DNA of 64,000 nucleotides from a virus: the IMG/VR virus record IMGVR_UViG_3300017971_000275, positions 1 through 64,000 of that record. One strand, 5' to 3'. The notes under the pieces were generated by a model that saw nothing but the letters and a program-made list of their open reading frames with translations, made no database searches and had not been told where the DNA came from. The translations under genes and the position numbers were made by a program. Positions 1 to 64,000 of the stretch are shown here, one piece after another (the first letter of the stretch is position 1; every line of letters begins with the position of its first letter).

Positions 1-88
1 GTTCCAGCAAAGCGCTATCGTCTGCAGGTCCTGGGCCATGCTTTAGTCTTCGAGCAAAAGGGAGAAGGGAAACTCCTAGAGGAAAAAG

Positions 89-622
89 ATGCCCTCCCAG
101 AAGAAATATAAAAGCTTTTTTGACATACCGTCTTTTACGCCATGGAGCGGTTACCTGGTTGATGTTTCGTGGGGGCATTTCCTGAAACACCTGGACCGTT
201 ACATTACCGAACACGAGGCGCAGCTGGATCCGGACTTTCAGAGAGCGCATGTTTGGACAGAGAAGCAGCAGATCGCTTACGTGGAATTCTGCCTGCGCGC
301 GGGACAGTCTGGCAATATTCTTCACTGGAATTGCCCAGGATGGATGGGAGACTTTCGCGGCCCAATGGTGCTGGTCGATGGGAAGCAGCGGGTGCAAGCC
401 ATCACCAGGTTTCTGACCGATGAGATCCCTGCATTTGGCCAGCTACGCTCAGAATACAAGGGGAACTTGATACACATTGCCACCAAGTTCCACGTCAACA
501 AGCTGGCCACCAGAGTGCAGGTTCTTCAGTGGTACCTGGAACTCAACGATGGGGGTGTCGTGCACACCAAGGATGAGCTCAATAAGGTGCGCAAACTGCT
601 AGAGCAGGAGAAAGGGAAGTAG
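89..622 (+). CDS. DUF262 (ParB-like/GmrS-type) domain protein, stand-alone
   Basis: Motifs LDPDFQRAHVW and LVDGKQR match the DUF262 (FQR..W, DGxQR) signature; GAGG RBS upstream. Confidence 0.8.
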   Translation: MPSQKKYKSFFDIPSFTPWSGYLVDVSWGHFLKHLDRYITEHEAQLDPDFQRAHVWTEKQQIAYVEFCLRAGQSGNILHWNCPGWMGDFRGPMVLVDGKQRVQAITRFLTDEIPAFGQLRSEYKGNLIHIATKFHVNKLATRVQVLQWYLELNDGGVVHTKDELNKVRKLLEQEKGK

Positions 623-624
623 GC

Positions 625-1239
625 ATGGAGTACCACCAGTTCAAGTGTCCCTACTGCGGCAGGGAATTTAGCTGGGGAACTCTCCAAGAAGTTCTCCATT
701 CCTCCGTTACCCGAAGCAATGGGTATGGGCATTACTGCCTGCTGTGTGGTTACGACGACAGAAAACGAAAACACAGTAAAGGCCCCATCGAAAATCGTTG
801 GAGTGAGGATGAGCAGAGACGTGTAGAGAATGAAGGCGCCTACGCGCTATTCCGTAACGACCTCAAAGTCATGGATCTGTGGATACAAAAGCACAAGGCG
901 TACAAAGCCACCAATGCAAACACCCTACGTCGCCTAGACTACGAAGGGTGGTCGTTCCCAGATGCCGATCCTGTCTGCGATGGGACAGGACACTTTACGC
1001 CGCTACTTGTCACCAAGGATCAGGCTCTACGGGAAGCCGTGCGTCGTAATTCATTGGTTGCCGACAAGCTTATGGGCGCGGCAAAAGAGCTCCTTCAAGC
1101 GGCAGAGACTGTGGCGCCTGTGTTGTCCGATCATGTACAAGAATGGATCAAGATCCGGCAGATAGCAAAATGGGCAAACGAAACCAGCCATGGAGAGGCC
1201 GCTGCTGAAGTGCTTAAGATTCTGGATAAGAAAGTATGA
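625..1239 (+). CDS. hypothetical protein with N-terminal zinc ribbon
   Basis: CPYC...CLLC; tightly coupled to neighbouring genes. Confidence 0.7.
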   Translation: MEYHQFKCPYCGREFSWGTLQEVLHSSVTRSNGYGHYCLLCGYDDRKRKHSKGPIENRWSEDEQRRVENEGAYALFRNDLKVMDLWIQKHKAYKATNANTLRRLDYEGWSFPDADPVCDGTGHFTPLLVTKDQALREAVRRNSLVADKLMGAAKELLQAAETVAPVLSDHVQEWIKIRQIAKWANETSHGEAAAEVLKILDKKV

Positions 1240-1514
1240 GGGAGCTGCTACGCATAGCGAAAAGTTGGGATGCACTCTCCAATAAAATGGAGAAGTGCCC
1301 AACATGTGGCCTGCAGTTTCTTCTGGTTAAGGACCACGAACTTGATCTGGAAGTCGTCCCTTCCAATGAGAAACGCGTCTTCTTGATTTTTAGGGATCCT
1401 ACTGGAGCTCTGCATGCGCATTATGTGCCCTACTCGCAAGGAGAGCGCGAAGAGATTCCAGACAGCTATGGTTTTGTTGGACACGATTGCTTTTTTGAAA
1501 GAGAACACACATGA
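1236..1514 (+). CDS. hypothetical protein (CxxC)
   Basis: ATGA overlaps with the flanking genes. Confidence 0.6.
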   Translation: MRELLRIAKSWDALSNKMEKCPTCGLQFLLVKDHELDLEVVPSNEKRVFLIFRDPTGALHAHYVPYSQGEREEIPDSYGFVGHDCFFEREHT

Positions 1515-1702
1515 AATACGGAATCAAAACACTCGGACACACAGCCGAACTTCATCTCGGGAAGAGAGAGTTGGTACCGGTCGCCTGCCCCAAGTGTGGA
1601 AAAGTAGTCAAAGTCTACAAACCTGTTATTGAGCTGCCACTTGTCTGTGTTGAGTGCAAGCACTTCTACACTAGAAAGCCCGAAGAGTCAGAAGATACCT
1701 AG
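1511..1702 (+). CDS. small zinc-ribbon protein
   Basis: CPKC-x14-CVEC; ATGA overlap. Confidence 0.65.
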   Translation: MKYGIKTLGHTAELHLGKRELVPVACPKCGKVVKVYKPVIELPLVCVECKHFYTRKPEESEDT

Positions 1703-1714
1703 GGGGTTGGATTC

Positions 1715-2191
1715 ATGTCGACTAAGCCACTCAAGATGCGCCTGGTGATCAACGAGCGTGACTCTGGGCTGCTCGCTTACCTGACGGAGTACGGCATCGA
1801 GCACCTCCGAGATAAAGAGATCGGTGTTGAGGTAACTATTCCACCCGAGCTCCAAAAACACATCTCACCCAACGAGCTGATGCTTCACGTGGAGCAGATG
1901 ATACGGCGCCACATGGTAAATGCCATGCAGATGGAGGCCAACAAGCACATGACCTACACACACACATCGCTGCCATCTACGATCCCTGGCCCTTATCTTG
2001 GAAGCCTGGGGAGTGGCCAGAAGATAAGGAGGAAGAATGAAAATCTGGATCGGGCTACCATTGCCCACAGTATATGGGGATGCCGCCAGTCCTGGTATCA
2101 GTGCACAAGTCACCAAGCCTACAGGAGAGCTCACCGAAAGCCCTACAGGGCTAATAGACGTAGCTCGGGGGAAATGCTGGGCCCAGGTTGA
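1715..2191 (+). CDS. hypothetical protein
   Basis: ORF after a GGGGG RBS; 3' end overlaps the next ORF by 155 nt. Confidence 0.5.
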   Translation: MSTKPLKMRLVINERDSGLLAYLTEYGIEHLRDKEIGVEVTIPPELQKHISPNELMLHVEQMIRRHMVNAMQMEANKHMTYTHTSLPSTIPGPYLGSLGSGQKIRRKNENLDRATIAHSIWGCRQSWYQCTSHQAYRRAHRKPYRANRRSSGEMLGPG

Positions 2192-2465
2192 GCTCGAAGG
2201 AATCGACGAGCGTCTGGGCAAAGGGGCTGCGTACGAGGACCGCCGCAAGTTCACCAAGGGCCACACCGCAAGCCGGCCCCCTCTTTCTAGGGGTCTTAGT
2301 GCACGGCGCTCTGCTTCTTCTGTATGGGAGAGTACTATTTGGGTCTGCTGCCCGAATTGCAAACGCGGAGTGGAGGTCGTGAAGGAGGTTATGGACAAGA
2401 AGCTTGTGTGCGGAAACTGCAAGCATTTCTTCTCAGTAGATGAGAACTGCTGGGTAAAAAAGTAA
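2037..2465 (+). CDS. hypothetical protein with C-terminal zinc ribbon
   Basis: AGGAGG RBS; CPNC...CGNCKHF. Confidence 0.65.
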   Translation: MKIWIGLPLPTVYGDAASPGISAQVTKPTGELTESPTGLIDVARGKCWAQVELEGIDERLGKGAAYEDRRKFTKGHTASRPPLSRGLSARRSASSVWESTIWVCCPNCKRGVEVVKEVMDKKLVCGNCKHFFSVDENCWVKK

Positions 2466-2547
2466 GGTACATCATATAAAAATAGGAAGAAGTGAACCTC
2501 GTTCACGTATTACCGCATGCCCTGATATTCCAGCAAGGAGGCACCCC

Positions 2548-3339
2548 ATGAAATTGACATTCCTCGGCACAGGACATGCCACCACCATCAAAAATTTCCA
2601 CACCAACATGCTGATGGAGTTTGCCGATGGCTATCGGATGCTCATCGACTGTGGTGGCGATATGCGCCGCGCACTACACGCAGCCGATTTCACACACCTC
2701 GACATCAACGCGGTGTACATCAGCCATCTACATGCTGACCATGTTGGTGGTATGGAGGACCTAGCCTTCCAAACGTACTTCGACCCTCGCTACCACGGTA
2801 AACCCGTGCTGTATGTCAGTGAGGCGCTCCAAGATGACATGTGGGGCCGCTCCCTAAGCGCGGGCTTGGGGTCACTCCAAGGGCAGCGCTGTACCCTAGA
2901 CACGTACTTCGACGTGCGGCCCATCACGAAGAATGAGAGCTTCATCGTACACGGCATTAAATTCCGCCCAGTCCAGACTATCCACTACGTCGACGGCTAC
3001 ACCTTCGCCCTCTCCTTCGGGCTGTTTTTTGAGGTGGGTGGTGAGCGCGTGTTCCTGACCACTGATACACAGTTCGCACCAAACCAAATCCAAGAGTTTT
3101 ACAGCCAGGCTACGATGATCGTACATGATGCCGAGTGCCTCCCATTCAAGAGTGGGGTACACGCCCACTTCGACGAGCTCACCACACTAGATCCAGAAAC
3201 CAAAGCGAAGATGTACCTGGCGCACTACCAGGATTTCGTGATCGATGATCCAGAGTGGAAAGCCAAAGCTGAGGCGGCCGGCTTCCGGGGGTTCATTCCG
3301 CAGGGAACAGTCTTCGAGTTTAATGAGGAGGATGTATGA
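2548..3339 (+). CDS. MBL-fold metallohydrolase (Apyc1/RNase Z-like phosphodiesterase)
   Basis: LTFLGTG, LIDCG, SHLHADH metal motif, HDAE, VHAH, LAHYQD; AAGGAGG RBS. Confidence 0.88.
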   Translation: MKLTFLGTGHATTIKNFHTNMLMEFADGYRMLIDCGGDMRRALHAADFTHLDINAVYISHLHADHVGGMEDLAFQTYFDPRYHGKPVLYVSEALQDDMWGRSLSAGLGSLQGQRCTLDTYFDVRPITKNESFIVHGIKFRPVQTIHYVDGYTFALSFGLFFEVGGERVFLTTDTQFAPNQIQEFYSQATMIVHDAECLPFKSGVHAHFDELTTLDPETKAKMYLAHYQDFVIDDPEWKAKAEAAGFRGFIPQGTVFEFNEEDV

Positions 3340-3956
3340 GGTACATGGTTTTTGATGTGGAGTCCATTGGGCTGTATGGCCCCCCGTTTGCTTTCGGGTA
3401 TGTTGTGGTAGATGGCAATGGAAAAGAACTGTCAAAGGGGTTTGAGTGCGTTTCCTCTCTGGACGCTCTGCTCTTAGCGCACGAGGAATGGGAAAAGCTC
3501 GGATTTCGTGTTGCGCTACAAGACCTCAAATGGGTGCGACGCCACGTGCTCCCAGCGTTACAAAAGGTGGATTTTCGGTCCTCCGACGCATTCGTGACAT
3601 CAGTGCGTTATAAATCTCAGTTAGAGAAGATTGTGCGCATGTTCGTGCTGTGCCAGAAAACTGAGTTCCGTAAGTTCGGGCACATGACGCTGGCAGCAGA
3701 TTGCCAGTACCCAGTGGAAGCGAACTTCCTGCGCACAGTGATGGCAGTAGAGCATAGCTACAACATGGACCGTAGCCCGTACCCAGTACATGAAGTGGCA
3801 ACCGCTCTTCATGCAGCCGGCATGGATCCCTTCAAAACCTACTCTCGCCTGAAAAACGAAAAGCCAGAGCACCACCCATTGATGGATGCTCGCCAAAGCG
3901 CACGGCTCTTCATCAAAGCTCTACGCAGCTGCCGAGCTAAAAGGTCACGGAAGTAA
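3336..3956 (+). CDS. DnaQ-like (DEDDh) 3'-5' exonuclease
   Basis: ExoI VFDVES and ExoIII HHPLMDA. Confidence 0.78.
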   Translation: MRYMVFDVESIGLYGPPFAFGYVVVDGNGKELSKGFECVSSLDALLLAHEEWEKLGFRVALQDLKWVRRHVLPALQKVDFRSSDAFVTSVRYKSQLEKIVRMFVLCQKTEFRKFGHMTLAADCQYPVEANFLRTVMAVEHSYNMDRSPYPVHEVATALHAAGMDPFKTYSRLKNEKPEHHPLMDARQSARLFIKALRSCRAKRSRK

Positions 3957-4225
3957 TGCGGACGCTGATCATAGTGGATGACATTCAACGAACCCTGAAG
4001 GTGCTGGAGACGCCTAGTGGAACCTTCATCCACATCATCTGCCCGAAGTGTAACGATCACAACCACGTCGAGTATTTTCATGTCGGGGAGGAATCCTGGA
4101 AAATCTTCTGCCGGCAATGCTGCCTTGAATCTCTGTTGGCGTTCGATCACCATTCTGCGAAGTACGTTTGGAGGCCATACCGAGAGTACGATGCAGAGGG
4201 TAAGCTAGTCCACCATCATCGATAG
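3956..4225 (+). CDS. zinc-ribbon protein
   Basis: CPKC...CRQC; TAATG coupling. Confidence 0.65.
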   Translation: MRTLIIVDDIQRTLKVLETPSGTFIHIICPKCNDHNHVEYFHVGEESWKIFCRQCCLESLLAFDHHSAKYVWRPYREYDAEGKLVHHHR

Positions 4226-4305
4226 CGCTTCTCCTTCAGATCCACAATTAAAACTGTAAAATAGGGGAGATGGATCAACCCACACAAGACAGGAGTGCAT
4301 AGATC

Positions 4306-5220
4306 ATGGAGACCTTATGGTACAGAGCAGGCAATCTGATGACTGGGCTGGCGGTGCAGCGCTTTCAAGAGCACGCTGAGGTAGTCATCGATGATCCCCA
4401 ATGGCTGGAAACGCATGGCACAAAAGCGGGGAATGACGGGTATTTCGGAAAGGATTCCGATAAGTTAGCCCGCTTGGTGCAAGATAAGCTGGGGCTGTAC
4501 GTTGATGGCGTGGTGGGGGAGAACACCTGGAAAGCTATTTACAAGCACCTCGACCTATCGGATCCCACAGAGCCAAAGGTCTACACCGCCGACAACGGTG
4601 TAAAAGTTATCGACGGCCGGGAGATCTGGACTCCCGTCAAGAAGTTTGGCGGAACCTACCGTCCCTGGACAGGCGACGACAAAAACAGGATCCGCGGAGT
4701 GATGCTCCACCAAACAGGCTGCTGGATGCCGGAAAAGGTTTCCACGTGGAAAACCATTAACGCGCACTGTGGTATTACCCGCGAGGGCACACTCATCCTG
4801 ATGTTCGATTTCTCGATGCTCATTTGGCACGGGAATGACCTCACGAGACCCACCATTGGGATCGAGGTCGGAGGTCTATTCGAGGGCCTAGAGGGGCACA
4901 GTAACACCGTGTGGCCAAAGGGCGCCAAGACCTACGAGTTCAATGAGGCGCAGCTCAAAGCTACTGATACCCTTTTCGACGTCATCAAAGCGGAATTCGA
5001 GAAGCACGGTGGAACGTGGGAAGTGGTCTATGCGCACCGGCAGAGCCATGACTGGCGTATGAGCGATCCAGGTGAAACCATCTGGAAGCAGGTAGGCATC
5101 CCGTGGATCAAAAAACTCGGTGCCACTGATGGTGGCAAGGACTTCTGTGTAGGATCCGGGCATCCCATTCCCGAGGAGTGGAATCCAGAGTACGTGGGAA
5201 ATAAATTCTGGGCTGGTTGA
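4306..5220 (+). CDS. endolysin: peptidoglycan-binding domain plus N-acetylmuramoyl-L-alanine amidase (Amidase_2)
   Basis: DGYFG and VDGVVGENTW PG-binding repeats; VMLHQT, NAH, IWHGN, IGIEV, YAHRQ, SDPG amidase motifs. Confidence 0.85.
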   Translation: METLWYRAGNLMTGLAVQRFQEHAEVVIDDPQWLETHGTKAGNDGYFGKDSDKLARLVQDKLGLYVDGVVGENTWKAIYKHLDLSDPTEPKVYTADNGVKVIDGREIWTPVKKFGGTYRPWTGDDKNRIRGVMLHQTGCWMPEKVSTWKTINAHCGITREGTLILMFDFSMLIWHGNDLTRPTIGIEVGGLFEGLEGHSNTVWPKGAKTYEFNEAQLKATDTLFDVIKAEFEKHGGTWEVVYAHRQSHDWRMSDPGETIWKQVGIPWIKKLGATDGGKDFCVGSGHPIPEEWNPEYVGNKFWAG

Positions 5221-5251
5221 TCTGCGCATTGATCGCAGGAGACGCACTAAT

Positions 5252-5518
5252 ATGGGAACGAACGGGAAGGTGCGCTACCGTGTTAGGATCAAACGACGTA
5301 AAGGTGCACCCCGCTTTGCGGAAACCACCGTGCCTATGACCAGCAAGCTCTCCTGCGATCGATGCGGAGGCGACCATAAAATCTGGGCTCTTGTAGTCAC
5401 GGAGACTGTAGAGGGAAAAGAAAAACGGTCCGCCACCGTCTGCCGGGCTTGTATAGCAAAGATGATCCGACAGGAACTTCTGATCCAGGATACCAAACCT
5501 TCTCCCGACGCTAACTAA
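5252..5518 (+). CDS. zinc-binding hypothetical protein
   Basis: CDRC...CRAC; AGGAG RBS. Confidence 0.65.
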   Translation: MGTNGKVRYRVRIKRRKGAPRFAETTVPMTSKLSCDRCGGDHKIWALVVTETVEGKEKRSATVCRACIAKMIRQELLIQDTKPSPDAN

Positions 5519-5520
5519 AC

Positions 5521-5550
5521 TTGACATAGTAGTAAGATGCAGATTATAGT
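5521..5550 (+). promoter_or_regulatory. sigma70-like promoter
   Basis: TTGACA-N18-TATAGT. Confidence 0.45.
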
Positions 5551-5650
5551 AGTGTTGTTGACCTTGCTGGTCATTCTTATTGTGATTGCTCCCATCGTAC
5601 TCGTGATGGTGAGTTACGACGGAAGCGAAGAAGACCACGACGAGCTCTAA
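5537..5650 (+). CDS. 37-aa single-pass membrane peptide (below the ORF-track cutoff)
   Basis: MQIIVVLLTLLVILIVIAPIVLVMVSYDGSEEDHDEL*; stop lies 2 nt before the next ATG. Confidence 0.5.
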   Translation: MQIIVVLLTLLVILIVIAPIVLVMVSYDGSEEDHDEL

Positions 5651-5652
5651 TC

Positions 5653-6489
5653 ATGATTACTAAACTGCAAGTGACTGGGCCCAAACACACGCCGGTGGAA
5701 TGGTGGGACAAAGTCTTCCCCAAGAAAAAGACCTGGACATTTAAAGAGGGCGTCAACATTTTATGGGGACCCAACGGTTCAGGTAAAACGACTATCCTCA
5801 AACTCCTTGCCAGGATGATGCACTGCGACCAAGGCGGCATTTCTACGGTCACACATACATCAGTGGGCGTACTGGCTGGGAAACATAAATGGTCGGATGC
5901 AAAACCTAAACTTGGGGTAAAAGTGGAGCATGACGGAAAACCAGTAGTCTTCTACGATCCTCACGCACAAGTAGGGTTGGATTGCGGAGGCAGCGCGTTT
6001 GACTGGGACTTCGGTATGGAAGGCATCCAGAATGCGATGATGAAGGGATCCTCCGGCGAGCTTGCTATGGCTCGGTTCAACTCAGTCATGCAGAGGATCG
6101 GGGAAGAAATAGAAGTAAAGGTCCCTACAAAGAATCCGGATGACTGGACCAAGCTTGCGCTGGGTGCGCTCCAGCCTGCTATCGAGGAAGGGCAACGCAC
6201 CATTTTAATGGATGAGCCCGACGCCAATTTGGATTGGCGGATAAAATTGATGATGTGGGACTGGATTAGCGGTCTGCGCAGAAAAGAAGGGGCTGCTCCT
6301 GTCCAATTCATTATTGCGACGCACTCTCCGATGGCACTAAGGGTGAAGAACGCGCACTACATCGAAATGAAAAAGGGCTACAAAAGTATGGCTATCGGGG
6401 TGCTGAAGATAGCGGGACTGTGGACTGATGAACACGAGAATTCCGAAGTCAAAAAAGAAAAAGAAGAAAGCAAGTCAACGCAAAAGTAA
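5653..6489 (+). CDS. ABC-superfamily ATPase (AAA_21-like)
   Basis: Walker A GPNGSGKT, signature SSGE, Walker B LMDEPD, H-loop ATHS. Confidence 0.85.
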   Translation: MITKLQVTGPKHTPVEWWDKVFPKKKTWTFKEGVNILWGPNGSGKTTILKLLARMMHCDQGGISTVTHTSVGVLAGKHKWSDAKPKLGVKVEHDGKPVVFYDPHAQVGLDCGGSAFDWDFGMEGIQNAMMKGSSGELAMARFNSVMQRIGEEIEVKVPTKNPDDWTKLALGALQPAIEEGQRTILMDEPDANLDWRIKLMMWDWISGLRRKEGAAPVQFIIATHSPMALRVKNAHYIEMKKGYKSMAIGVLKIAGLWTDEHENSEVKKEKEESKSTQK

Positions 6490-6654
6490 GGAGGTCATGT
6501 GCCCTAGTTGCATGGTGGTCCTTGACTTTCCTGAAACAGTGGTGGTGGTAGAATGCCCCAGTTGTGGCACAGTGTTCCACTGCTAGGCAAAACTGTAAAT
6601 ATATTACTGTATGGCGGAGAAAGCTCACCCATAAAAACCGATAAGGAGAAAATC

Positions 6655-6888
6655 ATGAAGGCGCTATTGGCAACCCTGGCGGCTGTAGGCATGTTGGCCG
6701 CGTGCAATCCCTGCAAGCCTGGGGAATCTCGTTGCAATGGATCGGTGGTGGAAATCTGCCGTCCAGACAAAAAATGGAGTAAGGTCCAGGACTGCTCCAA
6801 GCTCAAGCGCACCGGCGGCAAAGAATTCAAGTGTTGCTGTCGCGAAAAGTCCGACAAAACCAAGTGCTCCTGCAGCGCTGTGAAGTAA
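6655..6888 (+). CDS. Cys-rich lipoprotein
   Basis: AAGGAG RBS, signal peptide with lipobox LAAC, many further Cys. Confidence 0.75.
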   Translation: MKALLATLAAVGMLAACNPCKPGESRCNGSVVEICRPDKKWSKVQDCSKLKRTGGKEFKCCCREKSDKTKCSCSAVK

Positions 6889-6901
6889 AGGGGGTTACAC
6901 A

Positions 6902-7504
6902 ATGTCGACGCAAATCACCCCTGAGCTCGTCAAGGAATTCTGGAAAGACGCTCTGAAAGAATTCGGTGCCAAGTCCGTGGACAAAAACGATAGCGGTTTC
7001 ATGAAAAGCATTGGCTGGTTCTTGGACGCTATCAACGTGCTGGACAAGGACGATTTCCTCGAAAACTTCACGACCACCATTTTCACCACCATCTACCGTC
7101 CGTTCGAGATCGGAAACGAAGACGACGGTTGGGATCTGTGGCACCAGATCACTATCTGCGTTCACGAGCTAGTACACGTGATGCAGTACAAAGATGACCC
7201 CATTGGATTCACGTTTTCTTACGTGGCCAGCAAAAGCTCCAGGTCTGATTACGAAGCCAAGGCGTACGCTGCCGACATGGAGATGCACCACTGGCGCTAC
7301 GGTACCATCTACAACATCGAACGCCGGATGCAGTCGCTCAAGAGCTATGGCGTAGACCAAGAGCATATCGACTTCGCCATTCAAGTGCTGGAGAGCATTA
7401 GTGAGACTGTGCTGGAAGGCGCCACTATTAATGATGTAGCCGCGTGGGCCATGGACTGGCTCGAAGCGAAGGGGGTAGAAGGGGTAGGATCGGTTAACCA
7501 ATGA
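6902..7504 (+). CDS. putative zincin-type metallopeptidase
   Basis: HELVH (HExxH) plus a downstream EAKAY. Confidence 0.65.
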   Translation: MSTQITPELVKEFWKDALKEFGAKSVDKNDSGFMKSIGWFLDAINVLDKDDFLENFTTTIFTTIYRPFEIGNEDDGWDLWHQITICVHELVHVMQYKDDPIGFTFSYVASKSSRSDYEAKAYAADMEMHHWRYGTIYNIERRMQSLKSYGVDQEHIDFAIQVLESISETVLEGATINDVAAWAMDWLEAKGVEGVGSVNQ

Positions 7505-7830
7505 GCACGATATCCAGAGACCAGCCATTCTTTTGCCCGCACTGCTGCTTCTCAAAAGGGAGATTACGTGCGCTCGTTACGCTATTAGATTCCTACTACA
7601 AAAAGCCGGAGGACGGCAAGAGCTTAGAGCTTGCCAAAGGGCCTATTTGCCCCGATTGCGAGCAGGAGTGGAGAGGAGATGGTGCCATCGCACTCGAAGA
7701 ATTACTGGAAGCGCGGCTAAACATAGACGCCTGTGCCGACGCGTATAAAAATAGAGAAAGGCTTCGAGCGGATATAGAGCGCGTGCGCGACCGACGTCGG
7801 CTTCGGGAAAAACGTGAACGCAAAAAATGA
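7501..7830 (+). CDS. zinc-binding hypothetical protein
   Basis: CPHC...CPDC; ATGA overlap. Confidence 0.6.
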   Translation: MSTISRDQPFFCPHCCFSKGRLRALVTLLDSYYKKPEDGKSLELAKGPICPDCEQEWRGDGAIALEELLEARLNIDACADAYKNRERLRADIERVRDRRRLREKRERKK

Positions 7831-7918
7831 CCACGGATACCTCCCAACCTTGACAACGCAACAGGGCCGGTATTATACTAGCGGGGACAAAAAGAACAGA
7901 AACAGGAGATCTAAATCC

Positions 7919-9073
7919 ATGACTACTGAAGACAGCAAAACCATCAATTGGTTCGACCTCAGAACTCTCGCCGACCGCAAAACTGATGTTCGTGCGATCT
8001 GTGGGCGCCTCCTCCGCGTGTGGGGATACAACCTGGAAAAACGGAAGCCGGGGGTAGCATACGTCGATGCCGACGGCCACCCAGTCACAGACATGGACTT
8101 GGCTGTGTTCCTCTCTGGTCTCGTCGAGAATCGCATCGTCGGCAACCTTCCAGAGTATCAGGGTATGCGGGCCGCACAAAAACGCGAGGGCGAGTGGATC
8201 ACTTCCAAAAGCAATCGGCATGGTAGGCTTTGCGGCTTGTGGTCCAATGCTGCAGTCTCTTCGATGGGTGTCCGAGTCGAGGACTTGAACGTCATCCAAG
8301 CAAAAGAGAATGGGGAGACCGACGTCGGCGCACATCGTAACTTTGCGCTGCAAGACATCGATGGTAGCTGGCATGATGGATGGAACGCTGGGCTGGAGAT
8401 TCTTCCAACGGGGCTTCCGAACGAGGTATTCCAGAGCCTCAGCAAGGCCAGCCGTACCCTCAAGTTCCAATACTTCGTGCATCCTTCGCGGTGGCCGTCT
8501 CTCTACGGCAAGTACTACGTGGTGGCGAAGGCGGCTATCTTGCGGCTGCAGGATGAGATCCGGGAGACGAAGAAGTACAACAAGATGCTTCGCGATCAAC
8601 TGGGCATCCCCCCGAAGGTATGGCCGAAGACTGCTAAGGTGGGCGCCGAGGAGAAGCGCAAGGTGTGGGCCTACGAGGTCCTGCTCGACGGCTTCGAGCT
8701 CCATGGGGGGTATGCCTTCCTGGAGCTAGAAAAGGCCACAGACGCGCACTACAAGGCCATGACGGCCTACCAGAGGCGCCTCAACGAGTTCCTGGAGCAG
8801 CTACGGTTCCTGACGCGGGCTACCGAGTACGCCTTCAGGATGCATGCTGTGAAGCCGAACATCTCAGATGGCGAGGCGCTTGATTGGCTCAAGGGTGATC
8901 TCAACAAGCAGCCGCGGCTCCCTGTGTGGATCACCAAAGAGGGCAAGCGCTGGCACACTGGCTACGTCGAGCCAGGAAAGCGTACATCTTGGGCTCGCAT
9001 GGAGATGAAGGAAGGTACAGCTCTTCGTTTCCGCATGTGGCTTAAGTCTGAGCGCGTAGCCTCCAACTTCTAA
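7919..9073 (+). CDS. hypothetical protein
   Basis: Long ORF; start placed at MTTED after an AGGAG RBS. Confidence 0.75.
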   Translation: MTTEDSKTINWFDLRTLADRKTDVRAICGRLLRVWGYNLEKRKPGVAYVDADGHPVTDMDLAVFLSGLVENRIVGNLPEYQGMRAAQKREGEWITSKSNRHGRLCGLWSNAAVSSMGVRVEDLNVIQAKENGETDVGAHRNFALQDIDGSWHDGWNAGLEILPTGLPNEVFQSLSKASRTLKFQYFVHPSRWPSLYGKYYVVAKAAILRLQDEIRETKKYNKMLRDQLGIPPKVWPKTAKVGAEEKRKVWAYEVLLDGFELHGGYAFLELEKATDAHYKAMTAYQRRLNEFLEQLRFLTRATEYAFRMHAVKPNISDGEALDWLKGDLNKQPRLPVWITKEGKRWHTGYVEPGKRTSWARMEMKEGTALRFRMWLKSERVASNF

Positions 9074-9077
9074 TGAC

Positions 9078-9114
9078 AGTGGTCATTGCAGACACACAAA
9101 CTGCAATGACTACT
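9078..9114 (+). terminator. stem-loop after gene end, possible terminator
   Basis: AGTGGTCATTGCAG-N9-CTGCAATGACTACT, 14-bp stem with one G-U; weak U tract. Confidence 0.5.
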
Positions 9115-9297
9115 TGTCTACACTTCTTGTATATACGAATGATAATCGTAGATCAAAAGTCTAGATAACTTTAACAAATAGTTTGTGGCCACAACTGTAG
9201 CCACACTATAAACCAAGTGAATTCAAGCACATTCGTTTTTCTATCATTGAACATACTTAGATGTAACGTAATCATTACATGAACGAACTATGATCAT

Positions 9298-9633
9298 ATG
9301 GACAGACAAAAAGCCATAAAACGCTTAGCGCAGCTCAGAGAGCTCGTTGAACATCCAGCAACGGGCGAGGATGAGCGTGATACAGCACTCCGGCGAATTC
9401 AAGAGCTGAAGAAACTACACAAGCTTGGTAGCTATGAGCTAGGAGAGGATTGCTCTTTCATCAGAAGGCGCAAGCCACGAGAGCTACGTAGAGATCGAAC
9501 TGTTAAGTTTCGGCTGACTGTAGGCGAAAGCAAACGACTAGATGAATTGGCGTCTAGGCATAACATGAGTGTGTCAGAATACATACGCAGTAGGATTTTC
9601 GGACCTACCAACACGGAACTGATGGAAGGATAG
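9298..9633 (+). CDS. DUF2786-like N-terminus fused to a MobC-like ribbon-helix-helix DNA-binding domain
   Basis: KAIKRL..L..HPAT..E...A..RIQEL; RDRTVKFRLT..E..L..LA....SVSEYIR. Confidence 0.65.
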   Translation: MDRQKAIKRLAQLRELVEHPATGEDERDTALRRIQELKKLHKLGSYELGEDCSFIRRRKPRELRRDRTVKFRLTVGESKRLDELASRHNMSVSEYIRSRIFGPTNTELMEG

Positions 9634-9635
9634 AA

Positions 9636-10868
9636 ATGGGGCATCGCAGGGCCAGCCAATCCTCCCTCTTTACGCAGACAGGTGAACCACAGGAGATCAA
9701 GATGTCGAGTGACTTACCGCCGCCCCCTTCGCAGGTGTGGCTTGTTTCAAGGCTTGCGAAAGCAACGCTTGAGGGACGCATCCGTGTCATCGCCGCTTCC
9801 AGCATCACACCAGATGAGCTGGAGGCTATAGATGGGATGGAGTATGCGCTGCGTGAGGTAGAGGGAACCCCTTCCACATCCTCCACACCGAAAGAGTCCC
9901 AGCCGGCCTTTAGGGCGCCCACAGAGGAAGATCTTCTGCCACTCAAGGAGATCCTCTTCCGTATGCCTGAGGCGCAGGACGTACCTGGTGTAGGCATCGT
10001 GAACCGTACGGTACAGCTCATCCGACGTCTGAAAGAACGGGCAGACCAGGACAGTGTAACGGAGAAGAACCTGCACGAAGCCATCGAGCGTAGCGAGCAG
10101 GAGAACGTTAAGTTGCGCACAGAAAATGCTGACCTGCGGAAGAAGCTCGATGGGATTACTACCAACGAGGCGCCGCAAGACGGTGACGGCGGTGTCCTCT
10201 CAAACGAGGAGGCACAGCATGTGTGCGCACTGTGCCGTTGTGAGGCACCTCCTTATAGAGTAGATCGTGTGCCTAACAATGCTGTGGCGTGTTCAAACCA
10301 CGATTGCTCTCTTAGCCACATCGCTATCTCCATGGATGGCTGGATCGAGCTTCAATCTACATTATCTGAAACTTTCAGTCGCTTCGAGAAGCTGTTGGAT
10401 GAGCGTTTCATGGGAGAAGACAGGAAACAGAAGGAGGTCATCGAGCTAAAAGGAGAGCTAACAGATACGCAGAAGAGGCTGACTATTTGGAAGGAAGCTG
10501 CTACTGGACAAGTAGCCAGCGATGATCTTGCTAAGGTGGTTAGCGAGCTCTCCAGGCTTAGCAACAAAGTCGACTCCTTCGGGGAGCAGCTGCAGGTGGT
10601 GGCGCACTTCTCCACACAAGCGTCAGAGGGGGCTCCAGAGCTCACCATTCGGGAGCGGCTCAACTTGCGCTTACGTGCGGTGAGCGAGATCGACTACAGC
10701 GAGCATTCCTCTGAGCACGCCGCTTTCCTCCAGACGCAGAATGCCATGCGGATGCAGGAGCTGGAGATGCTCGTTGAGCTTGCTGAGTATTTCGAGGGAG
10801 GTGGAGATTCGCCAGAGTTGCAGAATATCCGACACCAAATGGAAAAGCTCCTCTTGCAGCCTTTTTGA
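9636..10868 (+). CDS. coiled-coil hypothetical protein with an internal Cys/His cluster
   Basis: Long ORF; the start may be MSSDL (9702), which follows AGGAG. Confidence 0.7.
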   Translation: MGHRRASQSSLFTQTGEPQEIKMSSDLPPPPSQVWLVSRLAKATLEGRIRVIAASSITPDELEAIDGMEYALREVEGTPSTSSTPKESQPAFRAPTEEDLLPLKEILFRMPEAQDVPGVGIVNRTVQLIRRLKERADQDSVTEKNLHEAIERSEQENVKLRTENADLRKKLDGITTNEAPQDGDGGVLSNEEAQHVCALCRCEAPPYRVDRVPNNAVACSNHDCSLSHIAISMDGWIELQSTLSETFSRFEKLLDERFMGEDRKQKEVIELKGELTDTQKRLTIWKEAATGQVASDDLAKVVSELSRLSNKVDSFGEQLQVVAHFSTQASEGAPELTIRERLNLRLRAVSEIDYSEHSSEHAAFLQTQNAMRMQELEMLVELAEYFEGGGDSPELQNIRHQMEKLLLQPF

Positions 10869-10919
10869 CTCCCATCTTGTAAAATAATGCAAAGGCCAAA
10901 ACGTTGGTCATGGTGAAGT

Positions 10920-11249
10920 ATGTCCAGAAAAGCGAAGCCAAAGAAACCACTTAAGAAGAGTAAAACTTCGTCGGTGCAGATGGAGCGCACCAAGGCACAG
11001 CTGGCGGCTGTTTCCTCCGGCCTTGTGGACATGAATGTCGCATACCAAATCCTCGCTCGGGAGTTGGGCAACAACCTCGATCTGCTTCTAGGACATGCGG
11101 CCAATTTCGAAGAGTTCCGCACGCTGACCCTGGACTTCATGAACCTAATGAAGACACAAATAGCGGATATGCTCGATCGGGTAAATGCGTTGGAGGAGCG
11201 AGTAGGCGTAACGGAAAACACTGATCCATCAGTAGCATCGGATGAATGA
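10920..11249 (+). CDS. hypothetical protein
   Basis: First ORF of a coupled gene run. Confidence 0.65.
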   Translation: MSRKAKPKKPLKKSKTSSVQMERTKAQLAAVSSGLVDMNVAYQILARELGNNLDLLLGHAANFEEFRTLTLDFMNLMKTQIADMLDRVNALEERVGVTENTDPSVASDE

Positions 11250-11485
11250 GGCTGATCTCCATCATTGTGATGTCGATCCTCGGAGGACTTGTCCTAGGAA
11301 TGTCCTTGTTCATCTATGCCGCGCACAGGCTTAGGATTAGTCCCTGGTTCTATCCCCCTCGATGGTTTTTCCTGGCGCTGGTCTTTCTTGTGGTGGGTGT
11401 GGCTTTGGAGATATGGCTAGCATGCCGGGCACGTCGAATCCGTAAAGATGAGGATACAGGAGATGACAGACGAGCAGCAACCTGA
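11246..11485 (+). CDS. small two-TM membrane protein
   Basis: Two hydrophobic segments; ATGA overlap. Confidence 0.65.
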   Translation: MRLISIIVMSILGGLVLGMSLFIYAAHRLRISPWFYPPRWFFLALVFLVVGVALEIWLACRARRIRKDEDTGDDRRAAT

Positions 11486-12167
11486 CAGCGATCAACAAGA
11501 GGCTCTCTTGGGTGAGCTCTCTTTGGGCGCGCTAAGCTTTTATTTCCCCAACTGGAAAGAGGCCCCAGTAACCGCGCTCTATCTTCTTATGGAAGAATCT
11601 TTCGATGAGGCGTTGGCGTGGGCTTACAAGTGCTACAACGAGCGTGAAATCCATTTATGGGAACGGCAAGTAGAGCGCAATAAAAAGCTGATGGCTGCCA
11701 TGGCACGTGGTGCTCAGGAGCAAGAAGAGCAAACATCAACTATATATGAGGAGATGGGAAAATCCATTTATCTCCTGACTGGGATCGCTCTTGGTATAGG
11801 AGCACTTGTACGCGAAGTTCAGAAGCTACCTGATAAGGAAATCGTTAGTGCGGTGGAGAACTCCATTTCAGAGGCGGACCTAGCGGCCGAGATGGGCCCA
11901 CATGCACCAGATTGGGCCGACCTTTCGTTTACGTGGGGGCTTATTACTGTCCGCACATATATCCGTGGACTAGAGGAACTTCTTCTGACTTGGGAGGGTG
12001 GCTGTTGCTTTAGTGTGGACGATGAGCTCGTACACGAGATTGTGGTAAGGTGCATGTTGATCAGCAACTTACTGATGTATATTCAACTTAATGTAGTGTT
12101 GGCGGAAAACCCTGAAATGGAAAAAGAGTTGCAGCATTTAGTGGACTCTGCATCTGGAGAATCCTAG
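11448..12167 (+). CDS. acidic helical hypothetical protein
   Basis: ORF in operon. Confidence 0.7.
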   Translation: MRIQEMTDEQQPDSDQQEALLGELSLGALSFYFPNWKEAPVTALYLLMEESFDEALAWAYKCYNEREIHLWERQVERNKKLMAAMARGAQEQEEQTSTIYEEMGKSIYLLTGIALGIGALVREVQKLPDKEIVSAVENSISEADLAAEMGPHAPDWADLSFTWGLITVRTYIRGLEELLLTWEGGCCFSVDDELVHEIVVRCMLISNLLMYIQLNVVLAENPEMEKELQHLVDSASGES

Positions 12168-12186
12168 TTCTTCTATAGAAGAAACA

Positions 12187-12444
12187 ATGTCAAAAGAACA
12201 GGAAAGTCAGATGGGCAAGAAAAATTTGTCTCAAGAAGCAGCGTCCTTACCTTCTACAGTTGGGCAGCTCGTCGAGCGGAACGTTGAGGAAGTGCTGGCC
12301 CAGTTTCAGAAAAACCCAAACACCATTTTGGTTTCGGTCCAAATCGAAGACGAACAAGAAGCACACCTGCGTAGCGGCCTAAATAAACGGTCGCGGCGAT
12401 TGATACCCATTACTGTGCTAGCTAAGATGTTGACGGACCTTTGA
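12187..12444 (+). CDS. hypothetical protein
   Basis: ORF in operon. Confidence 0.6.
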   Translation: MSKEQESQMGKKNLSQEAASLPSTVGQLVERNVEEVLAQFQKNPNTILVSVQIEDEQEAHLRSGLNKRSRRLIPITVLAKMLTDL

Positions 12445-12456
12445 ACAAGATAGCGA

Positions 12457-12750
12457 ATGCGCTTTCCCACTAAGATCCGTGCTGTCTACATACTGGCCGC
12501 GCTCACCTGTGGATCGGTTAACGGGATTATTGCGTACCAAGAAAGGCACCCTGCTGAAAGTGGGGAGCCTCTTCAAATGAGGCCGGAGGAGCCTCCTGTT
12601 TACACCGTAAAGGGGACCGAGAAGAAAACGGATTTTTTGACGTACCTACGCAAGAACTTTAAAAAGATAAGGCGTAAGTACAACACGTTCATCACGAAGC
12701 TTGAATTGTATCAGCAGCTGCGCAAGCTAGAGGAAACCCAAAATGAGTAA
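12457..12750 (+). CDS. hypothetical protein with N-terminal hydrophobic segment
   Basis: ORF in operon. Confidence 0.6.
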   Translation: MRFPTKIRAVYILAALTCGSVNGIIAYQERHPAESGEPLQMRPEEPPVYTVKGTEKKTDFLTYLRKNFKKIRRKYNTFITKLELYQQLRKLEETQNE

Positions 12751-13102
12751 AATACCCCAAGCTGCCAATTCCCTTGGACAGGATTACATGCGCCGAGTTG
12801 CGGAAGACTGGCCAAAGCTTCCTCACGCCCAGGAAATTATCGAGCACTTGCCTGAGGAAGTGGACCTCATGCTGCGTAAACAATCAGATGAGTTTCTTCG
12901 TGGGTTTGCGAATGCTATTACCTTAACACACGACTTGGGCATCAAAGCTCTTCTCCACGAGATGATTGCTCGAACCGGGGGTGTCGCCGCAGACCCACGT
13001 GACGTGCTGCTTACTAAAGTAGGGAGCATTGTAGAAGGATGCTGCTACCTTGCCTGCAAAGAGTTTATGGGAAGGAAGGATCAAGAAAAGGGGCAGTCAT
13101 GA
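12743..13102 (+). CDS. hypothetical protein (paralog of next gene)
   Basis: GAGG RBS; DEFLRGFANA...EGCCYLAC. Confidence 0.65.
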   Translation: MSKIPQAANSLGQDYMRRVAEDWPKLPHAQEIIEHLPEEVDLMLRKQSDEFLRGFANAITLTHDLGIKALLHEMIARTGGVAADPRDVLLTKVGSIVEGCCYLACKEFMGRKDQEKGQS

Positions 13103-13560
13103 ACTACAGCCACATATTTGATAGGCATCCACTAGATTCAGCGGAAGAGGAGGAAGAGGATGCCTTACTGGAACCATTGGACATTACATACGCTCAAGCT
13201 ATAGTGGCCAACGCGAAAGAGCTTGAGCGGGTGCAGCTAAGCTTGGAGCTTCTGCCCAAACCATTGCTCAATATGTTGGACGAGGAGACAGACGCAGTTC
13301 TTTATGGAGTTGCCACCGCGGTGGAAGCTCTTCACGAGCTGGCGGGTAATGCCGTTCGAATAGAAGCTAGCAACGTCATTGCCGACGAAGAACTGGCGAA
13401 GAATATGCCGGCGCAGATCATGGCTAGAGAAAGCGGCCAATTTGTGGCTTTGATGGAAGCACTTGGGTACTACGCCTGTAATATCCTCGTGGAGAGGCAC
13501 AAAGCAGATTTACTAGCTAAGGAGTTGGCATCAGATGACGAGTTCTCAGAAATCGTTTGA
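13099..13560 (+). CDS. hypothetical protein (paralog of previous gene)
   Basis: Start at MNYSH via ATGA overlap; DAVLYGVATA...EALGYYAC. Confidence 0.65.
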   Translation: MNYSHIFDRHPLDSAEEEEEDALLEPLDITYAQAIVANAKELERVQLSLELLPKPLLNMLDEETDAVLYGVATAVEALHELAGNAVRIEASNVIADEELAKNMPAQIMARESGQFVALMEALGYYACNILVERHKADLLAKELASDDEFSEIV

Positions 13561-14128
13561 TTTGGAAGCGCGCTTCATTAAAAGATACTCTCCGGCCAAA
13601 TTCACGGCACTCCTTAGTGTATCAGTTCCCCTCCAAAGAATGGTCACGGCTGCCCTACGTAAAAACGTTCAACAACTTCTCGAAGAGGTATCCGCAAAAG
13701 AGGGCTCGGTGGAGGCAACCATCTCACTCCACACAAAAGCTATTGAACGGTTTTTATTAACCGGTCCCACTGATAGAGCGTTGCATCGTGCTTTATATCA
13801 GCAAAGCCAGTTCTTTGGCCGAGAATGGTATGCCCTCACGTACAAGGAAGAAGATGGTAGGAGCCGCTTTAAACTTGCACAAGCAGAAGGAGCTGCTCGG
13901 GCCGTGCGTCTGGTGAGCAATAAAACTCTTACGCCTATCGACGAGTATGTACTATTGCATATGATGCCGTACATTCTCTTGCGCTGGCGTGAGGAATCTG
14001 CACAAAACGAGGTGTCTGGTATTATGGAGGCACTCGGCGCAATAGTGTCCAGCAAGGTGGCAGGGATCGAGAAAACTATGCAAACAGATGAGCTAGAGAA
14101 GCTACAGGAAACGGTCTTCGACTCATGA
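13535..14128 (+). CDS. hypothetical protein
   Basis: ORF in operon. Confidence 0.65.
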   Translation: MTSSQKSFDLEARFIKRYSPAKFTALLSVSVPLQRMVTAALRKNVQQLLEEVSAKEGSVEATISLHTKAIERFLLTGPTDRALHRALYQQSQFFGREWYALTYKEEDGRSRFKLAQAEGAARAVRLVSNKTLTPIDEYVLLHMMPYILLRWREESAQNEVSGIMEALGAIVSSKVAGIEKTMQTDELEKLQETVFDS

Positions 14129-14784
14129 CAAAATCAGATGATTCCGCCAGCAAGATTATTCGGCGTGACTGGGAGAACCGCCTGGCCTTCTTGAATGGTG
14201 AGCTTCCAGAAGAAGATTCAGAGGAATACGATGACCTCGAAGAAGCCGCCCAGGATGCGGTAACGAGACTGCGGATGGGTGGAGCTCGTATCCTCGATGC
14301 TGGCGGCCGTCCCGCGCGAAGGCAGCGTAAGAAAAAAGCCAAGAAACCCAAGAATGATTTAGACCCCAGCAACTCCTTCGCTAAACGATCAGCCACCGCA
14401 CGGGCAAATAGGTACCTGGAAAAAGAACTAAGTGCAGCTAAGAGGCGGATTGCTATTCGATTGAGCAATGACGCTAGTCGAGTGATGAGGAGGCGCAAAA
14501 GCGAAGTTGCACCTGATGACCTTGCGTTGGTAGAAGCGCTTCTGTGCAAAAGCACTCTGCTCATGCTGGAAGCTGGATTCAAAAAAGACGCAGCATCACA
14601 GAGACTGCTCATTGCTAGCTGGTTGAATGATTACGCAGAACCAGGTCAACTGCCCCGGGCGCTCCGTTTAGTAGAAAGTGCACAGGAGATACTTGGTGCA
14701 CAAGAACGAATCAAAGATCTGAAGCGTGACATAAGGCTTCGCATTAGTGTGGAGCGTGAGAAGAGCTCAGAAAAGGACGTCTAG
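14125..14784 (+). CDS. hypothetical protein
   Basis: ATGA overlap. Confidence 0.65.
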   Translation: MTKSDDSASKIIRRDWENRLAFLNGELPEEDSEEYDDLEEAAQDAVTRLRMGGARILDAGGRPARRQRKKKAKKPKNDLDPSNSFAKRSATARANRYLEKELSAAKRRIAIRLSNDASRVMRRRKSEVAPDDLALVEALLCKSTLLMLEAGFKKDAASQRLLIASWLNDYAEPGQLPRALRLVESAQEILGAQERIKDLKRDIRLRISVEREKSSEKDV

Positions 14785-14833
14785 TTTTACGCTGTCCCGG
14801 GAATTGTAAAAAATAGGTAGGAGGAAATCCTTT

Positions 14834-15274
14834 ATGCAAAGACACCGTGGAATTGATCATCGTACCATGTCTCCTAACTCCTCTCCTAAGAAAAGAGGAG
14901 CTGGATCCCCTATTAAACGGGGGGAGTCACGTCTACCAAAAATGGATTTGAGCGCACTCAACCTAAAAAAATGGAAAGCGATAATCACTGAATCCACTAA
15001 GGAATCGGTGTTGACCGCGACGCGTGAGCGTGTGCTGCCTGTGGTAGAGATATCCAATCAGCTGATGGCCCACACAAATGTACAGGTGGCAGCCATCACT
15101 GCTATGATGCGCGCCGATAATCCACCAGACAGTGTTGGGGAGCTTACAAAAAGACTCGGACCTGTTATCGCGCTCAAGGAAGTCCTTGACATCCACATCT
15201 CTCAACAGTGTGAGAACATCCTGGACGAGCTGGAGCAGAGCATAGAACCCGGTCAAAAGGAAGAAGATGCTTGA
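14834..15274 (+). CDS. hypothetical protein
   Basis: AGGAGG RBS. Confidence 0.65.
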   Translation: MQRHRGIDHRTMSPNSSPKKRGAGSPIKRGESRLPKMDLSALNLKKWKAIITESTKESVLTATRERVLPVVEISNQLMAHTNVQVAAITAMMRADNPPDSVGELTKRLGPVIALKEVLDIHISQQCENILDELEQSIEPGQKEEDA

Positions 15275-15902
15275 TAGGGGCTACTTAATAGCCTTGGAAG
15301 GCATCGACGGCTCTGGTACTACTACCCAAGTAAGTCGTGTAGGAAGGAGGCTATCTCAGGAAGGCTACCGCGTCCTTGCTACCGCAGAGCCATCTACTTA
15401 CCCAATAGGTAGGTTATTACGGGAGTACTTGGGGGAGGAGCATGCGCTCCCAGGATCGGAGCTAACTCCCATAATGATGTCTCTGCTTTTCACTGCGGAT
15501 CGAGTGGAACACTACGCACACGAGCTTCTGCCTGCCATGCGCGCGAACAAAATCGTTTTGTGTGACAGGTACATGTTATCCACATCCGCATACCAAACGA
15601 ATAACCTGGACCGCTATCAATGGATTTGCGAGCTCAGCAGATATGTGCAGGAACCAGACCTCTCCATTTTGCTACAGATCGATCCGCGTGTGGCGGCTGA
15701 ACGGCTGCAATACAGAAAAAGACAGAAGGAATTCTACGAAGAATTCCACATACAACAATCAGTGGCGATGAATTATGAACGTCTGCTGAATTTATTACCA
15801 GAGAAAAGCATGGTTGCGGTGAACGCGGATCGAGACGAAGCGCTTATTACCGACGACGTCTGTGCTATAATTAAGAAATTGGTGAATGGTCAACATGTTT
15901 AA
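15267..15902 (+). CDS. tmk: thymidylate kinase
   Basis: LEGIDGSGTTT P-loop, AEPS, LFTADR, LCDRY, PDL. Confidence 0.92.
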   Translation: MLDRGYLIALEGIDGSGTTTQVSRVGRRLSQEGYRVLATAEPSTYPIGRLLREYLGEEHALPGSELTPIMMSLLFTADRVEHYAHELLPAMRANKIVLCDRYMLSTSAYQTNNLDRYQWICELSRYVQEPDLSILLQIDPRVAAERLQYRKRQKEFYEEFHIQQSVAMNYERLLNLLPEKSMVAVNADRDEALITDDVCAIIKKLVNGQHV

Positions 15903-16536
15903 GAAACTACTCAGATTACTGTCTGCGGCGGAGGAAATCCTCTTTGGAGAGGAAGAGGAGAACAACCGATCAGAAGGCAAGGAACCAGAAAGCGCAGGCG
16001 CCGCGCCTAAGCAAGACAATGTTTTAATGCATCCGCGGTATTGGGTTGTATCCAATTACGACAGAGTAGATTTTCAGAAAAACCCGACCATGAAAACCAT
16101 GGCGCAACGCGGTCTCAAAAATGGAGAGATCGCCAACATCGATGAAAAGATATATAAGCTATCAGTGAGCGCCCTTTTCGATACTTTGGTAAAGCACTTC
16201 AAACAGGAGCTGCCACGGGACCACGGAAAATGGACCATTCAAATAGAAGACAATCACATCCTCATTAATGTGCAGCTGGAGCGTATGGACGCTTGGACAG
16301 ATATGACTAGAGCTTGGTCTACAGCCAAAGAAAACGTGGGGATTCAGGGTGTGATAATGCCAGATTCACAGGAGTCGTGGGATCGTGTTGAGCTGCAAGC
16401 CAACATAAAGATACCTATTGCAAACATTCAACTAAACGGAGAGTCCCCACTCATCTGGAATTTATTGCAAAGCAACAGAGAAAGACCTATAGTGTGGGAC
16501 GGGGCCTTGTGGATACCCAAACTGAAATCCGAGTAA
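15886..16536 (+). CDS. hypothetical protein
   Basis: ORF in operon. Confidence 0.65.
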   Translation: MVNMFKKLLRLLSAAEEILFGEEEENNRSEGKEPESAGAAPKQDNVLMHPRYWVVSNYDRVDFQKNPTMKTMAQRGLKNGEIANIDEKIYKLSVSALFDTLVKHFKQELPRDHGKWTIQIEDNHILINVQLERMDAWTDMTRAWSTAKENVGIQGVIMPDSQESWDRVELQANIKIPIANIQLNGESPLIWNLLQSNRERPIVWDGALWIPKLKSE

Positions 16537-16555
16537 TTTCTCGCGAGGAGTTACT

Positions 16556-17908
16556 TTGAGGAGCTGCAATTTGATTAAGGCATCTTTCGAACGCATTCGC
16601 GAAAACGCGGAGTGCGACCCCCAACGTGCGTTCTACGCAGAAATCGCCGTTCAGTGCATAGACGCTTTTGACGGTGCCTGCCAAGCGAGCAATTGGGACG
16701 TAGGAGTAGAGAAGCTTCTAGCCATGGCGACCGATCCTCCCAGCGGACTACCAGAAGCCGAGGAGGAAGGCTACGCTATGTTTGTGCACCAAACCATGAA
16801 AATAGGCGACTGCCATGGGATGGCGCACGAAGATCCTATAGGAGCTAATGCGGTCATTGGGGGTGCCCTCGGGCTGTACAGAAAACTGATTGTGGAGCGC
16901 AGACGCCAGGAGCTCCTGCCACACGCGCTTGATCTTATGTTGCTGCAAGGCGTAGCGTATATGGTAGCGGGCGTCCGCGACATCGCACGCATGCAGTTTT
17001 TGTCCATCATCGACCTGACTGCCTCAGAAGCCAGCGCACAAGATAGGCCAACAGACATGAGCCTGCCTGCTGACGTGGTGAACTCTCTGCAAGATGAGGT
17101 TGTGCTACGCGCGGCCCCGTCCGCATTTATGCTGGCGGAGATCTTCAGGGAGGAGGACGATAATGAACGCGCTGAGTCTTCTATGGAGCTAGCGCACATG
17201 TTCTTCGCCGCAGCTTTGGCAAAAGGAGATGAAGGCTTCATAGGCAGCAAGGTGGACTTGATTACCGCAAAGCTAGCCCAGTCGGAGCTGCTTACGCAAA
17301 AAGACGGCTACTGGACTGGGGCAGATGCTCTAGACGACGTCATAGCACTGGTCGAGGCAGACCTAGACGAGAACGATCCATACCCAGCCTACTGCTTTCT
17401 GATTTCTGTGGTGATGCAACGGAGAGCACAGCTATTCGCCATGGATGGAACGTGGGACCCAGCAACGTATTTCTACGAAAGGGCATGTCGTTACGCAGTT
17501 GACGCCATTAGGGACAATCCCACCAACACGCATTACCTGGATCACTATACGGATCTGCTGAACGAACTTGGGATTTTTTACGGCGTGCGCGAAAATCCCA
17601 TTAAAGCGCAAGGTGTATTTCTGACCGCGATAGAGAAGAAGCGCGAGCTCGTGGAGAGGTCCAAAAAGTATGAGATGGGCCTCGCAACCTGCATCAATAA
17701 TTTGAGCACACTGATGCGAACCTTTGGAAAACCAGAAGTCGCCCTTCCTTATCTGGAGGAAGCGGCTTCCATGCTGGATGCCTCAGAGGAAGTAGAAACG
17801 GAGGGCATCAGAACGTTCAAAGCGGCGGTAACCAAAGACCTTGAGCACCTGCGTGCGCAAGTAGCGCGGAAGAACAAACGCGTTTCGAGAAGCAGCCAGT
17901 CAAATTAA
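16556..17908 (+). CDS. TPR-repeat protein
   Basis: LNELGIFY...A...F..AIE and INNLSTL...G....A..YLEEA TPR-like helices; start uncertain. Confidence 0.7.
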   Translation: MRSCNLIKASFERIRENAECDPQRAFYAEIAVQCIDAFDGACQASNWDVGVEKLLAMATDPPSGLPEAEEEGYAMFVHQTMKIGDCHGMAHEDPIGANAVIGGALGLYRKLIVERRRQELLPHALDLMLLQGVAYMVAGVRDIARMQFLSIIDLTASEASAQDRPTDMSLPADVVNSLQDEVVLRAAPSAFMLAEIFREEDDNERAESSMELAHMFFAAALAKGDEGFIGSKVDLITAKLAQSELLTQKDGYWTGADALDDVIALVEADLDENDPYPAYCFLISVVMQRRAQLFAMDGTWDPATYFYERACRYAVDAIRDNPTNTHYLDHYTDLLNELGIFYGVRENPIKAQGVFLTAIEKKRELVERSKKYEMGLATCINNLSTLMRTFGKPEVALPYLEEAASMLDASEEVETEGIRTFKAAVTKDLEHLRAQVARKNKRVSRSSQSN

Positions 17909-17923
17909 AAGTCAGTCTCGATA

Positions 17924-17952
17924 TTGACAACGCAGCTTGGCCTGCTTAACCT
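17924..17952 (+). promoter_or_regulatory. sigma70-like promoter
   Basis: TTGACA-N17-TAACCT upstream of AGGAGG RBS. Confidence 0.6.
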
Positions 17953-17970
17953 TGAAGCAGGAGGTTTGCT

Positions 17971-18492
17971 ATGTGCAAACAAGCCAAAAAAGTTGCGGTA
18001 GGTCGATGCCGAGTCTGCGGGCTCCGCAAAGAACTCAGCCCCTACAGCGAATCTATCTGCGCGGACTGCCAAAGATGCCCCGACTGTGGGTCAGGGGAGC
18101 TCAAAGCTTTCTCTTACATTTGTGTGGTGGAGAGCCGTCGCAAGTTTGGAGTGCGCTGCAGCGACTGCCGCTCCGAGTGGCTGTCAGCAGAAGATCTCGA
18201 CAAAAAGGTTGCTACACAAGCACGTAGGGGGCCGGCGACCATCTGCAAGATCTGTGGCGGGGATGCCACCAAAAGAGATGATGACGAGTGGCAAGCATTC
18301 AATCACGTGAACCCACACCTGTGCAAAAGCTGTACGATATGCCCTGTCTGCGGAGGGGCGTCCTTCGGCGAAAACTTCGACAACGGAAATATCGAGTGTG
18401 TGGTTTGCGGAGAGGAATTCGCAGACTCACAGAACCTTGAACGCAGGCTTCTGATCAAGAAACGTCGGCTGGATCGTTTTTCCCGGCAGTAG
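17971..18492 (+). CDS. multi zinc-ribbon protein with internal duplication
   Basis: Eight CxxC pairs in two similar halves; AGGAGG RBS. Confidence 0.75.
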   Translation: MCKQAKKVAVGRCRVCGLRKELSPYSESICADCQRCPDCGSGELKAFSYICVVESRRKFGVRCSDCRSEWLSAEDLDKKVATQARRGPATICKICGGDATKRDDDEWQAFNHVNPHLCKSCTICPVCGGASFGENFDNGNIECVVCGEEFADSQNLERRLLIKKRRLDRFSRQ

Positions 18493-19516
18493 GTAAATCA
18501 GCTAGCTCTTGCATAGTCTCCACGATGTCTTCTGGTTTTGCCACCCCAGTGACCCCAGTCTCCGCATGCGCCACGGCATCCTGCTCAAAGTCAAATCCAA
18601 GCAACCGAAGCTTCTCGATGATCTCTCTGCGTTCACCAGGACTGACCGAGGCTAGCTCCGCTATAGAAAACGTTGGAGACTCGTGTGCCGTGCTGACGTT
18701 GCTGTGAGCGGCTAGCAGCTTTTGGATCACAACCCGGTCCTGCCGCGTGAGATGTAGCCCCTCCACTACATAATCGTTGAACGCTTCGTAGGTAACCGGA
18801 CACCAAGCCTTCACTATCTCTGCCATCACTTGTGCGTACTTCCTGATCTCCAGCTGCGCTCGCTCCGAATTCCTCAAGCTCAGAAAGTTGAGCAGGTTGC
18901 GTAGGTCTATCTTCCAGTACCACTGTGTGTAAGTGCTGAGTGGGAGATTAATGCGGCCCACCTCTCGCGCTAGACCTGCATTTATGTAGCTCTCGTAGCT
19001 CTGAAATACGTCGAGCGCTTCTGTCTTCATGGCTGCAAGCACACGCCCCATCTCCCCAGGAGACAGCGTCTCTGAGCTTCTACCCTGCTGGTTGGTTGTG
19101 CTCTGCAGATTCAAGTCCTGCTCCGCGGGTAGATAGAACTCATGCTCCATAATAGAATAGCGACCGCTCATTTCGTTGACAGATGCAGTACGGTGCCGGA
19201 TGAAATGCCGGGCTACGAAAATAGGTAGCTTGACATGAAATTTGATCTCGCACATCTCCAACGGAGACAGGTGTTGGTGCCTCACAAGGTAGCGAACCAA
19301 GTTTGCATCTGACTGCGCTTTTTTCGTCCCGGCTCCGTACGACACCCGAGCTGCTTGAACGATGGCTTCGTCTCCGCCCATGTAATCGACAACACGAACG
19401 AAGCCGCGGTCGAGCACGGAAAACTGCAATCCCAGAACTTCATCGAGCTCGGCGCTTCGGAATTTATCTAGCCGCTGCCCCGTTGGGTTCAGTTTGTCCA
19501 AGGTACTAGGAGCCAT
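18455..19516 (-). CDS. thyX: FAD-dependent thymidylate synthase
   Basis: AARVSY, HLSPLE and the RHRTASVNEMSGRYS ThyX signature. Confidence 0.96.
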   Translation of the reverse strand: MAPSTLDKLNPTGQRLDKFRSAELDEVLGLQFSVLDRGFVRVVDYMGGDEAIVQAARVSYGAGTKKAQSDANLVRYLVRHQHLSPLEMCEIKFHVKLPIFVARHFIRHRTASVNEMSGRYSIMEHEFYLPAEQDLNLQSTTNQQGRSSETLSPGEMGRVLAAMKTEALDVFQSYESYINAGLAREVGRINLPLSTYTQWYWKIDLRNLLNFLSLRNSERAQLEIRKYAQVMAEIVKAWCPVTYEAFNDYVVEGLHLTRQDRVVIQKLLAAHSNVSTAHESPTFSIAELASVSPGERREIIEKLRLLGFDFEQDAVAHAETGVTGVAKPEDIVETMQELADLPTAGKNDPADVS

Positions 19517-19784
19517 CTACAACCTCCTGTTTTCTTCTTGGTAGCACCCACCTGCCCACGGAAGCAGTGCCATCCTCATGAAAACTGATTTTGCGTTTAC
19601 GCTCGCACCTGACGCATTGCATACGTGTACGGCTGTCAGTGAACTTGAATATGGAGTGGTCGCAGGCCGCTTTCCGCTGGCTGCGCTTCCTACGGGTCTT
19701 TGGCTTCGTGGGCGATTCGTTCTCCGTGCTGCGTGTAGCCGGGGCAGGCGTAGCTTTCTTACTTGGATTTCTTCTTGTCGGCAT
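19506..19784 (-). CDS. small basic protein with Cys/His motif
   Basis: CDH...CVRC; coupled overlaps. Confidence 0.55.
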   Translation of the reverse strand: MPTRRNPSKKATPAPATRSTENESPTKPKTRRKRSQRKAACDHSIFKFTDSRTRMQCVRCERKRKISFHEDGTASVGRWVLPRRKQEVVDGS

Positions 19785-20523
19785 CTTTACCTACCCGTTT
19801 CCGCACCTTGAGGTACGCTTTCACGTTTGATTTCTTAAGGTAATTCTTCGCCAACGCAGACCTATCAAAGTAAGCATGCAGGACTTTCTTAGCTACGAGC
19901 TCAAAGGCTTCTGGTTCCAGTCGGCCTTGAGAAAAAAGTAGTCGTATATAAATCGCCGCGATAATCATCACGTCGATTTCCAGGCGCTCCTTTATCAACT
20001 TGATGTCGCCGGCCTCGAAAGCTTTGGGAACGTCAACCCATACACGCTTAGCGAAGCCTATGATACGGGCGTAGTCAGACAGCGTAGCATTCTGAGGAAC
20101 AGCACCGTACCCGGATAAGAAGTCTGCCAGGTCGATGTGATTGTGGGAGTAGCGGGCGGTGAACGCCCGCTCGTCTTTGAGATAATCAGACGCGTCTACT
20201 CCATGCCGCAGGGCGGCGTAGACCATTACAGGAAGGGCAAAAGGACGCCCCATGTAGGAGACCACGAAGCCGGAACCACCAGGCATCTTCTGGAAGAATT
20301 GTTCTACCAGCGTACCTTCATCTTTTTCGATATCGGTGATGCCCTTGGTCATCACTTGAACGATCGGGTCGAGAGAGTCTTTCTCGCGTGTGATACGCAG
20401 CAGACTAACCGCAACCGGACGGTGGTACAGTGGATGTGGAAACTCATCTTCATCGCGGTTGGGAGGATCAGGGACGTGGGTAGCGATGTGAAAAATGGTA
20501 TGGTTGAAAGGAACCAATGACAT
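19759..20523 (-). CDS. PolB-type 3'-5' exonuclease homolog (DNA_pol_B_exo2-like), catalytic residues altered
   Basis: FHIATHVPD, VSYMGRPFALPV, RYSHNHIDLAD and LEIDV align to FDIETVPD, SFNGRGFDLPV, RY...H.DL.D and YCETDV. Confidence 0.7.
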   Translation of the reverse strand: MSLVPFNHTIFHIATHVPDPPNRDEDEFPHPLYHRPVAVSLLRITREKDSLDPIVQVMTKGITDIEKDEGTLVEQFFQKMPGGSGFVVSYMGRPFALPVMVYAALRHGVDASDYLKDERAFTARYSHNHIDLADFLSGYGAVPQNATLSDYARIIGFAKRVWVDVPKAFEAGDIKLIKERLEIDVMIIAAIYIRLLFSQGRLEPEAFELVAKKVLHAYFDRSALAKNYLKKSNVKAYLKVRKRVGKDADKKKSK

Positions 20524-20651
20524 GAGGGTATCCCCCTTATGTGCACCGAAAGGGACGAAGGTAAACTACACCTCCTCTCCCGCAGTCATGGCGCACACCT
20601 GCGTAATCTTGGTACTGCTCGTTGCAGAAGCTGCAATGGTGTGTGTAAATT

Positions 20652-21995
20652 CTATCGGTGGACACTGCTTATACCTCGCAAAATCCGCGCCCGCTGGCCA
20701 GCGTCCCACAGGGAAGCTGGGCTGCTTGCAAGGTCTACTTTAAGCTGTGCTTTAGAAATTTTCAAGTACTTGCAGGCCAAGCGACCAAGCTGGGCGTTGT
20801 TACACATGCCAGTATTATATCCGTGAGCCTCGCACCAGGCGTCAAACATCGTGTCTACTTCCGAGGAGAACACGAGCTCGGCGAACTCCCGGGACCTACG
20901 CGGCAGGCCGTGTAGGATCTGCCGCATACGTTTGATGTCTTCGCCAATCTCCAGGCGATTCGCTGCCGGTAGATACTCGTGGAAGTTGGTCTCGCTGTCT
21001 CCGGAATCCATGGAGACAGCGCTGGGCTTGAAGTCTACCACTCCTTGTGGGGAGGGGTCGAGGTAGGAATCGCGCTTGCTGCGCTCCCCGCGTAAGCGTT
21101 TCTGGAGAGCTTCCTGAGCCTCCAGTTTAGTAGCGTACAGACGCTTATGGTGAACCGCGATCCATTCGTCATCCTCTACTTGCTGCACTATAATGCAAAC
21201 GTTTTTCCCGACCCTGCGGCGCAGGCTGGGCTCTGGGAAAGTGCGCATTCTACAAATTGTGTTGGATGAGATATCGAGGTACCACGCGAGGCGGTAGGGA
21301 TCGCGCTCCGTGACTTTCATCACAGGCTGGCGCTTGTCGCGGCCGTACATCTCCGCTAAATTTGTGGCTTTGTTCTGCACACCACGAATCACCCGGTTCA
21401 GCATGTGTTCGTAGGTAATGGGCTGGATCTCATACTCGCGTATGACCTTGACTGCGTTGATCCTCAACGGGCTGAGTAGATCTTCTGCGCTCTCCACCAT
21501 CGGATCATTAGCGAGTACAAACAACAAACGTCTATGCACCAAACTGCGCAGTAGGTACTCGATTTGTTTGAGGATCCGTAATACGTCGTCTTCCTCGTAC
21601 TCACGAGGAGATAGCGTATATTTGGCAATGCGGCGCAGGTCTGTAGCGGTTAATGCTTGGTACAAAAACGCGACGTCTTCATAATCAACACGAAACCCAC
21701 GGGCTGTTGAAATCACAAAGCTTCTTGTGATTCTGCGCTTCGTGATTAGCCTATGAATTGACCGAAGAAGTTTGTTTTTTACCGTCGAGTAATCGAGATT
21801 ATCTTTGAGACTGATAACCTCCGCGTAAGCTGTTGGGTAATTCTGCAGCTGGAGTTTCACACCCTTCCGAAACTCCCTAGACCCGATGAGGCGACAGACA
21901 TATCTTGCGGTTAACTTGGCGATATTATTGAGTTTTGTGTCTGCCTCACCGCGCTCCAGTGCCGACGTCAAACGAACCTTCACGCTGTCCCGCAT
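20652..21995 (-). CDS. putative divergent sigma-70-family factor
   Basis: Region-2-like AEDLL...NAVKVIREY...RGVQNKATNL; region-3-like VSMDS; region-4-like LHGLPRRSREFAELVF...YLKISKAQLK; AGGAGG RBS. Confidence 0.5.
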   Translation of the reverse strand: MRDSVKVRLTSALERGEADTKLNNIAKLTARYVCRLIGSREFRKGVKLQLQNYPTAYAEVISLKDNLDYSTVKNKLLRSIHRLITKRRITRSFVISTARGFRVDYEDVAFLYQALTATDLRRIAKYTLSPREYEEDDVLRILKQIEYLLRSLVHRRLLFVLANDPMVESAEDLLSPLRINAVKVIREYEIQPITYEHMLNRVIRGVQNKATNLAEMYGRDKRQPVMKVTERDPYRLAWYLDISSNTICRMRTFPEPSLRRRVGKNVCIIVQQVEDDEWIAVHHKRLYATKLEAQEALQKRLRGERSKRDSYLDPSPQGVVDFKPSAVSMDSGDSETNFHEYLPAANRLEIGEDIKRMRQILHGLPRRSREFAELVFSSEVDTMFDAWCEAHGYNTGMCNNAQLGRLACKYLKISKAQLKVDLASSPASLWDAGQRARILRGISSVHR

Positions 21996-22024
21996 GTACT
22001 GAAAACCCTCCTGGATAAGAAGCC

Positions 22025-22052
22025 AGTATACCAGGCATCTAATGCGTGTCAA
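22025..22052 (-). promoter_or_regulatory. sigma70-like promoter with extended -10
   Basis: TTGACA-N16-TATACT with TGG directly before the -10. Confidence 0.65.
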
Positions 22053-22190
22053 GAAAAATGCTGTCGGAAGGTTATGGGAGTATCACGAAGGATATCGATG
22101 AGTTAGAAAACAGGTGAGATGGTAGGTAGGAAGAAAAATTTGTGGGGACGTAGTGAACGGATCTGCAGTGTCAAACTTGACGTTGTATTG

Positions 22191-23699
22191 CTACTTAGGA
22201 AAGACCTCTTCGTCTCCTACCGGCTTTTCCTTTGGAGGCTCTTCCGCACTTGGAGCTTCTTCCTGCTCCTTTTTTGCACGCTCCTTCTTTTGCTCCTTGA
22301 GAACTTTGCGAACAAGCGCCTGCTCTTCGCTTAGTTCTTCGCGTTCTTTACTAAGACCTTCATCAACACTATTTTGGGCTGCTTCGGTCAAATCAAGAAC
22401 AACAGTAAGAAGCTCCCGGACCTTGTCCACATCCTCACGCACAGTCCAGGTATAATTGCAGATCTGCGTAGAAGCTTCTTCGAATGTGGGCGTGCCGCCG
22501 GCTCTTTTGGAGAAAATATACACGATGGGATAGGGAGAGTCTATGCGAGCTATTATCTTACCAGTCTCGCTATCGGTACCAACATGCACCTTCCCTTTGT
22601 AACCCTCGTGTTTGGTGAACGTTAGCACCGCGTCCACGACGGCCTGCTTGTTGGCAGCTGGAGTATTTTTCTTTTCGGCGGAAGGATTAAAGGCTTCTTG
22701 TACGAGTTTTTGATAACCACTATCACCAAGCTTATCCACAAGGTCATGGATGGTATCCTGCTGCTGTTTGGTAAGCACGCGTTGGTTTGTCAGCGCATCT
22801 ACCAGCTGCAGAAAGAGGGAGGAATCTTTCCACCCTTTCCACTCTCCTCCTTTTTCCTTGTGGACGCGCTCTTTAAGGAAGCGCATGTACTCGCCTTCGT
22901 TAAGACGATTAATAAATGCCTTCAGCCACTCTAGCTTGTCTTCTTCAGTAGCCTCTTCTTTCGGAACAGAGGCTAGCTCCCCAGGTCGAGCCTCAGTGTC
23001 GTTTTGAAGGAATGCTATCGATGCAAGGAGTTCTTCCGCATCGTCAGCGGGAGCCACAAACGGCCGGTTACAGAAGTAGAAAATAATTTCTTTGAGCTCT
23101 TGGGTTCCCTTGATTGCCTCGTTTATGTGGTATACCATTCTGCCGTACAGACGTTCAAAGAATCCACCCTCAAACTCCACCGTCTTTTCTACTTCTTCTC
23201 CTTCAGGTAACGGTAGGTTGATCTCGAAATCAAATTGAAGCTCTGTTCTAGGAAGCCCAGAGAAATTTCCGGTATCCAATGGAGCAAGCAGATCAAGTCC
23301 ATCATACTCCATCGCAACCGGCCGTATCTCACCTGAGATTTGTATACCAACTGCCTGCAGGTAAGTCTGGATCTCCTTGGTTAAACTATCCATCAAGGGC
23401 TTCAAGTACTCTGCTATCTGCTCTTCACGAAGAGGTTCAATGGGGGCTTTTCTGCTTTCAAATCCTGCACCTGGATCTGCCTTCTCTTTTGTGGGCGCTT
23501 CTTCTCTTCCTAGTTCCTTAGCAATTTCTTCTGCAGCCTCCGGGTCTATCTCCACAGGAGGCAAGTCGAGCTTGGGTTCTTGGGGTTTGAGGGGATCCTG
23601 CGCAATCACGTAGGTAGTATCACCAACACGAATCCTAATAGGAACCGCATCATACACATCCCCCAGGTAGCGCAGGGTTTTGATTGTACGCGAGCTCAT
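22191..23699 (-). CDS. acidic hypothetical virion protein, two hairpin-tag motifs
   Basis: LRYLGDVYDAV, PIRIRVGDTTYVIA; late gene cluster. Confidence 0.75.
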   Translation of the reverse strand: MSSRTIKTLRYLGDVYDAVPIRIRVGDTTYVIAQDPLKPQEPKLDLPPVEIDPEAAEEIAKELGREEAPTKEKADPGAGFESRKAPIEPLREEQIAEYLKPLMDSLTKEIQTYLQAVGIQISGEIRPVAMEYDGLDLLAPLDTGNFSGLPRTELQFDFEINLPLPEGEEVEKTVEFEGGFFERLYGRMVYHINEAIKGTQELKEIIFYFCNRPFVAPADDAEELLASIAFLQNDTEARPGELASVPKEEATEEDKLEWLKAFINRLNEGEYMRFLKERVHKEKGGEWKGWKDSSLFLQLVDALTNQRVLTKQQQDTIHDLVDKLGDSGYQKLVQEAFNPSAEKKNTPAANKQAVVDAVLTFTKHEGYKGKVHVGTDSETGKIIARIDSPYPIVYIFSKRAGGTPTFEEASTQICNYTWTVREDVDKVRELLTVVLDLTEAAQNSVDEGLSKEREELSEEQALVRKVLKEQKKERAKKEQEEAPSAEEPPKEKPVGDEEVFPK

Positions 23700-23701
23700 G
23701 G

Positions 23702-25048
23702 CTAGTAATGCGTGCGGATGTTTTTCCAGGTATACTTGTCGTTCTGATGGTTGATGTAGATCTTCATCATCGACGGCTGGAACATGCCAATCTGCACCAT
23801 GTAATTGAACAGGTGTAGCATCTGCTCGTTGTCGAGCTCTTTGCGACCCTGGAAAATATCGGCGTAGTCTAGGATATCGAAGTCCAATGTAGATCCGTGA
23901 CCAGGCAGCTTCTGCTCACGCTGTTGTTGGTACCCAGTCCAGAATTCCATCGCGAGCGCTTCCATCTTTTCATCTTCCAGCGGGGGAACGTCTAGGGGCT
24001 GCTCAGCAGGATCGTACGCTTGCTGTCCACGTTTACGTGGTTTGGTCTCATCAGGTGGATTCACCGTGTCTGGCGTGGGATAGTTAACGTGGTTCACTGG
24101 CGGCCACGATCTATAATCTGGGCGCCGTTCGAAGCCACCGGCTTCCCGGGTCTTGTAGTAACGTATCGGCGTCTGCCGTACTGTCGGACGCCACACTGTA
24201 TCTGTGATCGAAGAGGGGTAGTTGGGATTCTTCGGCAAATACGAATCTGGGAGCACACGGATCGGATGGAGCTCGGGGCTGTCCAGTCTTACTGGATCGT
24301 AAACAGTTGGCGTAAAGCCTGTGGCTTCCCCACCATCGTGGCCCATGAATTTTGCGTCCTCGGGGATAGTGAGCCGGCGCATCAGATCCTTATCTGGAGA
24401 GTAAAGAACTAGGAACACTCGACCGTCCGCATCTTCTTGCCCCTCCAACTGAAGCGATTGCAGAACTACAGCGGCGCCATCGTTTAGGTCCGATCCCTCA
24501 AGCCCAGTTACCACAGTACCGGGGGATAGGTTGGAAGCTTCATCGATGACTGGTTCCGCTAAATGCAGCGCCAGGTCGACGTAGTCGGAGTATAGACGCC
24601 GCTGGCGTCGGTAACGAAGAGCAACAGAGGCTACGCGGTGTGCATTGCTGCTCAGCTTCTCGAAGCGAGACCGAACTTCCTCGGTTTCCTTCTTGTTCAG
24701 ATCGACCAGCATATGCGTGTCCTCCGGAATTTCATCAGTGATAGGGGGCCACAGTCGGCCAAACTCCTTACGGAGAATGGCCTCATGCTTCGAGTCTTCC
24801 AGGCCCAGCTTGCACATACAGACAACCACTTCGTCTGGCTCGCCGGGATCAGGATCGTCAAGTTTGACGGTGATTGCTGGTGGCTCAAGTTCTATCTTGT
24901 CACCATACCGACTAGCTTGGACAGCGATGTCCGCAATAATGCCAGGACCCAGGGGGGTTTCCACCCTCTGGCCAATGCGCAGTACATCAAACGTTTCCTC
25001 TCCGGAGACGTCTACTGCGTGGTCCGCCTGTTTCTGATCGGTAGGCAT
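23702..25048 (-). CDS. hypothetical protein, N-terminal SH3/KOW-like barrel
   Basis: IGQRVETPLGPGII. Confidence 0.7.
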   Translation of the reverse strand: MPTDQKQADHAVDVSGEETFDVLRIGQRVETPLGPGIIADIAVQASRYGDKIELEPPAITVKLDDPDPGEPDEVVVCMCKLGLEDSKHEAILRKEFGRLWPPITDEIPEDTHMLVDLNKKETEEVRSRFEKLSSNAHRVASVALRYRRQRRLYSDYVDLALHLAEPVIDEASNLSPGTVVTGLEGSDLNDGAAVVLQSLQLEGQEDADGRVFLVLYSPDKDLMRRLTIPEDAKFMGHDGGEATGFTPTVYDPVRLDSPELHPIRVLPDSYLPKNPNYPSSITDTVWRPTVRQTPIRYYKTREAGGFERRPDYRSWPPVNHVNYPTPDTVNPPDETKPRKRGQQAYDPAEQPLDVPPLEDEKMEALAMEFWTGYQQQREQKLPGHGSTLDFDILDYADIFQGRKELDNEQMLHLFNYMVQIGMFQPSMMKIYINHQNDKYTWKNIRTHY

Positions 25049-25059
25049 GGCAGAATGCT

Positions 25060-25392
25060 CTACTTGCGCTTTTTCTTCTGATGCTTCTTGGTGTACCGAG
25101 TGTACGTCGGTTGGACCTGTTCCATGAACTTCTGCATCACCTGGCAGTGGTTCTTCAAACGGCTTATCACTTTCTGTGTGCCGTTTTTGTTGTCCAGGTC
25201 GGTAAGCATTTGCTCGGCGATCTCCTGCACGTGCCCAGCATGTGCCTTGAGATTATCGGCGATGTTTACCAATGCAGCACGATCTGCTGCTCGGGCGATG
25301 TTCTCTTTGACATCGTCCACAGAAATCTCTTTGGATGCCAATCGGTATACACGGCCCTTAACTTTGATAACTTTAGGAGGCTGCTTCGACAT
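25060..25392 (-). CDS. hypothetical protein, hairpin-tag motif
   Basis: PPKVIKVKGRVYRLA; AGGAG RBS. Confidence 0.7.
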   Translation of the reverse strand: MSKQPPKVIKVKGRVYRLASKEISVDDVKENIARAADRAALVNIADNLKAHAGHVQEIAEQMLTDLDNKNGTQKVISRLKNHCQVMQKFMEQVQPTYTRYTKKHQKKKRK

Positions 25393-25401
25393 CGGTCACT
25401 C

Positions 25402-25638
25402 CTATACCTTTTCCAGGTACCCTTTCGCAGCGTCGAGCATTTTCAATAGCTCTTCCTTCTTGGCTTCAGCGTCTTCATCGCGTTTCTTTTTCCGAAGCGC
25501 ACGTAGCACAGGTACACCTTGAGCTAGCTCTTTGAGCATTGCTGCGGCCATGCCGCTGGCATCTGTCATTAGGAGCTTGCCTGGAGAATACGCGACGACG
25601 TAGATTCTCCCTTTATATCGGATGCGTTTTGGTACCAT
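25402..25638 (-). CDS. hypothetical protein, hairpin-tag motif
   Basis: PKRIRYKGRIYVVA; AGGAG RBS. Confidence 0.7.
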   Translation of the reverse strand: MVPKRIRYKGRIYVVAYSPGKLLMTDASGMAAAMLKELAQGVPVLRALRKKKRDEDAEAKKEELLKMLDAAKGYLEKV

Positions 25639-25642
25639 CTAT

Positions 25643-25981
25643 CTACTCCTGCAAGAGAAGAGCGCTGATCTCAGTCGCCGCAGCGCCCAAGTATTTATCT
25701 GGGCCTACCCGAAGAAGGTGTCTACCTTCCTCAGAAATAGCTCTGTAGGCTTTGCGCGAAGCGGCCAATACTTGAGGAACGATGGCGCGCAGCAACCTGG
25801 AGTACGTAAGTTGCACGCCAGAGAGCGCCTGGAATTCCTCTTTGCGCAACTGCAAAGCTATAGCGCTCATGATAGCTTTACTCATGAGCACAGGAACATC
25901 AGGATCTGATGCTACCCGCTTCTTCGCATCCTGCAAAAGAACGGTGAGTGGGGTAGCCGCTATCCTAGCGCGCAGCGGCAT
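25643..25981 (-). CDS. hypothetical protein
   Basis: ORF in operon. Confidence 0.6.
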   Translation of the reverse strand: MPLRARIAATPLTVLLQDAKKRVASDPDVPVLMSKAIMSAIALQLRKEEFQALSGVQLTYSRLLRAIVPQVLAASRKAYRAISEEGRHLLRVGPDKYLGAAATEISALLLQE

Positions 25982-25985
25982 ACGG

Positions 25986-26519
25986 TCACTCTGCCTCGTC
26001 TTCGGGAAGCTCCTCTTCGAGCGGCGCCTCGTCCTCGTTGGGCATGTCTTCGAGGATCTTGATCACGTCCTCGATGCCGTTGAGAGCCGCCTCGAAGTCC
26101 TCGTCCACTTCGAGATCTTCAGGAAGTTTGTCGAGGATGGTCTGCCAGTATTCCTTGAGAGCGTCGACGAGCTCGACTTCGTCTTGCTCTTCTTCGAGAT
26201 GCTCCTCATCCTCCATCTCGGGCTCGTCCGGAAGCTCGTCTTCATCAGCACGGATGTATAAATGTCCGGCGTAGCGGACCATCTCTGGAGTAGTTTCTTG
26301 GGAGCTCATTGATGTTGCCTTCTTGTTTTGTTTATCTAGAGCGCCGTGTTTGCGCCATTGTATTGCGCGTTCCTGCTTCTCAGCAGATTCCTTATTGGGA
26401 TGCCTACCGAGGAGCTCTTTGCCATCGTGTGTATATAAACACACTTCCTGCTCGGACTTTGGCCGCTTAGGATCGTAATCCTCTTTGCGACAATCTTTTA
26501 TGACCGCAGTGCGCCGCAT
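25986..26519 (-). CDS. hypothetical protein, hairpin-tag motif, acidic C-terminus
   Basis: PEMVRYAGHLYIRA; CLYTHDGKELLGRHPNKESAEKQERAI module. Confidence 0.7.
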   Translation of the reverse strand: MRRTAVIKDCRKEDYDPKRPKSEQEVCLYTHDGKELLGRHPNKESAEKQERAIQWRKHGALDKQNKKATSMSSQETTPEMVRYAGHLYIRADEDELPDEPEMEDEEHLEEEQDEVELVDALKEYWQTILDKLPEDLEVDEDFEAALNGIEDVIKILEDMPNEDEAPLEEELPEDEAE

Positions 26520-26522
26520 GTG

Positions 26523-27569
26523 TTAGCCATCCCACTCCGTCTCGCGACCGCCTAGATGACGCTGCAGAAAAGATCGTAGGTCTTCTGCAGCTGTACGTTC
26601 TGCGTCTGAAGCAGAGCTTTCATCGATGAACCACGTAAGCACATCTACAGCAGCTTCCAGCTCTTCCCAAGAGGCCATCGTCTGCTGACCGCGTACCGTG
26701 CGACTCACCAGCGCGTAGAGTGGATCTCCCTGCCCACGATGCAAATCTGCTAGAAGCTGGTGGTCCGACCTTCCAAACTTAACCGGAATGTCATACACAG
26801 GCTTCTCTTCGTACGGATCTGGTTGGCGCTCTTCCGGCCATGGGTAATCGATGGCTGCCTTTTTCTTCTTGCCTTTGGACTTCTTTTTCTTCTTGCGTGG
26901 AGCTTTGCGCCAGTCTGGGCCCTCGATGCGATCGGCTAGTGAAGCGCAGAATGCACCAGGATCGTCGATCTCCTTGGCGCTCTTAAGCTCCTTGACGCAC
27001 TTGGTGACTTTATGTTTGGGCATAGATTCCTTACCATCATCGGTAAGGAGGGTTTTCCAAAACGCCTCTGCGGATTTTTTCGTCCAGCCCTTAGGTAGTT
27101 TTCCCCAGGGCTTGTCTTTCTTACCCTTCTTCTTGGCCGCGTGGACAACAACACCTTGATCCTCTTCAACCAAGCGGTACACGACACCCGCCACCCTGAT
27201 GGCTTTCGGTGGTTTGCGGTCGATGTGCTTATACACATGACCTCTTACACGGATGAATTCAGGTGCATCGGACATTGGATCCATCTCCCGCATTGGTTCC
27301 TCACGAGCATCCCCATGCTCCACGAGCTCCAACCTCTCGTAGTAGTCTGGGCGCTCCATGAGATGAGCCCACGCGATCTTTCCGGTTAACTGAGGATCAT
27401 CGTTGGTAACGTTCGCTTCCGGAAAACGCTTACCGTGCTCCAGCTCGACGTCCATTCCTTTACGCAGCTGCTCCACGGTAAACAGAACATCGTTCCAATC
27501 GATACCAATATCGGTGGCGGTTCTAGCAGCTTCCTCTAGAGTGAAGCCTTTTTTAGCTGCGGTGCGCAT
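26523..27569 (-). CDS. DUF5661-like N-terminal domain protein, two hairpin-tag motifs
   Basis: QLRKGMDVELEHG...KIAWAHLMERPDYYERL; PEFIRVRGHVY, PKAIRVAGVVYRL. Confidence 0.75.
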   Translation of the reverse strand: MRTAAKKGFTLEEAARTATDIGIDWNDVLFTVEQLRKGMDVELEHGKRFPEANVTNDDPQLTGKIAWAHLMERPDYYERLELVEHGDAREEPMREMDPMSDAPEFIRVRGHVYKHIDRKPPKAIRVAGVVYRLVEEDQGVVVHAAKKKGKKDKPWGKLPKGWTKKSAEAFWKTLLTDDGKESMPKHKVTKCVKELKSAKEIDDPGAFCASLADRIEGPDWRKAPRKKKKKSKGKKKKAAIDYPWPEERQPDPYEEKPVYDIPVKFGRSDHQLLADLHRGQGDPLYALVSRTVRGQQTMASWEELEAAVDVLTWFIDESSASDAERTAAEDLRSFLQRHLGGRETEWDG

Positions 27570-27578
27570 AGGTGGTTC

Positions 27579-27995
27579 CTACACAGCGTCGGTAGAGTCT
27601 TCGAGGACAACAGTTTTGCCGTCCAGCACGTCTTGGAGAATTGCCCCAGCATCGTTGAAATTCTCGTGAAGATACTTCCGCGCTTCCTCTAGGGGAAGAC
27701 GGTCCAGCCTTTTATCGATGTTCACGTTCCATTGATACCTGAAGGTACCACGCATACGTGAAGTGATTTCGCCTGCAACCGCCTCGCGGTTCAGCCCCAT
27801 AACTTCAAGCAGAAGCGCTTCAGGTCCCTCTTCTTCCACCACATCACCGTAATCAGGGCTATGGTGAGAATGGGTTTCGCTCACGTACACACGACCGGCC
27901 CACACATCCTGTGGAGCTCCTTCAGCGGTTACAGGCTCGCGGCGTTCGTAGCGTTGCCCGTTGACACGAATATATCTGGGAGGAATACTGGACAT
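27579..27995 (-). CDS. hypothetical protein, hairpin-tag motif
   Basis: Start MSSIPPRYIRVNGQRYER after AAGGA. Confidence 0.7.
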   Translation of the reverse strand: MSSIPPRYIRVNGQRYERREPVTAEGAPQDVWAGRVYVSETHSHHSPDYGDVVEEEGPEALLLEVMGLNREAVAGEITSRMRGTFRYQWNVNIDKRLDRLPLEEARKYLHENFNDAGAILQDVLDGKTVVLEDSTDAV

Positions 27996-28005
27996 CGTTG
28001 ATTCC

Positions 28006-29538
28006 TTACGCGCGCTTTTGTACTTTGCCAAGAGCTGGCCTGCGGCTTCTTTTCTTGGGACGCTTACCGCGAGCTGGGGTACCACTTGGTGGCTTTGCTG
28101 AGGGCTTGTCGATCTTTGGACGCTGCTTGGGATCGTACTGAGCGATCTCGTTCTTGACTTTTTTCAGCATCCCCTTGAACTCTTTGAATTGACGTTCAGT
28201 AAGGATCCCACGCCCTGTAACCTGGTTGGTTAAAGATCTACCAACCTCCAACGCGTTTTCTAACGCCCCTACCAATTCCGGTGTTCCGACGATCAGCGTG
28301 GCCAACGCTCGGTATACCTTGGCCGCTGTTTGTGGATCTTGAAGGTTAGCGTACACCTCTTCCATGGAAGGATTGAGGTATTGATCTTTTAGTTTTATGG
28401 TGAGATCTCGCGAAATGTTATTGATGTACCCCACCATATTATTGAGTGTATCGAGGGTAGCAGATAGTGTTGGAGCGTTGTGGTACGCGTCGTGGAGCGC
28501 GTTTACTGTTACGGCACCGTCCGGAATATCGTTGATGAGCTTTTCATAAGCTTCTGGATCGCTATCACGCAGCCCCTCAAACCACTTTCCGAGCTCCCTG
28601 GTAACTTTTTTCTGCTCTGGTACGTCTTCGGTACGCGGGAGATCATGGCTCGGTCCTGGACGAGAAAGCGGGCCCATCTCTGATTCTTGGTGAATGTCCT
28701 TGCGTGGCATTCTGAGCTCACGCGGGAGATCGTCTGCCACGATCTCGTACGTTGCCCCCTTGTAATTGAACGTGAGCATCTTTGGGCGCGGCGGCGCTTC
28801 GTACGAAGGCATTTCGCGTTTCGGTCGACGCCTGGATTTTGCTGGGTAGTCGCGCTCGTACCTCGAAAGTAGATCAGAGGCATGCGCAGCATCAGCATCA
28901 GAAGGATCGCTGTAGTCCAGGTAATTGCTCAACGCTTCCTTAAGCGCGGCTATCTCCTCATCCGACACCCAAATCTCGCTGCGGCTCTCCAGCTTCTTAC
29001 CGCGGGCTTGATTCAGCATTTCACGGAGGAGGCCGTACTTTGCATCAGGTAGCTTAGAGAGGAGGGAGTAGTCCTCCTTGGACAACCGAAAAGCAATGTC
29101 CTGCTCGTCGGAAAATCCCATCTCACGTTCTTGCTGCGAAAGCGGAACTTCTTCCTCGCCGAAATTGATTTCTTCGATGTCTTCTTGCCGCACTTCTTTG
29201 ACAAGCTGCTCTTGGGTTTTACGGGGCTTCTTTGCTTCAAGCTCCGTCATACGACGCTGTACTTCCTCGTAGGCTTGCTGCTCTTCGTCGGAACGCATGC
29301 GCTGTTTGGTGGGATCATAACGTTTGCTGCGATGAGGAGTAACGTGCTCGATATCTCCGAGCATTTCTTCCAAAGCTTTTTCACGCAACAGTTTTACAAG
29401 ATGGCTTGGGTCACGCTCAGCCACGATCTCGTAGACAGCTCCCTTAAAGGAAATGCGTTTGGGGGCAGCAGGAGCAGCCACAAGCTGATACAAAACTCCC
29501 TTGTGCCGCACAAAGGTTGCTTTCTTTTTAGAAGCCAT
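28006..29538 (-). CDS. hypothetical protein, three hairpin-tag motifs
   Basis: FVRHKGVLYQLV, RISFKGAVYEIV, FNYKGATYEIV. Confidence 0.75.
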   Translation of the reverse strand: MASKKKATFVRHKGVLYQLVAAPAAPKRISFKGAVYEIVAERDPSHLVKLLREKALEEMLGDIEHVTPHRSKRYDPTKQRMRSDEEQQAYEEVQRRMTELEAKKPRKTQEQLVKEVRQEDIEEINFGEEEVPLSQQEREMGFSDEQDIAFRLSKEDYSLLSKLPDAKYGLLREMLNQARGKKLESRSEIWVSDEEIAALKEALSNYLDYSDPSDADAAHASDLLSRYERDYPAKSRRRPKREMPSYEAPPRPKMLTFNYKGATYEIVADDLPRELRMPRKDIHQESEMGPLSRPGPSHDLPRTEDVPEQKKVTRELGKWFEGLRDSDPEAYEKLINDIPDGAVTVNALHDAYHNAPTLSATLDTLNNMVGYINNISRDLTIKLKDQYLNPSMEEVYANLQDPQTAAKVYRALATLIVGTPELVGALENALEVGRSLTNQVTGRGILTERQFKEFKGMLKKVKNEIAQYDPKQRPKIDKPSAKPPSGTPARGKRPKKRSRRPALGKVQKRA

Positions 29539-29575
29539 GATCAATCCACCACTTGTAGCAAAGAAAGAGAATTAT

Positions 29576-29815
29576 CTAGGAAACAGCGTCAAGCAGATTT
29601 TTTGCGGCTTCCGCGAGCTCTGCCTTAGCTTGCGCCACCTCTTCTGCTTCGCTGGCACTGTCGAATTTGTTTTTCGCTGCGGACAGTAGAGAAAGCGCGC
29701 TAGACACACCTGGGTCCTTCATGGCCGTTTTGGTATCGGCTGCGTTATCTTTCCGTCTGTACAGGACTCCGCCGACGCGGATAAAGGGAGGATGCTTTAC
29801 AGTTTTCTTAGCCAT
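29576..29815 (-). CDS. hypothetical protein, hairpin-tag motif
   Basis: PPFIRVGGVLYRR. Confidence 0.65.
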   Translation of the reverse strand: MAKKTVKHPPFIRVGGVLYRRKDNAADTKTAMKDPGVSSALSLLSAAKNKFDSASEAEEVAQAKAELAEAAKNLLDAVS

Positions 29816-29894
29816 TTTCCTGAGCTCCACGTTTTGGATGGTCGGATCAACTACCTATTAGAACAACAGGTAGTTGGTCGAACAACCCAAAGGC

Positions 29895-29926
29895 AAGAAA
29901 AACCCGGGGGGCCGAAACCCCCCGGG
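29895..29926 (-). terminator. intrinsic terminator after the major capsid gene
   Basis: CCCGGGGGG-TTTCGG-CCCCCCGGG followed by TTTTTCTT. Confidence 0.9.
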
Positions 29927-29943
29927 AGGTGTCTCATGCTACA

Positions 29944-31095
29944 CTAGCCGAGACGGACGCCCTTGGACACGCCACGGGAGTTCGCAATCACCGTCGCTTG
30001 ACGGAGGAAAATGAACCAACCGCGAGCCGCACGACCCAGCATACGCTGGTCGACGACCGAGCTGTTGAGCGCGATCATGTTGGCTTTGACGCCTAGGGTT
30101 GTCGGCGAGCTCAGGAAGTACACCTCGCCTGGTTGCAGAACCTGCAAGGTGTCGTAGCGGAATCCGTCGGTGATGAGCTCAACATCACCCAGACGGCCGA
30201 GGCGGCCTTCGACAGCCAGCTCGTGCTTCTCGATCGGGGAGTACCACCTGGCCCAGTCCGCGTCTGCGAAGAGGTCGTCCCACAGGTCGACCGCCATCAG
30301 CATGTGCGGAACGGCGAGGCTCCACTGCCAGATCTGGTTGCGCAGCGTAACGAAGACTTGCGGCGTGAACGCGTTGAACGCGATGACGTCGTTGTCCGCC
30401 GGAGCTGCTTGATCCAGGAGGAACTTCGTGATGTTGTCATCACGGACCATCGTGGCTTCCAGAGCATCGTTGTACTTCTCTTCGATGATCTGTGCACCGG
30501 CCTCGTGGATCTCGGCCTCTTCCATCATCACGAGGGTCTCGATGTTGTAGCCCCTCGGATAGATGTACTTCTGCCGGATCAGAGACTCGATGGTATGGCC
30601 ATCGGACAGCATCAGCCAGGAGGTAACGTCCTTCTGACGGATGCGTACGCGGGCCGTTCCACCCTCAGCGACATCCTGCTGAGCCAGGATCTTGTTCGAG
30701 AAGCCCATGCGGCCCATCGTCTCGGAGATGCTGTCGGTGAAGACTTCGCCGAGAACTTGGAATGGACCGTCGTCACGCGGAGCGCTCTCATTGAGCGCCG
30801 CAGTGACCAGGCTGGAGTCGGCCTCGGCACCCGGATCCATGAAGGAAGCCTGGGTCTCGATGCCTGGATCCTGGTGGATTTCGCCAGCGCGTGCCTGCTG
30901 CACTAGAGCATTGATCTGCTCAAGCAGCCCGGCTGCGCTGTCTTGGTTGTACTCGCCATTGGCGCCCACCATCCGTGTGGATGCAGATGCCATGACGCTG
31001 CCTGTGCGCGGATGGACCTTGAATGCTGGTCCTTGCGCGATGTCAGCTCCCCGCTTATCCCGAAGAGCCGCTTTTCCTGAAAACACTTTAGACAT
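29944..31095 (-). CDS. major capsid protein (HK97 fold, probably RSL1/Lu11/PaBG-like jumbo phage type)
   Basis: 383 aa, highly biased codons, strong GAGGAG RBS and terminator, downstream of portal-scaffold-protease; NGEYN..S...LLEQI, EEKYNDALEA.MV.DD, VLQPGEVYF. Confidence 0.82.
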   Translation of the reverse strand: MSKVFSGKAALRDKRGADIAQGPAFKVHPRTGSVMASASTRMVGANGEYNQDSAAGLLEQINALVQQARAGEIHQDPGIETQASFMDPGAEADSSLVTAALNESAPRDDGPFQVLGEVFTDSISETMGRMGFSNKILAQQDVAEGGTARVRIRQKDVTSWLMLSDGHTIESLIRQKYIYPRGYNIETLVMMEEAEIHEAGAQIIEEKYNDALEATMVRDDNITKFLLDQAAPADNDVIAFNAFTPQVFVTLRNQIWQWSLAVPHMLMAVDLWDDLFADADWARWYSPIEKHELAVEGRLGRLGDVELITDGFRYDTLQVLQPGEVYFLSSPTTLGVKANMIALNSSVVDQRMLGRAARGWFIFLRQATVIANSRGVSKGVRLG

Positions 31096-31119
31096 GGTTT
31101 TCTCCTCTTCAGGTTCGGG

Positions 31120-31920
31120 TTAGGCCGGGGTGATGTACTCGAATCCGAGATAGGGATCGCCCGGTGCAGGCACCGAAACCACCGTCCCGAACGCGAGACT
31201 TGTTCCACCAGCGTTTGTGACCGACATCAGACCATTGTCGTTCAGGTAGAGCTGAGCGCCAACGGTGTAGGCGTCGCTTGCCAGGTACATGGTGGTGTAA
31301 ACCAGGCAATCGCCAGAGCCCACAGTCATCAGACCAAATTGGTCCTCTGCACCGCGGTTGACGTGCGACTGACGCAGGATCAGGTCACGCTCCACAGCGG
31401 AGAGATTCCAGCGATAGGTCACCAGAAGGTCGTGCTCTGCTTCGGCGTTGTTGAAGGTCATCAGACCCGTGACGGGATCGATGTCTACCTGCGTTGCGGC
31501 AGGTGCTGGCGGTGCGACGTGAGCGACGACCGTCAGCGCTGCGGCTGCGGTGACATCGTACACGTAAGCTTCGGCGGTGGCCGGAGCAGTGATCGCCAGG
31601 TTTCCGTGCGGGAGCTGGATCTGCAATGGTACGGGCGGTACCGAAATTGCAGGAACCGTGACTGCGCGCACGTCGGTGAAGGTGTAGGCGGAGATGCGCG
31701 AAATGAGCGCAACGCCTGCGGGACGCTCACCCGCTGCCATGGCGCCGGAATGGCCCAGTTGGACCACTTCGTTTCCGGCGGGCCCCGGCAGACGCGTCAG
31801 CATCGAAGCCTCCTCCACGATGTTCGTGGTCGGAGATACCTCGAATTGACGCTTCCACTCGAAGCGGCATCGGGTCATGTCCCATTTGCTTTTGACTGAT
31901 GCATCTGGGAGAAGCGGCAT
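31120..31920 (-). CDS. putative capsid decoration/cement protein
   Basis: Start MPLLPD after GGAGG; immediately upstream of MCP; C-terminal GAQLY...G.....FGTVVSVP..DPYLGFE. Confidence 0.65.
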   Translation of the reverse strand: MPLLPDASVKSKWDMTRCRFEWKRQFEVSPTTNIVEEASMLTRLPGPAGNEVVQLGHSGAMAAGERPAGVALISRISAYTFTDVRAVTVPAISVPPVPLQIQLPHGNLAITAPATAEAYVYDVTAAAALTVVAHVAPPAPAATQVDIDPVTGLMTFNNAEAEHDLLVTYRWNLSAVERDLILRQSHVNRGAEDQFGLMTVGSGDCLVYTTMYLASDAYTVGAQLYLNDNGLMSVTNAGGTSLAFGTVVSVPAPGDPYLGFEYITPA

Positions 31921-32220
31921 TGTTTCTGTCCTCCATAAAAAGGGTTTACCGCTGGTTACTGTTTGCAGCGTTCGCTTTACCGCGCTGCGGGCCGCGAGCC
32001 CGAGCACTGGGGAAAAGGTTCACGGGACTAGTAATGTTGCCGCTTCGTCCGTTGAGATCCGAGAGTTAATGTTGCTTGCGGTAATCTTGGAGGAATCTCT
32101 GACAAAAGCACCCGAGCCCGCGTTTGCGATGCGAAACGCTGCGACTACAATAATGTTGCTGAAAACGTGACGAGAGTATTCGTCAAGGTAATGTTGCTAT
32201 CACACTATAAACTAAGTTGG
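31921..32220 (-). promoter_or_regulatory. about 300-nt structured leader of the capsid operon with four GCAACATTA repeats
   Basis: TAATGTTGC (+) at 32032, 32067, 32151 and 32189, interleaved with hairpins. Confidence 0.6.
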
Positions 32221-32248
32221 TTTCCCGTATTCATGCGGGTATGTCAAC

Positions 32249-33298
32249 CTACTTTTTCGAGGTCTTTTCTTTCTTGTTTCTCGACGACTTGGGGTTACGT
32301 CGAATCATCATGACTTTGTACTGACGAGCTTTTTTGTTGCTCTTGTAACGAGCACGCAAATTGCCTTTGTAATCAAAGACACACCATACTTGCTCTTCTT
32401 TCGGCTTCTCGTCAGTCTGGTCTTGTGGGCGACAAGGCTTTACACCCTTCATCTTCTTCGGCAGGTTGTATGCCGTTCTAGTAGAAGACGCTTCATCCAC
32501 ACGCACGTAGGTGGCACCCCTAAACTTAATGAACTGAGGTTTATCTGACATCGTGGTTCCCGTCCTAGAGGCGTACACAGGCGACTGAACAAGATGAATT
32601 AAATCATTCAGCACACCCTCGTTGGTGCCGTGTTTAGATGGCCCATGTATTAGATCGCGAGCATCCTCTCGTCTGGTCATAAAACGTCGAATGGCCAGCT
32701 TGAGCTCGTTATTAGATACCCCACAGGATTCGAGCAGGTCGTCTGCCTGCTCCAAGAATAAAATGCCGGCGTCCCCTGTGTACCCGAAGTCTGTATCTTT
32801 AATCAACTGGATGGCCCGATGCAGACACCATGTACCACCCTGCGCGGTTTTTACCATGGCCTCATGAGAGCCACGAGGGAACTTTTTGCGTAAGGCTTCC
32901 AGGTCATCGGTGGACGCATGAAACGTTAGCCCAAACCGAAGTCCGTCCCTACCGGCTGCGTACTCTGGACCACCAGATTTCGCGACTTTGCTTTTATCGT
33001 TGAGGGACTGGATTACCGTACTATTGAGCACGTCCTCGATATCATAAAAAGCGTCGTCGACGTGCTCGTAACGTTCCGATAACGTTTCTGGGTCTCCTAG
33101 CTCCTCCAAGTCAAAATCCTCTACGAGCTTCTGCGCATCCTCCATAGTAAGACCGTCTGCCCACTCGTCTAAAAAAACGAGCATCCCATCATAATCATCC
33201 ATATCCCAATCATCATGGATGCGAGCTATGACAGCGGAGTCTAGAGCGTCCACCGCGAAGTCGCGGGTTGCCCCGGTATATGACTGTGGGGAATGCAT
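32249..33298 (-). CDS. hypothetical protein, hairpin-tag motif
   Basis: PQFIKFRGATYVRV. Confidence 0.7.
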   Translation of the reverse strand: MHSPQSYTGATRDFAVDALDSAVIARIHDDWDMDDYDGMLVFLDEWADGLTMEDAQKLVEDFDLEELGDPETLSERYEHVDDAFYDIEDVLNSTVIQSLNDKSKVAKSGGPEYAAGRDGLRFGLTFHASTDDLEALRKKFPRGSHEAMVKTAQGGTWCLHRAIQLIKDTDFGYTGDAGILFLEQADDLLESCGVSNNELKLAIRRFMTRREDARDLIHGPSKHGTNEGVLNDLIHLVQSPVYASRTGTTMSDKPQFIKFRGATYVRVDEASSTRTAYNLPKKMKGVKPCRPQDQTDEKPKEEQVWCVFDYKGNLRARYKSNKKARQYKVMMIRRNPKSSRNKKEKTSKK

Positions 33299-33303
33299 TA
33301 TAA

Positions 33304-33882
33304 TTAAATCAGGCCGCCGCTGCCGCCGTTGCGGAGCAATCGATTGTTGCAGTAGGAGTAGATAATCGATTTGCGCCCACGCAAATATTCCAGAAGCTTC
33401 TGGATTTCTTCTACGTCGCGATGGCCGTTTTTTCTATCCCAGTACCAACCCCCTAATGCGGAAGCGTAATAGAGGGGAGGATTTGGGCGAATGGTCAATA
33501 GTTTCTCTATACGTGCTATAGTAGCATCTCCGCCTTCGTGGCTCTCAATTTCCTTGAGCACTTCGGCAGGGATTTGCGTGATTTTTTTGATGCGCCTTAC
33601 TTTGAAGGACCGGCGCCGCACATTCTGACCAGCATCCTGAAGCAGTGGTACACCAGCGCCGTCGTAGCTATGAATAAGAATTTGAATCTCAAACTCCATC
33701 CCTGTACCCTTGCATTCATCAACCCGAACGCGAGCAGATGCAGTGCTTGGTTTTTTCTTGGGCTTTTCTTCCTGCTCCTCCTCTGGCGCTCCTTCATCAG
33801 CAGCCAGAACGTAGCGGTATCCCTGGTAGCGCACCGACGCGGGCTGGTTTGTGTAAATGGATTTCGCTTTGCGTGTCATCAT
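33304..33882 (-). CDS. hypothetical protein, hairpin-tag motif
   Basis: PASVRYQGYRYVLA; GAGG RBS. Confidence 0.7.
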   Translation of the reverse strand: MMTRKAKSIYTNQPASVRYQGYRYVLAADEGAPEEEQEEKPKKKPSTASARVRVDECKGTGMEFEIQILIHSYDGAGVPLLQDAGQNVRRRSFKVRRIKKITQIPAEVLKEIESHEGGDATIARIEKLLTIRPNPPLYYASALGGWYWDRKNGHRDVEEIQKLLEYLRGRKSIIYSYCNNRLLRNGGSGGLI

Positions 33883-33893
33883 CTACCTCGAAC

Positions 33894-34430
33894 CTAACAA
33901 GGTGGAAGCGGTGCACCGCAGGATCGGCAACTGGTTTCATCGCCCACAGGCGTTGTGCCACAAAACTCACAGGTGCATAGCGTCTCGCGCTCCAGGATGA
34001 TAGGAATATACTTGGTATCGATGGTCATGTCCGCACGGATGAAATGCGGTTTACCACCAATTTTCAGGCGCCGTACTGTGTTCACCGTGGCAGTAGTATC
34101 TGCTCCGTTCAGCGCAATAGGAATCTTCGCGTGCGGGCGCAGTTTCAGTGCTTTGCGTGGGCTTGGTCTACCCTTCTCAAAGAACTTCTGATATTTCCAC
34201 GGTACAGAATACTGCACGGCATAGCGCTCACCTACTGTTCGCAGCTGTTCAAAATCGATGCAGGTGTCTACTTTTACAAGCGGCTCCTCGGCGGACGATG
34301 CCTCCCGTCGACCAGTAAGGCTGGCAGCCCGGCGCAGACGCTCCTTGGACCATTTACCCTTTTTAGGCCAAAGCTCCAGAAGGTGCGGGAGTGCTTTGGC
34401 GAACTGCTTTTTGGTGAAGGCTAAGAGCAT
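33894..34430 (-). CDS. hypothetical protein with C-terminal zinc ribbon
   Basis: CEFC-x9-CRSCGAPL; start uncertain. Confidence 0.6.
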   Translation of the reverse strand: MLLAFTKKQFAKALPHLLELWPKKGKWSKERLRRAASLTGRREASSAEEPLVKVDTCIDFEQLRTVGERYAVQYSVPWKYQKFFEKGRPSPRKALKLRPHAKIPIALNGADTTATVNTVRRLKIGGKPHFIRADMTIDTKYIPIILERETLCTCEFCGTTPVGDETSCRSCGAPLPPC

Positions 34431-34437
34431 CGAGCTG

Positions 34438-35118
34438 CTATTTAAGGCCGAGAAGTTTGAGTGACTTCTGTGCTTCTTGTAGGAGAGCATCCTTAGGGGA
34501 TGGATCGGCAACTACGCGACGGCTTTTCTGTTCACGCCGGAACCTGCGCTTAAAGTCGCCCACGGTCTTGGCAGCTGCAGCCGGCTTTTCTTCCTCTTCG
34601 GGTGCACCGGGGAGACCCTCCCCAGCCAAAAGAGCTTCCACGTCTTCCTCAGATACTTCTGGCACTTCTTCTGCTTCTGGTGTAGCTGGTACTGCTTCTG
34701 GAGGCTCTTCTCCCTCAGGGGCGTCTACCTCTAGAAGATCATCACCACCCTCAGAGTACTGCACAGAAAACTCGCTGGCGATGCCATCTAGAGACCGAAT
34801 CACTTCCTGCATTCCGCTGGTGCGCAGGTCGCTAACGATCCCCTCAAGCCACGGGCGAAAATGCTTGACGGATTCATCGTACCCTAGCTCGCCAAGCTTC
34901 TTTTTGATCTGGCCTCCCAGCCTGGAAACGCCCTCGCGGAAGATGCGCTCTACATCTTCATTGATCGCAGCTACCGCTTCATCGTAGAGCTGCTCTCCAA
35001 CTTTGGAGAACTCATCTGCTAGGAGATCAGACATGCGGCGACGCAGCGCTTCATTGGTTGAACCTGGGCGTCGATCTGTGTTTCTGCGAGCTGCAGTGCG
35101 AATCTTAACTTTGGGCAT
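34438..35118 (-). CDS. hypothetical protein (head-assembly region)
   Basis: Start MPKVKIRTAA after AAGGAG. Confidence 0.7.
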   Translation of the reverse strand: MPKVKIRTAARRNTDRRPGSTNEALRRRMSDLLADEFSKVGEQLYDEAVAAINEDVERIFREGVSRLGGQIKKKLGELGYDESVKHFRPWLEGIVSDLRTSGMQEVIRSLDGIASEFSVQYSEGGDDLLEVDAPEGEEPPEAVPATPEAEEVPEVSEEDVEALLAGEGLPGAPEEEEKPAAAAKTVGDFKRRFRREQKSRRVVADPSPKDALLQEAQKSLKLLGLK

Positions 35119-35131
35119 GAACTGAATCTCC

Positions 35132-35911
35132 TTACCGCTGGTGGTAAATACCACGCCACAGCTGGAACGCCAACTGCGTGAGCTCTTTCATGTGTGTCCG
35201 GATTTCTGTGCCCTGTGCATTGCGCACGATAGGATAGCCGCAGTGGGCATCATCGGTAATCGAAGTGTCGATCCTGGCAGCTGGGAATTTTCGTGTGAGC
35301 TCGATGTGCAGTGCGTGTGACAGCTCCTCCACCTCTTGGGGAGTAGCGTCGGAAATGTCGTAGCCGCCCAACGAGAATCCCGATCCAGCTGGGCACACGT
35401 TAAAGGTAACGGTGGCCACTTCCTCATCTGGTGGCACTCGTAGCATTTGTTCGCCCTCCCAACTACGGAGGAGAGCAACAACCTTTTTAGGGTAGGCAGC
35501 ACTGCCTGTTGCTTGCTGTGGCTCAGGAAGGGCACGAGGTTCACCGGTATCAACCATTTCCAAGAAACGGGGAGGCAGTGCGCCAGCTTTCCAAGCTCCT
35601 GGAAACTCGCGACCAACTTTACCGCCGTCATCGACCATGGCCCTGAAAAGGGCTGCTGCTTCCTCTTCGTCAATGAATAAGGTAACAGGGTACTGATAAG
35701 GTCCCTTACTCGGGAACTTCAACCCTACCGTAAAAACAAATTGCCCGTCTTCAAACCGGAGCTCCCGAACATCGCTTGGGTAGTCTTTTTCGATGAGCGT
35801 GAAGTTACGATGCTCTCTAGTAGTTCCCAGACCGCCAGCTTCGTGTAACTGATAGAGCACACCTTGATAGCGGATGTAGGTAGCAGCTTTTGCGGTTTTA
35901 TTGGTCGTCAT
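35132..35911 (-). CDS. hypothetical protein, hairpin-tag motif
   Basis: ATYIRYQGVLYQL. Confidence 0.7.
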   Translation of the reverse strand: MTTNKTAKAATYIRYQGVLYQLHEAGGLGTTREHRNFTLIEKDYPSDVRELRFEDGQFVFTVGLKFPSKGPYQYPVTLFIDEEEAAALFRAMVDDGGKVGREFPGAWKAGALPPRFLEMVDTGEPRALPEPQQATGSAAYPKKVVALLRSWEGEQMLRVPPDEEVATVTFNVCPAGSGFSLGGYDISDATPQEVEELSHALHIELTRKFPAARIDTSITDDAHCGYPIVRNAQGTEIRTHMKELTQLAFQLWRGIYHQR

Positions 35912-35916
35912 GGAAT

Positions 35917-36729
35917 CTATCCCCAAATCTTGTCAGAAAGCGCCACAACGTAAGCTGGATCTTCAACGCTGCTGCTTTCCACGAAGTAGAAGTCCTTCAT
36001 GTTCTCGTAGACCAAGTGATTCCTGATCACATCATTTTTGCCTGCTCCATTGCGAATGTGGTCGCAGGTAATACGACCGTCACTATGGAACTTGCACCAA
36101 GGCAGTGAACATTCGGTGCGCTCCACTAAAGCGCCCATGCTGTGCCCGATGCGGTTGGCTTGTTGGACCAAACCAGCAAGACGGCGGTCCTTACTGCGGT
36201 CAAACGCTTTCAAGATCTTGGTGTGCCACACCCCACGGAAGCGTACCAAACTGGCGTCGAGGATCACCCCTTTTGCCTTGGTATCGTCCATGTTATCGTG
36301 ATCTTGGTGGACCGGTTTCCCAATGAACGTCTGGTACGCCACCCGACCGATCGGGGTGCGCCAATCAGTCAACTCTTTATAAGAAAAACTGTCCATATTG
36401 CGGTTGGGGTAATCAGCCACAACAATAGGAACGTCGACGATCACGTAGTCTTGGATCTTTGGGCTGATGTGATATTTGGCTGCTACAAAAGGAAGCCAGC
36501 TAATATCAAGGAAGCCGCAAGCACAGTTGCCAGTAGCTGTTAGCTCGGCTCCTGCGATACGGATTTGAGACCCAGATCGGTGCTCTTCGAGCTTGCGCCC
36601 CTCAAATACGCAGGGCTCATCGATGAACTTTTCTCCATCGAAGCGGCGAGATAAAAAGGATTCGCCAACGTGAAGCCCTGGACCGAAAGGCACTGCCGGA
36701 GATGTAATAGGTGGTGGAGCAAAATCCAT
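35917..36729 (-). CDS. prohead maturation protease
   Basis: PNRNMDSF, FIGKPVHQDHDN, HSMG (catalytic His/Ser), Cys cluster, ESSSVEDPAY; lies between scaffold and MCP. Confidence 0.78.
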   Translation of the reverse strand: MDFAPPPITSPAVPFGPGLHVGESFLSRRFDGEKFIDEPCVFEGRKLEEHRSGSQIRIAGAELTATGNCACGFLDISWLPFVAAKYHISPKIQDYVIVDVPIVVADYPNRNMDSFSYKELTDWRTPIGRVAYQTFIGKPVHQDHDNMDDTKAKGVILDASLVRFRGVWHTKILKAFDRSKDRRLAGLVQQANRIGHSMGALVERTECSLPWCKFHSDGRITCDHIRNGAGKNDVIRNHLVYENMKDFYFVESSSVEDPAYVVALSDKIWG

Positions 36730-36821
36730 GGTTTCTCTGCGGCGTTAAGGCGTCGCATCCTCCAAAAGCTACGCGAGCTGGTAAAGGCTCACGTAGCTGC
36801 GTGCAGAACACGACTACAGGG

Positions 36822-38699
36822 TTACCACTTCTTGGGGGTGCGGAAATTGGACATAGCAGCCTCAGCCATACGACCGCCGAGATTCAGCTGTCTCTGCCAC
36901 ACTGCCTTCTGAGCGCGCCAGTTGGTGGTATCCCCCTGCGTTGCCGCCTGGCGAGTTGCCGCCTCTTGTGCTTTCGAAGTAGGAGAGGATACAGTGCGCA
37001 GCGGTACGTTGGCGGGGATTTCGACAGGCTCGCTCGGAGGAGCTGTTTGGGCCACAGCGATCTCGTCATCGTGGCGGACATACCCTGGATGCCGATAAGG
37101 CATCGCAGTGATTTCCTTGATGTGGTGGTCCAGAACACCTTCGGGAGCTCCCAACCATTCCTCAGCTTTCGCGAGGACGTTGGCGAAGTACTGCTGACCT
37201 ACCTCACGGAAGGCCTCCTCGATGATGTCGATGGCATAGTTCTCGTCCACACCCGCCGAACGGAACCCACTTACGAGAGCATCACGAAGAGGATTGTCGA
37301 GGATGTAGTTTTTGAGCGACCCTTGTAGAACGATGTTGGCTGTATTCAGCAGCGCATCCTTGGTGTCGGCCATGCGCTTGCGGTAGTCGGCTTCCATCTC
37401 TACTGTGGCAGCCTGCTTCATTTGAGCGGCCACTTCACCGCTGGATGCCTTTGCGCTGTATGGACGTGCGTTGAGCGTGTTCAGCATGTCGTCCAGGCCG
37501 AACTGACCGATCCCCTTGATGACGTAGTTGGGATACTCGTCCATCATGAACAGATCGCGGATCTGCGGGTTGTCTGGCTGGTCGGCAAACGCAACCTTCG
37601 CAACCGGATCGCCGTCAATCATGACGACGTAATGCGGATTGTCTGTCTCCTCATTGGTGAGGAATAGGTCCACCCGCTCCGGGTTCACATTGGCGTAGCT
37701 CTCGATGTCGCCAATCGTCTCGTAAACGACGTCGGTAGACTCAGGTGCGGCATCTGCCTCGACAGCGGCCTCCTTCTTGTCTTTGTCCTCTTCCTCTTCC
37801 TCTTCCGCGCTCACGACCGCTTCTTTTTTGTCTTCCTCATCATCGACGATTTCTACATCACCTTCATCGACTTCGAGGATACCTTCCTCAGGCTCCTCTT
37901 CCTCCGTCAAAGGTTCACAACCTGGAGGGCACGGACCTGCGGGCTGATCTGGCGCTTCCATCATCTCTTCGCCGAGATCCATGGTCAGCTCCTCCTCAGG
38001 CTCCATGGCCTTGCGCAGGAGGTCCGCAAAAGTCATTTTCGCGGCGGTCTTGGTAGCGGCCTCTTTGTCCTCGCCTTTTTTGAGGGTCATGCAGGCTTCT
38101 TTCTCGTCATCAGCAGCGGCCTCTTCTGGCGCTTCCGCCTCGTCAAGCACTTCCACTTCGTCCATGGCTACCTCGGGGGCATCCATGTACTCGCGCATTG
38201 CTTTCTCATCCATGGCCACTTCCGGCTCTTTGTTCTCCTTGGGCATCGCTTCTTCCTCCATTGTGGCCACTTCGGGCTCCTCTTCTGCAGTTTTTTCTGG
38301 TTCGCCTTCCTTGTCACGAACGTTTCCAGCTTCGACTTCTTCAGCAGAGGCACCGTTGCCTCCACCGTCTCCACCACCATCACCGTCGCCTGCCATTTCC
38401 GGGAAATCAGCGAGCATCTCTTCCTCGCTGGTGTACTCCACCACGTCTGGTTCATCGTGGTAGATGTCACGCGGCCCCGGTTTGTGGGGAGGTTTTGGAG
38501 CCAACTGCTCCACGACGTCTACCTCTTCCACTGGAACGTCGACGATCTCTTCTTCTGACGGCACATCGAATTCGTCTAGAGCTTTCTCAGGATCAAACTG
38601 ATCCCCTGGAATTCGATCGGAACGACGCTGTCGGTACTTACGCGTGGTCCGACCTTTCAGATCGCGATACGCTCGCTTTCCTCTCTCTTCTGTTGGCAT
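36822..38699 (-). CDS. putative head scaffolding/core protein
   Basis: Very acidic low-complexity N-half with EPEVAM repeats, helical C-half; AAGGAG RBS; position. Confidence 0.65.
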   Translation of the reverse strand: MPTEERGKRAYRDLKGRTTRKYRQRRSDRIPGDQFDPEKALDEFDVPSEEEIVDVPVEEVDVVEQLAPKPPHKPGPRDIYHDEPDVVEYTSEEEMLADFPEMAGDGDGGGDGGGNGASAEEVEAGNVRDKEGEPEKTAEEEPEVATMEEEAMPKENKEPEVAMDEKAMREYMDAPEVAMDEVEVLDEAEAPEEAAADDEKEACMTLKKGEDKEAATKTAAKMTFADLLRKAMEPEEELTMDLGEEMMEAPDQPAGPCPPGCEPLTEEEEPEEGILEVDEGDVEIVDDEEDKKEAVVSAEEEEEEDKDKKEAAVEADAAPESTDVVYETIGDIESYANVNPERVDLFLTNEETDNPHYVVMIDGDPVAKVAFADQPDNPQIRDLFMMDEYPNYVIKGIGQFGLDDMLNTLNARPYSAKASSGEVAAQMKQAATVEMEADYRKRMADTKDALLNTANIVLQGSLKNYILDNPLRDALVSGFRSAGVDENYAIDIIEEAFREVGQQYFANVLAKAEEWLGAPEGVLDHHIKEITAMPYRHPGYVRHDDEIAVAQTAPPSEPVEIPANVPLRTVSSPTSKAQEAATRQAATQGDTTNWRAQKAVWQRQLNLGGRMAEAAMSNFRTPKKW

Positions 38700-38779
38700 G
38701 ACAACAGTCTCCTTGATGTTGCTGGCAAATACCTGCCGTGGTTGGAAAGGGTAATGTTGACAGGCGTAATAAAAAACTG

Positions 38780-39001
38780 CTAGAGCCCTAACAGTTTGAG
38801 ATACTCACGAAGTTCCTGCAAATCTCTTGCAGCCCGCGCTTTCTTTTCCTCTGCAGCTAATTTATCGTCTATGGCTGACTCGTGAAGTCTTTTAAGCAAC
38901 GGTGCTGCTTTACCCCAGAGTCGATCTGCTTCGGTTTTTGCACGAACGTAAGTTGATCCTTTATACAGTAACTTCTTTGGAGGAGTCTTTGCATGAACCA
39001 T
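38780..39001 (-). CDS. small protein, hairpin-tag motif
   Basis: PKKLLYKGSTYVRA. Confidence 0.65.
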   Translation of the reverse strand: MVHAKTPPKKLLYKGSTYVRAKTEADRLWGKAAPLLKRLHESAIDDKLAAEEKKARAARDLQELREYLKLLGL

Positions 39002-39003
39002 AT

Positions 39004-39267
39004 CTATTTTCTCACGATTTTGGAGTGCAGCTCCTCAGGCAACACGCGCTTAAGCATGTCCACATCTTCTTCACTTTCAGCCAAAAAGTGAAAACTCCCC
39101 ACTACCACGTCCTTAAGCACTGAGTGGTCGCCTTGCAGCAAGTACTGTTTGGCTGTGTTTGTGTCGGTATCGAGGTAAACCAACCTATCGATCGAAACGC
39201 CTCGCGGGTCGGAAGCACGCAGACAAAGAATTACTTCCACGGGGACATTTCGGGCTTCTATGCGCAT
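39004..39267 (-). CDS. hypothetical protein
   Basis: ORF in operon. Confidence 0.6.
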   Translation of the reverse strand: MRIEARNVPVEVILCLRASDPRGVSIDRLVYLDTDTNTAKQYLLQGDHSVLKDVVVGSFHFLAESEEDVDMLKRVLPEELHSKIVRK

Positions 39268-39283
39268 AGCAATGCTACCAGAC

Positions 39284-39694
39284 TTACCTAAGCACGGCGG
39301 CCAGGTAATCGACCACTTGACCTAACTCATCGAATTGAGCCGACCCACTCTTCTTCTGATACGTGTACGAACACGTTACAGGAAAGTCGCAGTTCGTGTT
39401 GGCCAGTTTTAAGGTTACAACAGCGTGGTCGGAGCCACGCACACCAAGTTTGATGTTGAAGGTGTAGACGGTCGTGCTGGTAGCAGATACTATTACATTC
39501 TGCGCGCAAAGGCGATCCTTGATAGCTTGGCCCAATTCTCCCATGGCTTCCCCACAAGTCTGCACAGTAAGGGGAAACCCATCTAGGACGTTTCCGTTCC
39601 TAGAGTCACCACAACCAATTGTGAAATTGTAGCAAGATGGGGGGCAACACTGCTCGGAAGACCTCCCCCATACTTTGCTCCATCGTACCGCCAT
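39284..39694 (-). CDS. hypothetical Cys-containing virion protein
   Basis: ORF in late cluster. Confidence 0.6.
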   Translation of the reverse strand: MAVRWSKVWGRSSEQCCPPSCYNFTIGCGDSRNGNVLDGFPLTVQTCGEAMGELGQAIKDRLCAQNVIVSATSTTVYTFNIKLGVRGSDHAVVTLKLANTNCDFPVTCSYTYQKKSGSAQFDELGQVVDYLAAVLR

Positions 39695-39744
39695 GATAGA
39701 CCTGTAATGGTGGTTATTTACGGGCTTTCAATTATATACTAACT

Positions 39745-40254
39745 TCAGATTGAATACTGGTTGGGATTACTACGGAAGGTGGGTTCTTGGGGCATCTCGT
39801 AGGGATCGTCGGTGTGGTACAGCAAATCTATCTGATCGGCCAGGGCACCGTCCGGAGAGATATATGCCTTATACCTCAAGGGACGGCCGGCTAGCACTTC
39901 TTCTAGGGAAGGTGGGATTTCTTCCGTAAATTGCACCACACCAGTAATATGGAACCCCAAGGATGGGTCGCCCTGCTCAGATATCGTAAAGCTGTTGCGT
40001 AGCTCTACAGGCACACGCAGCATCAACTTGATTTCTCGTATAATCGGCTGCAAGTATTTTTGCCACTCTGCAGCTGGGCTATCCTCCACCGCCTCTACCA
40101 TCTCTTTTTCAGTTGGCCCTTCAACTCCCTCGGGAGCGTCAGGAGCAGGATCTTGTGCTTCTCTGCGAAAGTTACACGGCAGCCGAAGCGAGTCCGCAGA
40201 CCGACGTAGCGGAATACCATCCGCGGGAAGAGGGCTTTTCTCATCAGTTGTCAT
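39745..40254 (-). CDS. hypothetical protein
   Basis: ORF after portal. Confidence 0.6.
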   Translation of the reverse strand: MTTDEKSPLPADGIPLRRSADSLRLPCNFRREAQDPAPDAPEGVEGPTEKEMVEAVEDSPAAEWQKYLQPIIREIKLMLRVPVELRNSFTISEQGDPSLGFHITGVVQFTEEIPPSLEEVLAGRPLRYKAYISPDGALADQIDLLYHTDDPYEMPQEPTFRSNPNQYSI

Positions 40255-40266
40255 AGAAGATATTCC

Positions 40267-42585
40267 TTACCCTTTGGTGAATGGATTATTCATCACACCG
40301 GCGAGGATTTGCGACTGCTTCAGACTGTTCTCGGCTCGTGGCATTACGCCGTCAAGGTTGACGACCTCAGATATGTTAGCGTTCACCCTGCGACCGCTAC
40401 ACTTCGCGATCTCAGACAGCATCACAATTTCGTTTGTGATTGCTTTTGTAAGCCCATTACCGTTCATTCTGCCGACGATATACTTACGTAGAAAATCGAA
40501 GGCTTCTTCAGAGAACGGAACAGGAGGAACGTAACCAAGGCGCATAGCTATATAGTGCACTACATTCGCTTGCATACGATCGAGCCCCTCACGGCGGCGC
40601 AGCTTACGCTGCAGCTTAGAGGACAAGTCTAATCGCTTCCGCGGGCTTGGATCTGTTCTATCAAGACGGTCGAGTATTTTCGCTACCTGCCTCCGAGACA
40701 TTCCGAAAAGAGATCCATCCCCATCCCAAAGAGGGATCCGCTCTAAGTCTCTTACTATATTGCTTGCGCTAACATTCCGGGCTTGGACCAAGCGGGAATT
40801 GGTAGGCTGTACTGGGAAACGCGGATCCTCTGTAGAAGCACCTGCACCTCCTGGGCCAGCCTCTTCAGCCGGCGCAGCTTCGGGGGGAGGAGCGGCTTCT
40901 TCGCCGCCACCAATAGGCGTCTCTTCTCCAAGCCCCAACCCTTCGAGCTCTCCCCCTGGCGCCTCTGTTTCCAGCCCCTCGAACTCTCCGAAGCCTTCTC
41001 CTTCGAGTCCAGGAATGCCTCCCTCTGCTCCGCCCACGGCCCCTTCAGGACCTATACCGTAAGAAGCCGCCAGTTTTGATGACGCAAGCTTGTGCTGATA
41101 TATCTGTTTTTGCGTTTCAAGATCTGAGGGGAAAGACTCCAGCGCTTTGTCTAGATCGAACCCAGCCACCTGTGCGCGCATGCGAATAGGGATAGGAATC
41201 CCTTTTTCCTCCAACCCATCTAATATGTCCATGTACTCACGGTCTGCTACCGGGCTGAGCGGCTTATCCCACTCAACTGTTGGGATCTGATATTCAGGCT
41301 CAGAGCCTCCCCTACTCCGTGGGCCACCTGTGCGTACTCGGTGGGAGAGCTCGGCCTCAGATCGCTTCTTGAAACCATGGATCTGTGCGAGCTGCAGGAA
41401 CATCTTCTCTAACAGAATCTTCTGGGTGAAGTAAGTACGTACCGCACGGACCTTCTCCAGGAAAGTACTAAGAATCATCTCCATGGAGTTCCAGTTCGCC
41501 TCGCCAGACATAAAGGTATCTGATATGCCTAGGGCGCGCATTTTAGCTTCGGTCAAAAAAGTCCACTCGTCAGAGAGTTTCCAGAAATCAGCAGATCCTC
41601 CTCCAACAGGATTAACAGTGACACCTTCACGTGTGATGACTTTTCCGCCAATCGGATCTTCCTCCGCAGCGAAAAACAGATCAAGCACTTCTGCCATCTC
41701 AGAGTCTTCGGCGTCGGGCCAAACAGTGATGTGCCATAGCGGACCAGCGCGCCGTCGTGCCCCTGCAATGGATGCATCCAAGAGAGCTTTCTCGTAAATC
41801 TTGAATGGCATGATGCGCGTCAAGTATGACGTGCCGTAATGATCCGTCGAGAAAACGCGCCGCGGCAGGAACATGGTATTCTCAGGCGCTAGCGGGATCG
41901 GCGATCCTGCCGCCATCAAACTAACAAGCACTGGGTCGATTTGTTGCCGCTGCATCACTGCGCGTGGATCTGAAGATACAGCCCACTCACGCATCTCTTG
42001 GTTAGGCTGAACATCAATAAGCGGGTCTAACCGAGGTACAGGCGGAACCTTGATGGAGACGTAGTCTAGGTCATGCGGAATAGTGTCTGTCCAGTATCCC
42101 AGGCGGTCGTCGAACAGCATATGGAAAACAAATTTGCCGAAGGTCAGGTAATCTGACAGAAGCATCGGCATGATAGGAATAATGCCGCTAGCATCCACTG
42201 CATCCCGGAAAAACTTTTCTAGCTTAGGGTCGTTCAAACCTCCCAAGACTATGTTGGAGGAAAAGGCCAGATCGCGCCAGTATTCTGTCGCAGGCCCTGC
42301 AATCGGATCGAACATTATGAGGTTTCTGAAGATCTTGTTTTGCGTTTGGGGATCCGCTGGCATGAAGTCTTCAGCCAGTGTTGGATCCTCAGCGCGCTCA
42401 AATACAGGAGAGTATCGTTGGTGCATTCCCCCGCCAGGCATCATTGGCGAGGTGATGTTGGTGGCTGCGGTTCCGTAGCGACGCTGGGCGAGCGGAGACG
42501 AGCTATGTCTGCGCATCAACGCAGCCGTACGGGTGTTGACTCGCCGCAGTCTCCCCTCCGTCATGTCGAATTTGACTTTAAACAT
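40267..42585 (-). CDS. portal protein
   Basis: 772 aa downstream of terL; IFRNLIMFDPIAG, DYLTFGKF, YGTSYLTRI, KMRALGISDTFMSGEANW; Gly/Glu-rich linker. Confidence 0.82.
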   Translation of the reverse strand: MFKVKFDMTEGRLRRVNTRTAALMRRHSSSPLAQRRYGTAATNITSPMMPGGGMHQRYSPVFERAEDPTLAEDFMPADPQTQNKIFRNLIMFDPIAGPATEYWRDLAFSSNIVLGGLNDPKLEKFFRDAVDASGIIPIMPMLLSDYLTFGKFVFHMLFDDRLGYWTDTIPHDLDYVSIKVPPVPRLDPLIDVQPNQEMREWAVSSDPRAVMQRQQIDPVLVSLMAAGSPIPLAPENTMFLPRRVFSTDHYGTSYLTRIMPFKIYEKALLDASIAGARRRAGPLWHITVWPDAEDSEMAEVLDLFFAAEEDPIGGKVITREGVTVNPVGGGSADFWKLSDEWTFLTEAKMRALGISDTFMSGEANWNSMEMILSTFLEKVRAVRTYFTQKILLEKMFLQLAQIHGFKKRSEAELSHRVRTGGPRSRGGSEPEYQIPTVEWDKPLSPVADREYMDILDGLEEKGIPIPIRMRAQVAGFDLDKALESFPSDLETQKQIYQHKLASSKLAASYGIGPEGAVGGAEGGIPGLEGEGFGEFEGLETEAPGGELEGLGLGEETPIGGGEEAAPPPEAAPAEEAGPGGAGASTEDPRFPVQPTNSRLVQARNVSASNIVRDLERIPLWDGDGSLFGMSRRQVAKILDRLDRTDPSPRKRLDLSSKLQRKLRRREGLDRMQANVVHYIAMRLGYVPPVPFSEEAFDFLRKYIVGRMNGNGLTKAITNEIVMLSEIAKCSGRRVNANISEVVNLDGVMPRAENSLKQSQILAGVMNNPFTKG

Positions 42586-42624
42586 CCCAACCTCTATAAC
42601 TACGGATGTTTGCGCGCCCTGCTA

Positions 42625-42999
42625 CTAGTCTTTCCAAAGGGCCACCTTACAGCTCTTACAATGCTTAGCTTTCCGGTAGTCGGAAAGCTTCACGTCACTC
42701 ATCTCTCTTTTACAGCGTGGACAGAGATTTTTGCCGCGGAGCGATTCGATTTCATCGAATTTGGCAGTTGGGCTGAGAGGCTCGTCTGGCTCTACCTCCC
42801 CTACTTCGGTGCCTGCTGTCACGATCCTGCTGGGAGCGATCCGCTCCAAGACGATCTGTGTAGCGGTCGCGATGTGTGCTCCAGCTATTTCATTTGGAAA
42901 ACCGGCGCTACGCAACGTCCCTACTAAACGATGCACCGTTTGTGTATCTTCGATCTGTGCTTTTGCGCAGGCTTCGGCAACCAGTTGGTAGATGTTCAT
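42625..42999 (-). CDS. hypothetical protein with C-terminal zinc ribbon
   Basis: CPRC...CKSC. Confidence 0.65.
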   Translation of the reverse strand: MNIYQLVAEACAKAQIEDTQTVHRLVGTLRSAGFPNEIAGAHIATATQIVLERIAPSRIVTAGTEVGEVEPDEPLSPTAKFDEIESLRGKNLCPRCKREMSDVKLSDYRKAKHCKSCKVALWKD

Positions 43000-43023
43000 G
43001 GGCTTCCTCTTAGTACGTCGACT

Positions 43024-45300
43024 TTATTGGTTGTAGTACAAACCACTAGATCGGCCTGCACCCAAGCCGCGCGGTCCTGCGGAACTGCCGCGACCTAAAC
43101 CACCCCGCTCACTGGCACCTCGGAATATTCCGACAGACTGAGAACCAGGAGCTCTTCGGCGACGTCCAGCTACATGCTTAAGATAGTCGTCTCGGTGTAG
43201 ACGGACGTAAGCGTGCATCAGGGCCGCTGTACGGAAAAGGTCATCGGTGCCCTTATTTGGCTTCACCGGAGGCTTATTCCCAAACTGCTCCACAGTAGTA
43301 AGCTGTAAGATGAAATGTGCCCTCGGATGTCTGGAACGCATCTCCTGCACACGTTCCATGAAAAGATCGTCAATGTCTACTTCTGGGACAGGGAAACGCG
43401 CGTTGGCAGCAAGTAGATCATTCTTGAACTCGCGATAGTCTGACGGCTTTAGAGTATACCTATCAGCGTTCACATCATGGTTCGTGCGCAAGTCAATTAC
43501 TTGATGAGCAGAATTCCAGCGGTCGAAAACCACATGCAGGGGACGGAACGCTTCCACCAAGGGCAAGATGACTTCATCGTAGCACCAGGCAAGGTCTACA
43601 TGAAACCCGCGATAGGGAGCTACCTCCAAGAATTCCTCGTATGCCACTCCAGGTATATCGGGATCAAAGCGTCCCAGCCCTAAAGCGAAGCTGTTGCTCA
43701 CCTCTCCATTGTCCACCGCCATGATGCGCGCACCGTAAATATCATGGCGGATGTCACTGATAATTGGGCGCAGCAAAGGCATCTGCATGGCACCGCCCAT
43801 CACCTCAGTAACCTTATAGGTGAAGAGAGGCTCGCGAGCCTCTTGCTCCACGAGCTCTATGGCCACGTTTTGATCGGGGAAATAGGGGCTGAGCGCTCGG
43901 GATGGAATGGCACAGAAGTCACGCTTGTATGACTCCGGATCTCCAGCTTTTTGCTCGCGGATCGTGTCCTCGTCTTCATCTGGATTCACGTCCCAAGTAG
44001 CGAAATGTGTAGCGTACATCCGCGGGTTTTCGGTTGCTACTGCATGCCGCTGCATGATTGGATCGTGCGCCGTACATGGACTGGAAATATTAAACATGTA
44101 CGCATCGAGAGCATTGTAGTCTTGTAGACGCTTGCGGCGCTTGTTGGCCTGCGTCCTAATAGTCACCAGGCTGTTGCTCAAGCTGTTGAATACCTCGGTG
44201 CCATCCTTCACATTAGACCGGCGTTTTCCATCCTCAGTGTGGTTAAACCAACCAAGCTCATCCAGTGTAGCGAAGATGCGCGTGGCGCCGCGAAGGTTGG
44301 TAGTATTGGCAGCCAAAGGTCGTAGAGAAATACGCTTCCCAGGAAAAAGGATGAACGTCTGGGCAGCGTGGTATAGAGGAACGCCTACACGCTTCCCTTC
44401 CTCAATGATATGCCTCTTCACCTCCCTGAACCAGGGAGCGGATTCATACGCTTCTCTAAACGGCATCCAGATGTTATCGTTAATCTGTCTCACCGTCGGT
44501 GCCACAAAGGCCGCCTCCAGGATGATATTCTTTGGGCGATTGAAATACCTCGGAGGGTTTGGAAGCGCAAGATACCGATGCAGGATGTAAGGGAAAGCAA
44601 AAGTAGCTATCGTAAAAGACTTTCCTGCACGCTGCCCCCACACACCAGTGAATTCATTGGGCGCCACAGGGCGCATCCGGACCGATCCCTCAAAATCATT
44701 GTACTGCGCAAAACGTGGATCCTTGATCCAGTCATCCAGCATTTCGGTACGGTTGCGTTTACATTTCGGGCAAATCCCGTGCTGCAAAAGCACGAAGCGG
44801 TCGAGCACATGGTTGATGTGATCCTCAACCGGGACGTCATGCACGTACTCAGCGTCGGAACAAAAGTAGCATACGTCCGCGAAAAACCGGGCTAGTATCT
44901 GCACCTGGCGCGGCCAGAGCTCTCCACTAAAGCCTAGGTACTCTGTCCCCCTACAAAACTCAATAACGTTGGGAGCAACTGGAAAGCTTTCTTCTGTAAA
45001 GACAGACGGATCCAGGTCGGCGCTGATCGCCAGGTCCATCAAGGCTGTTGGATCTTCGATGCCGTCGGCTGAGGTAGACTCAGCCATTGCTGACAAGGCA
45101 GCATAAATATCCCGAGGAGGCTTACGGGGCTCGGGAGACCCCGCTACCGCTTCGATGGTCGGTGAAGGAGGCGGTTCAGGTGCAGGCTTCTTTTTGGATT
45201 TGGCAGCTTTCTTTTTCTTAGGCCTACCAGGCTTGCGCTTCTCAAAGCCGAACGCGTCCGCGCTTACCTTCTTGGGTTTGAATGTCTTGGCCAGTTTCAT
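43024..45300 (-). CDS. terL: terminase large subunit
   Basis: Walker A GQRAGKS, Walker B ATLDE, motif III ISSP, RNase H-like AVDNG, VFDRWNS, TDD; zinc-ribbon insert CYFC...CPKC. Confidence 0.88.
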   Translation of the reverse strand: MKLAKTFKPKKVSADAFGFEKRKPGRPKKKKAAKSKKKPAPEPPPSPTIEAVAGSPEPRKPPRDIYAALSAMAESTSADGIEDPTALMDLAISADLDPSVFTEESFPVAPNVIEFCRGTEYLGFSGELWPRQVQILARFFADVCYFCSDAEYVHDVPVEDHINHVLDRFVLLQHGICPKCKRNRTEMLDDWIKDPRFAQYNDFEGSVRMRPVAPNEFTGVWGQRAGKSFTIATFAFPYILHRYLALPNPPRYFNRPKNIILEAAFVAPTVRQINDNIWMPFREAYESAPWFREVKRHIIEEGKRVGVPLYHAAQTFILFPGKRISLRPLAANTTNLRGATRIFATLDELGWFNHTEDGKRRSNVKDGTEVFNSLSNSLVTIRTQANKRRKRLQDYNALDAYMFNISSPCTAHDPIMQRHAVATENPRMYATHFATWDVNPDEDEDTIREQKAGDPESYKRDFCAIPSRALSPYFPDQNVAIELVEQEAREPLFTYKVTEVMGGAMQMPLLRPIISDIRHDIYGARIMAVDNGEVSNSFALGLGRFDPDIPGVAYEEFLEVAPYRGFHVDLAWCYDEVILPLVEAFRPLHVVFDRWNSAHQVIDLRTNHDVNADRYTLKPSDYREFKNDLLAANARFPVPEVDIDDLFMERVQEMRSRHPRAHFILQLTTVEQFGNKPPVKPNKGTDDLFRTAALMHAYVRLHRDDYLKHVAGRRRRAPGSQSVGIFRGASERGGLGRGSSAGPRGLGAGRSSGLYYNQ

Positions 45301-45357
45301 GCTGCCTGATGTTTCCGTAATAGCGTATATGAACTACAAGAGCCCACATCAACGTAG

Positions 45358-45705
45358 CTACCTGCTTTGTTTGTTGGAGGCTTTCTTCACTTGCGGATAA
45401 TGACCGGTGCGGTGCTTGTGCAAACGCTGCAAACTTTGAATTAACCGCTCGGCCTCCTTTTTTGTGTCCTTAAGTTCCTCCATGAACTCTGCTGCTCGAT
45501 CTCTCCCATTTGACCGCATGATCCGTATCACTCCGGTAATAGTTCGTGGATAGTTTTCAGGATCTTTCGCATTGTCCGCAACAGGCTTCTGCTCATCTTC
45601 CGATTCAGGTGCGGCAGTCTTTTTTGCAGTCTCGGAGTCCTCTATAGTGGCTACTTCTGCCTCAAGCATTTCCCCACTTCCTCCATTCTCCGTGTCCTTT
45701 CCCAT
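45358..45705 (-). CDS. hypothetical protein
   Basis: GGAAGG RBS. Confidence 0.6.
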   Translation of the reverse strand: MGKDTENGGSGEMLEAEVATIEDSETAKKTAAPESEDEQKPVADNAKDPENYPRTITGVIRIMRSNGRDRAAEFMEELKDTKKEAERLIQSLQRLHKHRTGHYPQVKKASNKQSR

Positions 45706-45730
45706 TGAAGCCCTTCCTTCTTAGGGACTT

Positions 45731-46192
45731 CTAAAACAATTTCACTAGCCGATCAACCGCTTCTGCCTGTTGTTTAATGAGATCCTTAAGAGTAGCCAGG
45801 TGATCTTTCTGCGCTTGGAGGTCATTGTTGTAAGTGTTGCGGTCGACGTATTTTCCTGCGCACGCTGTTTGGTGCGTTAGTACTTCCCTCTGTGCCTCTG
45901 CGAGTCCCTTTTGCGCTTCATCTAGTTCTTTCTGCAGTCGAGTCAGGATCTCTTTTTGCTGCTGGTGCTCACGAGAAAATTGCTGCTTAAGATCATCCAG
46001 CTTACTATCCTGTAGCTCTTTTTCCGCCTGTATCCTTTTACGGATCAGATAGATGATGATCGCAAAGATTATAGGGGCCACGATGCCTGCTACTGCTAGC
46101 ACATCGCGCCAAGTAATTCCCTTCTCTGCCTCCGCCGCCGTGAACACCAACCCTAGAATAGGCATCAGGGCAATCAGACGGTATCTCTTCAT
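45731..46192 (-). CDS. holin-like membrane protein (two hydrophobic segments plus coiled coil)
   Basis: LIALMPILGLVF; VLAVAGIVAPIIFAIIIYLI; near transglycosylase. Confidence 0.5.
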   Translation of the reverse strand: MKRYRLIALMPILGLVFTAAEAEKGITWRDVLAVAGIVAPIIFAIIIYLIRKRIQAEKELQDSKLDDLKQQFSREHQQQKEILTRLQKELDEAQKGLAEAQREVLTHQTACAGKYVDRNTYNNDLQAQKDHLATLKDLIKQQAEAVDRLVKLF

Positions 46193-46217
46193 TGGAAAGT
46201 GACCTGACCAACATAGC

Positions 46218-46883
46218 TTATGAGCGGAAGTCCCTGTTGGTGGAGACTTCCACTACCTCTACGAGCTTGGCTCGCATAGCATCGTCCGGAATAATGGAGC
46301 TCTCGGAAATGAATTTGGCAACCGAAAATAGAAAATCTCGGTCCACAGATTGATCTGGATCAGGAGTCCCCTTAGACGCCTCCATTTCTGATAGCGCAAG
46401 CAATACTGATTTCATGGCACCTCCCAGCGCCGCGGCAGCACTGGGGTAGGAACCATCAAGCTCCTCACCGTTTCTTAGAACAGTGAAGTCCACGCCGTCA
46501 TAATTGACGATGCTGTACTCATCCTCCCCCACAGAAATAGAAATAGGCATGTTGGGATCGGGAGGAACAGGCTCACTCTCGTGCGAAGGATTGGCTACCG
46601 CGGTAATAATGCTAGAGCGTGCGCCATTGCCCCCTTTACTAGATTGTAGAGTGAACGTAAAGCGGGGATGAGTAGTCTCGAAATCTTCCAGGATGTCCGC
46701 AGCAACAGCGTTTACAGAAGCTTCGGAGTTAGCAGTCCATTCCAACTGTAGCTGTGCTCTTTCTGCGTCTACTGCTTTCGCAACAACATGCCGTTCGGAC
46801 AAGTAGCGAACAGGCACGCGTAATAGAATAGCGTCGTACAACTCTGAAAGCAGTTGAATAGGTGTCGGACTTTTGTTTTCCAT
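46218..46883 (-). CDS. hypothetical protein
   Basis: Start at MENKS, downstream of a TAGTTATTCT motif. Confidence 0.6.
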   Translation of the reverse strand: MENKSPTPIQLLSELYDAILLRVPVRYLSERHVVAKAVDAERAQLQLEWTANSEASVNAVAADILEDFETTHPRFTFTLQSSKGGNGARSSIITAVANPSHESEPVPPDPNMPISISVGEDEYSIVNYDGVDFTVLRNGEELDGSYPSAAAALGGAMKSVLLALSEMEASKGTPDPDQSVDRDFLFSVAKFISESSIIPDDAMRAKLVEVVEVSTNRDFRS

Positions 46884-46984
46884 TGGGGTATCCTGGACTA
46901 CGTGGCACAATCCCACCCTAGGGGATCCACTGCCCTTATAAGAGAATAACTAAATTTGGGGGATATGCGTCGGAAAGGCTAGGA

Positions 46985-47929
46985 TTACGGCCGAGTGGGC
47001 TTCAAGCGCGGGGTAGGCTTGACCGCTACAACAGCTCTACGTGGAGGGGGTGTCGTGGGGAGTGGTGGATAAAAGCGTGTTTTGATTTGCGTCAGATACC
47101 GACACTGCCGACAACGCCGCTTGGATTTGATCTGGTTCCGCGCCCCATACTCGAAGCAGGACAAGATCTTCCAGTACGCCGCGTGCCCGTAGCACTTGTA
47201 CAAACTACGGCGGCAGCTCATGTACCTACGGTGGTACTCATCCTTCGTCTCCCTCGCAAGATCACGGCGCATGAGGTGGCACTTATAACGCTTCTTACAC
47301 TTGTAAGCTGTCTTATAGTATGGACCCTGGTTATAGCGGTTGAGCACGCAGCGACGCAGTGGCTTGCTGAAGCTCTTGTACTTCTGGCACCATTTGACGT
47401 GGTGAGCTATTTCCTCGGCACTTTTGTAGAATGAGTACTTCAGATTACGCCGCAGCTTGTAGCACTGAGTTTTCACGTAGGCGCGAGATCCGCGTACGTG
47501 ATGCTGCGTCATGCCGCAGTCGGCAAAGCATCCGGTAGTACGTAGATTGAGCTTGCAGGGAGCGTTGATGAGGATCAAGCTCCGGAAGTCGGATTCCATG
47601 CGAGCCAGTGCGATCATGAAGGTTGCATTCACACCGGTCTTCTCTTGCGCATGGAGAGCTGCCTCAGCGATCTTCTGTACTTTTTGTGGAGGCATAGGCA
47701 CGCCGGGATCCTTGATCGCCATGATAGACTTTTTGAGGCTCTCAAGCTTCTTTACTCTAGCTGGTCCTGGCGCTGGCACCGTCGTGTTCAACGTGAACAG
47801 TGGATCGGTAGCGAAGACCAGGAAGGAGGGCAGCTTGTTTCCAGATCCTCCTCTTGCGCTAAGGCCCGCATCGGTGGCAGGTAGTATCATGACTATCAGT
47901 CCCACCATGATCAAAATAATACGTCTCAT
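46985..47929 (-). CDS. secreted lytic transglycosylase-like protein (SLT fold), Cys-rich
   Basis: Signal peptide; IALARMESDF catalytic Glu motif, CGMTQ, RYNQG. Confidence 0.7.
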   Translation of the reverse strand: MRRIILIMVGLIVMILPATDAGLSARGGSGNKLPSFLVFATDPLFTLNTTVPAPGPARVKKLESLKKSIMAIKDPGVPMPPQKVQKIAEAALHAQEKTGVNATFMIALARMESDFRSLILINAPCKLNLRTTGCFADCGMTQHHVRGSRAYVKTQCYKLRRNLKYSFYKSAEEIAHHVKWCQKYKSFSKPLRRCVLNRYNQGPYYKTAYKCKKRYKCHLMRRDLARETKDEYHRRYMSCRRSLYKCYGHAAYWKILSCFEYGARNQIKSKRRCRQCRYLTQIKTRFYPPLPTTPPPRRAVVAVKPTPRLKPTRP

Positions 47930-48090
47930 ACCTTCTCTCCTTTGTTTAGAGCTGCGACGTCCCCTGCGACCAGAGGCAAATCAGCCGTGGTCTAACTTAC
48001 GCGCTGGACGTGAGTGGCGAAGGGAGGTCGCGCCCAATTACATGCTACCAAGCAAGCTGCTTAGCGGCTAGTATTCAGACTATTACATAG

Positions 48091-48744
48091 CTAGTGGATA
48101 GGTTCCGATGAATCGGAAGAGGATTCCAAGGAGGGGGGTAGGGATTTGTTTTTGGACTTTTTATTACCGCCAGAAGCTAATATCTCTGGTAGCTTCTCGA
48201 TGACCTCTTCTGCTTCTCCTTTCAAGCGAGACGCAAACCGGCGTAAGTTCCGCTTAACGGCTTCGTCAATCGACTCGAAGTTTTCTTGACCCAAAGAGGC
48301 AATGAGCTCGTCGCGTAAACGGTTGCCTTCTTCTACACTAGCGACCACGCATAGACGGATTATGGGGTTGACCACTTTCCGTACTATTTCTTGGGCGAGC
48401 TCGTCTGAAGGACGAATGCGGTCCATGGCCATGATAATCTCACGCGCCTCGCGCACGAGATTAACGTAGTGGCTCATGGCATGCTGGTTGGCTTCCGGAT
48501 CGTCATCGTAATCTTTCTTCCGATCGTCCGCGGCCTCTCTTATATCGCGCAGCAGCGTATTGAGTAGCTCATGACCAGTAGTTGGAAATGCGGCACCGCA
48601 CCTCTTTATGTGCTCCTCTAGCAGCGCAGAGCTGATGAAATGCTTGGACGCTATCTCCTCAACAGACAAAGACCCCTCGGCGATCTCCTCGTCGATTTCC
48701 CGCATAGTGCGGATCGGAAACTCTCTACACAGATCACATGACAT
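48091..48744 (-). CDS. HTH protein, possible terminase small subunit
   Basis: CDLC...EIDEEI...SVEEIASKHFISSALLEEHIKRC followed by helical coiled region; upstream of terL. Confidence 0.5.
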   Translation of the reverse strand: MSCDLCREFPIRTMREIDEEIAEGSLSVEEIASKHFISSALLEEHIKRCGAAFPTTGHELLNTLLRDIREAADDRKKDYDDDPEANQHAMSHYVNLVREAREIIMAMDRIRPSDELAQEIVRKVVNPIIRLCVVASVEEGNRLRDELIASLGQENFESIDEAVKRNLRRFASRLKGEAEEVIEKLPEILASGGNKKSKNKSLPPSLESSSDSSEPIH

Positions 48745-48756
48745 GGGAATAGTATA

Positions 48757-49410
48757 CTACGAACGGTGCATCATTTCCATAGAACTTGGTTGCACGTGAA
48801 CAGGGGGCGTTTCTACGGGGAGGCCGTGTGCATCCGGAATACCATGCCCACCGGGTTGCACAGGAAGCACGAGCTCCTCGGTAGTAGGCGTAATCATGTC
48901 AACCTGCTCGAAGTCCTCTTCTGTAGCGGGACGCAAACCATACTTGGCGGCCTCTCGTGACGAGACGGTCTGCCTGATGGGCATGACATGATTAGGGCCG
49001 TAGAACTCCAGATCAAGTACTTGATCCTCATCCCCATTGTTCCCTGTCTTCTCGATGCTCACGTCGCGTACCAGGACGAACGGAAAGCTCTCTTCGATGT
49101 TATCTGCGAAATACCATCGGCCGGCGCGTAGGTTGAGCTTGAATGCTTTACGTACACGCTTCTTCTCGGGCTTGACGAACCGCATGTCGCCGCTAGCGTT
49201 CGCCACCCGAAGCCCGTATTTATCAAGCACGACCGCTAAGTTTCGCAGCTGCGTCTGCGGTACGTGGCGCAGCAGAATGGAATTCTTCCCAACAGCCTCC
49301 ACCAGGAAGCCAGCTACCTGCAGGGTTCCTTGTGCTTCTTGTAGGGTGTCGGATGGACCTTCCAGACTGATGGCGTCGTATCCGGGGATCTCTTGCTGTT
49401 GTTGAGTCAT
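48757..49410 (-). CDS. hypothetical protein
   Basis: AGGAG RBS. Confidence 0.65.
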   Translation of the reverse strand: MTQQQQEIPGYDAISLEGPSDTLQEAQGTLQVAGFLVEAVGKNSILLRHVPQTQLRNLAVVLDKYGLRVANASGDMRFVKPEKKRVRKAFKLNLRAGRWYFADNIEESFPFVLVRDVSIEKTGNNGDEDQVLDLEFYGPNHVMPIRQTVSSREAAKYGLRPATEEDFEQVDMITPTTEELVLPVQPGGHGIPDAHGLPVETPPVHVQPSSMEMMHRS

Positions 49411-49433
49411 GGAATTTAGTCTCCTAACCGACG

Positions 49434-50504
49434 CTAGTCAACGTCCATGTGGCGGTAGTATTTTTTGTACAACTTCAAGACCACTTTTCTGCGCCGCGGC
49501 CCAGTGTTCATATAACGGCTACCTGATAGAATTTTATCGAAGAGCTTGTAGATCACGTCGACAGCATTACCGTAGCCACCATTGTTGACCACAACCAAGT
49601 TGACCAAGGCATTGACGCGGTCCCACAAGAAGGTGGATTTCCCTTTGGCACTCGTGATCATTTGAATCTGAGGACCGGTATCCTCTTCCTGCTGAGCCTT
49701 TTCTTGTCGAAGCCTCTCATCATCCTCCGCCAGGATTTCCATGATGTCTTGGTAGCGGTATTTATTATAGAGGGCGGTCAGAACAGGAGGAGGAACTTTT
49801 TGTTGCTCTACATAATCAAGGATATCGTCTTCGTCAACATCTTCGGTGAGCATAGTATTTAGCTCGGAAGCAGCAGTCCAAACGTCCGCACGGTTGTATG
49901 TTTTTACAACGTTCGTGATGTTGCCATGCAACCGAGAAACGATCCGACGCAGATCATCTACTATATGAGTACGCGGATCCTCATCAAGCCGCGCAAACGC
50001 CTCGCGCACGACATCCCAACGATATGGGTAGGGTTCATCCGAACCCTTGGTCTTGTACAAATTCCACCGAATACGCTGCATGACAGCTTCTGGCCTAGCG
50101 AGCTCGGAAAGGTCTGCTACCTTTTTTCCTACCCAATGCCCTGCGCCCACGTCGTACACGGTGCCAAAACGATCGGCCAGAATCTCTGGTTTGATGGAAT
50201 CATCAAAGAAGTAAAAGTTGACGGGGTGGTCACTCCCTCGAAGCTTGTACCCTGAAACGAATTGTGCTTCTTTTTTGTACTGAGGCAAAAGCTGCTTAGG
50301 GACAAGCAGCACAACATCCAAGGAGGACTCGGGATCGTAATAGTGTCCCACGAGCTCGCCCACAAAAAGCACCTTGGATGCGTCTGGGAACCGGCGATCT
50401 ACTTGATCGTGTAGCTGGGCCTTAACACGGTTTGTCAGAGACATTTCGTCCGTGCGCCAGATATCTGGGCTCAACGTACGACGATGGTAGTCAAAAAGGC
50501 TCAT
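49434..50504 (-). CDS. Pol-beta-type nucleotidyltransferase homolog, degenerate active site
   Basis: VLFVGELVGHYYDPESSLDV aligns to GS..xY...SDxD; HPVNFYF; GTVYDV...W. Confidence 0.55.
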   Translation of the reverse strand: MSLFDYHRRTLSPDIWRTDEMSLTNRVKAQLHDQVDRRFPDASKVLFVGELVGHYYDPESSLDVVLLVPKQLLPQYKKEAQFVSGYKLRGSDHPVNFYFFDDSIKPEILADRFGTVYDVGAGHWVGKKVADLSELARPEAVMQRIRWNLYKTKGSDEPYPYRWDVVREAFARLDEDPRTHIVDDLRRIVSRLHGNITNVVKTYNRADVWTAASELNTMLTEDVDEDDILDYVEQQKVPPPVLTALYNKYRYQDIMEILAEDDERLRQEKAQQEEDTGPQIQMITSAKGKSTFLWDRVNALVNLVVVNNGGYGNAVDVIYKLFDKILSGSRYMNTGPRRRKVVLKLYKKYYRHMDVD

Positions 50505-50518
50505 GGGTCGTCCCTACT

Positions 50519-51619
50519 CTAGTACAGCCAAGGGGACGTCTCTTCTACCCACTCACCAGGCTGCCGCTTTTTAGGGGGCGCTTTCTTTGGAGCGGGCTTT
50601 TGTCCCCTCGATGGCTGCTCCATGACCTCTGTAGGCACCTCGACCTTGGTGGGCATTTCTGTAGTAGTTGGTTCCTTTGCTGGTGGGGAAACTTTCCTTC
50701 CTGGTTTAGTGGGAGCATCCTCTCTTCCACCAAGCCCTACAACCTTCTCGCTCCAATCTATATCTTTGCCTACGCGTTTCCACCAATCAAGGGCATTCTC
50801 CGCAATAGCGCTGTCGATGATCGCGTTGACCAACATCAACACATTGTGATTGGGAGATAAGTGCTGTAGAAAAGGATCCACCACTACATCTGGAAGTCGA
50901 TGTGACTTTGCGAGAATCTTGACAACGGCTTCCTTACCCAGTGCACCAGACTTCGGTGGGTTATCTTTTACAAACTGCGGGAAGGCACTCTTGTCGATAT
51001 TGGTTTGCTCGGCCCAAGCCTCCAGCGCGGCTTCAAGGTACTGAAAGGTGTACGGACTCAGTTCTGGTAGCGGAAGCGGTTTGGCGCCAAACTCTACTGG
51101 TGATAGAATTTGATCCGCGTAGCCAGCCGGACCCAACCATGGATCCTCTGGCACAGCAGCGGCCTTTTGCTGCTCCCGTTTTTTCAGCTCTTCTACTGAC
51201 AAGCCCTTGATGGAGTCCACCAACACATTCTTGCCAATCGACTGCACAACGTACACTAGAAATTGGTACAGAGGCGTACGCGGACGAACATCCTTGGAGA
51301 TGGATTTTAATGGAAGGGTTAGAATGAATGGATTTTCGGCGACGAATGCCATGATCCCTTCTGGCCATGCGGCATCTCCTACCATTAAATCCTGCTCAGA
51401 ATCGATCATGTCCTCAAGATCATTGAGAGAGGCAGCCTTCAGAGCCTCTGCCCCGTTAACCCTTAATACACGGTCCATCAACTTATTTACGTACTTCTCC
51501 AATCCAGGGTTGCGGGTGGCCGCCTCCCTGTAAAAAGCACGCTGAGCCAACACATTTGGTTGGCTATATTGCCGGACCGGGGACAAGTCGATAAGCTTTC
51601 TACGTCTGCGCGGATTCAT
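50519..51619 (-). CDS. hypothetical protein
   Basis: Start MNPRR via ATGA overlap. Confidence 0.65.
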   Translation of the reverse strand: MNPRRRRKLIDLSPVRQYSQPNVLAQRAFYREAATRNPGLEKYVNKLMDRVLRVNGAEALKAASLNDLEDMIDSEQDLMVGDAAWPEGIMAFVAENPFILTLPLKSISKDVRPRTPLYQFLVYVVQSIGKNVLVDSIKGLSVEELKKREQQKAAAVPEDPWLGPAGYADQILSPVEFGAKPLPLPELSPYTFQYLEAALEAWAEQTNIDKSAFPQFVKDNPPKSGALGKEAVVKILAKSHRLPDVVVDPFLQHLSPNHNVLMLVNAIIDSAIAENALDWWKRVGKDIDWSEKVVGLGGREDAPTKPGRKVSPPAKEPTTTEMPTKVEVPTEVMEQPSRGQKPAPKKAPPKKRQPGEWVEETSPWLY

Positions 51620-52059
51620 GCTTCGTAAGCTCCACGGATATCTCTGGACCATTCCCACCGAGTGCCATCCCACTCGCCTCGAATTACGTCGTCATAGCTC
51701 AAAACACGAGCTTGGTCATCAAACTCCAGGCCGTCGAGAGCCAACGTGCCCAGCGCGGTAATTTTGAGCACATCGCTTTCGTTTTGAGCGGTGACATCCC
51801 CTACCCATTCGATGGTAGCGTAAGGAAATGCTTCAGACATGTCGGTAGCTGGTGTGAGTTTCGCAACAACTACTGACACCCCTACCTTCCAAGGACGCTC
51901 TGCTTCCGCCAAGTCCTCGGCATTCCCATCCGCTGTACCAGTGCGCTTTCCGCCTACAGCCGTGATAGCACGGTCCATTTCGGCCTGGGCGTCCTCAGAG
52001 GTCAAGGCCTGGCGGTATACTGCGCCCCGATAGCGGATAATTGTAGGTAATCTCGGCAT
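51616..52059 (-). CDS. hypothetical protein, hairpin-tag motif
   Basis: PTIIRYRGAVYRQA. Confidence 0.7.
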   Translation of the reverse strand: MPRLPTIIRYRGAVYRQALTSEDAQAEMDRAITAVGGKRTGTADGNAEDLAEAERPWKVGVSVVVAKLTPATDMSEAFPYATIEWVGDVTAQNESDVLKITALGTLALDGLEFDDQARVLSYDDVIRGEWDGTRWEWSRDIRGAYEA

Positions 52060-52085
52060 TGTTCTGCTGGAAGGTTAGCTAGCTG

Positions 52086-52469
52086 CTAAACCCAAGCAGA
52101 ACCATCGTTGGTGACCAGCGCGCCCAACGTGGTGTCGAAGACCACGTGGCCAATCGGCACCGAGGTGGGTGCCGGCAGCGAAGCAGTTGGCATGGATGGA
52201 GCGAGCACCACTGGGGTAGCGATGGCCGATTCCAGACCACGCACGGCGTTGGCTGTGATGGGGTAACCATTCAAGGTCACGGCTGCACGGCCAGCGGCGA
52301 TCAGGTTGGCGAGCTCCTCACTGCGGAACTTGTCTTGCGAGAAGATCCACGCTGGAACGTCTTTGGCTTTGCCGGGAGCAATGCTGGCACCAGACAGGCT
52401 GAGTGCATATCCGCTGGTGTTCTTGACGTTCAGCATCTTTGTGGCCGACAGAATAGTTCGGTAACCCAT
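52086..52469 (-). CDS. small virion protein (fibre/decoration-like C-terminus)
   Basis: AGGAG RBS; LPAPTSVPIGHVVFDTTLGALVTNDGSAWV. Confidence 0.65.
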   Translation of the reverse strand: MGYRTILSATKMLNVKNTSGYALSLSGASIAPGKAKDVPAWIFSQDKFRSEELANLIAAGRAAVTLNGYPITANAVRGLESAIATPVVLAPSMPTASLPAPTSVPIGHVVFDTTLGALVTNDGSAWV

Positions 52470-52570
52470 TTCAGTCACTCCTGAAGTGATGTGGTGAGAA
52501 TAGATACACAAGTGCACGACTAGTCGTACACAACCAATATAGAATAACCTAAATTGATTTGTCGCGGAGG

Positions 52571-52924
52571 TTACTCATGCTTGCGTAAAGAATTGAGGAC
52601 CCAGGATTCACCGGCTCGCTCCCAGTAAATGGCAGCGCAAGCCTTGCAGGCTTTGAACAAAGCCTTACCGGTGATCTCTATATCCAAGTCCTTTGCCATC
52701 CCCCAAGTATTATCGGGATCGCCACAAAGTGGGGCACCTTTTCCACCACTGAACTGTGGTCCGTCTGGACCAACCTCCCGCAGATGAAATGGTTCCAAAG
52801 GCGATGCATCGATCTTCATGCAGAAAGCGTACTTGGAGTCTTTTGCAAGAGGAGACATTTGTGCACTCCACAATAAGTGCCCATCAAAATAATTATGGGT
52901 CGAGGGTGTAGTAAAGGTGCTCAT
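52571..52924 (-). CDS. hypothetical protein (H..LCG..CxxC)
   Basis: GAGG RBS. Confidence 0.6.
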   Translation of the reverse strand: MSTFTTPSTHNYFDGHLLWSAQMSPLAKDSKYAFCMKIDASPLEPFHLREVGPDGPQFSGGKGAPLCGDPDNTWGMAKDLDIEITGKALFKACKACAAIYWERAGESWVLNSLRKHE

Positions 52925-52961
52925 GGCCTCAAAGAATAACTAGGTTGGAGGAAGAGGGAGA

Positions 52962-53528
52962 TTAGGCTGCGCGGGACTGAGGCCACAGCCAGCTGATGTA
53001 GTCGGTCCACTGCTGAGGAATAGACTTCTCCGACAAACTCTTCACCAGAATGGCTGGTAGCCATCTAGGCGCCTTGGGTTGACGGAGTAGCTTCATGTCC
53101 GCTTCCTGGGGAGTACGATCCCCTTTACCCTGGTTGCAGGGACCGCAAGCTGTCACGATGTTGGTCCAGATCGTGCGGCCTCCACGTGAACGTGGCACCA
53201 CGTGGTCAAACGTCAAATCCGACGCCTTGAACCGATCACCGCAGTACTGGCAAGTCCAGCCATCTCGCGCGTACAAGTAGAACCGCGTGAACTTCACATC
53301 GGGCGGTGGACGCTTCGAGCGCTTCCCGAGCCACATCACGTTCCGACGAAGCCAGATCACCGCAGGCACGTCAAAGGTCTCGCGCGCCGAATGCACCTGA
53401 TCGGGGTAGGTGTTTAGTACAGCGGCTTTTTCTAGGTACACCATGGTTATGGCGCGCTGCCAGTTAACCACCCTGACTGGTTCATATCCTTGGTTTAGTA
53501 CGAGAGTTCTGAGGCTGGGCGTAGTCAT
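52962..53528 (-). CDS. HNH endonuclease (McrA-like, bacterial type)
   Basis: TLVLNQGYEP, RDGWTCQYCG, TFDHVVPRSRGG, NIVTACGPCNQGKG. Confidence 0.92.
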   Translation of the reverse strand: MTTPSLRTLVLNQGYEPVRVVNWQRAITMVYLEKAAVLNTYPDQVHSARETFDVPAVIWLRRNVMWLGKRSKRPPPDVKFTRFYLYARDGWTCQYCGDRFKASDLTFDHVVPRSRGGRTIWTNIVTACGPCNQGKGDRTPQEADMKLLRQPKAPRWLPAILVKSLSEKSIPQQWTDYISWLWPQSRAA

Positions 53529-53550
53529 GATGAGCTCCTTGCAGAATGAG

Positions 53551-53604
53551 TTACCGTAAGAAGAACTGCCGGATCAAAAAGCGTTCAAACGTGCGTAAAG
53601 ACAT
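53551..53604 (-). CDS. 17-aa leader peptide MSLRTFERFLIRQFFLR
   Basis: AGGAG RBS; lies between the promoter and the HNH gene. Confidence 0.5.
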   Translation of the reverse strand: MSLRTFERFLIRQFFLR

Positions 53605-53623
53605 GTTGATCTCCTGTGCCTAT

Positions 53624-53652
53624 GTTATAAGCGGTGGGGCGGTCAGTGTCAA
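53624..53652 (-). promoter_or_regulatory. sigma70-like promoter
   Basis: TTGACA-N17-TATAAC. Confidence 0.7.
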
Positions 53653-53659
53653 GTCTGAT

Positions 53660-53745
53660 TGCTCGCACCGGGAGTCGAACCCGGATAGGGACTAAGCCCC
53701 GGGGGATTTTAAGTCCCCTGTGTCTACCTACTTCACCATGCGAGC
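53660..53745 (-). tRNA. tRNA-Leu(TAA)
   Basis: GCTCGCA/TGCGAGC acceptor, GGGGA-CTTAAAA-TCCCC, long variable arm, TTCGACT T-loop. Confidence 0.92.
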
Positions 53746-53752
53746 ATAGTAG

Positions 53753-53950
53753 CTACTCATCAAGTATATGACGGTCCAAACGTTCTTTGGCAACCTCTTC
53801 TACCGATTCTCTGGTGACGTTGGGGTTCTCTATGTTGGCGTTGCCGAACGCGAAGCTGATCCTCTGCTCCTGCCGCTCCTCGTTGGTCATCGGCCGTTTG
53901 GAGAGCTCCTCAGCTTTTTTATACAGCTCCTCTTCAGAACGACGTGTCAT
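53753..53950 (-). CDS. small hypothetical protein
   Basis: GAGGA RBS; EQRISFAFGN. Confidence 0.6.
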   Translation of the reverse strand: MTRRSEEELYKKAEELSKRPMTNEERQEQRISFAFGNANIENPNVTRESVEEVAKERLDRHILDE

Positions 53951-54101
53951 TCCTCTTCCTCCCAGGTGCCTTCGTCAACCTGCTTGACTACAAAATCCAC
54001 AAACCAATTGGGGACCTCGCAGGCGCCCGAGCTTGTGGTGTAAGGTATGAGCTCATTGGACATGACTCCGTAAAGCTCCAGAATAGAATCAGCTGCGCTG
54101 C

Positions 54102-54350
54102 TCAAGCTTCGCTCCTAGTATTATGCGTCTCCTGCTTCCACGACCACTCTCCGGTGCGAGGGTCCCATTCACTTTTGCATTTTCGGCAACGCAAAAATCC
54201 ACTGAGCACCTGCAGCTTCTCATGACATCTATTGCACACTGTTGGCGCATCACCATCCAGGAATCTGTTTATCACCTCAGTAAGGAGTTCTACCTCTAAA
54301 TGAAGATGTATCACAACGGTTTCGTTGTCGTGCCTACCGACCAAGCTCAT
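54102..54350 (-). CDS. zinc-ribbon protein
   Basis: CNRC...CRKC. Confidence 0.55.
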   Translation of the reverse strand: MSLVGRHDNETVVIHLHLEVELLTEVINRFLDGDAPTVCNRCHEKLQVLSGFLRCRKCKSEWDPRTGEWSWKQETHNTRSEA

Positions 54351-54493
54351 TATACACCCCTTCTACCCCAATCCAGGTCTGAAGTATCGGTTGCCGTCGT
54401 GGTCCACGGATACCGTGGCGACGCCTATGACCTTGTTTTCTTCGTTGATACTTTGCAGCGTTACCGCCTGCCCGTAATGGAGATCTGTGTGGC

Positions 54494-54907
54494 CTATGCT
54501 CTTTTCAACAAGCTCGGGGTCAAACACGTACTCGCCCCACTTGGATTTTTCTCTTCATCCACAAAAACCACAGGCCGGTACTTTGGGTTGAAGCGACCCG
54601 CTACCTCACGAAGCAAAACCTGCACGACCCCGTCAAGCCGTTGTATTTCCTCTGCCATGGCAGTAAGAGTTTCAGATACCTTTGTTGGGAAGTCTTGCAT
54701 GGGGACGTAATCGAGGTCCGCCCTGTAGTTGGCTATATGCGGTCCGACACCATCCCAGCTGTAACTCCTACCACCATCACTATCGTCCAGGTACGAGCCA
54801 CAGCCCAAGCAAACGTAACCATGCCTCAGGCGAAACCACTCCGCATCCCGCGTATTGTTGGAACAGTGCCAACAAGGCTCAGGCTCTTTTTTGTTCTGTT
54901 CGCTCAT
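54494..54907 (-). CDS. zinc-ribbon protein
   Basis: CWHC...CLGC; ATGA overlap. Confidence 0.6.
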   Translation of the reverse strand: MSEQNKKEPEPCWHCSNNTRDAEWFRLRHGYVCLGCGSYLDDSDGGRSYSWDGVGPHIANYRADLDYVPMQDFPTKVSETLTAMAEEIQRLDGVVQVLLREVAGRFNPKYRPVVFVDEEKNPSGASTCLTPSLLKRA

Positions 54908-55131
54908 GGGTTTTTCCTGGGAAATTTTCTTATGAGATCAAACCAGCTGTGCGTAAGGACAGGAGAGCCACAAACTGGGCAGAGTGGCCTGGACTCACCA
55001 GCTTCGTAGTCCTCGTCTGAGGCGAGAGTATGGTCGTAGCAGACACAGCAGAAATACACACTGACATCAGTCGCGTTTGCTGTGTTCGTGACGTCAACGT
55101 CGTCTGAGCATAGCATTTTAGGTTCACTCAT
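54904..55131 (-). CDS. zinc-ribbon protein
   Basis: CCVC...CPVC; AAGGAG RBS. Confidence 0.6.
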   Translation of the reverse strand: MSEPKMLCSDDVDVTNTANATDVSVYFCCVCYDHTLASDEDYEAGESRPLCPVCGSPVLTHSWFDLIRKFPRKNP

Positions 55132-55146
55132 GCAGAAACTCCTTTA

Positions 55147-55220
55147 TGCTGCTGGTGAGAGTCGAACTCACAACATCTCGATTTTGAGTCGAGCGCCTCT
55201 GCCGATTGGGCCACAGCAGC
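55147..55220 (-). tRNA. tRNA-Leu(CAA), short variable loop
   Basis: GCTGCTG/CAGCAGC, CTCGA-CTCAAAA-TCGAG, GTGAG-TTCGACT-CTCAC. Confidence 0.88.
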
Positions 55221-55224
55221 TTAT

Positions 55225-55308
55225 TGCTGGCGGAGGGACTCGAACCCCCACGGGATTTCTCCCACTGGATCCTAAATCCAGGGTGGCTACCAATTACACC
55301 ACGCCAGC
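55225..55308 (-). tRNA. tRNA-Leu(TAG)
   Basis: GCTGGCG/CGCCAGC, CTGGA-TTTAGGA-TCCAG, long variable arm, TTCGAGT. Confidence 0.92.
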
Positions 55309-55354
55309 TCATAAGTGTATTTTACAAGACCGCCTTCCACTGCCAACAACTGCC

Positions 55355-55394
55355 AAAACAAAAAGGGGGAGGAGCCCCGAAGAACTCCTCCCCC
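55355..55394 (-). terminator. intrinsic terminator of the TROVE-vWA/ARPP operon
   Basis: GGGGGAGGAG-N10-CTCCTCCCCC-TTTTTGTTTT. Confidence 0.9.
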
Positions 55395-55423
55395 GAAAGG
55401 GCTTGGGTGGGACTATTCCCAAG

Positions 55424-56455
55424 CTAAATCTGGAACGCTCTGGTGAGCTTCCAGCCTTTGCGAGGATCCCATCCCTCAGACATTACCATCGACGCGTACA
55501 GGATGCTATCCGTGTTCGTGTCCGAGGCGATCTGCCCGAAGAACTGGTCGTTGCGGATCGTGGTCAGTCTGGCGACAGTGCTCCGTCCCTGCTCTGTCTC
55601 CTTGTGGAAAGGAGTATCCAACAGATCGCGCACCTGCTTCCTGACTAGCTCATCCTGCTGCTGGTCGGCGCTCTCCAACGCGTCACACAAGGCGTCCATG
55701 TTGGTGAGGTCATCTACCTGCAGAGGCGTTCTGGTCTTGAGAACCTTGTCCGCATCCTGCTTCTGGCGCGAAGCCATGATGGCAGCAGAACCGTAGCAAA
55801 CACGGACCAGTGGTTCCCATACAGATTTCCAGTACGCAGCTGAAGGAGCTCGCTCGACGCCAACCACGTTACCGCTGATCAGGATGATGGCACCAACCTG
55901 GTTGTCTACGATCTCGAACTCTGCGATGAACTGATCCAGCTCCTCGGCGAACTGCTGCATGTACTGCACCAGGTTCTGTGTGGAGCTCATACCAGATTGC
56001 GCAGAAAAGGAGCCGATGGACTGCCATAGCTTGTTGTACCGTCGATCCTTTCTCTTCTCCAACGCTGGACGACGCAAAGCCAGCGGCAGAATCAGCATCT
56101 TGTGCTGGTCCTCGCGAATGTAGCCACCCTGCGTAGCCTGGATGCACATGGCGTTGTCCCAGACCTCCCGTCCCTTCGGAGGAACGATACCAGCGGTTGC
56201 CATCGCATGGTCCTGCGCTGCCTGCTTGACAACGTAACCAACATGTGTTGGCAGCAGAACTGGCTTGCCCGAAGGGTTCGAGAAGACCATTTCTCCGTAG
56301 TTGCGCGTCCCGACGCGGACCACGTCTGGATTCTCGAAGCGGTCATCCTGTAGATCTTCATCGAGGATCAACGGAATCACCTGCATCACACCGACCGTCT
56401 GGATGCGCCCGACTTCGCAACCGCGAAGGATTTCTTTGATCGTTAGAGGCTGCAT
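55424..56455 (-). CDS. ARPP-like domain protein (ARPP-1/DUF6569-like)
   Basis: QTVGVMQVIPL, NPSGKPVLL, QDHAM..GIVP, CIQ, QVGAIILISG.VVGVE; coupled to vWA gene. Confidence 0.6.
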   Translation of the reverse strand: MQPLTIKEILRGCEVGRIQTVGVMQVIPLILDEDLQDDRFENPDVVRVGTRNYGEMVFSNPSGKPVLLPTHVGYVVKQAAQDHAMATAGIVPPKGREVWDNAMCIQATQGGYIREDQHKMLILPLALRRPALEKRKDRRYNKLWQSIGSFSAQSGMSSTQNLVQYMQQFAEELDQFIAEFEIVDNQVGAIILISGNVVGVERAPSAAYWKSVWEPLVRVCYGSAAIMASRQKQDADKVLKTRTPLQVDDLTNMDALCDALESADQQQDELVRKQVRDLLDTPFHKETEQGRSTVARLTTIRNDQFFGQIASDTNTDSILYASMVMSEGWDPRKGWKLTRAFQI

Positions 56456-56456
56456 A

Positions 56457-58577
56457 TTACACCTCCTGCTGCAGCTCGTCCATCGGACGTTGTAGTACAG
56501 CCGCAGCCTGCTGACCGAGTTTCGTGTACAGGACGTAGTCTGTGCTTCGACCTGCTTTCTTGACTAGCCTACGGCGCCTTAGCGCTTCGACTGTCTGTGG
56601 CCTCACGCCAGCACCGCGGTAGTTGATTTTCCCGTCGACCTGGACTCTGTCCATATCAACGAGAGCATCGCGCATCGTCGGAGAGAGCTCACCGACAACG
56701 TCAAGTAGACGCTGCGTTACTGCCACCGAACGTCGCCGTCGTGGCTTGGGCAGCTCCACCTTAGGCGCCTGGAGCGCCTTCTGGCCCTGCCGCAGCAGCG
56801 CACGCAGACCGTTGAGCGGATCCTGCTCCAACGCTTCACGTAGAAGCGCAGTCCCGAAAGACTTGGGATCCTGCACAGGCATCGTCGGGATCACCCCTGA
56901 AGCCAATGAGCGCACCGAAGCAGTCTCCGCAGCAGACACAGGGTTCAGGTGGTAGATGGGCGTCGAAACCCCCATCTGCCTGATGGCCCGGACAGTCTCA
57001 GCGAAACGTCCAGCTGGGGTGTTGTCGTAACCATCGCTGATCACGTACACCGCAGACGGACGGTGATCGCGCATCGCTTTGGCCAGCGGCAACGCCAACG
57101 AGGTGTCCCCCGATGGACGTACCAGCCTACCACTGCGCTTACCACCAACCAGAACCCGACGGGCTCCTGCAGCTTGTAGCATGTCGCTCAGCGCCAAAGC
57201 AGATGCCATTGGACGAAGCTTCTGCGTCTCATCTCCAGACATCGAGCCTGAGGCGTCGACGATGACCACTGCATCAGAGCAGTCGAACGGCAGCAACGTG
57301 GCTGCCTGCTCAGCTTTCTCATCCAGCACATCGCGAATCTCCGCCGTCATCCCACGCTCGTAAGCGTAGACGTACAGCTTGATCGCGTCGTAGCGCTTCG
57401 GATCAAAGTCAGCCTTCGCCCCAGCTCGCTGCAGGCGCCGCTGGTGCTTGATCTTCTGCCCGTCAGTGAGCGCCTTCGTCTTCGACGTCAGACGCAATAC
57501 GTCGTCATGTGAGCGATCCTTGTGGAACACAGACCGGATACCTTCCAGAACTTCTGGGGGCAGGTTGCGTCCATCACGCAGGTCGTCACGCGCGTTGACG
57601 TAAGCCTTCAGGAGCGGAACCGTCCACGACTCTTCTGTGCTACCCAGCACAAACGCGACACACTGGCTGACGTGCCCTCGGTCGTTGTCGGTGTAGGCCC
57701 ACACGTGATCGTTGAGGATCCCGCGCTCTTTTTGCGTCCAGTGACGCTTACGGCAAATGCTGGCCACCATTGAAGCGGCGCGCTTACCCCACGCGTGCTG
57801 GAGCGCCCGACGCATCTTCCGGCGGTACTTGACAGCCCACCAGTCGAGCTTATCGGACCCCAAGATTGAGGTCAGGATCACCCGGCGCGTACGCTTATTG
57901 TTGCAGCCCGACTGATGCAGCATCTCGAAGAGCTGGAACATACGCGGAGCGGTAACCGCATTGACCAGGGCGGTGATGAGCTCGCGCTCACGCTGCAGGT
58001 CATACTGCGTAGGACGTCCCACTCCTGGCCACTCCAACAGCATCCACGCGGCCAGCTTACGTGCGTTGTCCGTCAAACCTGACAGGCACGACAGCAATCC
58101 GTAGGCGCCGCGGTCGATACTGAACATCGCGGCGTGCGCCAGCTTCTCGGCGCGCTGCTGGTCTTCCTTGGTGTTGTAGTGCGTTGCCCGGTTCATACCA
58201 GTCGTCGCCTGATCCAAGTAAGACGCCACTACGCGTCCAACGATCCGCTGCTCGCGCGGGTTGAGGTTTACTCTATCACCGCGCAATAGTTTCTTGGCGA
58301 GGCCAGGAACCTCTGGGATCGCGTAGCGCTCGCAGAAAATGCGGTTGCTGGTGCACTTATTGTACACCTTGTCCGCATCGGCTTGGTCTGGAACGATGTA
58401 ACCGTCCAGTAGCCTACCGTTGGGACCAGGAACTGCTTTGAGTCCCGGCTCCACGGACAAGCCGAGCTTGAGCCCGAACTTGCGCCCGCGCTCGCTGCCG
58501 TCGATGAACAACACGTGAGAGGTGGACTTCGCCCCCAGCTCACGGCGCAACTTGGTCGTTTGTAGTCCCTTACGCAT
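56457..58577 (-). CDS. TROVE/Ro60-like helical domain plus vWA protein
   Basis: Arg/Lys-rich helical N-region, then MIDAS VIVDASGSM, GDTS and VISDGYDN; start at MRKG after AAAGGGA. Confidence 0.72.
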   Translation of the reverse strand: MRKGLQTTKLRRELGAKSTSHVLFIDGSERGRKFGLKLGLSVEPGLKAVPGPNGRLLDGYIVPDQADADKVYNKCTSNRIFCERYAIPEVPGLAKKLLRGDRVNLNPREQRIVGRVVASYLDQATTGMNRATHYNTKEDQQRAEKLAHAAMFSIDRGAYGLLSCLSGLTDNARKLAAWMLLEWPGVGRPTQYDLQRERELITALVNAVTAPRMFQLFEMLHQSGCNNKRTRRVILTSILGSDKLDWWAVKYRRKMRRALQHAWGKRAASMVASICRKRHWTQKERGILNDHVWAYTDNDRGHVSQCVAFVLGSTEESWTVPLLKAYVNARDDLRDGRNLPPEVLEGIRSVFHKDRSHDDVLRLTSKTKALTDGQKIKHQRRLQRAGAKADFDPKRYDAIKLYVYAYERGMTAEIRDVLDEKAEQAATLLPFDCSDAVVIVDASGSMSGDETQKLRPMASALALSDMLQAAGARRVLVGGKRSGRLVRPSGDTSLALPLAKAMRDHRPSAVYVISDGYDNTPAGRFAETVRAIRQMGVSTPIYHLNPVSAAETASVRSLASGVIPTMPVQDPKSFGTALLREALEQDPLNGLRALLRQGQKALQAPKVELPKPRRRRSVAVTQRLLDVVGELSPTMRDALVDMDRVQVDGKINYRGAGVRPQTVEALRRRRLVKKAGRSTDYVLYTKLGQQAAAVLQRPMDELQQEV

Positions 58578-58652
58578 GGCGGGTGTCCCTTTCTGCACTG
58601 GTGAGAGTGCAAGTAATAATGTGTGGCCTTAATAAAAGCGGCCAGCAGATAC

Positions 58653-58681
58653 TTTATAAACAGTCGGTATGTCGTTGTCAA
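58653..58681 (-). promoter_or_regulatory. sigma70-like promoter for the TROVE-vWA operon
   Basis: TTGACA-N17-TATAAA, 8 nt beyond the last CRISPR repeat. Confidence 0.7.
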
Positions 58682-58689
58682 GTGTCAAG

Positions 58690-59083
58690 CGTACCACTAA
58701 CACGTGCGTGTGGAGCGCTTGCCGTGCCAGCAGGAGGCAGACAACACCGATTCGTACCACCCACACGTACGTTGGAAGCATATAGCATGGCAGCGACGTC
58801 CTTGCTGGACATGAACGTACCATCCACACATAGGTGGGAAGCACGAAGAGCTGGGCCGGCAGGTCTTCCAGAGGCAGCGTACCATCCACACATACGTGGG
58901 AAGCATCTATAGCCAGGAGGGCCAGTCCGTCGATCGCGGCGTACCACCCACACGTGCGTAGGGAGCACGTACTGTCTGCTTACCCCTAGGCAATGCCTGC
59001 AAGTACCACCCACACGTACATGGGAAGCGCTCAGCGCGTGGGCAGGGCCACAAGCCGGGGCTACGTACCACCCACATGCGTGT
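58690..59083 (-). CRISPR. CRISPR array: 6 full plus 1 partial 29-bp type I-E-like repeats, 6 spacers of 33-34 bp
   Basis: Repeats start (+) at 58690, 58753, 58816, 58878, 58940, 59002, 59064; minus-strand consensus GTGCTTCCCACGTACGTGTGGGTGGTACG; unique spacers. Confidence 0.88.
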
Positions 59084-60437
59084 TGCCGAGCTTCGCAACT
59101 CGGCTTTCCTGCTTCTTAGGCTCCGCTACCGGAGGTCCTCCACAGGCTGCTTTACCGCATGATCTGCGGCTGTTGAAATTTTTGATGTTCTTCGCAGCGT
59201 TGATGTCAGCGTTTTCTGTGTGGCCGCACTCAACGCACAAGAACACGTCTCTGGTTTTTCGGTTTTCCTTGGAAACATGCCCACACACGGAACACGCCTG
59301 CGACGTGTAGTGCGGTGGAACAAGGATCAGCTTGCCTCCTCGTTCTTTGAGCTTGTACTCCAGCATGGTCTCGAACATGCCCCAGCCTCTTTCCAAAATG
59401 GAGCGGTTCAGACCGGACTTTTGTTTGACGTTTTTGCCGGGCTCTTCTTTCGTGCCCTTAGCGCTTTTCGTCATGTTTGCTATCTGTAGATCTTCCAGCA
59501 CCACCACACCGTAACGCTCCGCGTAGTAGTTCGATTCTTTGTGGAGGAGATCTCGCAGCATCCGACTTTTACGCTTCCTGAGGCGAGACAAGTTGGCTAC
59601 AGCTTTACGATGGTTAGCCGAGTGTCTTGTCTTCAAACACTTCTTCTTGCGCTTCTTCTTAACCTTTTTTGTGTCGGTATCTATTTGGCGCACTGCCCGC
59701 TTGATGCGCTTTTCAATGGCAAAGTAGGCTTGCGGGAGCTCAACCAAACGACCGTCGCTGTCTGCGATCAAGTATTTGACGCCGCGGTCGATTCCCACGA
59801 TGGGAATATCTTTTTCCGCTGGTGTTGGAATCTCCAGTACGTAAGAGCACGACGCGTACCACTTACCAGCCTCAAGACAGATCGTACATCGACGCAAGGA
59901 TTTAAATTCCGGCATACGATGAGTTTTTGTGCGGATGTACCCTAAGCTTCTCCCGTAAACATAGATCATGCCATCAAGGAGCTTCCACGCAGAAGCTCCG
60001 AAAATGCCGATACCGACCGGTCTATTACGCCCTCGGAATTTTGGCTTACCTCCTCTACCTTCGTACCACGCGGTGAAAGCGCGGTTTACTGCTTCGACGA
60101 TCAAGATCATCGCGGCGCGCGGAACTCCTTTAAAGAAGTCCATTTTGCGGATCTCGGTGAGCTGCGCTGACATGCCCCGGCTAGCGTGCTGGAAGAATTC
60201 CTTCCAGCCCCGCTTCTTGGGATCCATCTCGATGCCCACCTGACGGTAAGCGTTGGTTAGCAGTCCTTCGTCATCGTAGCGCGTAGCCCGACGATGCGCA
60301 TACATAAACCGGTGCTCCAGCACTACGTTGTAAAGTACGCGTAGGCGCCATTCCCAGTCGCGCAGGATTTCTTCCTGTTGGGGTGTTGGATAAATGCGGT
60401 AACGAGTAGCGCGTTCCAGTTTGAGCTTCTCGCTCAT
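59061..60437 (-). CDS. tnpB: TnpB (IS200/IS605 OrfB) / Cas12f-like RNA-guided nuclease
   Basis: YRIYPT HTH, RuvC-I VGIDRG, RuvC-II VLEDL, CSVC...CVEC zinc finger, RuvC-III NADINAA; catalytic D-E-D intact. Confidence 0.93.
   Translation of the reverse strand: MSEKLKLERATRYRIYPTPQQEEILRDWEWRLRVLYNVVLEHRFMYAHRRATRYDDEGLLTNAYRQVGIEMDPKKRGWKEFFQHASRGMSAQLTEIRKMDFFKGVPRAAMILIVEAVNRAFTAWYEGRGGKPKFRGRNRPVGIGIFGASAWKLLDGMIYVYGRSLGYIRTKTHRMPEFKSLRRCTICLEAGKWYASCSYVLEIPTPAEKDIPIVGIDRGVKYLIADSDGRLVELPQAYFAIEKRIKRAVRQIDTDTKKVKKKRKKKCLKTRHSANHRKAVANLSRLRKRKSRMLRDLLHKESNYYAERYGVVVLEDLQIANMTKSAKGTKEEPGKNVKQKSGLNRSILERGWGMFETMLEYKLKERGGKLILVPPHYTSQACSVCGHVSKENRKTRDVFLCVECGHTENADINAAKNIKNFNSRRSCGKAACGGPPVAEPKKQESRVAKLGNTHVGGT
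59064..59170 (-). ncRNA. putative omega-RNA scaffold overlapping the tnpB 3' end and fused to the first repeat
   Basis: GCCTGTGGAG...AAGCAGGAA typical of IS605 right-end RNA; GCCGAGTT-GCGA-AGCTCGGC hairpin; 5' boundary uncertain. Confidence 0.6.
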
Positions 60438-60485
60438 GCGTAATGGTCCCCGGTAATGTGGTCCGCTTTTAGCGGACGGTAATAA

Positions 60486-60566
60486 ATCGAGGAAGTTTGA
60501 AGGTCGCGTGGTGAATGGTTTTCAAATGAGCGAAAAACTTCTGTAGCAACCTAAGCAGTCCTCGAT
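60486..60566 (-). ncRNA. Y-RNA-like unit A (conserved stem, no tRNA module)
   Basis: TCGAGGACTGC-TTAGGTTGC-TACAG...GCGACCTT-CAAACT-TCCTCGA. Confidence 0.7.
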
Positions 60567-60579
60567 ACTCGTAAATAGC

Positions 60580-60699
60580 TGGTGGAAATGTGAACGTCAA
60601 GTTTTGGTGAATTGCAGGACTCGAACCTGCGACCCTCTCGTTGATAGCGAGATGCTCATCCAACTGAGCTAAATTCTGTATTGACGTTGCCGTCCACCA
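60580..60699 (-). ncRNA. Y-RNA-like unit B (unpermuted tRNA module, ATC anticodon, 5-bp acceptor plus ACCA)
   Basis: TGGTGGACGGC-AACGTCAA-TACAG...TTGACGTT-CACATT-TCCACCA; D, anticodon and T arms intact. Confidence 0.75.
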
Positions 60700-60702
60700 A
60701 AA

Positions 60703-60748
60703 TGGAGCGCTTGGGAATCGAACCCTATCGAGCCACCAGGGTGCTCCA
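60703..60748 (-). ncRNA. mini tRNA-like element (acceptor plus T-arm only)
   Basis: GGAGCAC...TAGGG-TTCGATT-CCCAA-GCGCTCC-A. Confidence 0.5.
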
Positions 60749-60750
60749 GA

Positions 60751-60887
60751 AGAGGAAATGTGAAAGCAAAGAGAATGAGTTTTGAACTTCTCGGGCATAG
60801 AGAGCCCGAGCCTGGATTCGAACCAGGAACCTTTCGTTTTACGGACGAATGTTCTTCCAATTTTCTGTACTTGCTTTGCAGTCCTCT
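60751..60887 (-). ncRNA. Y-RNA-like unit C (tRNA module permuted at D-loop, GTA anticodon)
   Basis: AGAGGACTGC-AAAGCAAG-TACAG...GAAC-anticodon arm-T arm-CTCGGGC/GCCCGAG-GTTC...TTTGCTTT-CACATT-TCCTCT. Confidence 0.78.
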
Positions 60888-60930
60888 ACATCGAATATCT
60901 GTTCACCGCATGAGCAGTGGTTGTTTTAGA

Positions 60931-61055
60931 TAGAGGAAATGTGACAGCAGCAATTCCCAATGAACTTCTCCCCGTTAAAAGCCGGGGAGCTTGGATTCGA
61001 ACCAAGACCTATCACTTTGGAGGTGATTGTTCTGTACTTGCTGTGCAGTCCTCTA
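60931..61055 (-). ncRNA. Y-RNA-like unit D (tRNA module permuted at D-loop, CCA anticodon)
   Basis: TAGAGGACTGC-ACAGCAAG-TACAGAAC-A-ATCAC CTCCAAA GTGAT-T arm-CTCCCCG/CGGGGAG-GTTC...TGCTGT-CACATT-TCCTCTA. Confidence 0.78.
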
Positions 61056-61097
61056 CACCGTTTATCTGTTCGCCGCTTGCGCGACGGGTATTTTAAA

Positions 61098-61243
61098 TCG
61101 AGGAAGGGTATCGGTAGAAGATGGATTGTTTATCCACCGCATCAATAAGCGGTTGCCTTTACCAATTTGGCCACATCCCCCTAGTTGGGGATGCCAGGAC
61201 TTGAACCTGGAAAATTTTCCTGTACCTACCGATTAGTCCTCGA
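61098..61243 (-). ncRNA. Y-RNA-like unit E (tRNA module permuted between variable arm and T-arm)
   Basis: TCGAGGACTA-ATCGGTAGG-TACAG...T arm-CATCCCC/GGGGATG-D arm-ACCGC/GCGGT-variable arm...CTACCGAT-ACCCT-TCCTCGA. Confidence 0.78.
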
Positions 61244-61405
61244 AAAATGATTTCTCCTCACGTTATCGTAGGCTTTAGCAGCCTGCGCTCTTGTTGTCTT
61301 GATGCCCTCTCGGGCTTGCGTCGCGATGATCGTCCGGATCATCAGCTCTCTACGTTGCGCCTCATTACTGAGGATCGAGCGGATGTCAAGGCGTCTTCGC
61401 GGCAT
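61226..61405 (-). CDS. 59-aa basic hypothetical protein (below the ORF-track cutoff)
   Basis: MPRRRLDIRSILSNEAQRRELMIRTIIATQAREGIKTTRAQAAKAYDNVRRNHFSRTNR*. Confidence 0.5.
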   Translation of the reverse strand: MPRRRLDIRSILSNEAQRRELMIRTIIATQAREGIKTTRAQAAKAYDNVRRNHFSRTNR

Positions 61406-61420
61406 CTACCTAAAAATTAG

Positions 61421-61552
61421 TCGAGGAAATTCGAGAGTAAGAGGCGAAAGTAACAAGGAGCGGGATTTGAACCCGCGACCTTCGGTTTATAAGACCGACG
61501 CTCAACCAACTGAGCTATCATTGTTGTTCTGTACTTACTCTGCCGTCCTCGA
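61421..61552 (-). ncRNA. Y-RNA-like unit F (unpermuted tRNA module, TAT anticodon)
   Basis: TCGAGGACGGC-AGAGTAAG-TACAG...cloverleaf TCGGT-CTTATAA-ACCGA...CTTACTCT-CGAATT-TCCTCGA. Confidence 0.78.
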
Positions 61553-61780
61553 AATCGTAAAGCTTGCTCCGTGGAGTTTTCCACCCACCCAGCCTAGCTC
61601 ACCTTTTAAAGAGAGGGTGACCTTTGCTGTGTCTTCCTTGAGTGGCGGTAGCTCCTCAAGTGTTTCCATGATTATAGGCAGCAGGATTTCCCTGTCAAGC
61701 TTTTTGTCAACCACGGAGGCAAATTCTTCGAGAAAAATCTGCTCCGCTTGAGCAGCGAGCTTTTGCTGCTTACTTGACAT
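61535..61780 (-). CDS. hypothetical protein
   Basis: Start MSSKQQ; stop lies inside unit F 5' stem. Confidence 0.55.
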   Translation of the reverse strand: MSSKQQKLAAQAEQIFLEEFASVVDKKLDREILLPIIMETLEELPPLKEDTAKVTLSLKGELGWVGGKLHGASFTISRTAE

Positions 61781-62009
61781 TGTCACACTCATTTCTCCTA
61801 TGCTGCCAGTAGAACACAAATAAGTCCTTGACACCAACAGCAATACCTGCAGCTATGGCCGCCCACAGACCTGTGGAAGTATCCTCTCCCGGCCATAACG
61901 TTGGGCGGAGCAGCAGGAAAAAGACGAAGCCACTGCAGACCCCGAGGAGCGCGGTGAACACGATCGTCAGTAAGCGCAGCTGCCATTTATACTGAGCTGT
62001 TGTTCCCAT
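61770..62009 (-). CDS. two-TM membrane protein
   Basis: SGFVFFLLLRPTLWP; paralog of next gene. Confidence 0.65.
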   Translation of the reverse strand: MGTTAQYKWQLRLLTIVFTALLGVCSGFVFFLLLRPTLWPGEDTSTGLWAAIAAGIAVGVKDLFVFYWQHRRNECDNVK

Positions 62010-62214
62010 TTTTCCGCTGCTCCCAGTAGTCCCACCAAGTCGTCACAGAAAAGAAGAGCACTCCAAGACCTACCCAAAGCCAGAAAATCAAGAATGTAGA
62101 ACGAGTAGGCCAAACAAAAGGGCGCACCAATAAAAAGATGAGGAAGCCGCTTACGGAGGCGACGGTAGCTCGAATGAGGTTGCAGAACACCGCTTTCCGG
62201 AAGCTATCCGACAT
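61987..62214 (-). CDS. two-TM membrane protein
   Basis: SGFLIFLLVRPFVWP. Confidence 0.65.
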   Translation of the reverse strand: MSDSFRKAVFCNLIRATVASVSGFLIFLLVRPFVWPTRSTFLIFWLWVGLGVLFFSVTTWWDYWEQRKNGNNSSV

Positions 62215-62220
62215 GGTTGC

Positions 62221-62487
62221 TTACTCCAGTGAAGGAGGAGTAGCGAGCCTCTGCAATCGCTCGTCACCTTCATTACCTTGCAGCCACTCTTGGTAGTAGA
62301 TGTGTTGAGGTATCTCCTCCCAATTGACTGCGCTGTCCTCATCGGTGCCCACTGGCTGGAAGTTGACGTTGCTTGGAGACTCACCCACCAAGCACGGGTT
62401 GAAGAACCCGGTGGTCTCTACCTGCGCCAAGATGTGCATAACCTGCCCACCACTATGGCGATAGAACTTGCCGACCTCGAATTGCAT
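62221..62487 (-). CDS. small beta-barrel (DUF1653-like) protein
   Basis: GKFYRHSGG; GGAGG RBS. Confidence 0.55.
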   Translation of the reverse strand: MQFEVGKFYRHSGGQVMHILAQVETTGFFNPCLVGESPSNVNFQPVGTDEDSAVNWEEIPQHIYYQEWLQGNEGDERLQRLATPPSLE

Positions 62488-62540
62488 GGACGCCTCCGTG
62501 TATGCATGGTAGTTATCTTTCCCTAGGAGGATTTCTATCC

Positions 62541-63068
62541 ATGCGAAAAATTATCAAGTTCCGCGGCAAAAAGTACCACGCGGCTACGCTTGCCGATATT
62601 CAGGATCGCGACGATTTCATCGGTTTACATTGTCAAGCTCGACCACGCGCTAGCATTGACCAAGAGGATACCATCGGTAGCGGGCAAGGCCAAGGAAAAT
62701 ACGGCTACGGTAGCTACGTACCTGAAATCCTCGACTCGCTTTCCTTTGATCTCCGCGACATCGCCCTCGAAAAAGGTTGGATGGAAAATCCTCCCGGTGA
62801 GTACGACGACGGCTACGAGGACTGGCTCGACGAAGTCTACGATTTCCTCGATGACCATGGCATCAAGTGGATCTTCGTCAGCGAGAACAAACCTCTCACC
62901 GATTACGGAGATTACTGCTACGGCATCCTCCTTCCCGATAAAGCGGTGCTCACGGTCATCCCCGACATCGGAGTGGACGACGCAGCCAATGCGTACGTGT
63001 ACAACGCCAACGTCGCTATTCCTTCAGTGGTGGAGATTGATGAGGAGGAGCTGGAGCAGTACTACTAG
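62541..63068 (+). CDS. acidic hypothetical protein, hairpin-tag motif
   Basis: AGGAGG RBS; MRKIIKFRGKKYHAA; TAGTTAT motif upstream. Confidence 0.7.
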   Translation: MRKIIKFRGKKYHAATLADIQDRDDFIGLHCQARPRASIDQEDTIGSGQGQGKYGYGSYVPEILDSLSFDLRDIALEKGWMENPPGEYDDGYEDWLDEVYDFLDDHGIKWIFVSENKPLTDYGDYCYGILLPDKAVLTVIPDIGVDDAANAYVYNANVAIPSVVEIDEEELEQYY

Positions 63069-63306
63069 CTTCTTCCTCGTCGAGCTCTAGCCTCCAGCCC
63101 CCAAGCGCGATCACCTCTCCGTACTCATTGGTAGCCAGCTTCTGCACCGACCCGCAGTTTAAGCAGACAGCTTCCAATCCGCGCTTGCGGTACCGGAATC
63201 GTAGATGTTTGCAGTCTGCAGCTCTAGCACGCTTCTCCAATGAAGTAAGGCGACGCCCTTTCATCGAGCGCGTCTTTCTCCGCGTACCACGAAACGACTG
63301 CCCCAT
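63016..63306 (-). CDS. basic hypothetical protein (CKH...CLNC)
   Basis: TAATG coupling to the DHH gene. Confidence 0.5.
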   Translation of the reverse strand: MGQSFRGTRRKTRSMKGRRLTSLEKRARAADCKHLRFRYRKRGLEAVCLNCGSVQKLATNEYGEVIALGGWRLELDEEEASSTAPAPPHQSPPLKE

Positions 63307-63644
63307 TACTCTACCATCCGATCGTACGCCAGCATAGCTCCGCTACGCTCCGTATCGAACACTACGAAGTCTAGCCCCTCGCAGTTGGCAGCGGCGCTCT
63401 TATGGTGATCCAATACCACAAGCTTGTTGGCGAGTTCGTTGATCTTCAACAGCTCTTCACGCGGATAGCTAAAATCCACGATCCACACATCACGGTCTTT
63501 TACGAGCTCAGGAGCTGGCGGATCATCGCCATACTGAGCATCTAGGAGCTCTCCACCACTCAACCCGGTGTGTAGAATAAGAGCTCCGCAAATCCCGTCG
63601 CTACAGCCTTGATGATGAATGATTAATGGCTCTCTTGTATCCAT
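63306..63644 (-). CDS. DHH phosphoesterase, N-terminal domain only
   Basis: HQGCSDG, IVDFS, LDHHKS, SGAMLA; GGAGG RBS. Confidence 0.75.
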   Translation of the reverse strand: MDTREPLIIHHQGCSDGICGALILHTGLSGGELLDAQYGDDPPAPELVKDRDVWIVDFSYPREELLKINELANKLVVLDHHKSAAANCEGLDFVVFDTERSGAMLAYDRMVE

Positions 63645-63686
63645 AAGTGTACACCTCCATCTGTACACCTATTTTACAAGATGGTT

Positions 63687-63759
63687 TGGGCACGCCGGGA
63701 TTCGAACCCGGAAATCTGCGGACTGAGCGCAGCGCCTTTGCCTGTTAGGCCACGTGCCC
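63687..63759 (-). tRNA. tRNA-Leu(CAG), short variable loop
   Basis: GGGCACG/CGTGCCC, CTGCG-CTCAGTC-CGCAG, CCGGG-TTCGAAT-CCCGG. Confidence 0.8.
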
Positions 63760-64000
63760 GTCTCCTCCTACATAAGAACGGTCAACAAAACTTGAGGACT
63801 TCCCTAGCTTCTCCACAAGCACCTCATACATAGCCCGGTAGGGCATCGACCGCAATACACTTATCCTTATTATCCCGTATACGAGTATATTCCTTCTATT
63901 AGAGGTTTTCTTCGGCGCGGCAATGGTGGGTTTCGTGAATTGTGTCCTTGGAATACCAGTCACTTCGGACCAGTAGTACTCTACCTCCGAGTAGCTTTTT

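Follow-up and report, generated by a model that had tools for sequence, protein, structure and literature searches.

Several kinds of TnpB-like nuclease linked to CRISPR arrays have been described. In Thermus Lalka phages, the 564-amino-acid Cas12r, which belongs to a TnpB branch called thermophile-only by its authors, forms an experimentally active CRISPR system whose 29-bp repeats are degenerate and type I-E-like and whose spacers measure 31–33 nt; its arrays come without cas1 or cas2, adaptation by a type I-E system of the host has been proposed and Cas12r works on crRNA alone, scaffold RNA having gone undetected (Trofimova et al., bioRxiv 10.64898/2026.04.20.719267). As summarised in later papers, TranC nucleases originated several times from IS605 and IS607 TnpB, use a paired tracrRNA and crRNA with 32–38 bp repeats and include an ultra-compact member of phage origin, CauTranC9 (Jin et al., Cell 2025, via PMC13565253, bioRxiv 10.64898/2026.03.27.714800). 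Cas12n, now type V-N, was formerly V-U4, and the V-U* branches are described by Altae-Tran et al. 2023 (PMC10691335). Also close are the OMEGA systems of IS200/IS605 transposons, in which the guide lies directly 3′ of an omega-RNA scaffold.

Here we analyse a phage locus in which a TnpB/Cas12-like effector gene is followed, directly downstream and on the same strand, by a repeat/spacer array, the arrangement of a minimal type V system (Table 1). The locus lies in a 64,000-nt stretch of DNA, hereafter the window, that belongs to a 73,299-bp IMG/VR record. As in Cas12r, going by the description in the preprint only, a TnpB-like phage nuclease precedes a short same-strand array without adaptation genes, the repeats being degenerate, 29 bp long and type I-E-like and the spacers 33–34 nt long; the window protein is smaller, however, and its phage is a jumbo phage of marine or sediment origin rather than a phage of thermophiles, and whereas Cas12r is described as using crRNA alone, the window retains an omega-RNA core that runs in cis into the first repeat. 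With TranC, as summarised in those papers, it shares a TnpB-sized effector adjoining a CRISPR array and the absence of other cas genes, but the TranC guide is split and its repeats are longer, whereas the window has 29-nt repeats, no anti-repeat that we could find and a first guide fused to the scaffold. As in Cas12n and the V-U* branches, the scaffold overlaps a C-terminal coding tail that is predicted to be disordered, the array lies downstream and cas1 and cas2 are absent (PMC10691335); Cas12n uses a separate tracrRNA, and the window protein is nearer to TnpBs by sequence and structure. It agrees with IS200/IS605 OMEGA systems in protein fold, catalytic residues, an omega-RNA core over the 3′ end of the gene and the guide position, but it lacks tnpA, a left end and the ...TCAA terminus, is single-copy and is flanked by a repeat/spacer array. 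The sequence-only reading had presented the locus as a candidate TnpB-to-Cas12 intermediate, an idea that is not new, since intermediates of this sort with an array downstream are, going by these sources, already published (V-U*, TranC, Cas12n and Cas12r); the locus is a rare further example of the recently described minimal phage CRISPR systems rather than the first. We favour, at scarcely better than even confidence, the explanation that an immobilised TnpB has come to serve as effector in a minimal type V-like guide module carried by the phage.

Table 1. Features of the tnpB–array locus, in window positions
Feature	Position	Strand	Remarks
Extra block: tnpB, scaffold, array and ~40 nt (~1.8 kb)	~58650-60445	-	
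tnpB, 458 aa	59061-60437	-	Pfam/NCBIfam families, 60-sequence alignment
Conserved omega-RNA core	59085-59151	-	stem common to 8 relatives; 217-nt fold
R1, partial first repeat	59064-59092	-	5′ portion forms the 3′ arm of the hairpin in the scaffold
Spacer 1, 33 nt	59031-59063	-	omega-RNA guide position
R2-R7 (29-30 nt) and spacers 2-6 (33-34 nt)	58690-59030	-	
R2	59002-59030	-	
R3	58940-58968	-	
R4	58878-58906	-	
R5	58816-58844	-	
R6	58753-58781	-	
R7	58690-58719	-	

The tnpB reading frame is matched by HTH_OrfB_IS605, OrfB_IS605 and Cas12f1-like_TNB (Pfam), and its product scores 227 bits to NCBIfam guided_TnpB. The RuvC D-E-D triad and the zinc finger that had been read from the sequence alone hold up in an alignment of 60 sequences, where D217/E315/D411 and C382/C385/C401/C404 (CxxC...CxxC) are all invariant. 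The protein model has a pLDDT of 85.7 and finds its best fold matches in ISFba1 TnpB and ISDra2 TnpB; pLDDT falls below 50 at residues 428–438, 440–446 and 449–458, and the tail at residues 428–458, which is disordered by this model, overlaps with the RNA scaffold. Compared with TnpBs of ~400 aa, the clade of the window protein carries an insertion in the REC region. Ordinary TnpBs match the protein at 230–255 bits, above Cas12n; its top sequence match among solved structures is RdCas12n 9J09 (113.7 bits), its top PADLOC model is Cas12u4 (198.8 bits) and LaTranC is matched only weakly by sequence (38 bits). The lineage is tiny, with only four representatives above 300 bits among 1.84 billion, and tnpB is single-copy in the record. 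Pfam searches of 77 ORFs, our own choice from the 108 called over the whole 73-kb record and mostly of at least 100 aa, revealed no tnpA, no Y1 or serine transposase and no cas families, in keeping with the earlier remark that tnpA, cas1, cas2 and cas6 are absent from the window, and a promoter scan of 58400–60800 found no sigma-70-type site.

Directly before the array, omega-RNA-like motifs and a GCGA hairpin had been pointed out, and these belong to a core that is homologous to the omega-RNAs of relatives. The core consists of a CCUGU/GCAGG closing stem around a hairpin and, after it, the GCGA-tetraloop hairpin (59085–59104), with the motif GCCTGTGGAGG at 59147–59137 and the motif AAGCAGGAA at 59114–59106. 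The closing stem is common to the window and eight relatives and includes one compensatory pair, and the 217-nt fold of the scaffold region has z = −2.86; a search of 58300–59700 against Rfam gave no match at the E-value threshold. Related TnpBs thus have an omega-RNA core whose homologue is encoded by the 3′ end of the window's tnpB.

The junction with the first repeat is where the locus departs from these relatives. The ...TCAA right end that is canonical in them is missing from the window, which bears out the earlier statement that no IS605 right end is present. The tails of three homologues (P0002, P0004 and P0008) extend 8–16 codons beyond the hairpin, P0004 and P0008 having a GT..QL motif in common, and the window tail keeps only G-N-T-H before it changes to VGGT, which is repeat core. 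The comparison of these tails suggests that the repeat core took the place of the ancestral scaffold 3′ end, as the sequence-only reading had proposed in saying that an array has replaced the transposon end. As that reading also noted, tnpB ends within the first repeat, R1 encoding its last codons (THVGGT), and the TAG stop at 59063–59061 forms bases 1–3 of spacer 1. Because scaffold and repeat 3′ core are linked in cis, without a right-end terminus, spacer 1 falls exactly in the guide position, again as had been suggested.

Repeat detection recovered seven repeat units and six spacers on the minus strand at 58690–59092, an array that Tandem Repeats Finder misses because the spacers differ. 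The units start 62, 62, 62, 62, 63 and 63 nt apart along the minus strand and the spacers measure 33, 33, 33, 33, 34 and 33 nt, in agreement with the six 33–34-nt spacers at a 62–63 period reported earlier. R1 is identical to the other repeats in its last 13–14 nt (59064–59077) and has merely 1–4 of its first 10 nt in common with R2–R7. The latter are degenerate, with 20–27 of 29 positions identical between pairs (69–93%), which argues against recent spacer uptake; R7, which has a 1-nt insertion, is among the more diverged (20–24 of 29 to the others). Each of R2–R7 forms a full-length hairpin that is kept despite this divergence (90.9% of cells paired, two pairs changed on both sides), a conservation that is weakly significant because 33 of 500 shuffles do equally well. 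The last repeat base is variable in R2, and an ACGCA stretch is common to the scaffold and to R3 and R7. Spacers 2–6 are unrelated to each other and have a mean GC content of 62%, against 52% for the genome.

With 29-nt hairpin repeats and 33-nt spacers the array is in type I-E format, whose usual geometry is a 29-nt repeat and a 32–33-nt spacer (see also the Cas12r preprint); neither nearby type I-E cas genes (77 ORFs) nor the same repeat elsewhere (185,579 species genomes) was found. The 14-nt repeat core occurs, with up to two mismatches, at seven sites in the 73,299-bp record, all seven in the array. IMG/VR holds at least 115 single chance matches to this core, with no array among the matches listed. 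The species genomes contain no array with two adjacent 10-nt core copies at a 58–66-nt period, and the 89 core-pattern matches inspected there include no CRISPR repeats of the window's kind.

Scanning viral contigs yielded no relative in 99 stretches with the protein and one distant relative in 19 stretches with the clade alignment, and among the best 80 of 518 relatives from a metagenome scan none exceeds 39% identity over its full length. Three distant relatives, whose places in the tree are remote from the window's clade, have arrays of their own: in L082 a partial first repeat is fused to the scaffold, and after it come degenerate repeats of 27 nt with spacers of 34 nt, and the arrays of L042 and L013 have anti-repeats. 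Matching the neighbours of the window locus and of L082 to PHROGs was uninformative.

The record is syntenic with a complete 349,793-bp phage bearing direct terminal repeats, which confirms the earlier assignment of this DNA to a phage. Four related phages have the same junction between a tRNA and a VWA gene but lack the ~1.8-kb block, so the extra DNA of the window comprises tnpB together with the array: the tRNA-to-VWA-gene distance is ~1,990 nt in the window, compared with ~230 nt in L288 and ~95 nt in L289, and L290 and L291 are likewise without the block. The block starts ~10 nt upstream of the ATG and ends within 58650–58690. The conserved phage backbone reaches to within ~10 nt of the ATG, which leaves no transposon left end, and the block is therefore not a recent IS insertion. 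Searches of the records of the four related phages found no array-like DNA and, instead of an intact tnpB, a single decayed fragment in the complete relative G002, where an internally deleted TnpB lies on the opposite strand in the same tRNA region (L289:4086–4624). Two separate insertions at the site are possible because the related phages are only 65–69% identical in DNA. The locus is listed in no RNA run and in only two DNA runs, whose contigs match the window exactly across tnpB and the array; being identical, and perhaps the source of the record, they are mute on turnover and expression.

No anti-repeat or tracr partner for R2–R7 stands above the genome-wide background: the best same-strand site outside the array reaches about −32 to −33 kcal/mol, against values down to −37.9 at unrelated genome sites, and a candidate at 60350–60311 (−33.2 kcal/mol; −32.4 in a coarser scan) was rejected on that account. 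The earlier suggestion that spacers 2–6 might act as split crRNAs is not supported, and use of R2–R7 by TnpB is unproven because just 13–19 nt are common with the scaffold-linked R1. A spacer search, as had been called for, returned no significant match: there was no target in the phage itself, all matches in isolate phages and plasmids had E ≥ 4, those in the four related phage records had E ≥ 0.23, and exact 20-mers of four of the six spacers found none in IMG/VR. The databases probably lack the targets.

Under the favoured explanation, the ancestral right end would have been exchanged by recombination with a type I-E-format repeat, possibly through the shared ACGCA stretch. The spacers may have been taken up by type I-E Cas1–Cas2 of the host; we propose this from the 29 + 33 nt geometry, from the lack of relatedness among the spacers and from the variation of the last repeat base in R2. 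The nuclease would be guided by the scaffold and spacer 1, as by a classical omega-RNA, and the other units, in which the 13 nt next to the guide and a hairpin are conserved, could serve as further guides, either through a scaffold that acts in trans or by direct recognition as in Cas12r. Its likely role would be to compete against other mobile elements that share the host. We judge the block to be probably functional and of independent origin, within a known sort of system. A more exact version appears unlikely to us, namely that the locus has been caught while the right end is being swapped for an array, that one transcript carries a cis omega-RNA and scaffold-less units, both used by TnpB, that the hairpin handle derives from the lost arm of the last scaffold stem, that host type I-E Cas1–Cas2 writes the units and that the lineage, with natural guides both unsplit and split, stands apart from TranC, Cas12n and Cas12r.

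The array could instead be an orphan type I-E mini-array of the phage, read by Cascade and Cas6e of the host, with TnpB an unrelated transposon remnant that inserted into the first repeat or recombined with it and at most spacer 1 or repeat sequence an accidental guide; we consider this improbable, although the type I-E format of the array and the missing tracr partner for R2–R7 would fit it, and the decayed copy in G002 indicates that TnpB elements invade the tRNA region. The scaffold of relatives, moreover, ends only 7–9 nt past the last hairpin and, if this end applied to the window, what is left of the repeat core could count as guide DNA from the flank. Upstream of tnpB, however, there is no remainder of a repeat and no more array. 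An IS inserted into a pre-existing array was rejected, since the TTCAA at 60501–60497 and the hairpin at about 60474–60458, suspected to be its target site and left end, are conserved inter-tRNA phage backbone. The missing left end speaks against a recent IS insertion, an array without tnpB is seen in none of the four related phages, the two-copy core pattern brought up no comparable array in the species genomes, and the layout with a partial first repeat is seen again in the distant L082.

Somewhat less probable still is that the block is a decaying relic of a once functional TnpB–array or captured host module, inert and kept by chance. Degenerate repeats with an insertion in R7, spacers without targets found, a single copy in a tiny lineage and the clearly decayed TnpB of G002 would all be expected of such a relic; yet all 458 codons are open, the catalytic residues and zinc ligands are intact, the protein is confidently modelled, the scaffold core is intact, and one- and two-sided changes preserve the repeat hairpin. 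The Cas12r arrays, which are experimentally active, likewise have degenerate repeats, as the preprint describes them (bioRxiv 10.64898/2026.04.20.719267).

It is very improbable that the array stores guides for use one by one without split crRNA, recombination between R1 and a downstream repeat over 13–19 nt deleting the units between and bringing a new spacer to the cis scaffold: R1 and R2–R7 do have only the guide-adjacent core in common and no anti-repeat was found, but the two runs (contigs only) contain no joint across the array, every deletion would be irreversible and we know of no precedent.

If inactive, the block would be another decaying mobile-element remnant of the phage tRNA region. 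If active, as the favoured explanation has it, an independent and very small phage lineage would join the few natural transition forms from TnpB to Cas12 and, with the ancestral scaffold still on the first guide, would make the RNA changes that TnpB needs for reading an array testable in a 1.8-kb block. An active locus would also be further evidence that type I-E-format arrays are repeatedly captured by TnpB-like nucleases of phages, likely because the polarity and spacer geometry of these arrays suit type V guides and the adaptation module of the host can extend them.

The 458-residue protein encoded by the tnpB gene of the window (WIN) matched all three Pfam TnpB domains and the NCBIfam guided_TnpB model (227 bits), and its D217, E315 and D411 residues, together with four zinc-finger cysteines, were invariant in a 60-sequence alignment. 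Its AlphaFold model, which is confident (mean pLDDT 85.7) apart from an insertion at approximately residues 45–95 and the tail at 428–458, was closest in fold to the TnpB proteins of ISFba1 and ISDra2. The lineage is tiny: a search of 1.84 billion representatives revealed only four proteins scoring above 300 bits (P0003, P0004, P0005 and P0006), the nearest homologue, P0002, shared 56% identity, and the homologues of the clade all lay on short contigs. In a 92-row tree of WIN, loci with a complete ORF of 350–600 aa and the homologues P0002–P0045 of 380–700 aa (cut ORFs and remaining hits excluded), WIN and P0002 formed a group with support 96, joined next by P0005 and P0003 (99) and after these by P0006 and P0007 (98). 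TnpBs of approximately 400 aa lack the insertion that this clade carries behind the first helix.

The omega-RNA core of the window recurs in eight TnpB relatives, overlapping or downstream of their genes and with one compensatory pair, and the fold of a 217-nt scaffold stretch beat 200 of 200 shuffles (z = −2.86). The scaffolds of the eight relatives continue after the core with one or two further hairpins and terminate in ...TCAA; the window scaffold has neither the further hairpins nor that end. Because the protein tails are read from scaffold DNA, comparing them marks where scaffold homology stops. Past the hairpin, P0002, P0004 and P0008 have tails of another 8–16 codons, with a GT..QL motif common to the latter two; in the window tail G-N-T-H is retained and is followed by V-G-G-T, encoded by the repeat core. 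Judging from the homologue protein sequences, the 3′ part of a repeat appears to have taken the place of the scaffold's ancestral 3′ end.

Downstream of tnpB lie seven repeat units (R1–R7) with a period of 62–63 nt and six spacers of 33–34 nt; the final six tnpB codons fall inside R1, the partial first repeat, and the TAG stop forms bases 1–3 of spacer 1. The anatomy described in the sequence-only reading (TnpB, RNA motifs, repeats, spacers and the stop in spacer 1) is all present. R2–R7 are identical pairwise at 20–27 of 29 positions, exact sharing by R1 is limited to its last 13–14 nt, and a 14-nt repeat core (≤2 mismatches) occurs once in each of the seven units and nowhere else in the 73-kb record. 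Each of R2–R7 forms a hairpin across the entire repeat. In the six-repeat alignment 90.9% of cells were paired and two pairs changed on both sides (C-G, U-A and U-G in one; C-G and A-U in the other), a covariation that passes its control weakly, since 33 of 500 shuffles scored equally well. The last repeat base is T in R2 and G in all others; R7, at the far end, carries one inserted nucleotide and belongs to the more divergent members of R2–R7, and trailer-end repeats are usually diverged. The rest of the transcript yielded no partner for the repeats: even the best site beyond the array was no better than unrelated genome sites.

The 29 + 33 nt geometry is the type I-E array format, as is generally known and as stated in the available part of the Cas12r-CRISPR preprint (bioRxiv 10.64898/2026.04.20.719267). 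The locus might accordingly be a host-dependent type I-E mini-array with a TnpB remnant adjoining it, a reading that we consider unlikely; no genome among 185,579 species contained the repeat core twice in neighbouring positions. The spacers are no more similar to each other than shuffled sequences, and their G+C content is 62%, versus 52% for the phage. No spacer target was found in the phage itself, in the four related phage records or among isolate phages and plasmids (every match E ≥ 4), and the comparison with IMG/VR that had been proposed, made for spacers 1–4 as exact 20-mers, returned none. A dead relic, in favour of which these empty searches speak, seems rather improbable given the invariant residues of the protein.

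In related phages, the distance from the last tRNA-like segment to the start of the VWA gene is approximately 230 nt (L288) or 95 nt (L289), and the tRNA leads to the VWA gene likewise in L290 and L291; the same landmarks in the window (60580 and 58594) are approximately 1,990 nt apart, with tnpB, scaffold and array between them. The conserved backbone, made up of an inter-tRNA motif resembling a promoter, a small hairpin and a terminator hairpin's 5′ arm, reaches approximately 10 nt before the tnpB ATG, leaving tnpB without a left end, and picks up again 40–80 nt past R7. Array-like DNA was absent from all four related phage records and TnpB from three of them, so that a phage has either both tnpB and array or neither. 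Together with the anatomy and the homologue tails, these empty sites support the earlier proposal that an array replaced the transposon end and placed spacer 1 in the guide position; the use of the other spacers that it also envisaged is conjectural. A fresh IS insertion beside an older phage array is disfavoured by the joint presence or absence, the missing left end, the lack of tnpA (none by Pfam among 77 ORFs scanned of 108 in the record) and the single copy (no second tnpB in the 73,299-bp record). The DNA identity of the related phages is only 65–69%, and tnpB and array may therefore have arrived in two separate events. The fourth related phage, the complete genome G002, encodes another TnpB, distinct from that of the window and internally deleted, which lies in the same tRNA region on the opposite strand, without an array.

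The window makes up the first 64,000 of the 73,299 bases of an IMG/VR virus record (completeness 21% by CheckV). It encodes ThyX thymidylate synthase, thymidylate kinase, an amidase, an HNH endonuclease, an Apyc1-like enzyme and several tRNAs, and the gene order around the block is common to the four related contigs, one of which belongs to G002 (349,793 bp, direct terminal repeats). These phage functions and this synteny identify the window as a jumbo-phage fragment.

Features of the window locus, its phage relatives (L288–L291, G002) and metagenome loci with distant TnpB relatives (L004, L013, L042, L082)
Feature	Location	Strand	Detail
tnpB ORF	window 59061-60437	minus	458 aa
Omega-RNA core	window 59151-59085	minus	closing stem CCUGU/GCAGG around hairpin, then GCGA-loop hairpin
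Deleted TnpB of G002	L289:4086-4624 = G002:C1 ~250080-250618	minus	N-terminal 105-aa and C-terminal 114-aa frames overlap
GmrSD_N-domain protein	window 89-622		candidate counter-defence or defence gene
Apyc1-like metallo-beta-lactamase	window 2548-3339		anti-Pycsar family, 93 bits; candidate counter-defence or defence gene
ARPP-1/ARPP-2-domain protein (343 aa) and 713-aa protein	window 55424-58598	minus	directly downstream of block; weak VWA_CoxE match (713-aa protein)
~60-nt motif (CTTGACGTTCACATTTCC ... CGAGGAC...CTACAGAA)	window 60440-61700; L288-L291		before every tRNA
Motif with ~32-nt remnant	window 60537-60506		remnant in place of relatives' tRNA
Unusual-anticodon tRNAs	window 60606-60678, 61450-61525; L288:4145-4220; L291:4482-4554		ARAGORN
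TnpB-relative array and anti-repeat	L042:1391-1850
TnpB-relative array and anti-repeat	L013:1560-2059
TnpB-relative array, window-like	L082:3378-3650
Degenerate repeats	L004:97-700		ten of ~33 nt, 66-nt period

The ARPP-1/ARPP-2 and 713-aa gene pair is kept in the four related phages (55–65% aa identity, measured for the 713-aa protein). The tRNAs have an unusual A34 or a rare anticodon, namely Asp-ATC, Ile-TAT and Thr-AGT, and Asp-ATC is seen again in a related phage.

A k-mer scan of the best 80 of 518 metagenome TnpB-relative loci revealed periodic repeats in five, three of which (L042, L013 and L082) have same-strand arrays immediately 3′ of the TnpB relative. L042 combines 29-nt repeats at a 61-nt period with an intergenic anti-repeat (−39.6 kcal/mol), and the L013 scaffold terminates in a T-run, its last stem arm pairing with 37-nt repeats; both have clear anti-repeats and are split-guide forms. 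L082, whose TnpB relative shares 28.5% identity, has a repeat resembling that of the window and shares its layout, in which a partial first repeat joined to the upstream RNA is followed by four degenerate repeats, here of 27 nt and with spacers of 34 nt. In L004 the repeats lie approximately 590 nt upstream of the TnpB relative, and the effector, if any, is beyond the contig.

As far as the accessible portions of the publications go, a TnpB-like effector with a downstream array and no other cas genes is an already published layout: V-U* effectors are TnpB-sized and have such arrays (PMC10691335), the Cas12n tracrRNA overlaps the tail of its ORF (PMC12216341), Cas12p is a phage system (bioRxiv 10.1101/2025.01.20.633832) and TranC also bears on the window locus (PMC13565253; bioRxiv 10.64898/2026.03.27.714800). 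The closest system in these portions is Cas12r of Thermus Lalka phages, which is active, with degenerate 29-bp type I-E-like repeats, 31–33-nt spacers, a crRNA of 26 nt repeat plus 18 nt spacer and proposed adaptation by host type I-E (bioRxiv 10.64898/2026.04.20.719267). L042, L013 and L082 are distant from WIN in the tree, indicating that the association of TnpB with arrays arose several times; the accessible part of Altae-Tran et al. (PMC10691335) describes repeated array association across 40 V-U* branches. Most likely, at about an even chance, the window locus works as a minimal type V-like module and represents an independent lineage.

What the first reader, a model, noticed from the sequence alone, without database searches (positions are those of the whole stretch)
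60486..61552. Tandem array of six Y-RNA-like ncRNAs whose tRNA mimics are opened at different points of the cloverleaf
Seen in sequence: six minus-strand units share a scaffold. It reads 5'-..G(A/T)GGAC(T/G)(GC/A)-[stem2]-TACAG-[cargo]-[stem2']-CACATT-like-TCC(T/A)C..-3'. Stem2 differs in sequence between units but stays paired (AACGTCAA/TTGACGTT, AGAGTAAG/CTTACTCT, ATCGGTAG/CTACCGAT, AAAGCAAG/TTTGCTTT, AGGTTGC/GCGACCT), which is compensatory variation. The cargo differs too. B and F are unpermuted cloverleaves joined at the acceptor end. C and D are circularly permuted and opened in the D-loop, with the acceptor stem closed by a loop. E is opened just before the T-arm. A has no tRNA module. 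Anticodon loops are ATC, GTA, CCA, an 8-nt loop and TAT. Established: bacterial YrlA Y RNAs are a Ro60-binding stem plus a tRNA-like domain, but there the stem occupies the anticodon-arm position. Here the anticodon arms are retained and the junction point varies. Inference: this is a modular RNP system in which one protein-binding handle displays a panel of different tRNA decoys or adaptors, for example against host anticodon nucleases or for RNA repair.
Basis: partly seen in the sequence, partly recalled or inferred. Interest (0 to 1): 0.92.

Follow-up and report, generated by a model that had tools for sequence, protein, structure and literature searches.

The report
Ro60-like protein's tRNA-mimic RNA array
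A giant-phage fragment carries six small RNA genes that share one conserved double-stem handle but display different tRNA look-alikes, next to a hidden relative of the Ro60 RNA-binding protein, and the same three-part cassette recurs in many large phages and bacteria.

Summary
Six minus-strand units (60487-61552) share a handle: stem 1, a conserved internal loop, stem 2, then TACAG. The cargo is an ordinary cloverleaf in B and F, a circularly permuted cloverleaf in D and E (weakly in C), and a plain hairpin in A.

The handle recurs just upstream of homologues of the 713-aa gene in at least 57 of 80 viral loci and 30 of 67 bacterial loci. Both stems covary. An ARPP gene follows in 77 of 80 and 54 of 67 loci.

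The 713-aa protein has no Pfam TROVE match. Its model (pLDDT 93) nevertheless aligns over about 400 residues with solved Ro60 structures (Z 12-19).

Rfam finds only tRNA. The YrlA model scores 11 bits or less, and the YrlA 5' motif is absent.

A new point: in close orthologues the anticodon triplet differs about ten times more often per site than the rest of the tRNA-like body.

Best reading: an undescribed Y-RNA-like family serving a divergent Ro60 paralogue plus ARPP, presenting tRNA mimics in a tRNA-centred conflict or repair role. Binding, expression and function are untested.

The parts
61671..61698 (-). Sigma-70-type promoter (TTGACA, 16 nt, TATAAT) about 110 nt upstream of unit F
   Evidence: 12 of 12 consensus matches. 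Equivalent promoters precede the arrays in L008-L011 (read).
61421..61552 (-). Unit F: handle plus unpermuted cloverleaf (anticodon TAT), joined at the acceptor end
   Evidence: ARAGORN. Rfam tRNA 69.5 bits. MFE fold z -3.95. R1 full-length match 17.9 bits.
61098..61243 (-). Unit E: handle plus permuted tRNA-like cargo. Order: T arm, closed acceptor hairpin, D arm, anticodon arm with 8-nt loop, variable arm.
   Evidence: Junction-spanning ARAGORN call on the doubled cargo. Fold z -4.33. Orthologues in L008-L011.
60930..61056 (-). Unit D: handle (imperfect stem 2) plus tRNA-like cargo opened in the D region, anticodon CCA
   Evidence: Doubled-cargo ARAGORN call Trp-cca at default threshold. Partial Rfam tRNA 26.0 bits. 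Fold.
60750..60888 (-). Unit C: near-duplicate of D's handle, cargo with anticodon loop GTA. The permuted cloverleaf is only weakly supported.
   Evidence: ARAGORN call only at a lowered threshold. Partial Rfam tRNA 26.6 bits. MFE fold shows the arms. R1 19.0 bits, E 0.017.
60580..60699 (-). Unit B: handle plus unpermuted cloverleaf (anticodon ATC)
   Evidence: ARAGORN. Rfam tRNA 52.1 bits. Fold z -4.21.
60487..60566 (-). Unit A: handle plus short non-tRNA hairpin cargo
   Evidence: R1 30.3 bits; it was in R1's training set. Fold z -3.40. L008 has an equivalent last unit.
56457..58598 (-). Divergent Ro60-like protein (HEAT-repeat ring + vWA with MIDAS residues), 713-aa ORF. The database form starts 7 codons later.
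   Evidence: AlphaFold model of residues 105-620: pLDDT 93.3, pTM 0.90. Top 10 VIA-align rows are all Ro60, Z 18.9-12.1 with about 400 residues aligned. No Pfam TROVE match.
55424..56455 (-). ARPP-family protein, immediately downstream of the Ro60-like gene
   Evidence: Pfam ARPP-1 1e-35. Same position in 77 of 80 viral and 54 of 67 cellular loci.

Best explanation
The six units are genes of an undescribed family of small RNAs. They are the Y-RNA-like partners of a divergent Ro60 paralogue and of its fixed neighbour ARPP.

Shown:
- One promoter precedes the array.
- Each unit closes its 5' and 3' ends into a handle: stem 1 (6-7 bp), an asymmetric internal loop (5' side A-C-K-N, 3' side mostly Y-R-A-A-Y), stem 2 (about 8 bp), then T-N-C-A-G.
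- The handle carries a variable cargo: a hairpin, a normal cloverleaf, or a cloverleaf opened at one of several points.
- The RNA / Ro60-like gene / ARPP order is conserved in large phages and in bacteria.
- The anticodon triplet changes fast while the rest of the cargo is conserved.

Inferred:
- The handle is the docking site for the Ro60-like ring, as the stem-bulge-stem of Y RNAs is for Ro60.
- The cargo is presented as an L-shaped tRNA mimic.
- ARPP, with invariant Cys, His and Gln residues, is the enzymatic or effector arm.
- The particle acts on tRNA-directed attack or damage. It could offer baits to anticodon-targeting nucleases, or recruit tRNA-handling or repair factors.
For: - Six of six units found by a sequence-only 5' motif have both complementary strands.
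- Handle descriptor hits concentrate in the 3 kb upstream of the homologous gene on the same strand. 129 of 448 TAC[AG]G anchors satisfy it there, against 33 of 3318 elsewhere.
- With a looser junction motif: 151 hits in the zone vs 67 elsewhere in 80 viral loci, and 45 vs 24 in 67 cellular loci.
- Covariation on 27 T-class units: stem 1 has 6 of 7 pairs and stem 2 has 8 of 8 pairs with changes on both sides. The score is 0.605, against 0.168 or less for slid partners, and 0 of 500 shuffles reach it. The S class gives the same for stem 2.
- ARPP is adjacent in 77 of 80 and 54 of 67 loci.
- Ro60 fold: Z 18.9-12.1 over about 400 residues, including phage phiLo Ro60. Isolated vWA domains reach only Z 10 or less. 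Foldseek ranks 1-9 are all Ro60. Atlas TM is 0.84 and 0.83 to clusters named TROVE.
- MIDAS residues D441 and S445 are invariant.
- Precedent: phage phiLo Ro60 binds two stem-bulge-stem RNAs encoded upstream of its gene (PMC12135203, passages read). YrlA genes lie within 4 kb of Ro60 on the same strand (PMC4201824, passages read).
- Anticodon: in 31 close T-class pairs the body differs at 4.8% of sites and the triplet at 50.5%. Loop positions 37-38 are conserved (entropy 0.38 and 0.46).
Against: - No expression or binding data exist. No RNA run holds the stretch, and the complex predictor was unavailable.
- The protein has no TROVE sequence signature: 0 of 36 homologues. hhalign against 4 canonical TROVE proteins gives only 63.6% probability over 79 columns.
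- The RNAs lack the YrlA 5' motif: 0 of 6 units.
- Units used for the covariation counts were picked by a descriptor that demands pairing. The percentage paired in stems 1 and 2 is therefore partly built in; only the variety of pair types is informative.
- The 31 anticodon pairs are not independent. No comparison with ordinary phage tRNA genes was made, so fast change could partly be relaxed constraint.
- F and B are very good tRNAs by score and might be real tRNA precursors.
- In relatives a terminator-like hairpin lies between the array and the gene, so co-transcription is not implied.
Confidence: 0.6

Rival explanations
1. The units are precursors of working tRNAs. The handle would be a processing stalk cut by RNase III-like or RNase P/Z enzymes. 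The permuted units would be matured through ligation or circularisation, as in algal permuted tRNA genes. The Ro60-like and ARPP proteins would help maturation or quality control of these tRNAs.
For: - F and B score 69.5 and 52.1 bits as tRNA.
- 21 viral and 3 cellular cargos get linear ARAGORN calls; 16 viral and 2 cellular get junction-spanning calls.
- Loop positions 37-38 are conserved.
- In bacteria the cassette sits inside long same-strand tRNA arrays.
- Permuted pre-tRNAs matured via a terminal stem are known (10.1101/312249 discussion passages; PMC3978253, abstract in a search listing only).
Against: - 46 of 106 viral and 23 of 45 cellular distinct cargos are short hairpins with no tRNA features.
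- Orthologous bodies that are identical or nearly so carry anticodons of different amino acids, for example TAT, ATC, TGA, TGC and AGT.
- The acceptor helix is only 71.9% paired in the T class.
- E has an 8-nt anticodon loop.
- The single-stranded handle motifs are conserved between proteins only about 25% identical, which suggests a dedicated binder.
- By recall, no bacterial splicing endonuclease is known; the YrlA preprint says the same.
Confidence: 0.2
2. The units are cis-acting leader or sensor elements for the downstream Ro60-like/ARPP operon. For example, tRNA-shaped baits whose cleavage or binding status controls read-through into the genes.
For: - The units always lie upstream on the same strand. 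In bacteria there are often only 1-2 units, within about 150-300 nt of the start codon.
- A terminator-like hairpin lies between the array and the gene in L008-L011.
Against: - Arrays of 3-6 units span up to 1.1 kb.
- In the window a 1.9-kb TnpB block separates the array from the gene, with no sign of decay of either.
- No alternative terminator/antiterminator pairing was looked for.
Confidence: 0.1
3. The units are selfish or mobile tRNA-derived repeats, or RNA parts of the neighbouring TnpB element, with no link to the Ro60-like gene.
For: - A TnpB/Cas12f-like gene with its own repeat array lies next to unit A.
- Units C and D look like a recent tandem duplication.
Against: - Relatives L008, L010 and L011 carry the same units in the same order directly before the Ro60-like gene; whether they hold a TnpB gene was not searched.
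- No unit-like match was found elsewhere in the 73-kb record.
- Position and strand are fixed across 57 or more viral loci.
Confidence: 0.03

Closest known systems
YrlA-type bacterial/phage Y RNAs with Ro60 (Rsr) (Rfam RF02553; Chen et al. 2014, PMC4201824; Wang et al. 2018 preprint 10.1101/312249)
   Same: - Small RNA genes just upstream of, and on the same strand as, a Ro60-fold gene.
- The 5' and 3' ends pair into a protein-binding stem.
- The rest mimics tRNA, with T and D arms and, in the permuted units, an acceptor stem closed by a loop.
- Several different RNAs per locus.
   Different: - The YrlA model scores 11.3 bits or less here. It scores 30-46 bits beside canonical TROVE genes in the same bacterial genomes.
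- No GNCGAAN0-1G motif.
- The anticodon arm and loop are kept, whereas in YrlA the stem takes that place.
- The break point varies, and some cargos are unpermuted.
- Up to six units per array.
- The protein is a separate paralogue that Pfam TROVE does not see.
- ARPP is the fixed gene partner. No RtcB/RtcA neighbour turned up in the Pfam scan of 19 flanking ORFs, which was not a dedicated search.
Thermus phage phiLo Ro60 with Yrl1/Yrl2 (PMC12135203; PDB 9KOP, 9L5Y)
   Same: - A phage-encoded Ro60-fold protein with stem-bulge-stem RNAs encoded upstream.
- The model aligns to it at Z 16.1 and 15.8.
   Different: - About 12% sequence identity.
- The passages read describe the phiLo RNAs as having a CGAA bulge and mention no tRNA-like cargo.
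- No ARPP is mentioned there.
Circularly permuted tRNA genes of red algae and an archaeon (cited in 10.1101/312249; PMC3978253 seen in a search listing)
   Same: The 3' half lies before the 5' half, the acceptor stem is closed by a loop, and the termini pair.
   Different: Those are matured into working tRNAs through a bulge-helix-bulge junction and a splicing endonuclease. Here the terminal structure is a 14-15 bp two-stem handle, shared with non-tRNA cargos.
ARPP-containing conflict systems (Iyer, Burroughs, Aravind 2022, PMC9503650)
   Same: The same protein family (Pfam ARPP-1, 1e-35), with a conserved Cys and Gln.
   Different: The passages read link ARPP to ADP-ribosylglycohydrolase systems, HIRAN, WYL or a deacetylase. 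They do not link it to a Ro60-like protein or an RNA array.

Membership tests
YrlA (Rfam RF02553) | Covariance-model score at or above the gathering score (69 bits) | tested here: not met
   The best score in the window's record is 11.3 bits, on a T arm only. No YrlA or Y_RNA match at E<=10 in 60300-61800. As a control, the model gives 30.6-45.9 bits next to canonical TROVE genes in L161-L163.
YrlA (Rfam RF02553) | GNCGAAN0-1G motif near the 5' end (PMC4201824) | tested here: not met
   0 of 6 units hold the motif.
YrlA (Rfam RF02553) | tRNA-like domain with T arm, loop-closed acceptor stem and D arm, with the Ro-binding stem in the place of the anticodon arm | tested here: not met
   T arm, closed acceptor and D arm are present in D and E, and weakly in C. 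However, the anticodon arm is retained and the handle joins elsewhere. B and F have open acceptor ends, and A has no tRNA module.
YrlA (Rfam RF02553) | Encoded within about 4 kb of a Ro60 orthologue on the same strand | tested here: met
   The units lie 1.9-3.0 kb upstream of the Ro60-fold gene on the same strand. In L008, L010 and L011 they lie directly upstream.
Y RNA in the broad sense (Ro60-bound small RNA) | 5' and 3' ends form a helix with a conserved bulge or internal loop | tested here: met
   The handle is supported by covariation and by MFE folds.
Y RNA in the broad sense (Ro60-bound small RNA) | Physically bound by the Ro60 protein | not testable with these tools
   Needs pull-down or EMSA.
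Ro60 / TROVE protein | Pfam TROVE (PF05731) sequence match | tested here: not met
   0 of 36 homologues match at E<=1. A six-frame TROVE search of 5 carrier genomes hits only other, canonical genes.
Ro60 / TROVE protein | HEAT-repeat ring followed by a vWA domain with MIDAS residues | tested here: met
   Model pLDDT 93.3. Ro60 chains give Z 18.9-12.1, rmsd 4.1-5.6 A and 397-404 aligned residues spanning both domains. D441 and S445 are invariant and S443 is at least 90% conserved.
Functional tRNA gene | Cloverleaf recognised by tRNA models | tested here: met
   Met for B and F only. C and D give partial matches below the gathering score.
Functional tRNA gene | Anticodon matched to a conserved body (identity) among orthologues | tested here: not met
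   The F-type body differs at 0-8 of 54 sites, yet the anticodons are TAT, ATC, TGA, TGC, AGT and ACA.
Circularly permuted tRNA gene (algal type) | Bulge-helix-bulge junction for a splicing endonuclease | not tested
   The terminal structure is a two-stem handle. No search for a bulge-helix-bulge motif was run.

The most novel reading that the evidence does not exclude
The cassette is a programmable display system. A Ro60-like ring plus the ARPP enzyme holds a panel of tRNA mimics whose anticodon triplet is the fast-evolving specificity element. The panel would serve either as baits that soak up or sense anticodon-targeting nucleases, or as anticodon-to-anticodon guides that pick out particular host tRNAs. 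Phages would expand the panel (up to six units here) in an arms race. Bacteria would keep one or two units inside their tRNA arrays.
Probability: 0.3. Interest if true: 0.9.

Novelty: new variant of a known kind. Interest (0 to 1): 0.78.

Why it matters
Ro60 and its Y RNAs are conserved from bacteria to humans, but what the tRNA-like part of bacterial Y RNAs does is still open.

This cassette is a second, unannotated Ro60 lineage. It occurs in at least 80 viral contigs and 67 bacterial species genomes.

- Its RNAs keep a full anticodon arm.
- They come in arrays.
- They vary fastest at the anticodon triplet.
- The protein always travels with one candidate enzyme, ARPP.

That points to a concrete, testable link between Ro60-type particles and attack on, or repair of, tRNA anticodon loops.

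Cultured carriers exist for experiments: Thalassoglobus neptunius KOR42, Stieleria magnilauensis TBK1r and Minicystis rosea DSM 24000.

It also shows that some phage and bacterial 'tRNA genes' with odd anticodons are parts of larger non-coding RNAs.

Tried and rejected
- **Rfam.** The whole window, the region at E<=10, 7 viral loci and 16 cellular loci gave only tRNA matches at the gathering score. No described family covers the handle.
- **First loose descriptor.** It gave 541 hits against 402 on reversed sequence and was discarded as too permissive. The strict version gave 169 against 57.
- **Covariance model R1** (built from short-cargo units). With default filters it found only A and F in the window. 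With filters off it found A, C and F at E<0.05, D and B at E about 1.7-1.8, and missed E. The long cargo insert defeats it, so it was not used for surveys.
- **Preferred anticodons.** The middle base is T in 9 of 18 permuted cargos and 5 of 24 unpermuted ones. The numbers are too small and the sequences too related to claim anything.
- **Sequence-level Ro60 homology.** phmmer and a profile against PDB gave nothing. hhalign was weak.
- **GenBank phages.** There is no DNA relative of the locus. Only one protein-level relative was found, an uncultured 462-kb phage.
- **Earlier scan notes.** Three look-ups returned nothing.
- **TnpB guide-RNA explanation for the units.** Rejected, because relatives L008, L010 and L011 keep the same units in the same order directly before the Ro60-like gene.
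- **The small ORFs** overlapping or flanking the units (59, 102, 79 and 111 aa) have no tblastn match in the 80 loci.
- **Literature searches** found no description of this RNA family or of a Ro60-like/ARPP/RNA cassette. Subscription-only papers and supplements were not seen.
Full report
**Setting.** The window is the first 64 kb of a 73,299-base viral record with CheckV completeness 21, so it is probably a fragment of a very large phage. It has no close DNA relative among GenBank phages.

**The observation.**
- On the minus strand between 60487 and 61552 lie six units.
- The sequence-only pattern GGACN{11,12}TACAG finds all six, plus one unrelated plus-strand hit. 0.72 hits are expected by chance.
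- Each unit reads: stem 1 (TNGNGGA / TCCNCNA), C(T/G)GC or CTA, stem 2 (about 8 bp, different in every unit), TACAG, cargo, stem 2', a CACATT-like stretch, stem 1'.
- D's stem 2 is imperfect, with 6 clean pairs.
- All six fold with both stems in the minimum-energy structure, z -3.3 to -4.3.
- A 12-of-12 sigma-70 promoter lies at 61698-61671.

**The cargos.**
- B and F are ordinary cloverleaves: ARAGORN Asp-atc and Ile-tat, Rfam tRNA 52.1 and 69.5 bits.
- I tested permutation by reading each cargo twice in a row and asking ARAGORN for a tRNA across the joint.
- D gives Trp-cca at the default threshold.
- E gives a call with an 8-nt anticodon loop.
- C gives a call only at a lowered threshold.
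- Of 25 cargos of 88 nt or more from the window and relatives, 19 gave a call when doubled. None of 25 reversed and none of 250 shuffled cargos did.
- A is a plain hairpin.

**Relatives.**
- The 713-aa protein (56457-58598) has 117 database homologues, none with a TROVE annotation.
- A profile of 36 of them found 120 viral places, of which 80 loci were kept, and 67 bacterial or archaeal genome loci.
- In L008, L010 and L011 the same unit types lie, in the same order, directly before the homologous gene, between a consensus promoter and a terminator-like hairpin. L009 has them too, but with other DNA before its last unit.
- L008's five units correspond to F, E, D, B and A. Window C is an extra near-copy of D.
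- The 1.9-kb TnpB block in the window is therefore an insertion.

**Survey.**
- A structural descriptor (TAC[AG]G anchor) is met by 129 of 448 anchors in the 3 kb upstream on the same strand, against 33 of 3318 elsewhere (Fisher p 8.5e-95). 49 of 80 loci have a hit.
- Other loci use TTCAG, TCCAG or TTCTG instead of TACAG.
- With that allowed: 151 hits in the zone vs 67 elsewhere in 57 of 80 viral loci, and 45 vs 24 in 30 of 67 cellular loci.
- These are lower bounds. Units seen by eye in L012, L013 and L097 are missed.
- The 151 distinct cargos break down as follows:

| Source | Short hairpin | Linear tRNA call | Junction-only call | Long, no call |
|---|---|---|---|---|
| Viral | 46 | 21 | 16 | 23 |
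| Cellular | 23 | 3 | 2 | 17 |

- Most permuted cargos break between the variable arm and the T arm. A few break elsewhere.

**Covariation.**
- On 27 unpermuted units, stem 1 has 6 of 7 pairs and stem 2 has 8 of 8 pairs with changes on both sides.
- 89% of cells pair, against 49% or less with slid partners. The covariation score is 0.605 against 0.168 or less, and 0 of 500 shuffles reach it.
- The D, anticodon and T stems, which were not used to pick the units, are 99%, 95% and 90% paired. The acceptor stem is only 72% paired.
- On 31 short-cargo units, stem 2 has 6 of 8 such pairs.
- Caveat: the units were chosen by a descriptor that requires pairing in stems 1 and 2.

**Not a described RNA family.**
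- Rfam gives only tRNA.
- YrlA scores 11.3 bits or less. It scores 30.6-45.9 bits beside canonical TROVE genes of the same bacterial genomes.
- The YrlA 5' motif is in 0 of 6 units.

**The proteins.**
- Pfam sees only a sub-threshold vWA match in the 713-aa protein, and no TROVE match in any of 36 homologues.
- PDB sequence searches are empty.
- An AlphaFold model of residues 105-620 (pLDDT 93.3, pTM 0.90) has Ro60 as Foldseek ranks 1-9.
- By VIA-align the top ten rows are all Ro60: frog, human, phage phiLo and Deinococcus. Values are Z 18.9-12.1, 397-404 aligned residues and rmsd 4.1-5.6 A. Isolated vWA domains follow at Z 10 or less.
- The Atlas agrees, as a lead only.
- MIDAS residues are conserved.
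- The downstream gene is ARPP (Pfam 1e-35). It is adjacent in 77 of 80 viral and 54 of 67 cellular loci. Seven of the 13 cellular misses are cut by contig ends.
- Its alignment has invariant Q19, Q81, H83, C104 and Q106.
- In Minicystis rosea a canonical TROVE gene lies about 4 kb upstream of the cassette. The Ro60-like protein is therefore a distinct paralogue.
- In bacteria the cassette sits inside long same-strand tRNA arrays.

**A new point: the anticodon.**
- Among 31 pairs of unpermuted cargos whose bodies differ by 15% or less, the body differs at 4.8% of sites, the anticodon triplet at 50.5%, and the 7-nt loop at 34%.
- Loop positions 37-38 are conserved.
- Window F and its L009 counterpart have identical bodies (0 of 54 differences) but differ at 2 of 3 triplet positions.
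- Permuted orthologues show the same pattern.
- The pairs are not independent, and no ordinary tRNA genes were used as a baseline.

**Reading.**
- Established knowledge: Ro60 binds the terminal stem of Y RNAs, and bacterial and phage Y RNA genes lie next to Ro60 genes. YrlA mimics tRNA and has itself been compared to a circularly permuted tRNA. A phage Ro60 binds two upstream stem-bulge-stem RNAs. (Sources: PMC4201824, 10.1101/312249 and PMC12135203, passages read.)
- The cassette here is best read as a second lineage of that kind, with its own handle, its own partner enzyme, and cargos that keep the anticodon arm.
- Binding, expression and the conflict or repair role are inferences.
- The main rival is that the units are tRNA precursors. 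The hairpin cargos and the anticodon swapping on unchanged bodies argue against it.

Noticed in passing
window 58690-59085 (with ORF 59061-60437), minus strand: Seven direct repeats of at least 22 nt lie at a regular 62-63 nt spacing, directly 3' of a 458-aa TnpB/Cas12f-like ORF (Pfam Cas12f1-like_TNB 9.7e-25). The first copy overlaps the ORF's end. The geometry is CRISPR-like: it could be a miniature type V array or an iterated guide-RNA scaffold in a large phage. The region has no match in GenBank phages.
   Followed up: partly
window 60704-60747, minus strand: Between units C and B lies a handle-less mini-helix with a T-arm-like loop (GGGTTCGATTCCC) and a 7-bp closing stem. It gives a weak mascRNA-like Rfam match of 16.7 bits, E 3.5. 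No equivalent was seen in L008.
   Followed up: no
window 61226-61405, minus strand: A 59-aa, very basic ORF lies between units F and E and overlaps E's 5' stem. It has no tblastn match in the 80 viral loci.
   Followed up: partly
window 53659-55308 and 63687-63759, minus strand: ARAGORN calls four tRNA-Leu genes with four different anticodons (taa, caa, tag, cag). Two of them are only 73-74 nt, which is short for leucine tRNAs (by recall, these normally have a long variable arm). The anticodon may not match the body here either.
   Followed up: no
L097/L160 (Minicystis rosea), L111, L115: In bacteria the Ro60-like/ARPP cassette is embedded in arrays of a dozen or more same-strand tRNA genes. 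In Minicystis a canonical TROVE gene sits about 4 kb upstream within the same array.
   Followed up: partly
window 60890-60925 and 61057-61096, minus strand: The spacers before units C and D each hold a short GC hairpin followed by AACAGATA. These may be processing or termination signals between units.
   Followed up: no
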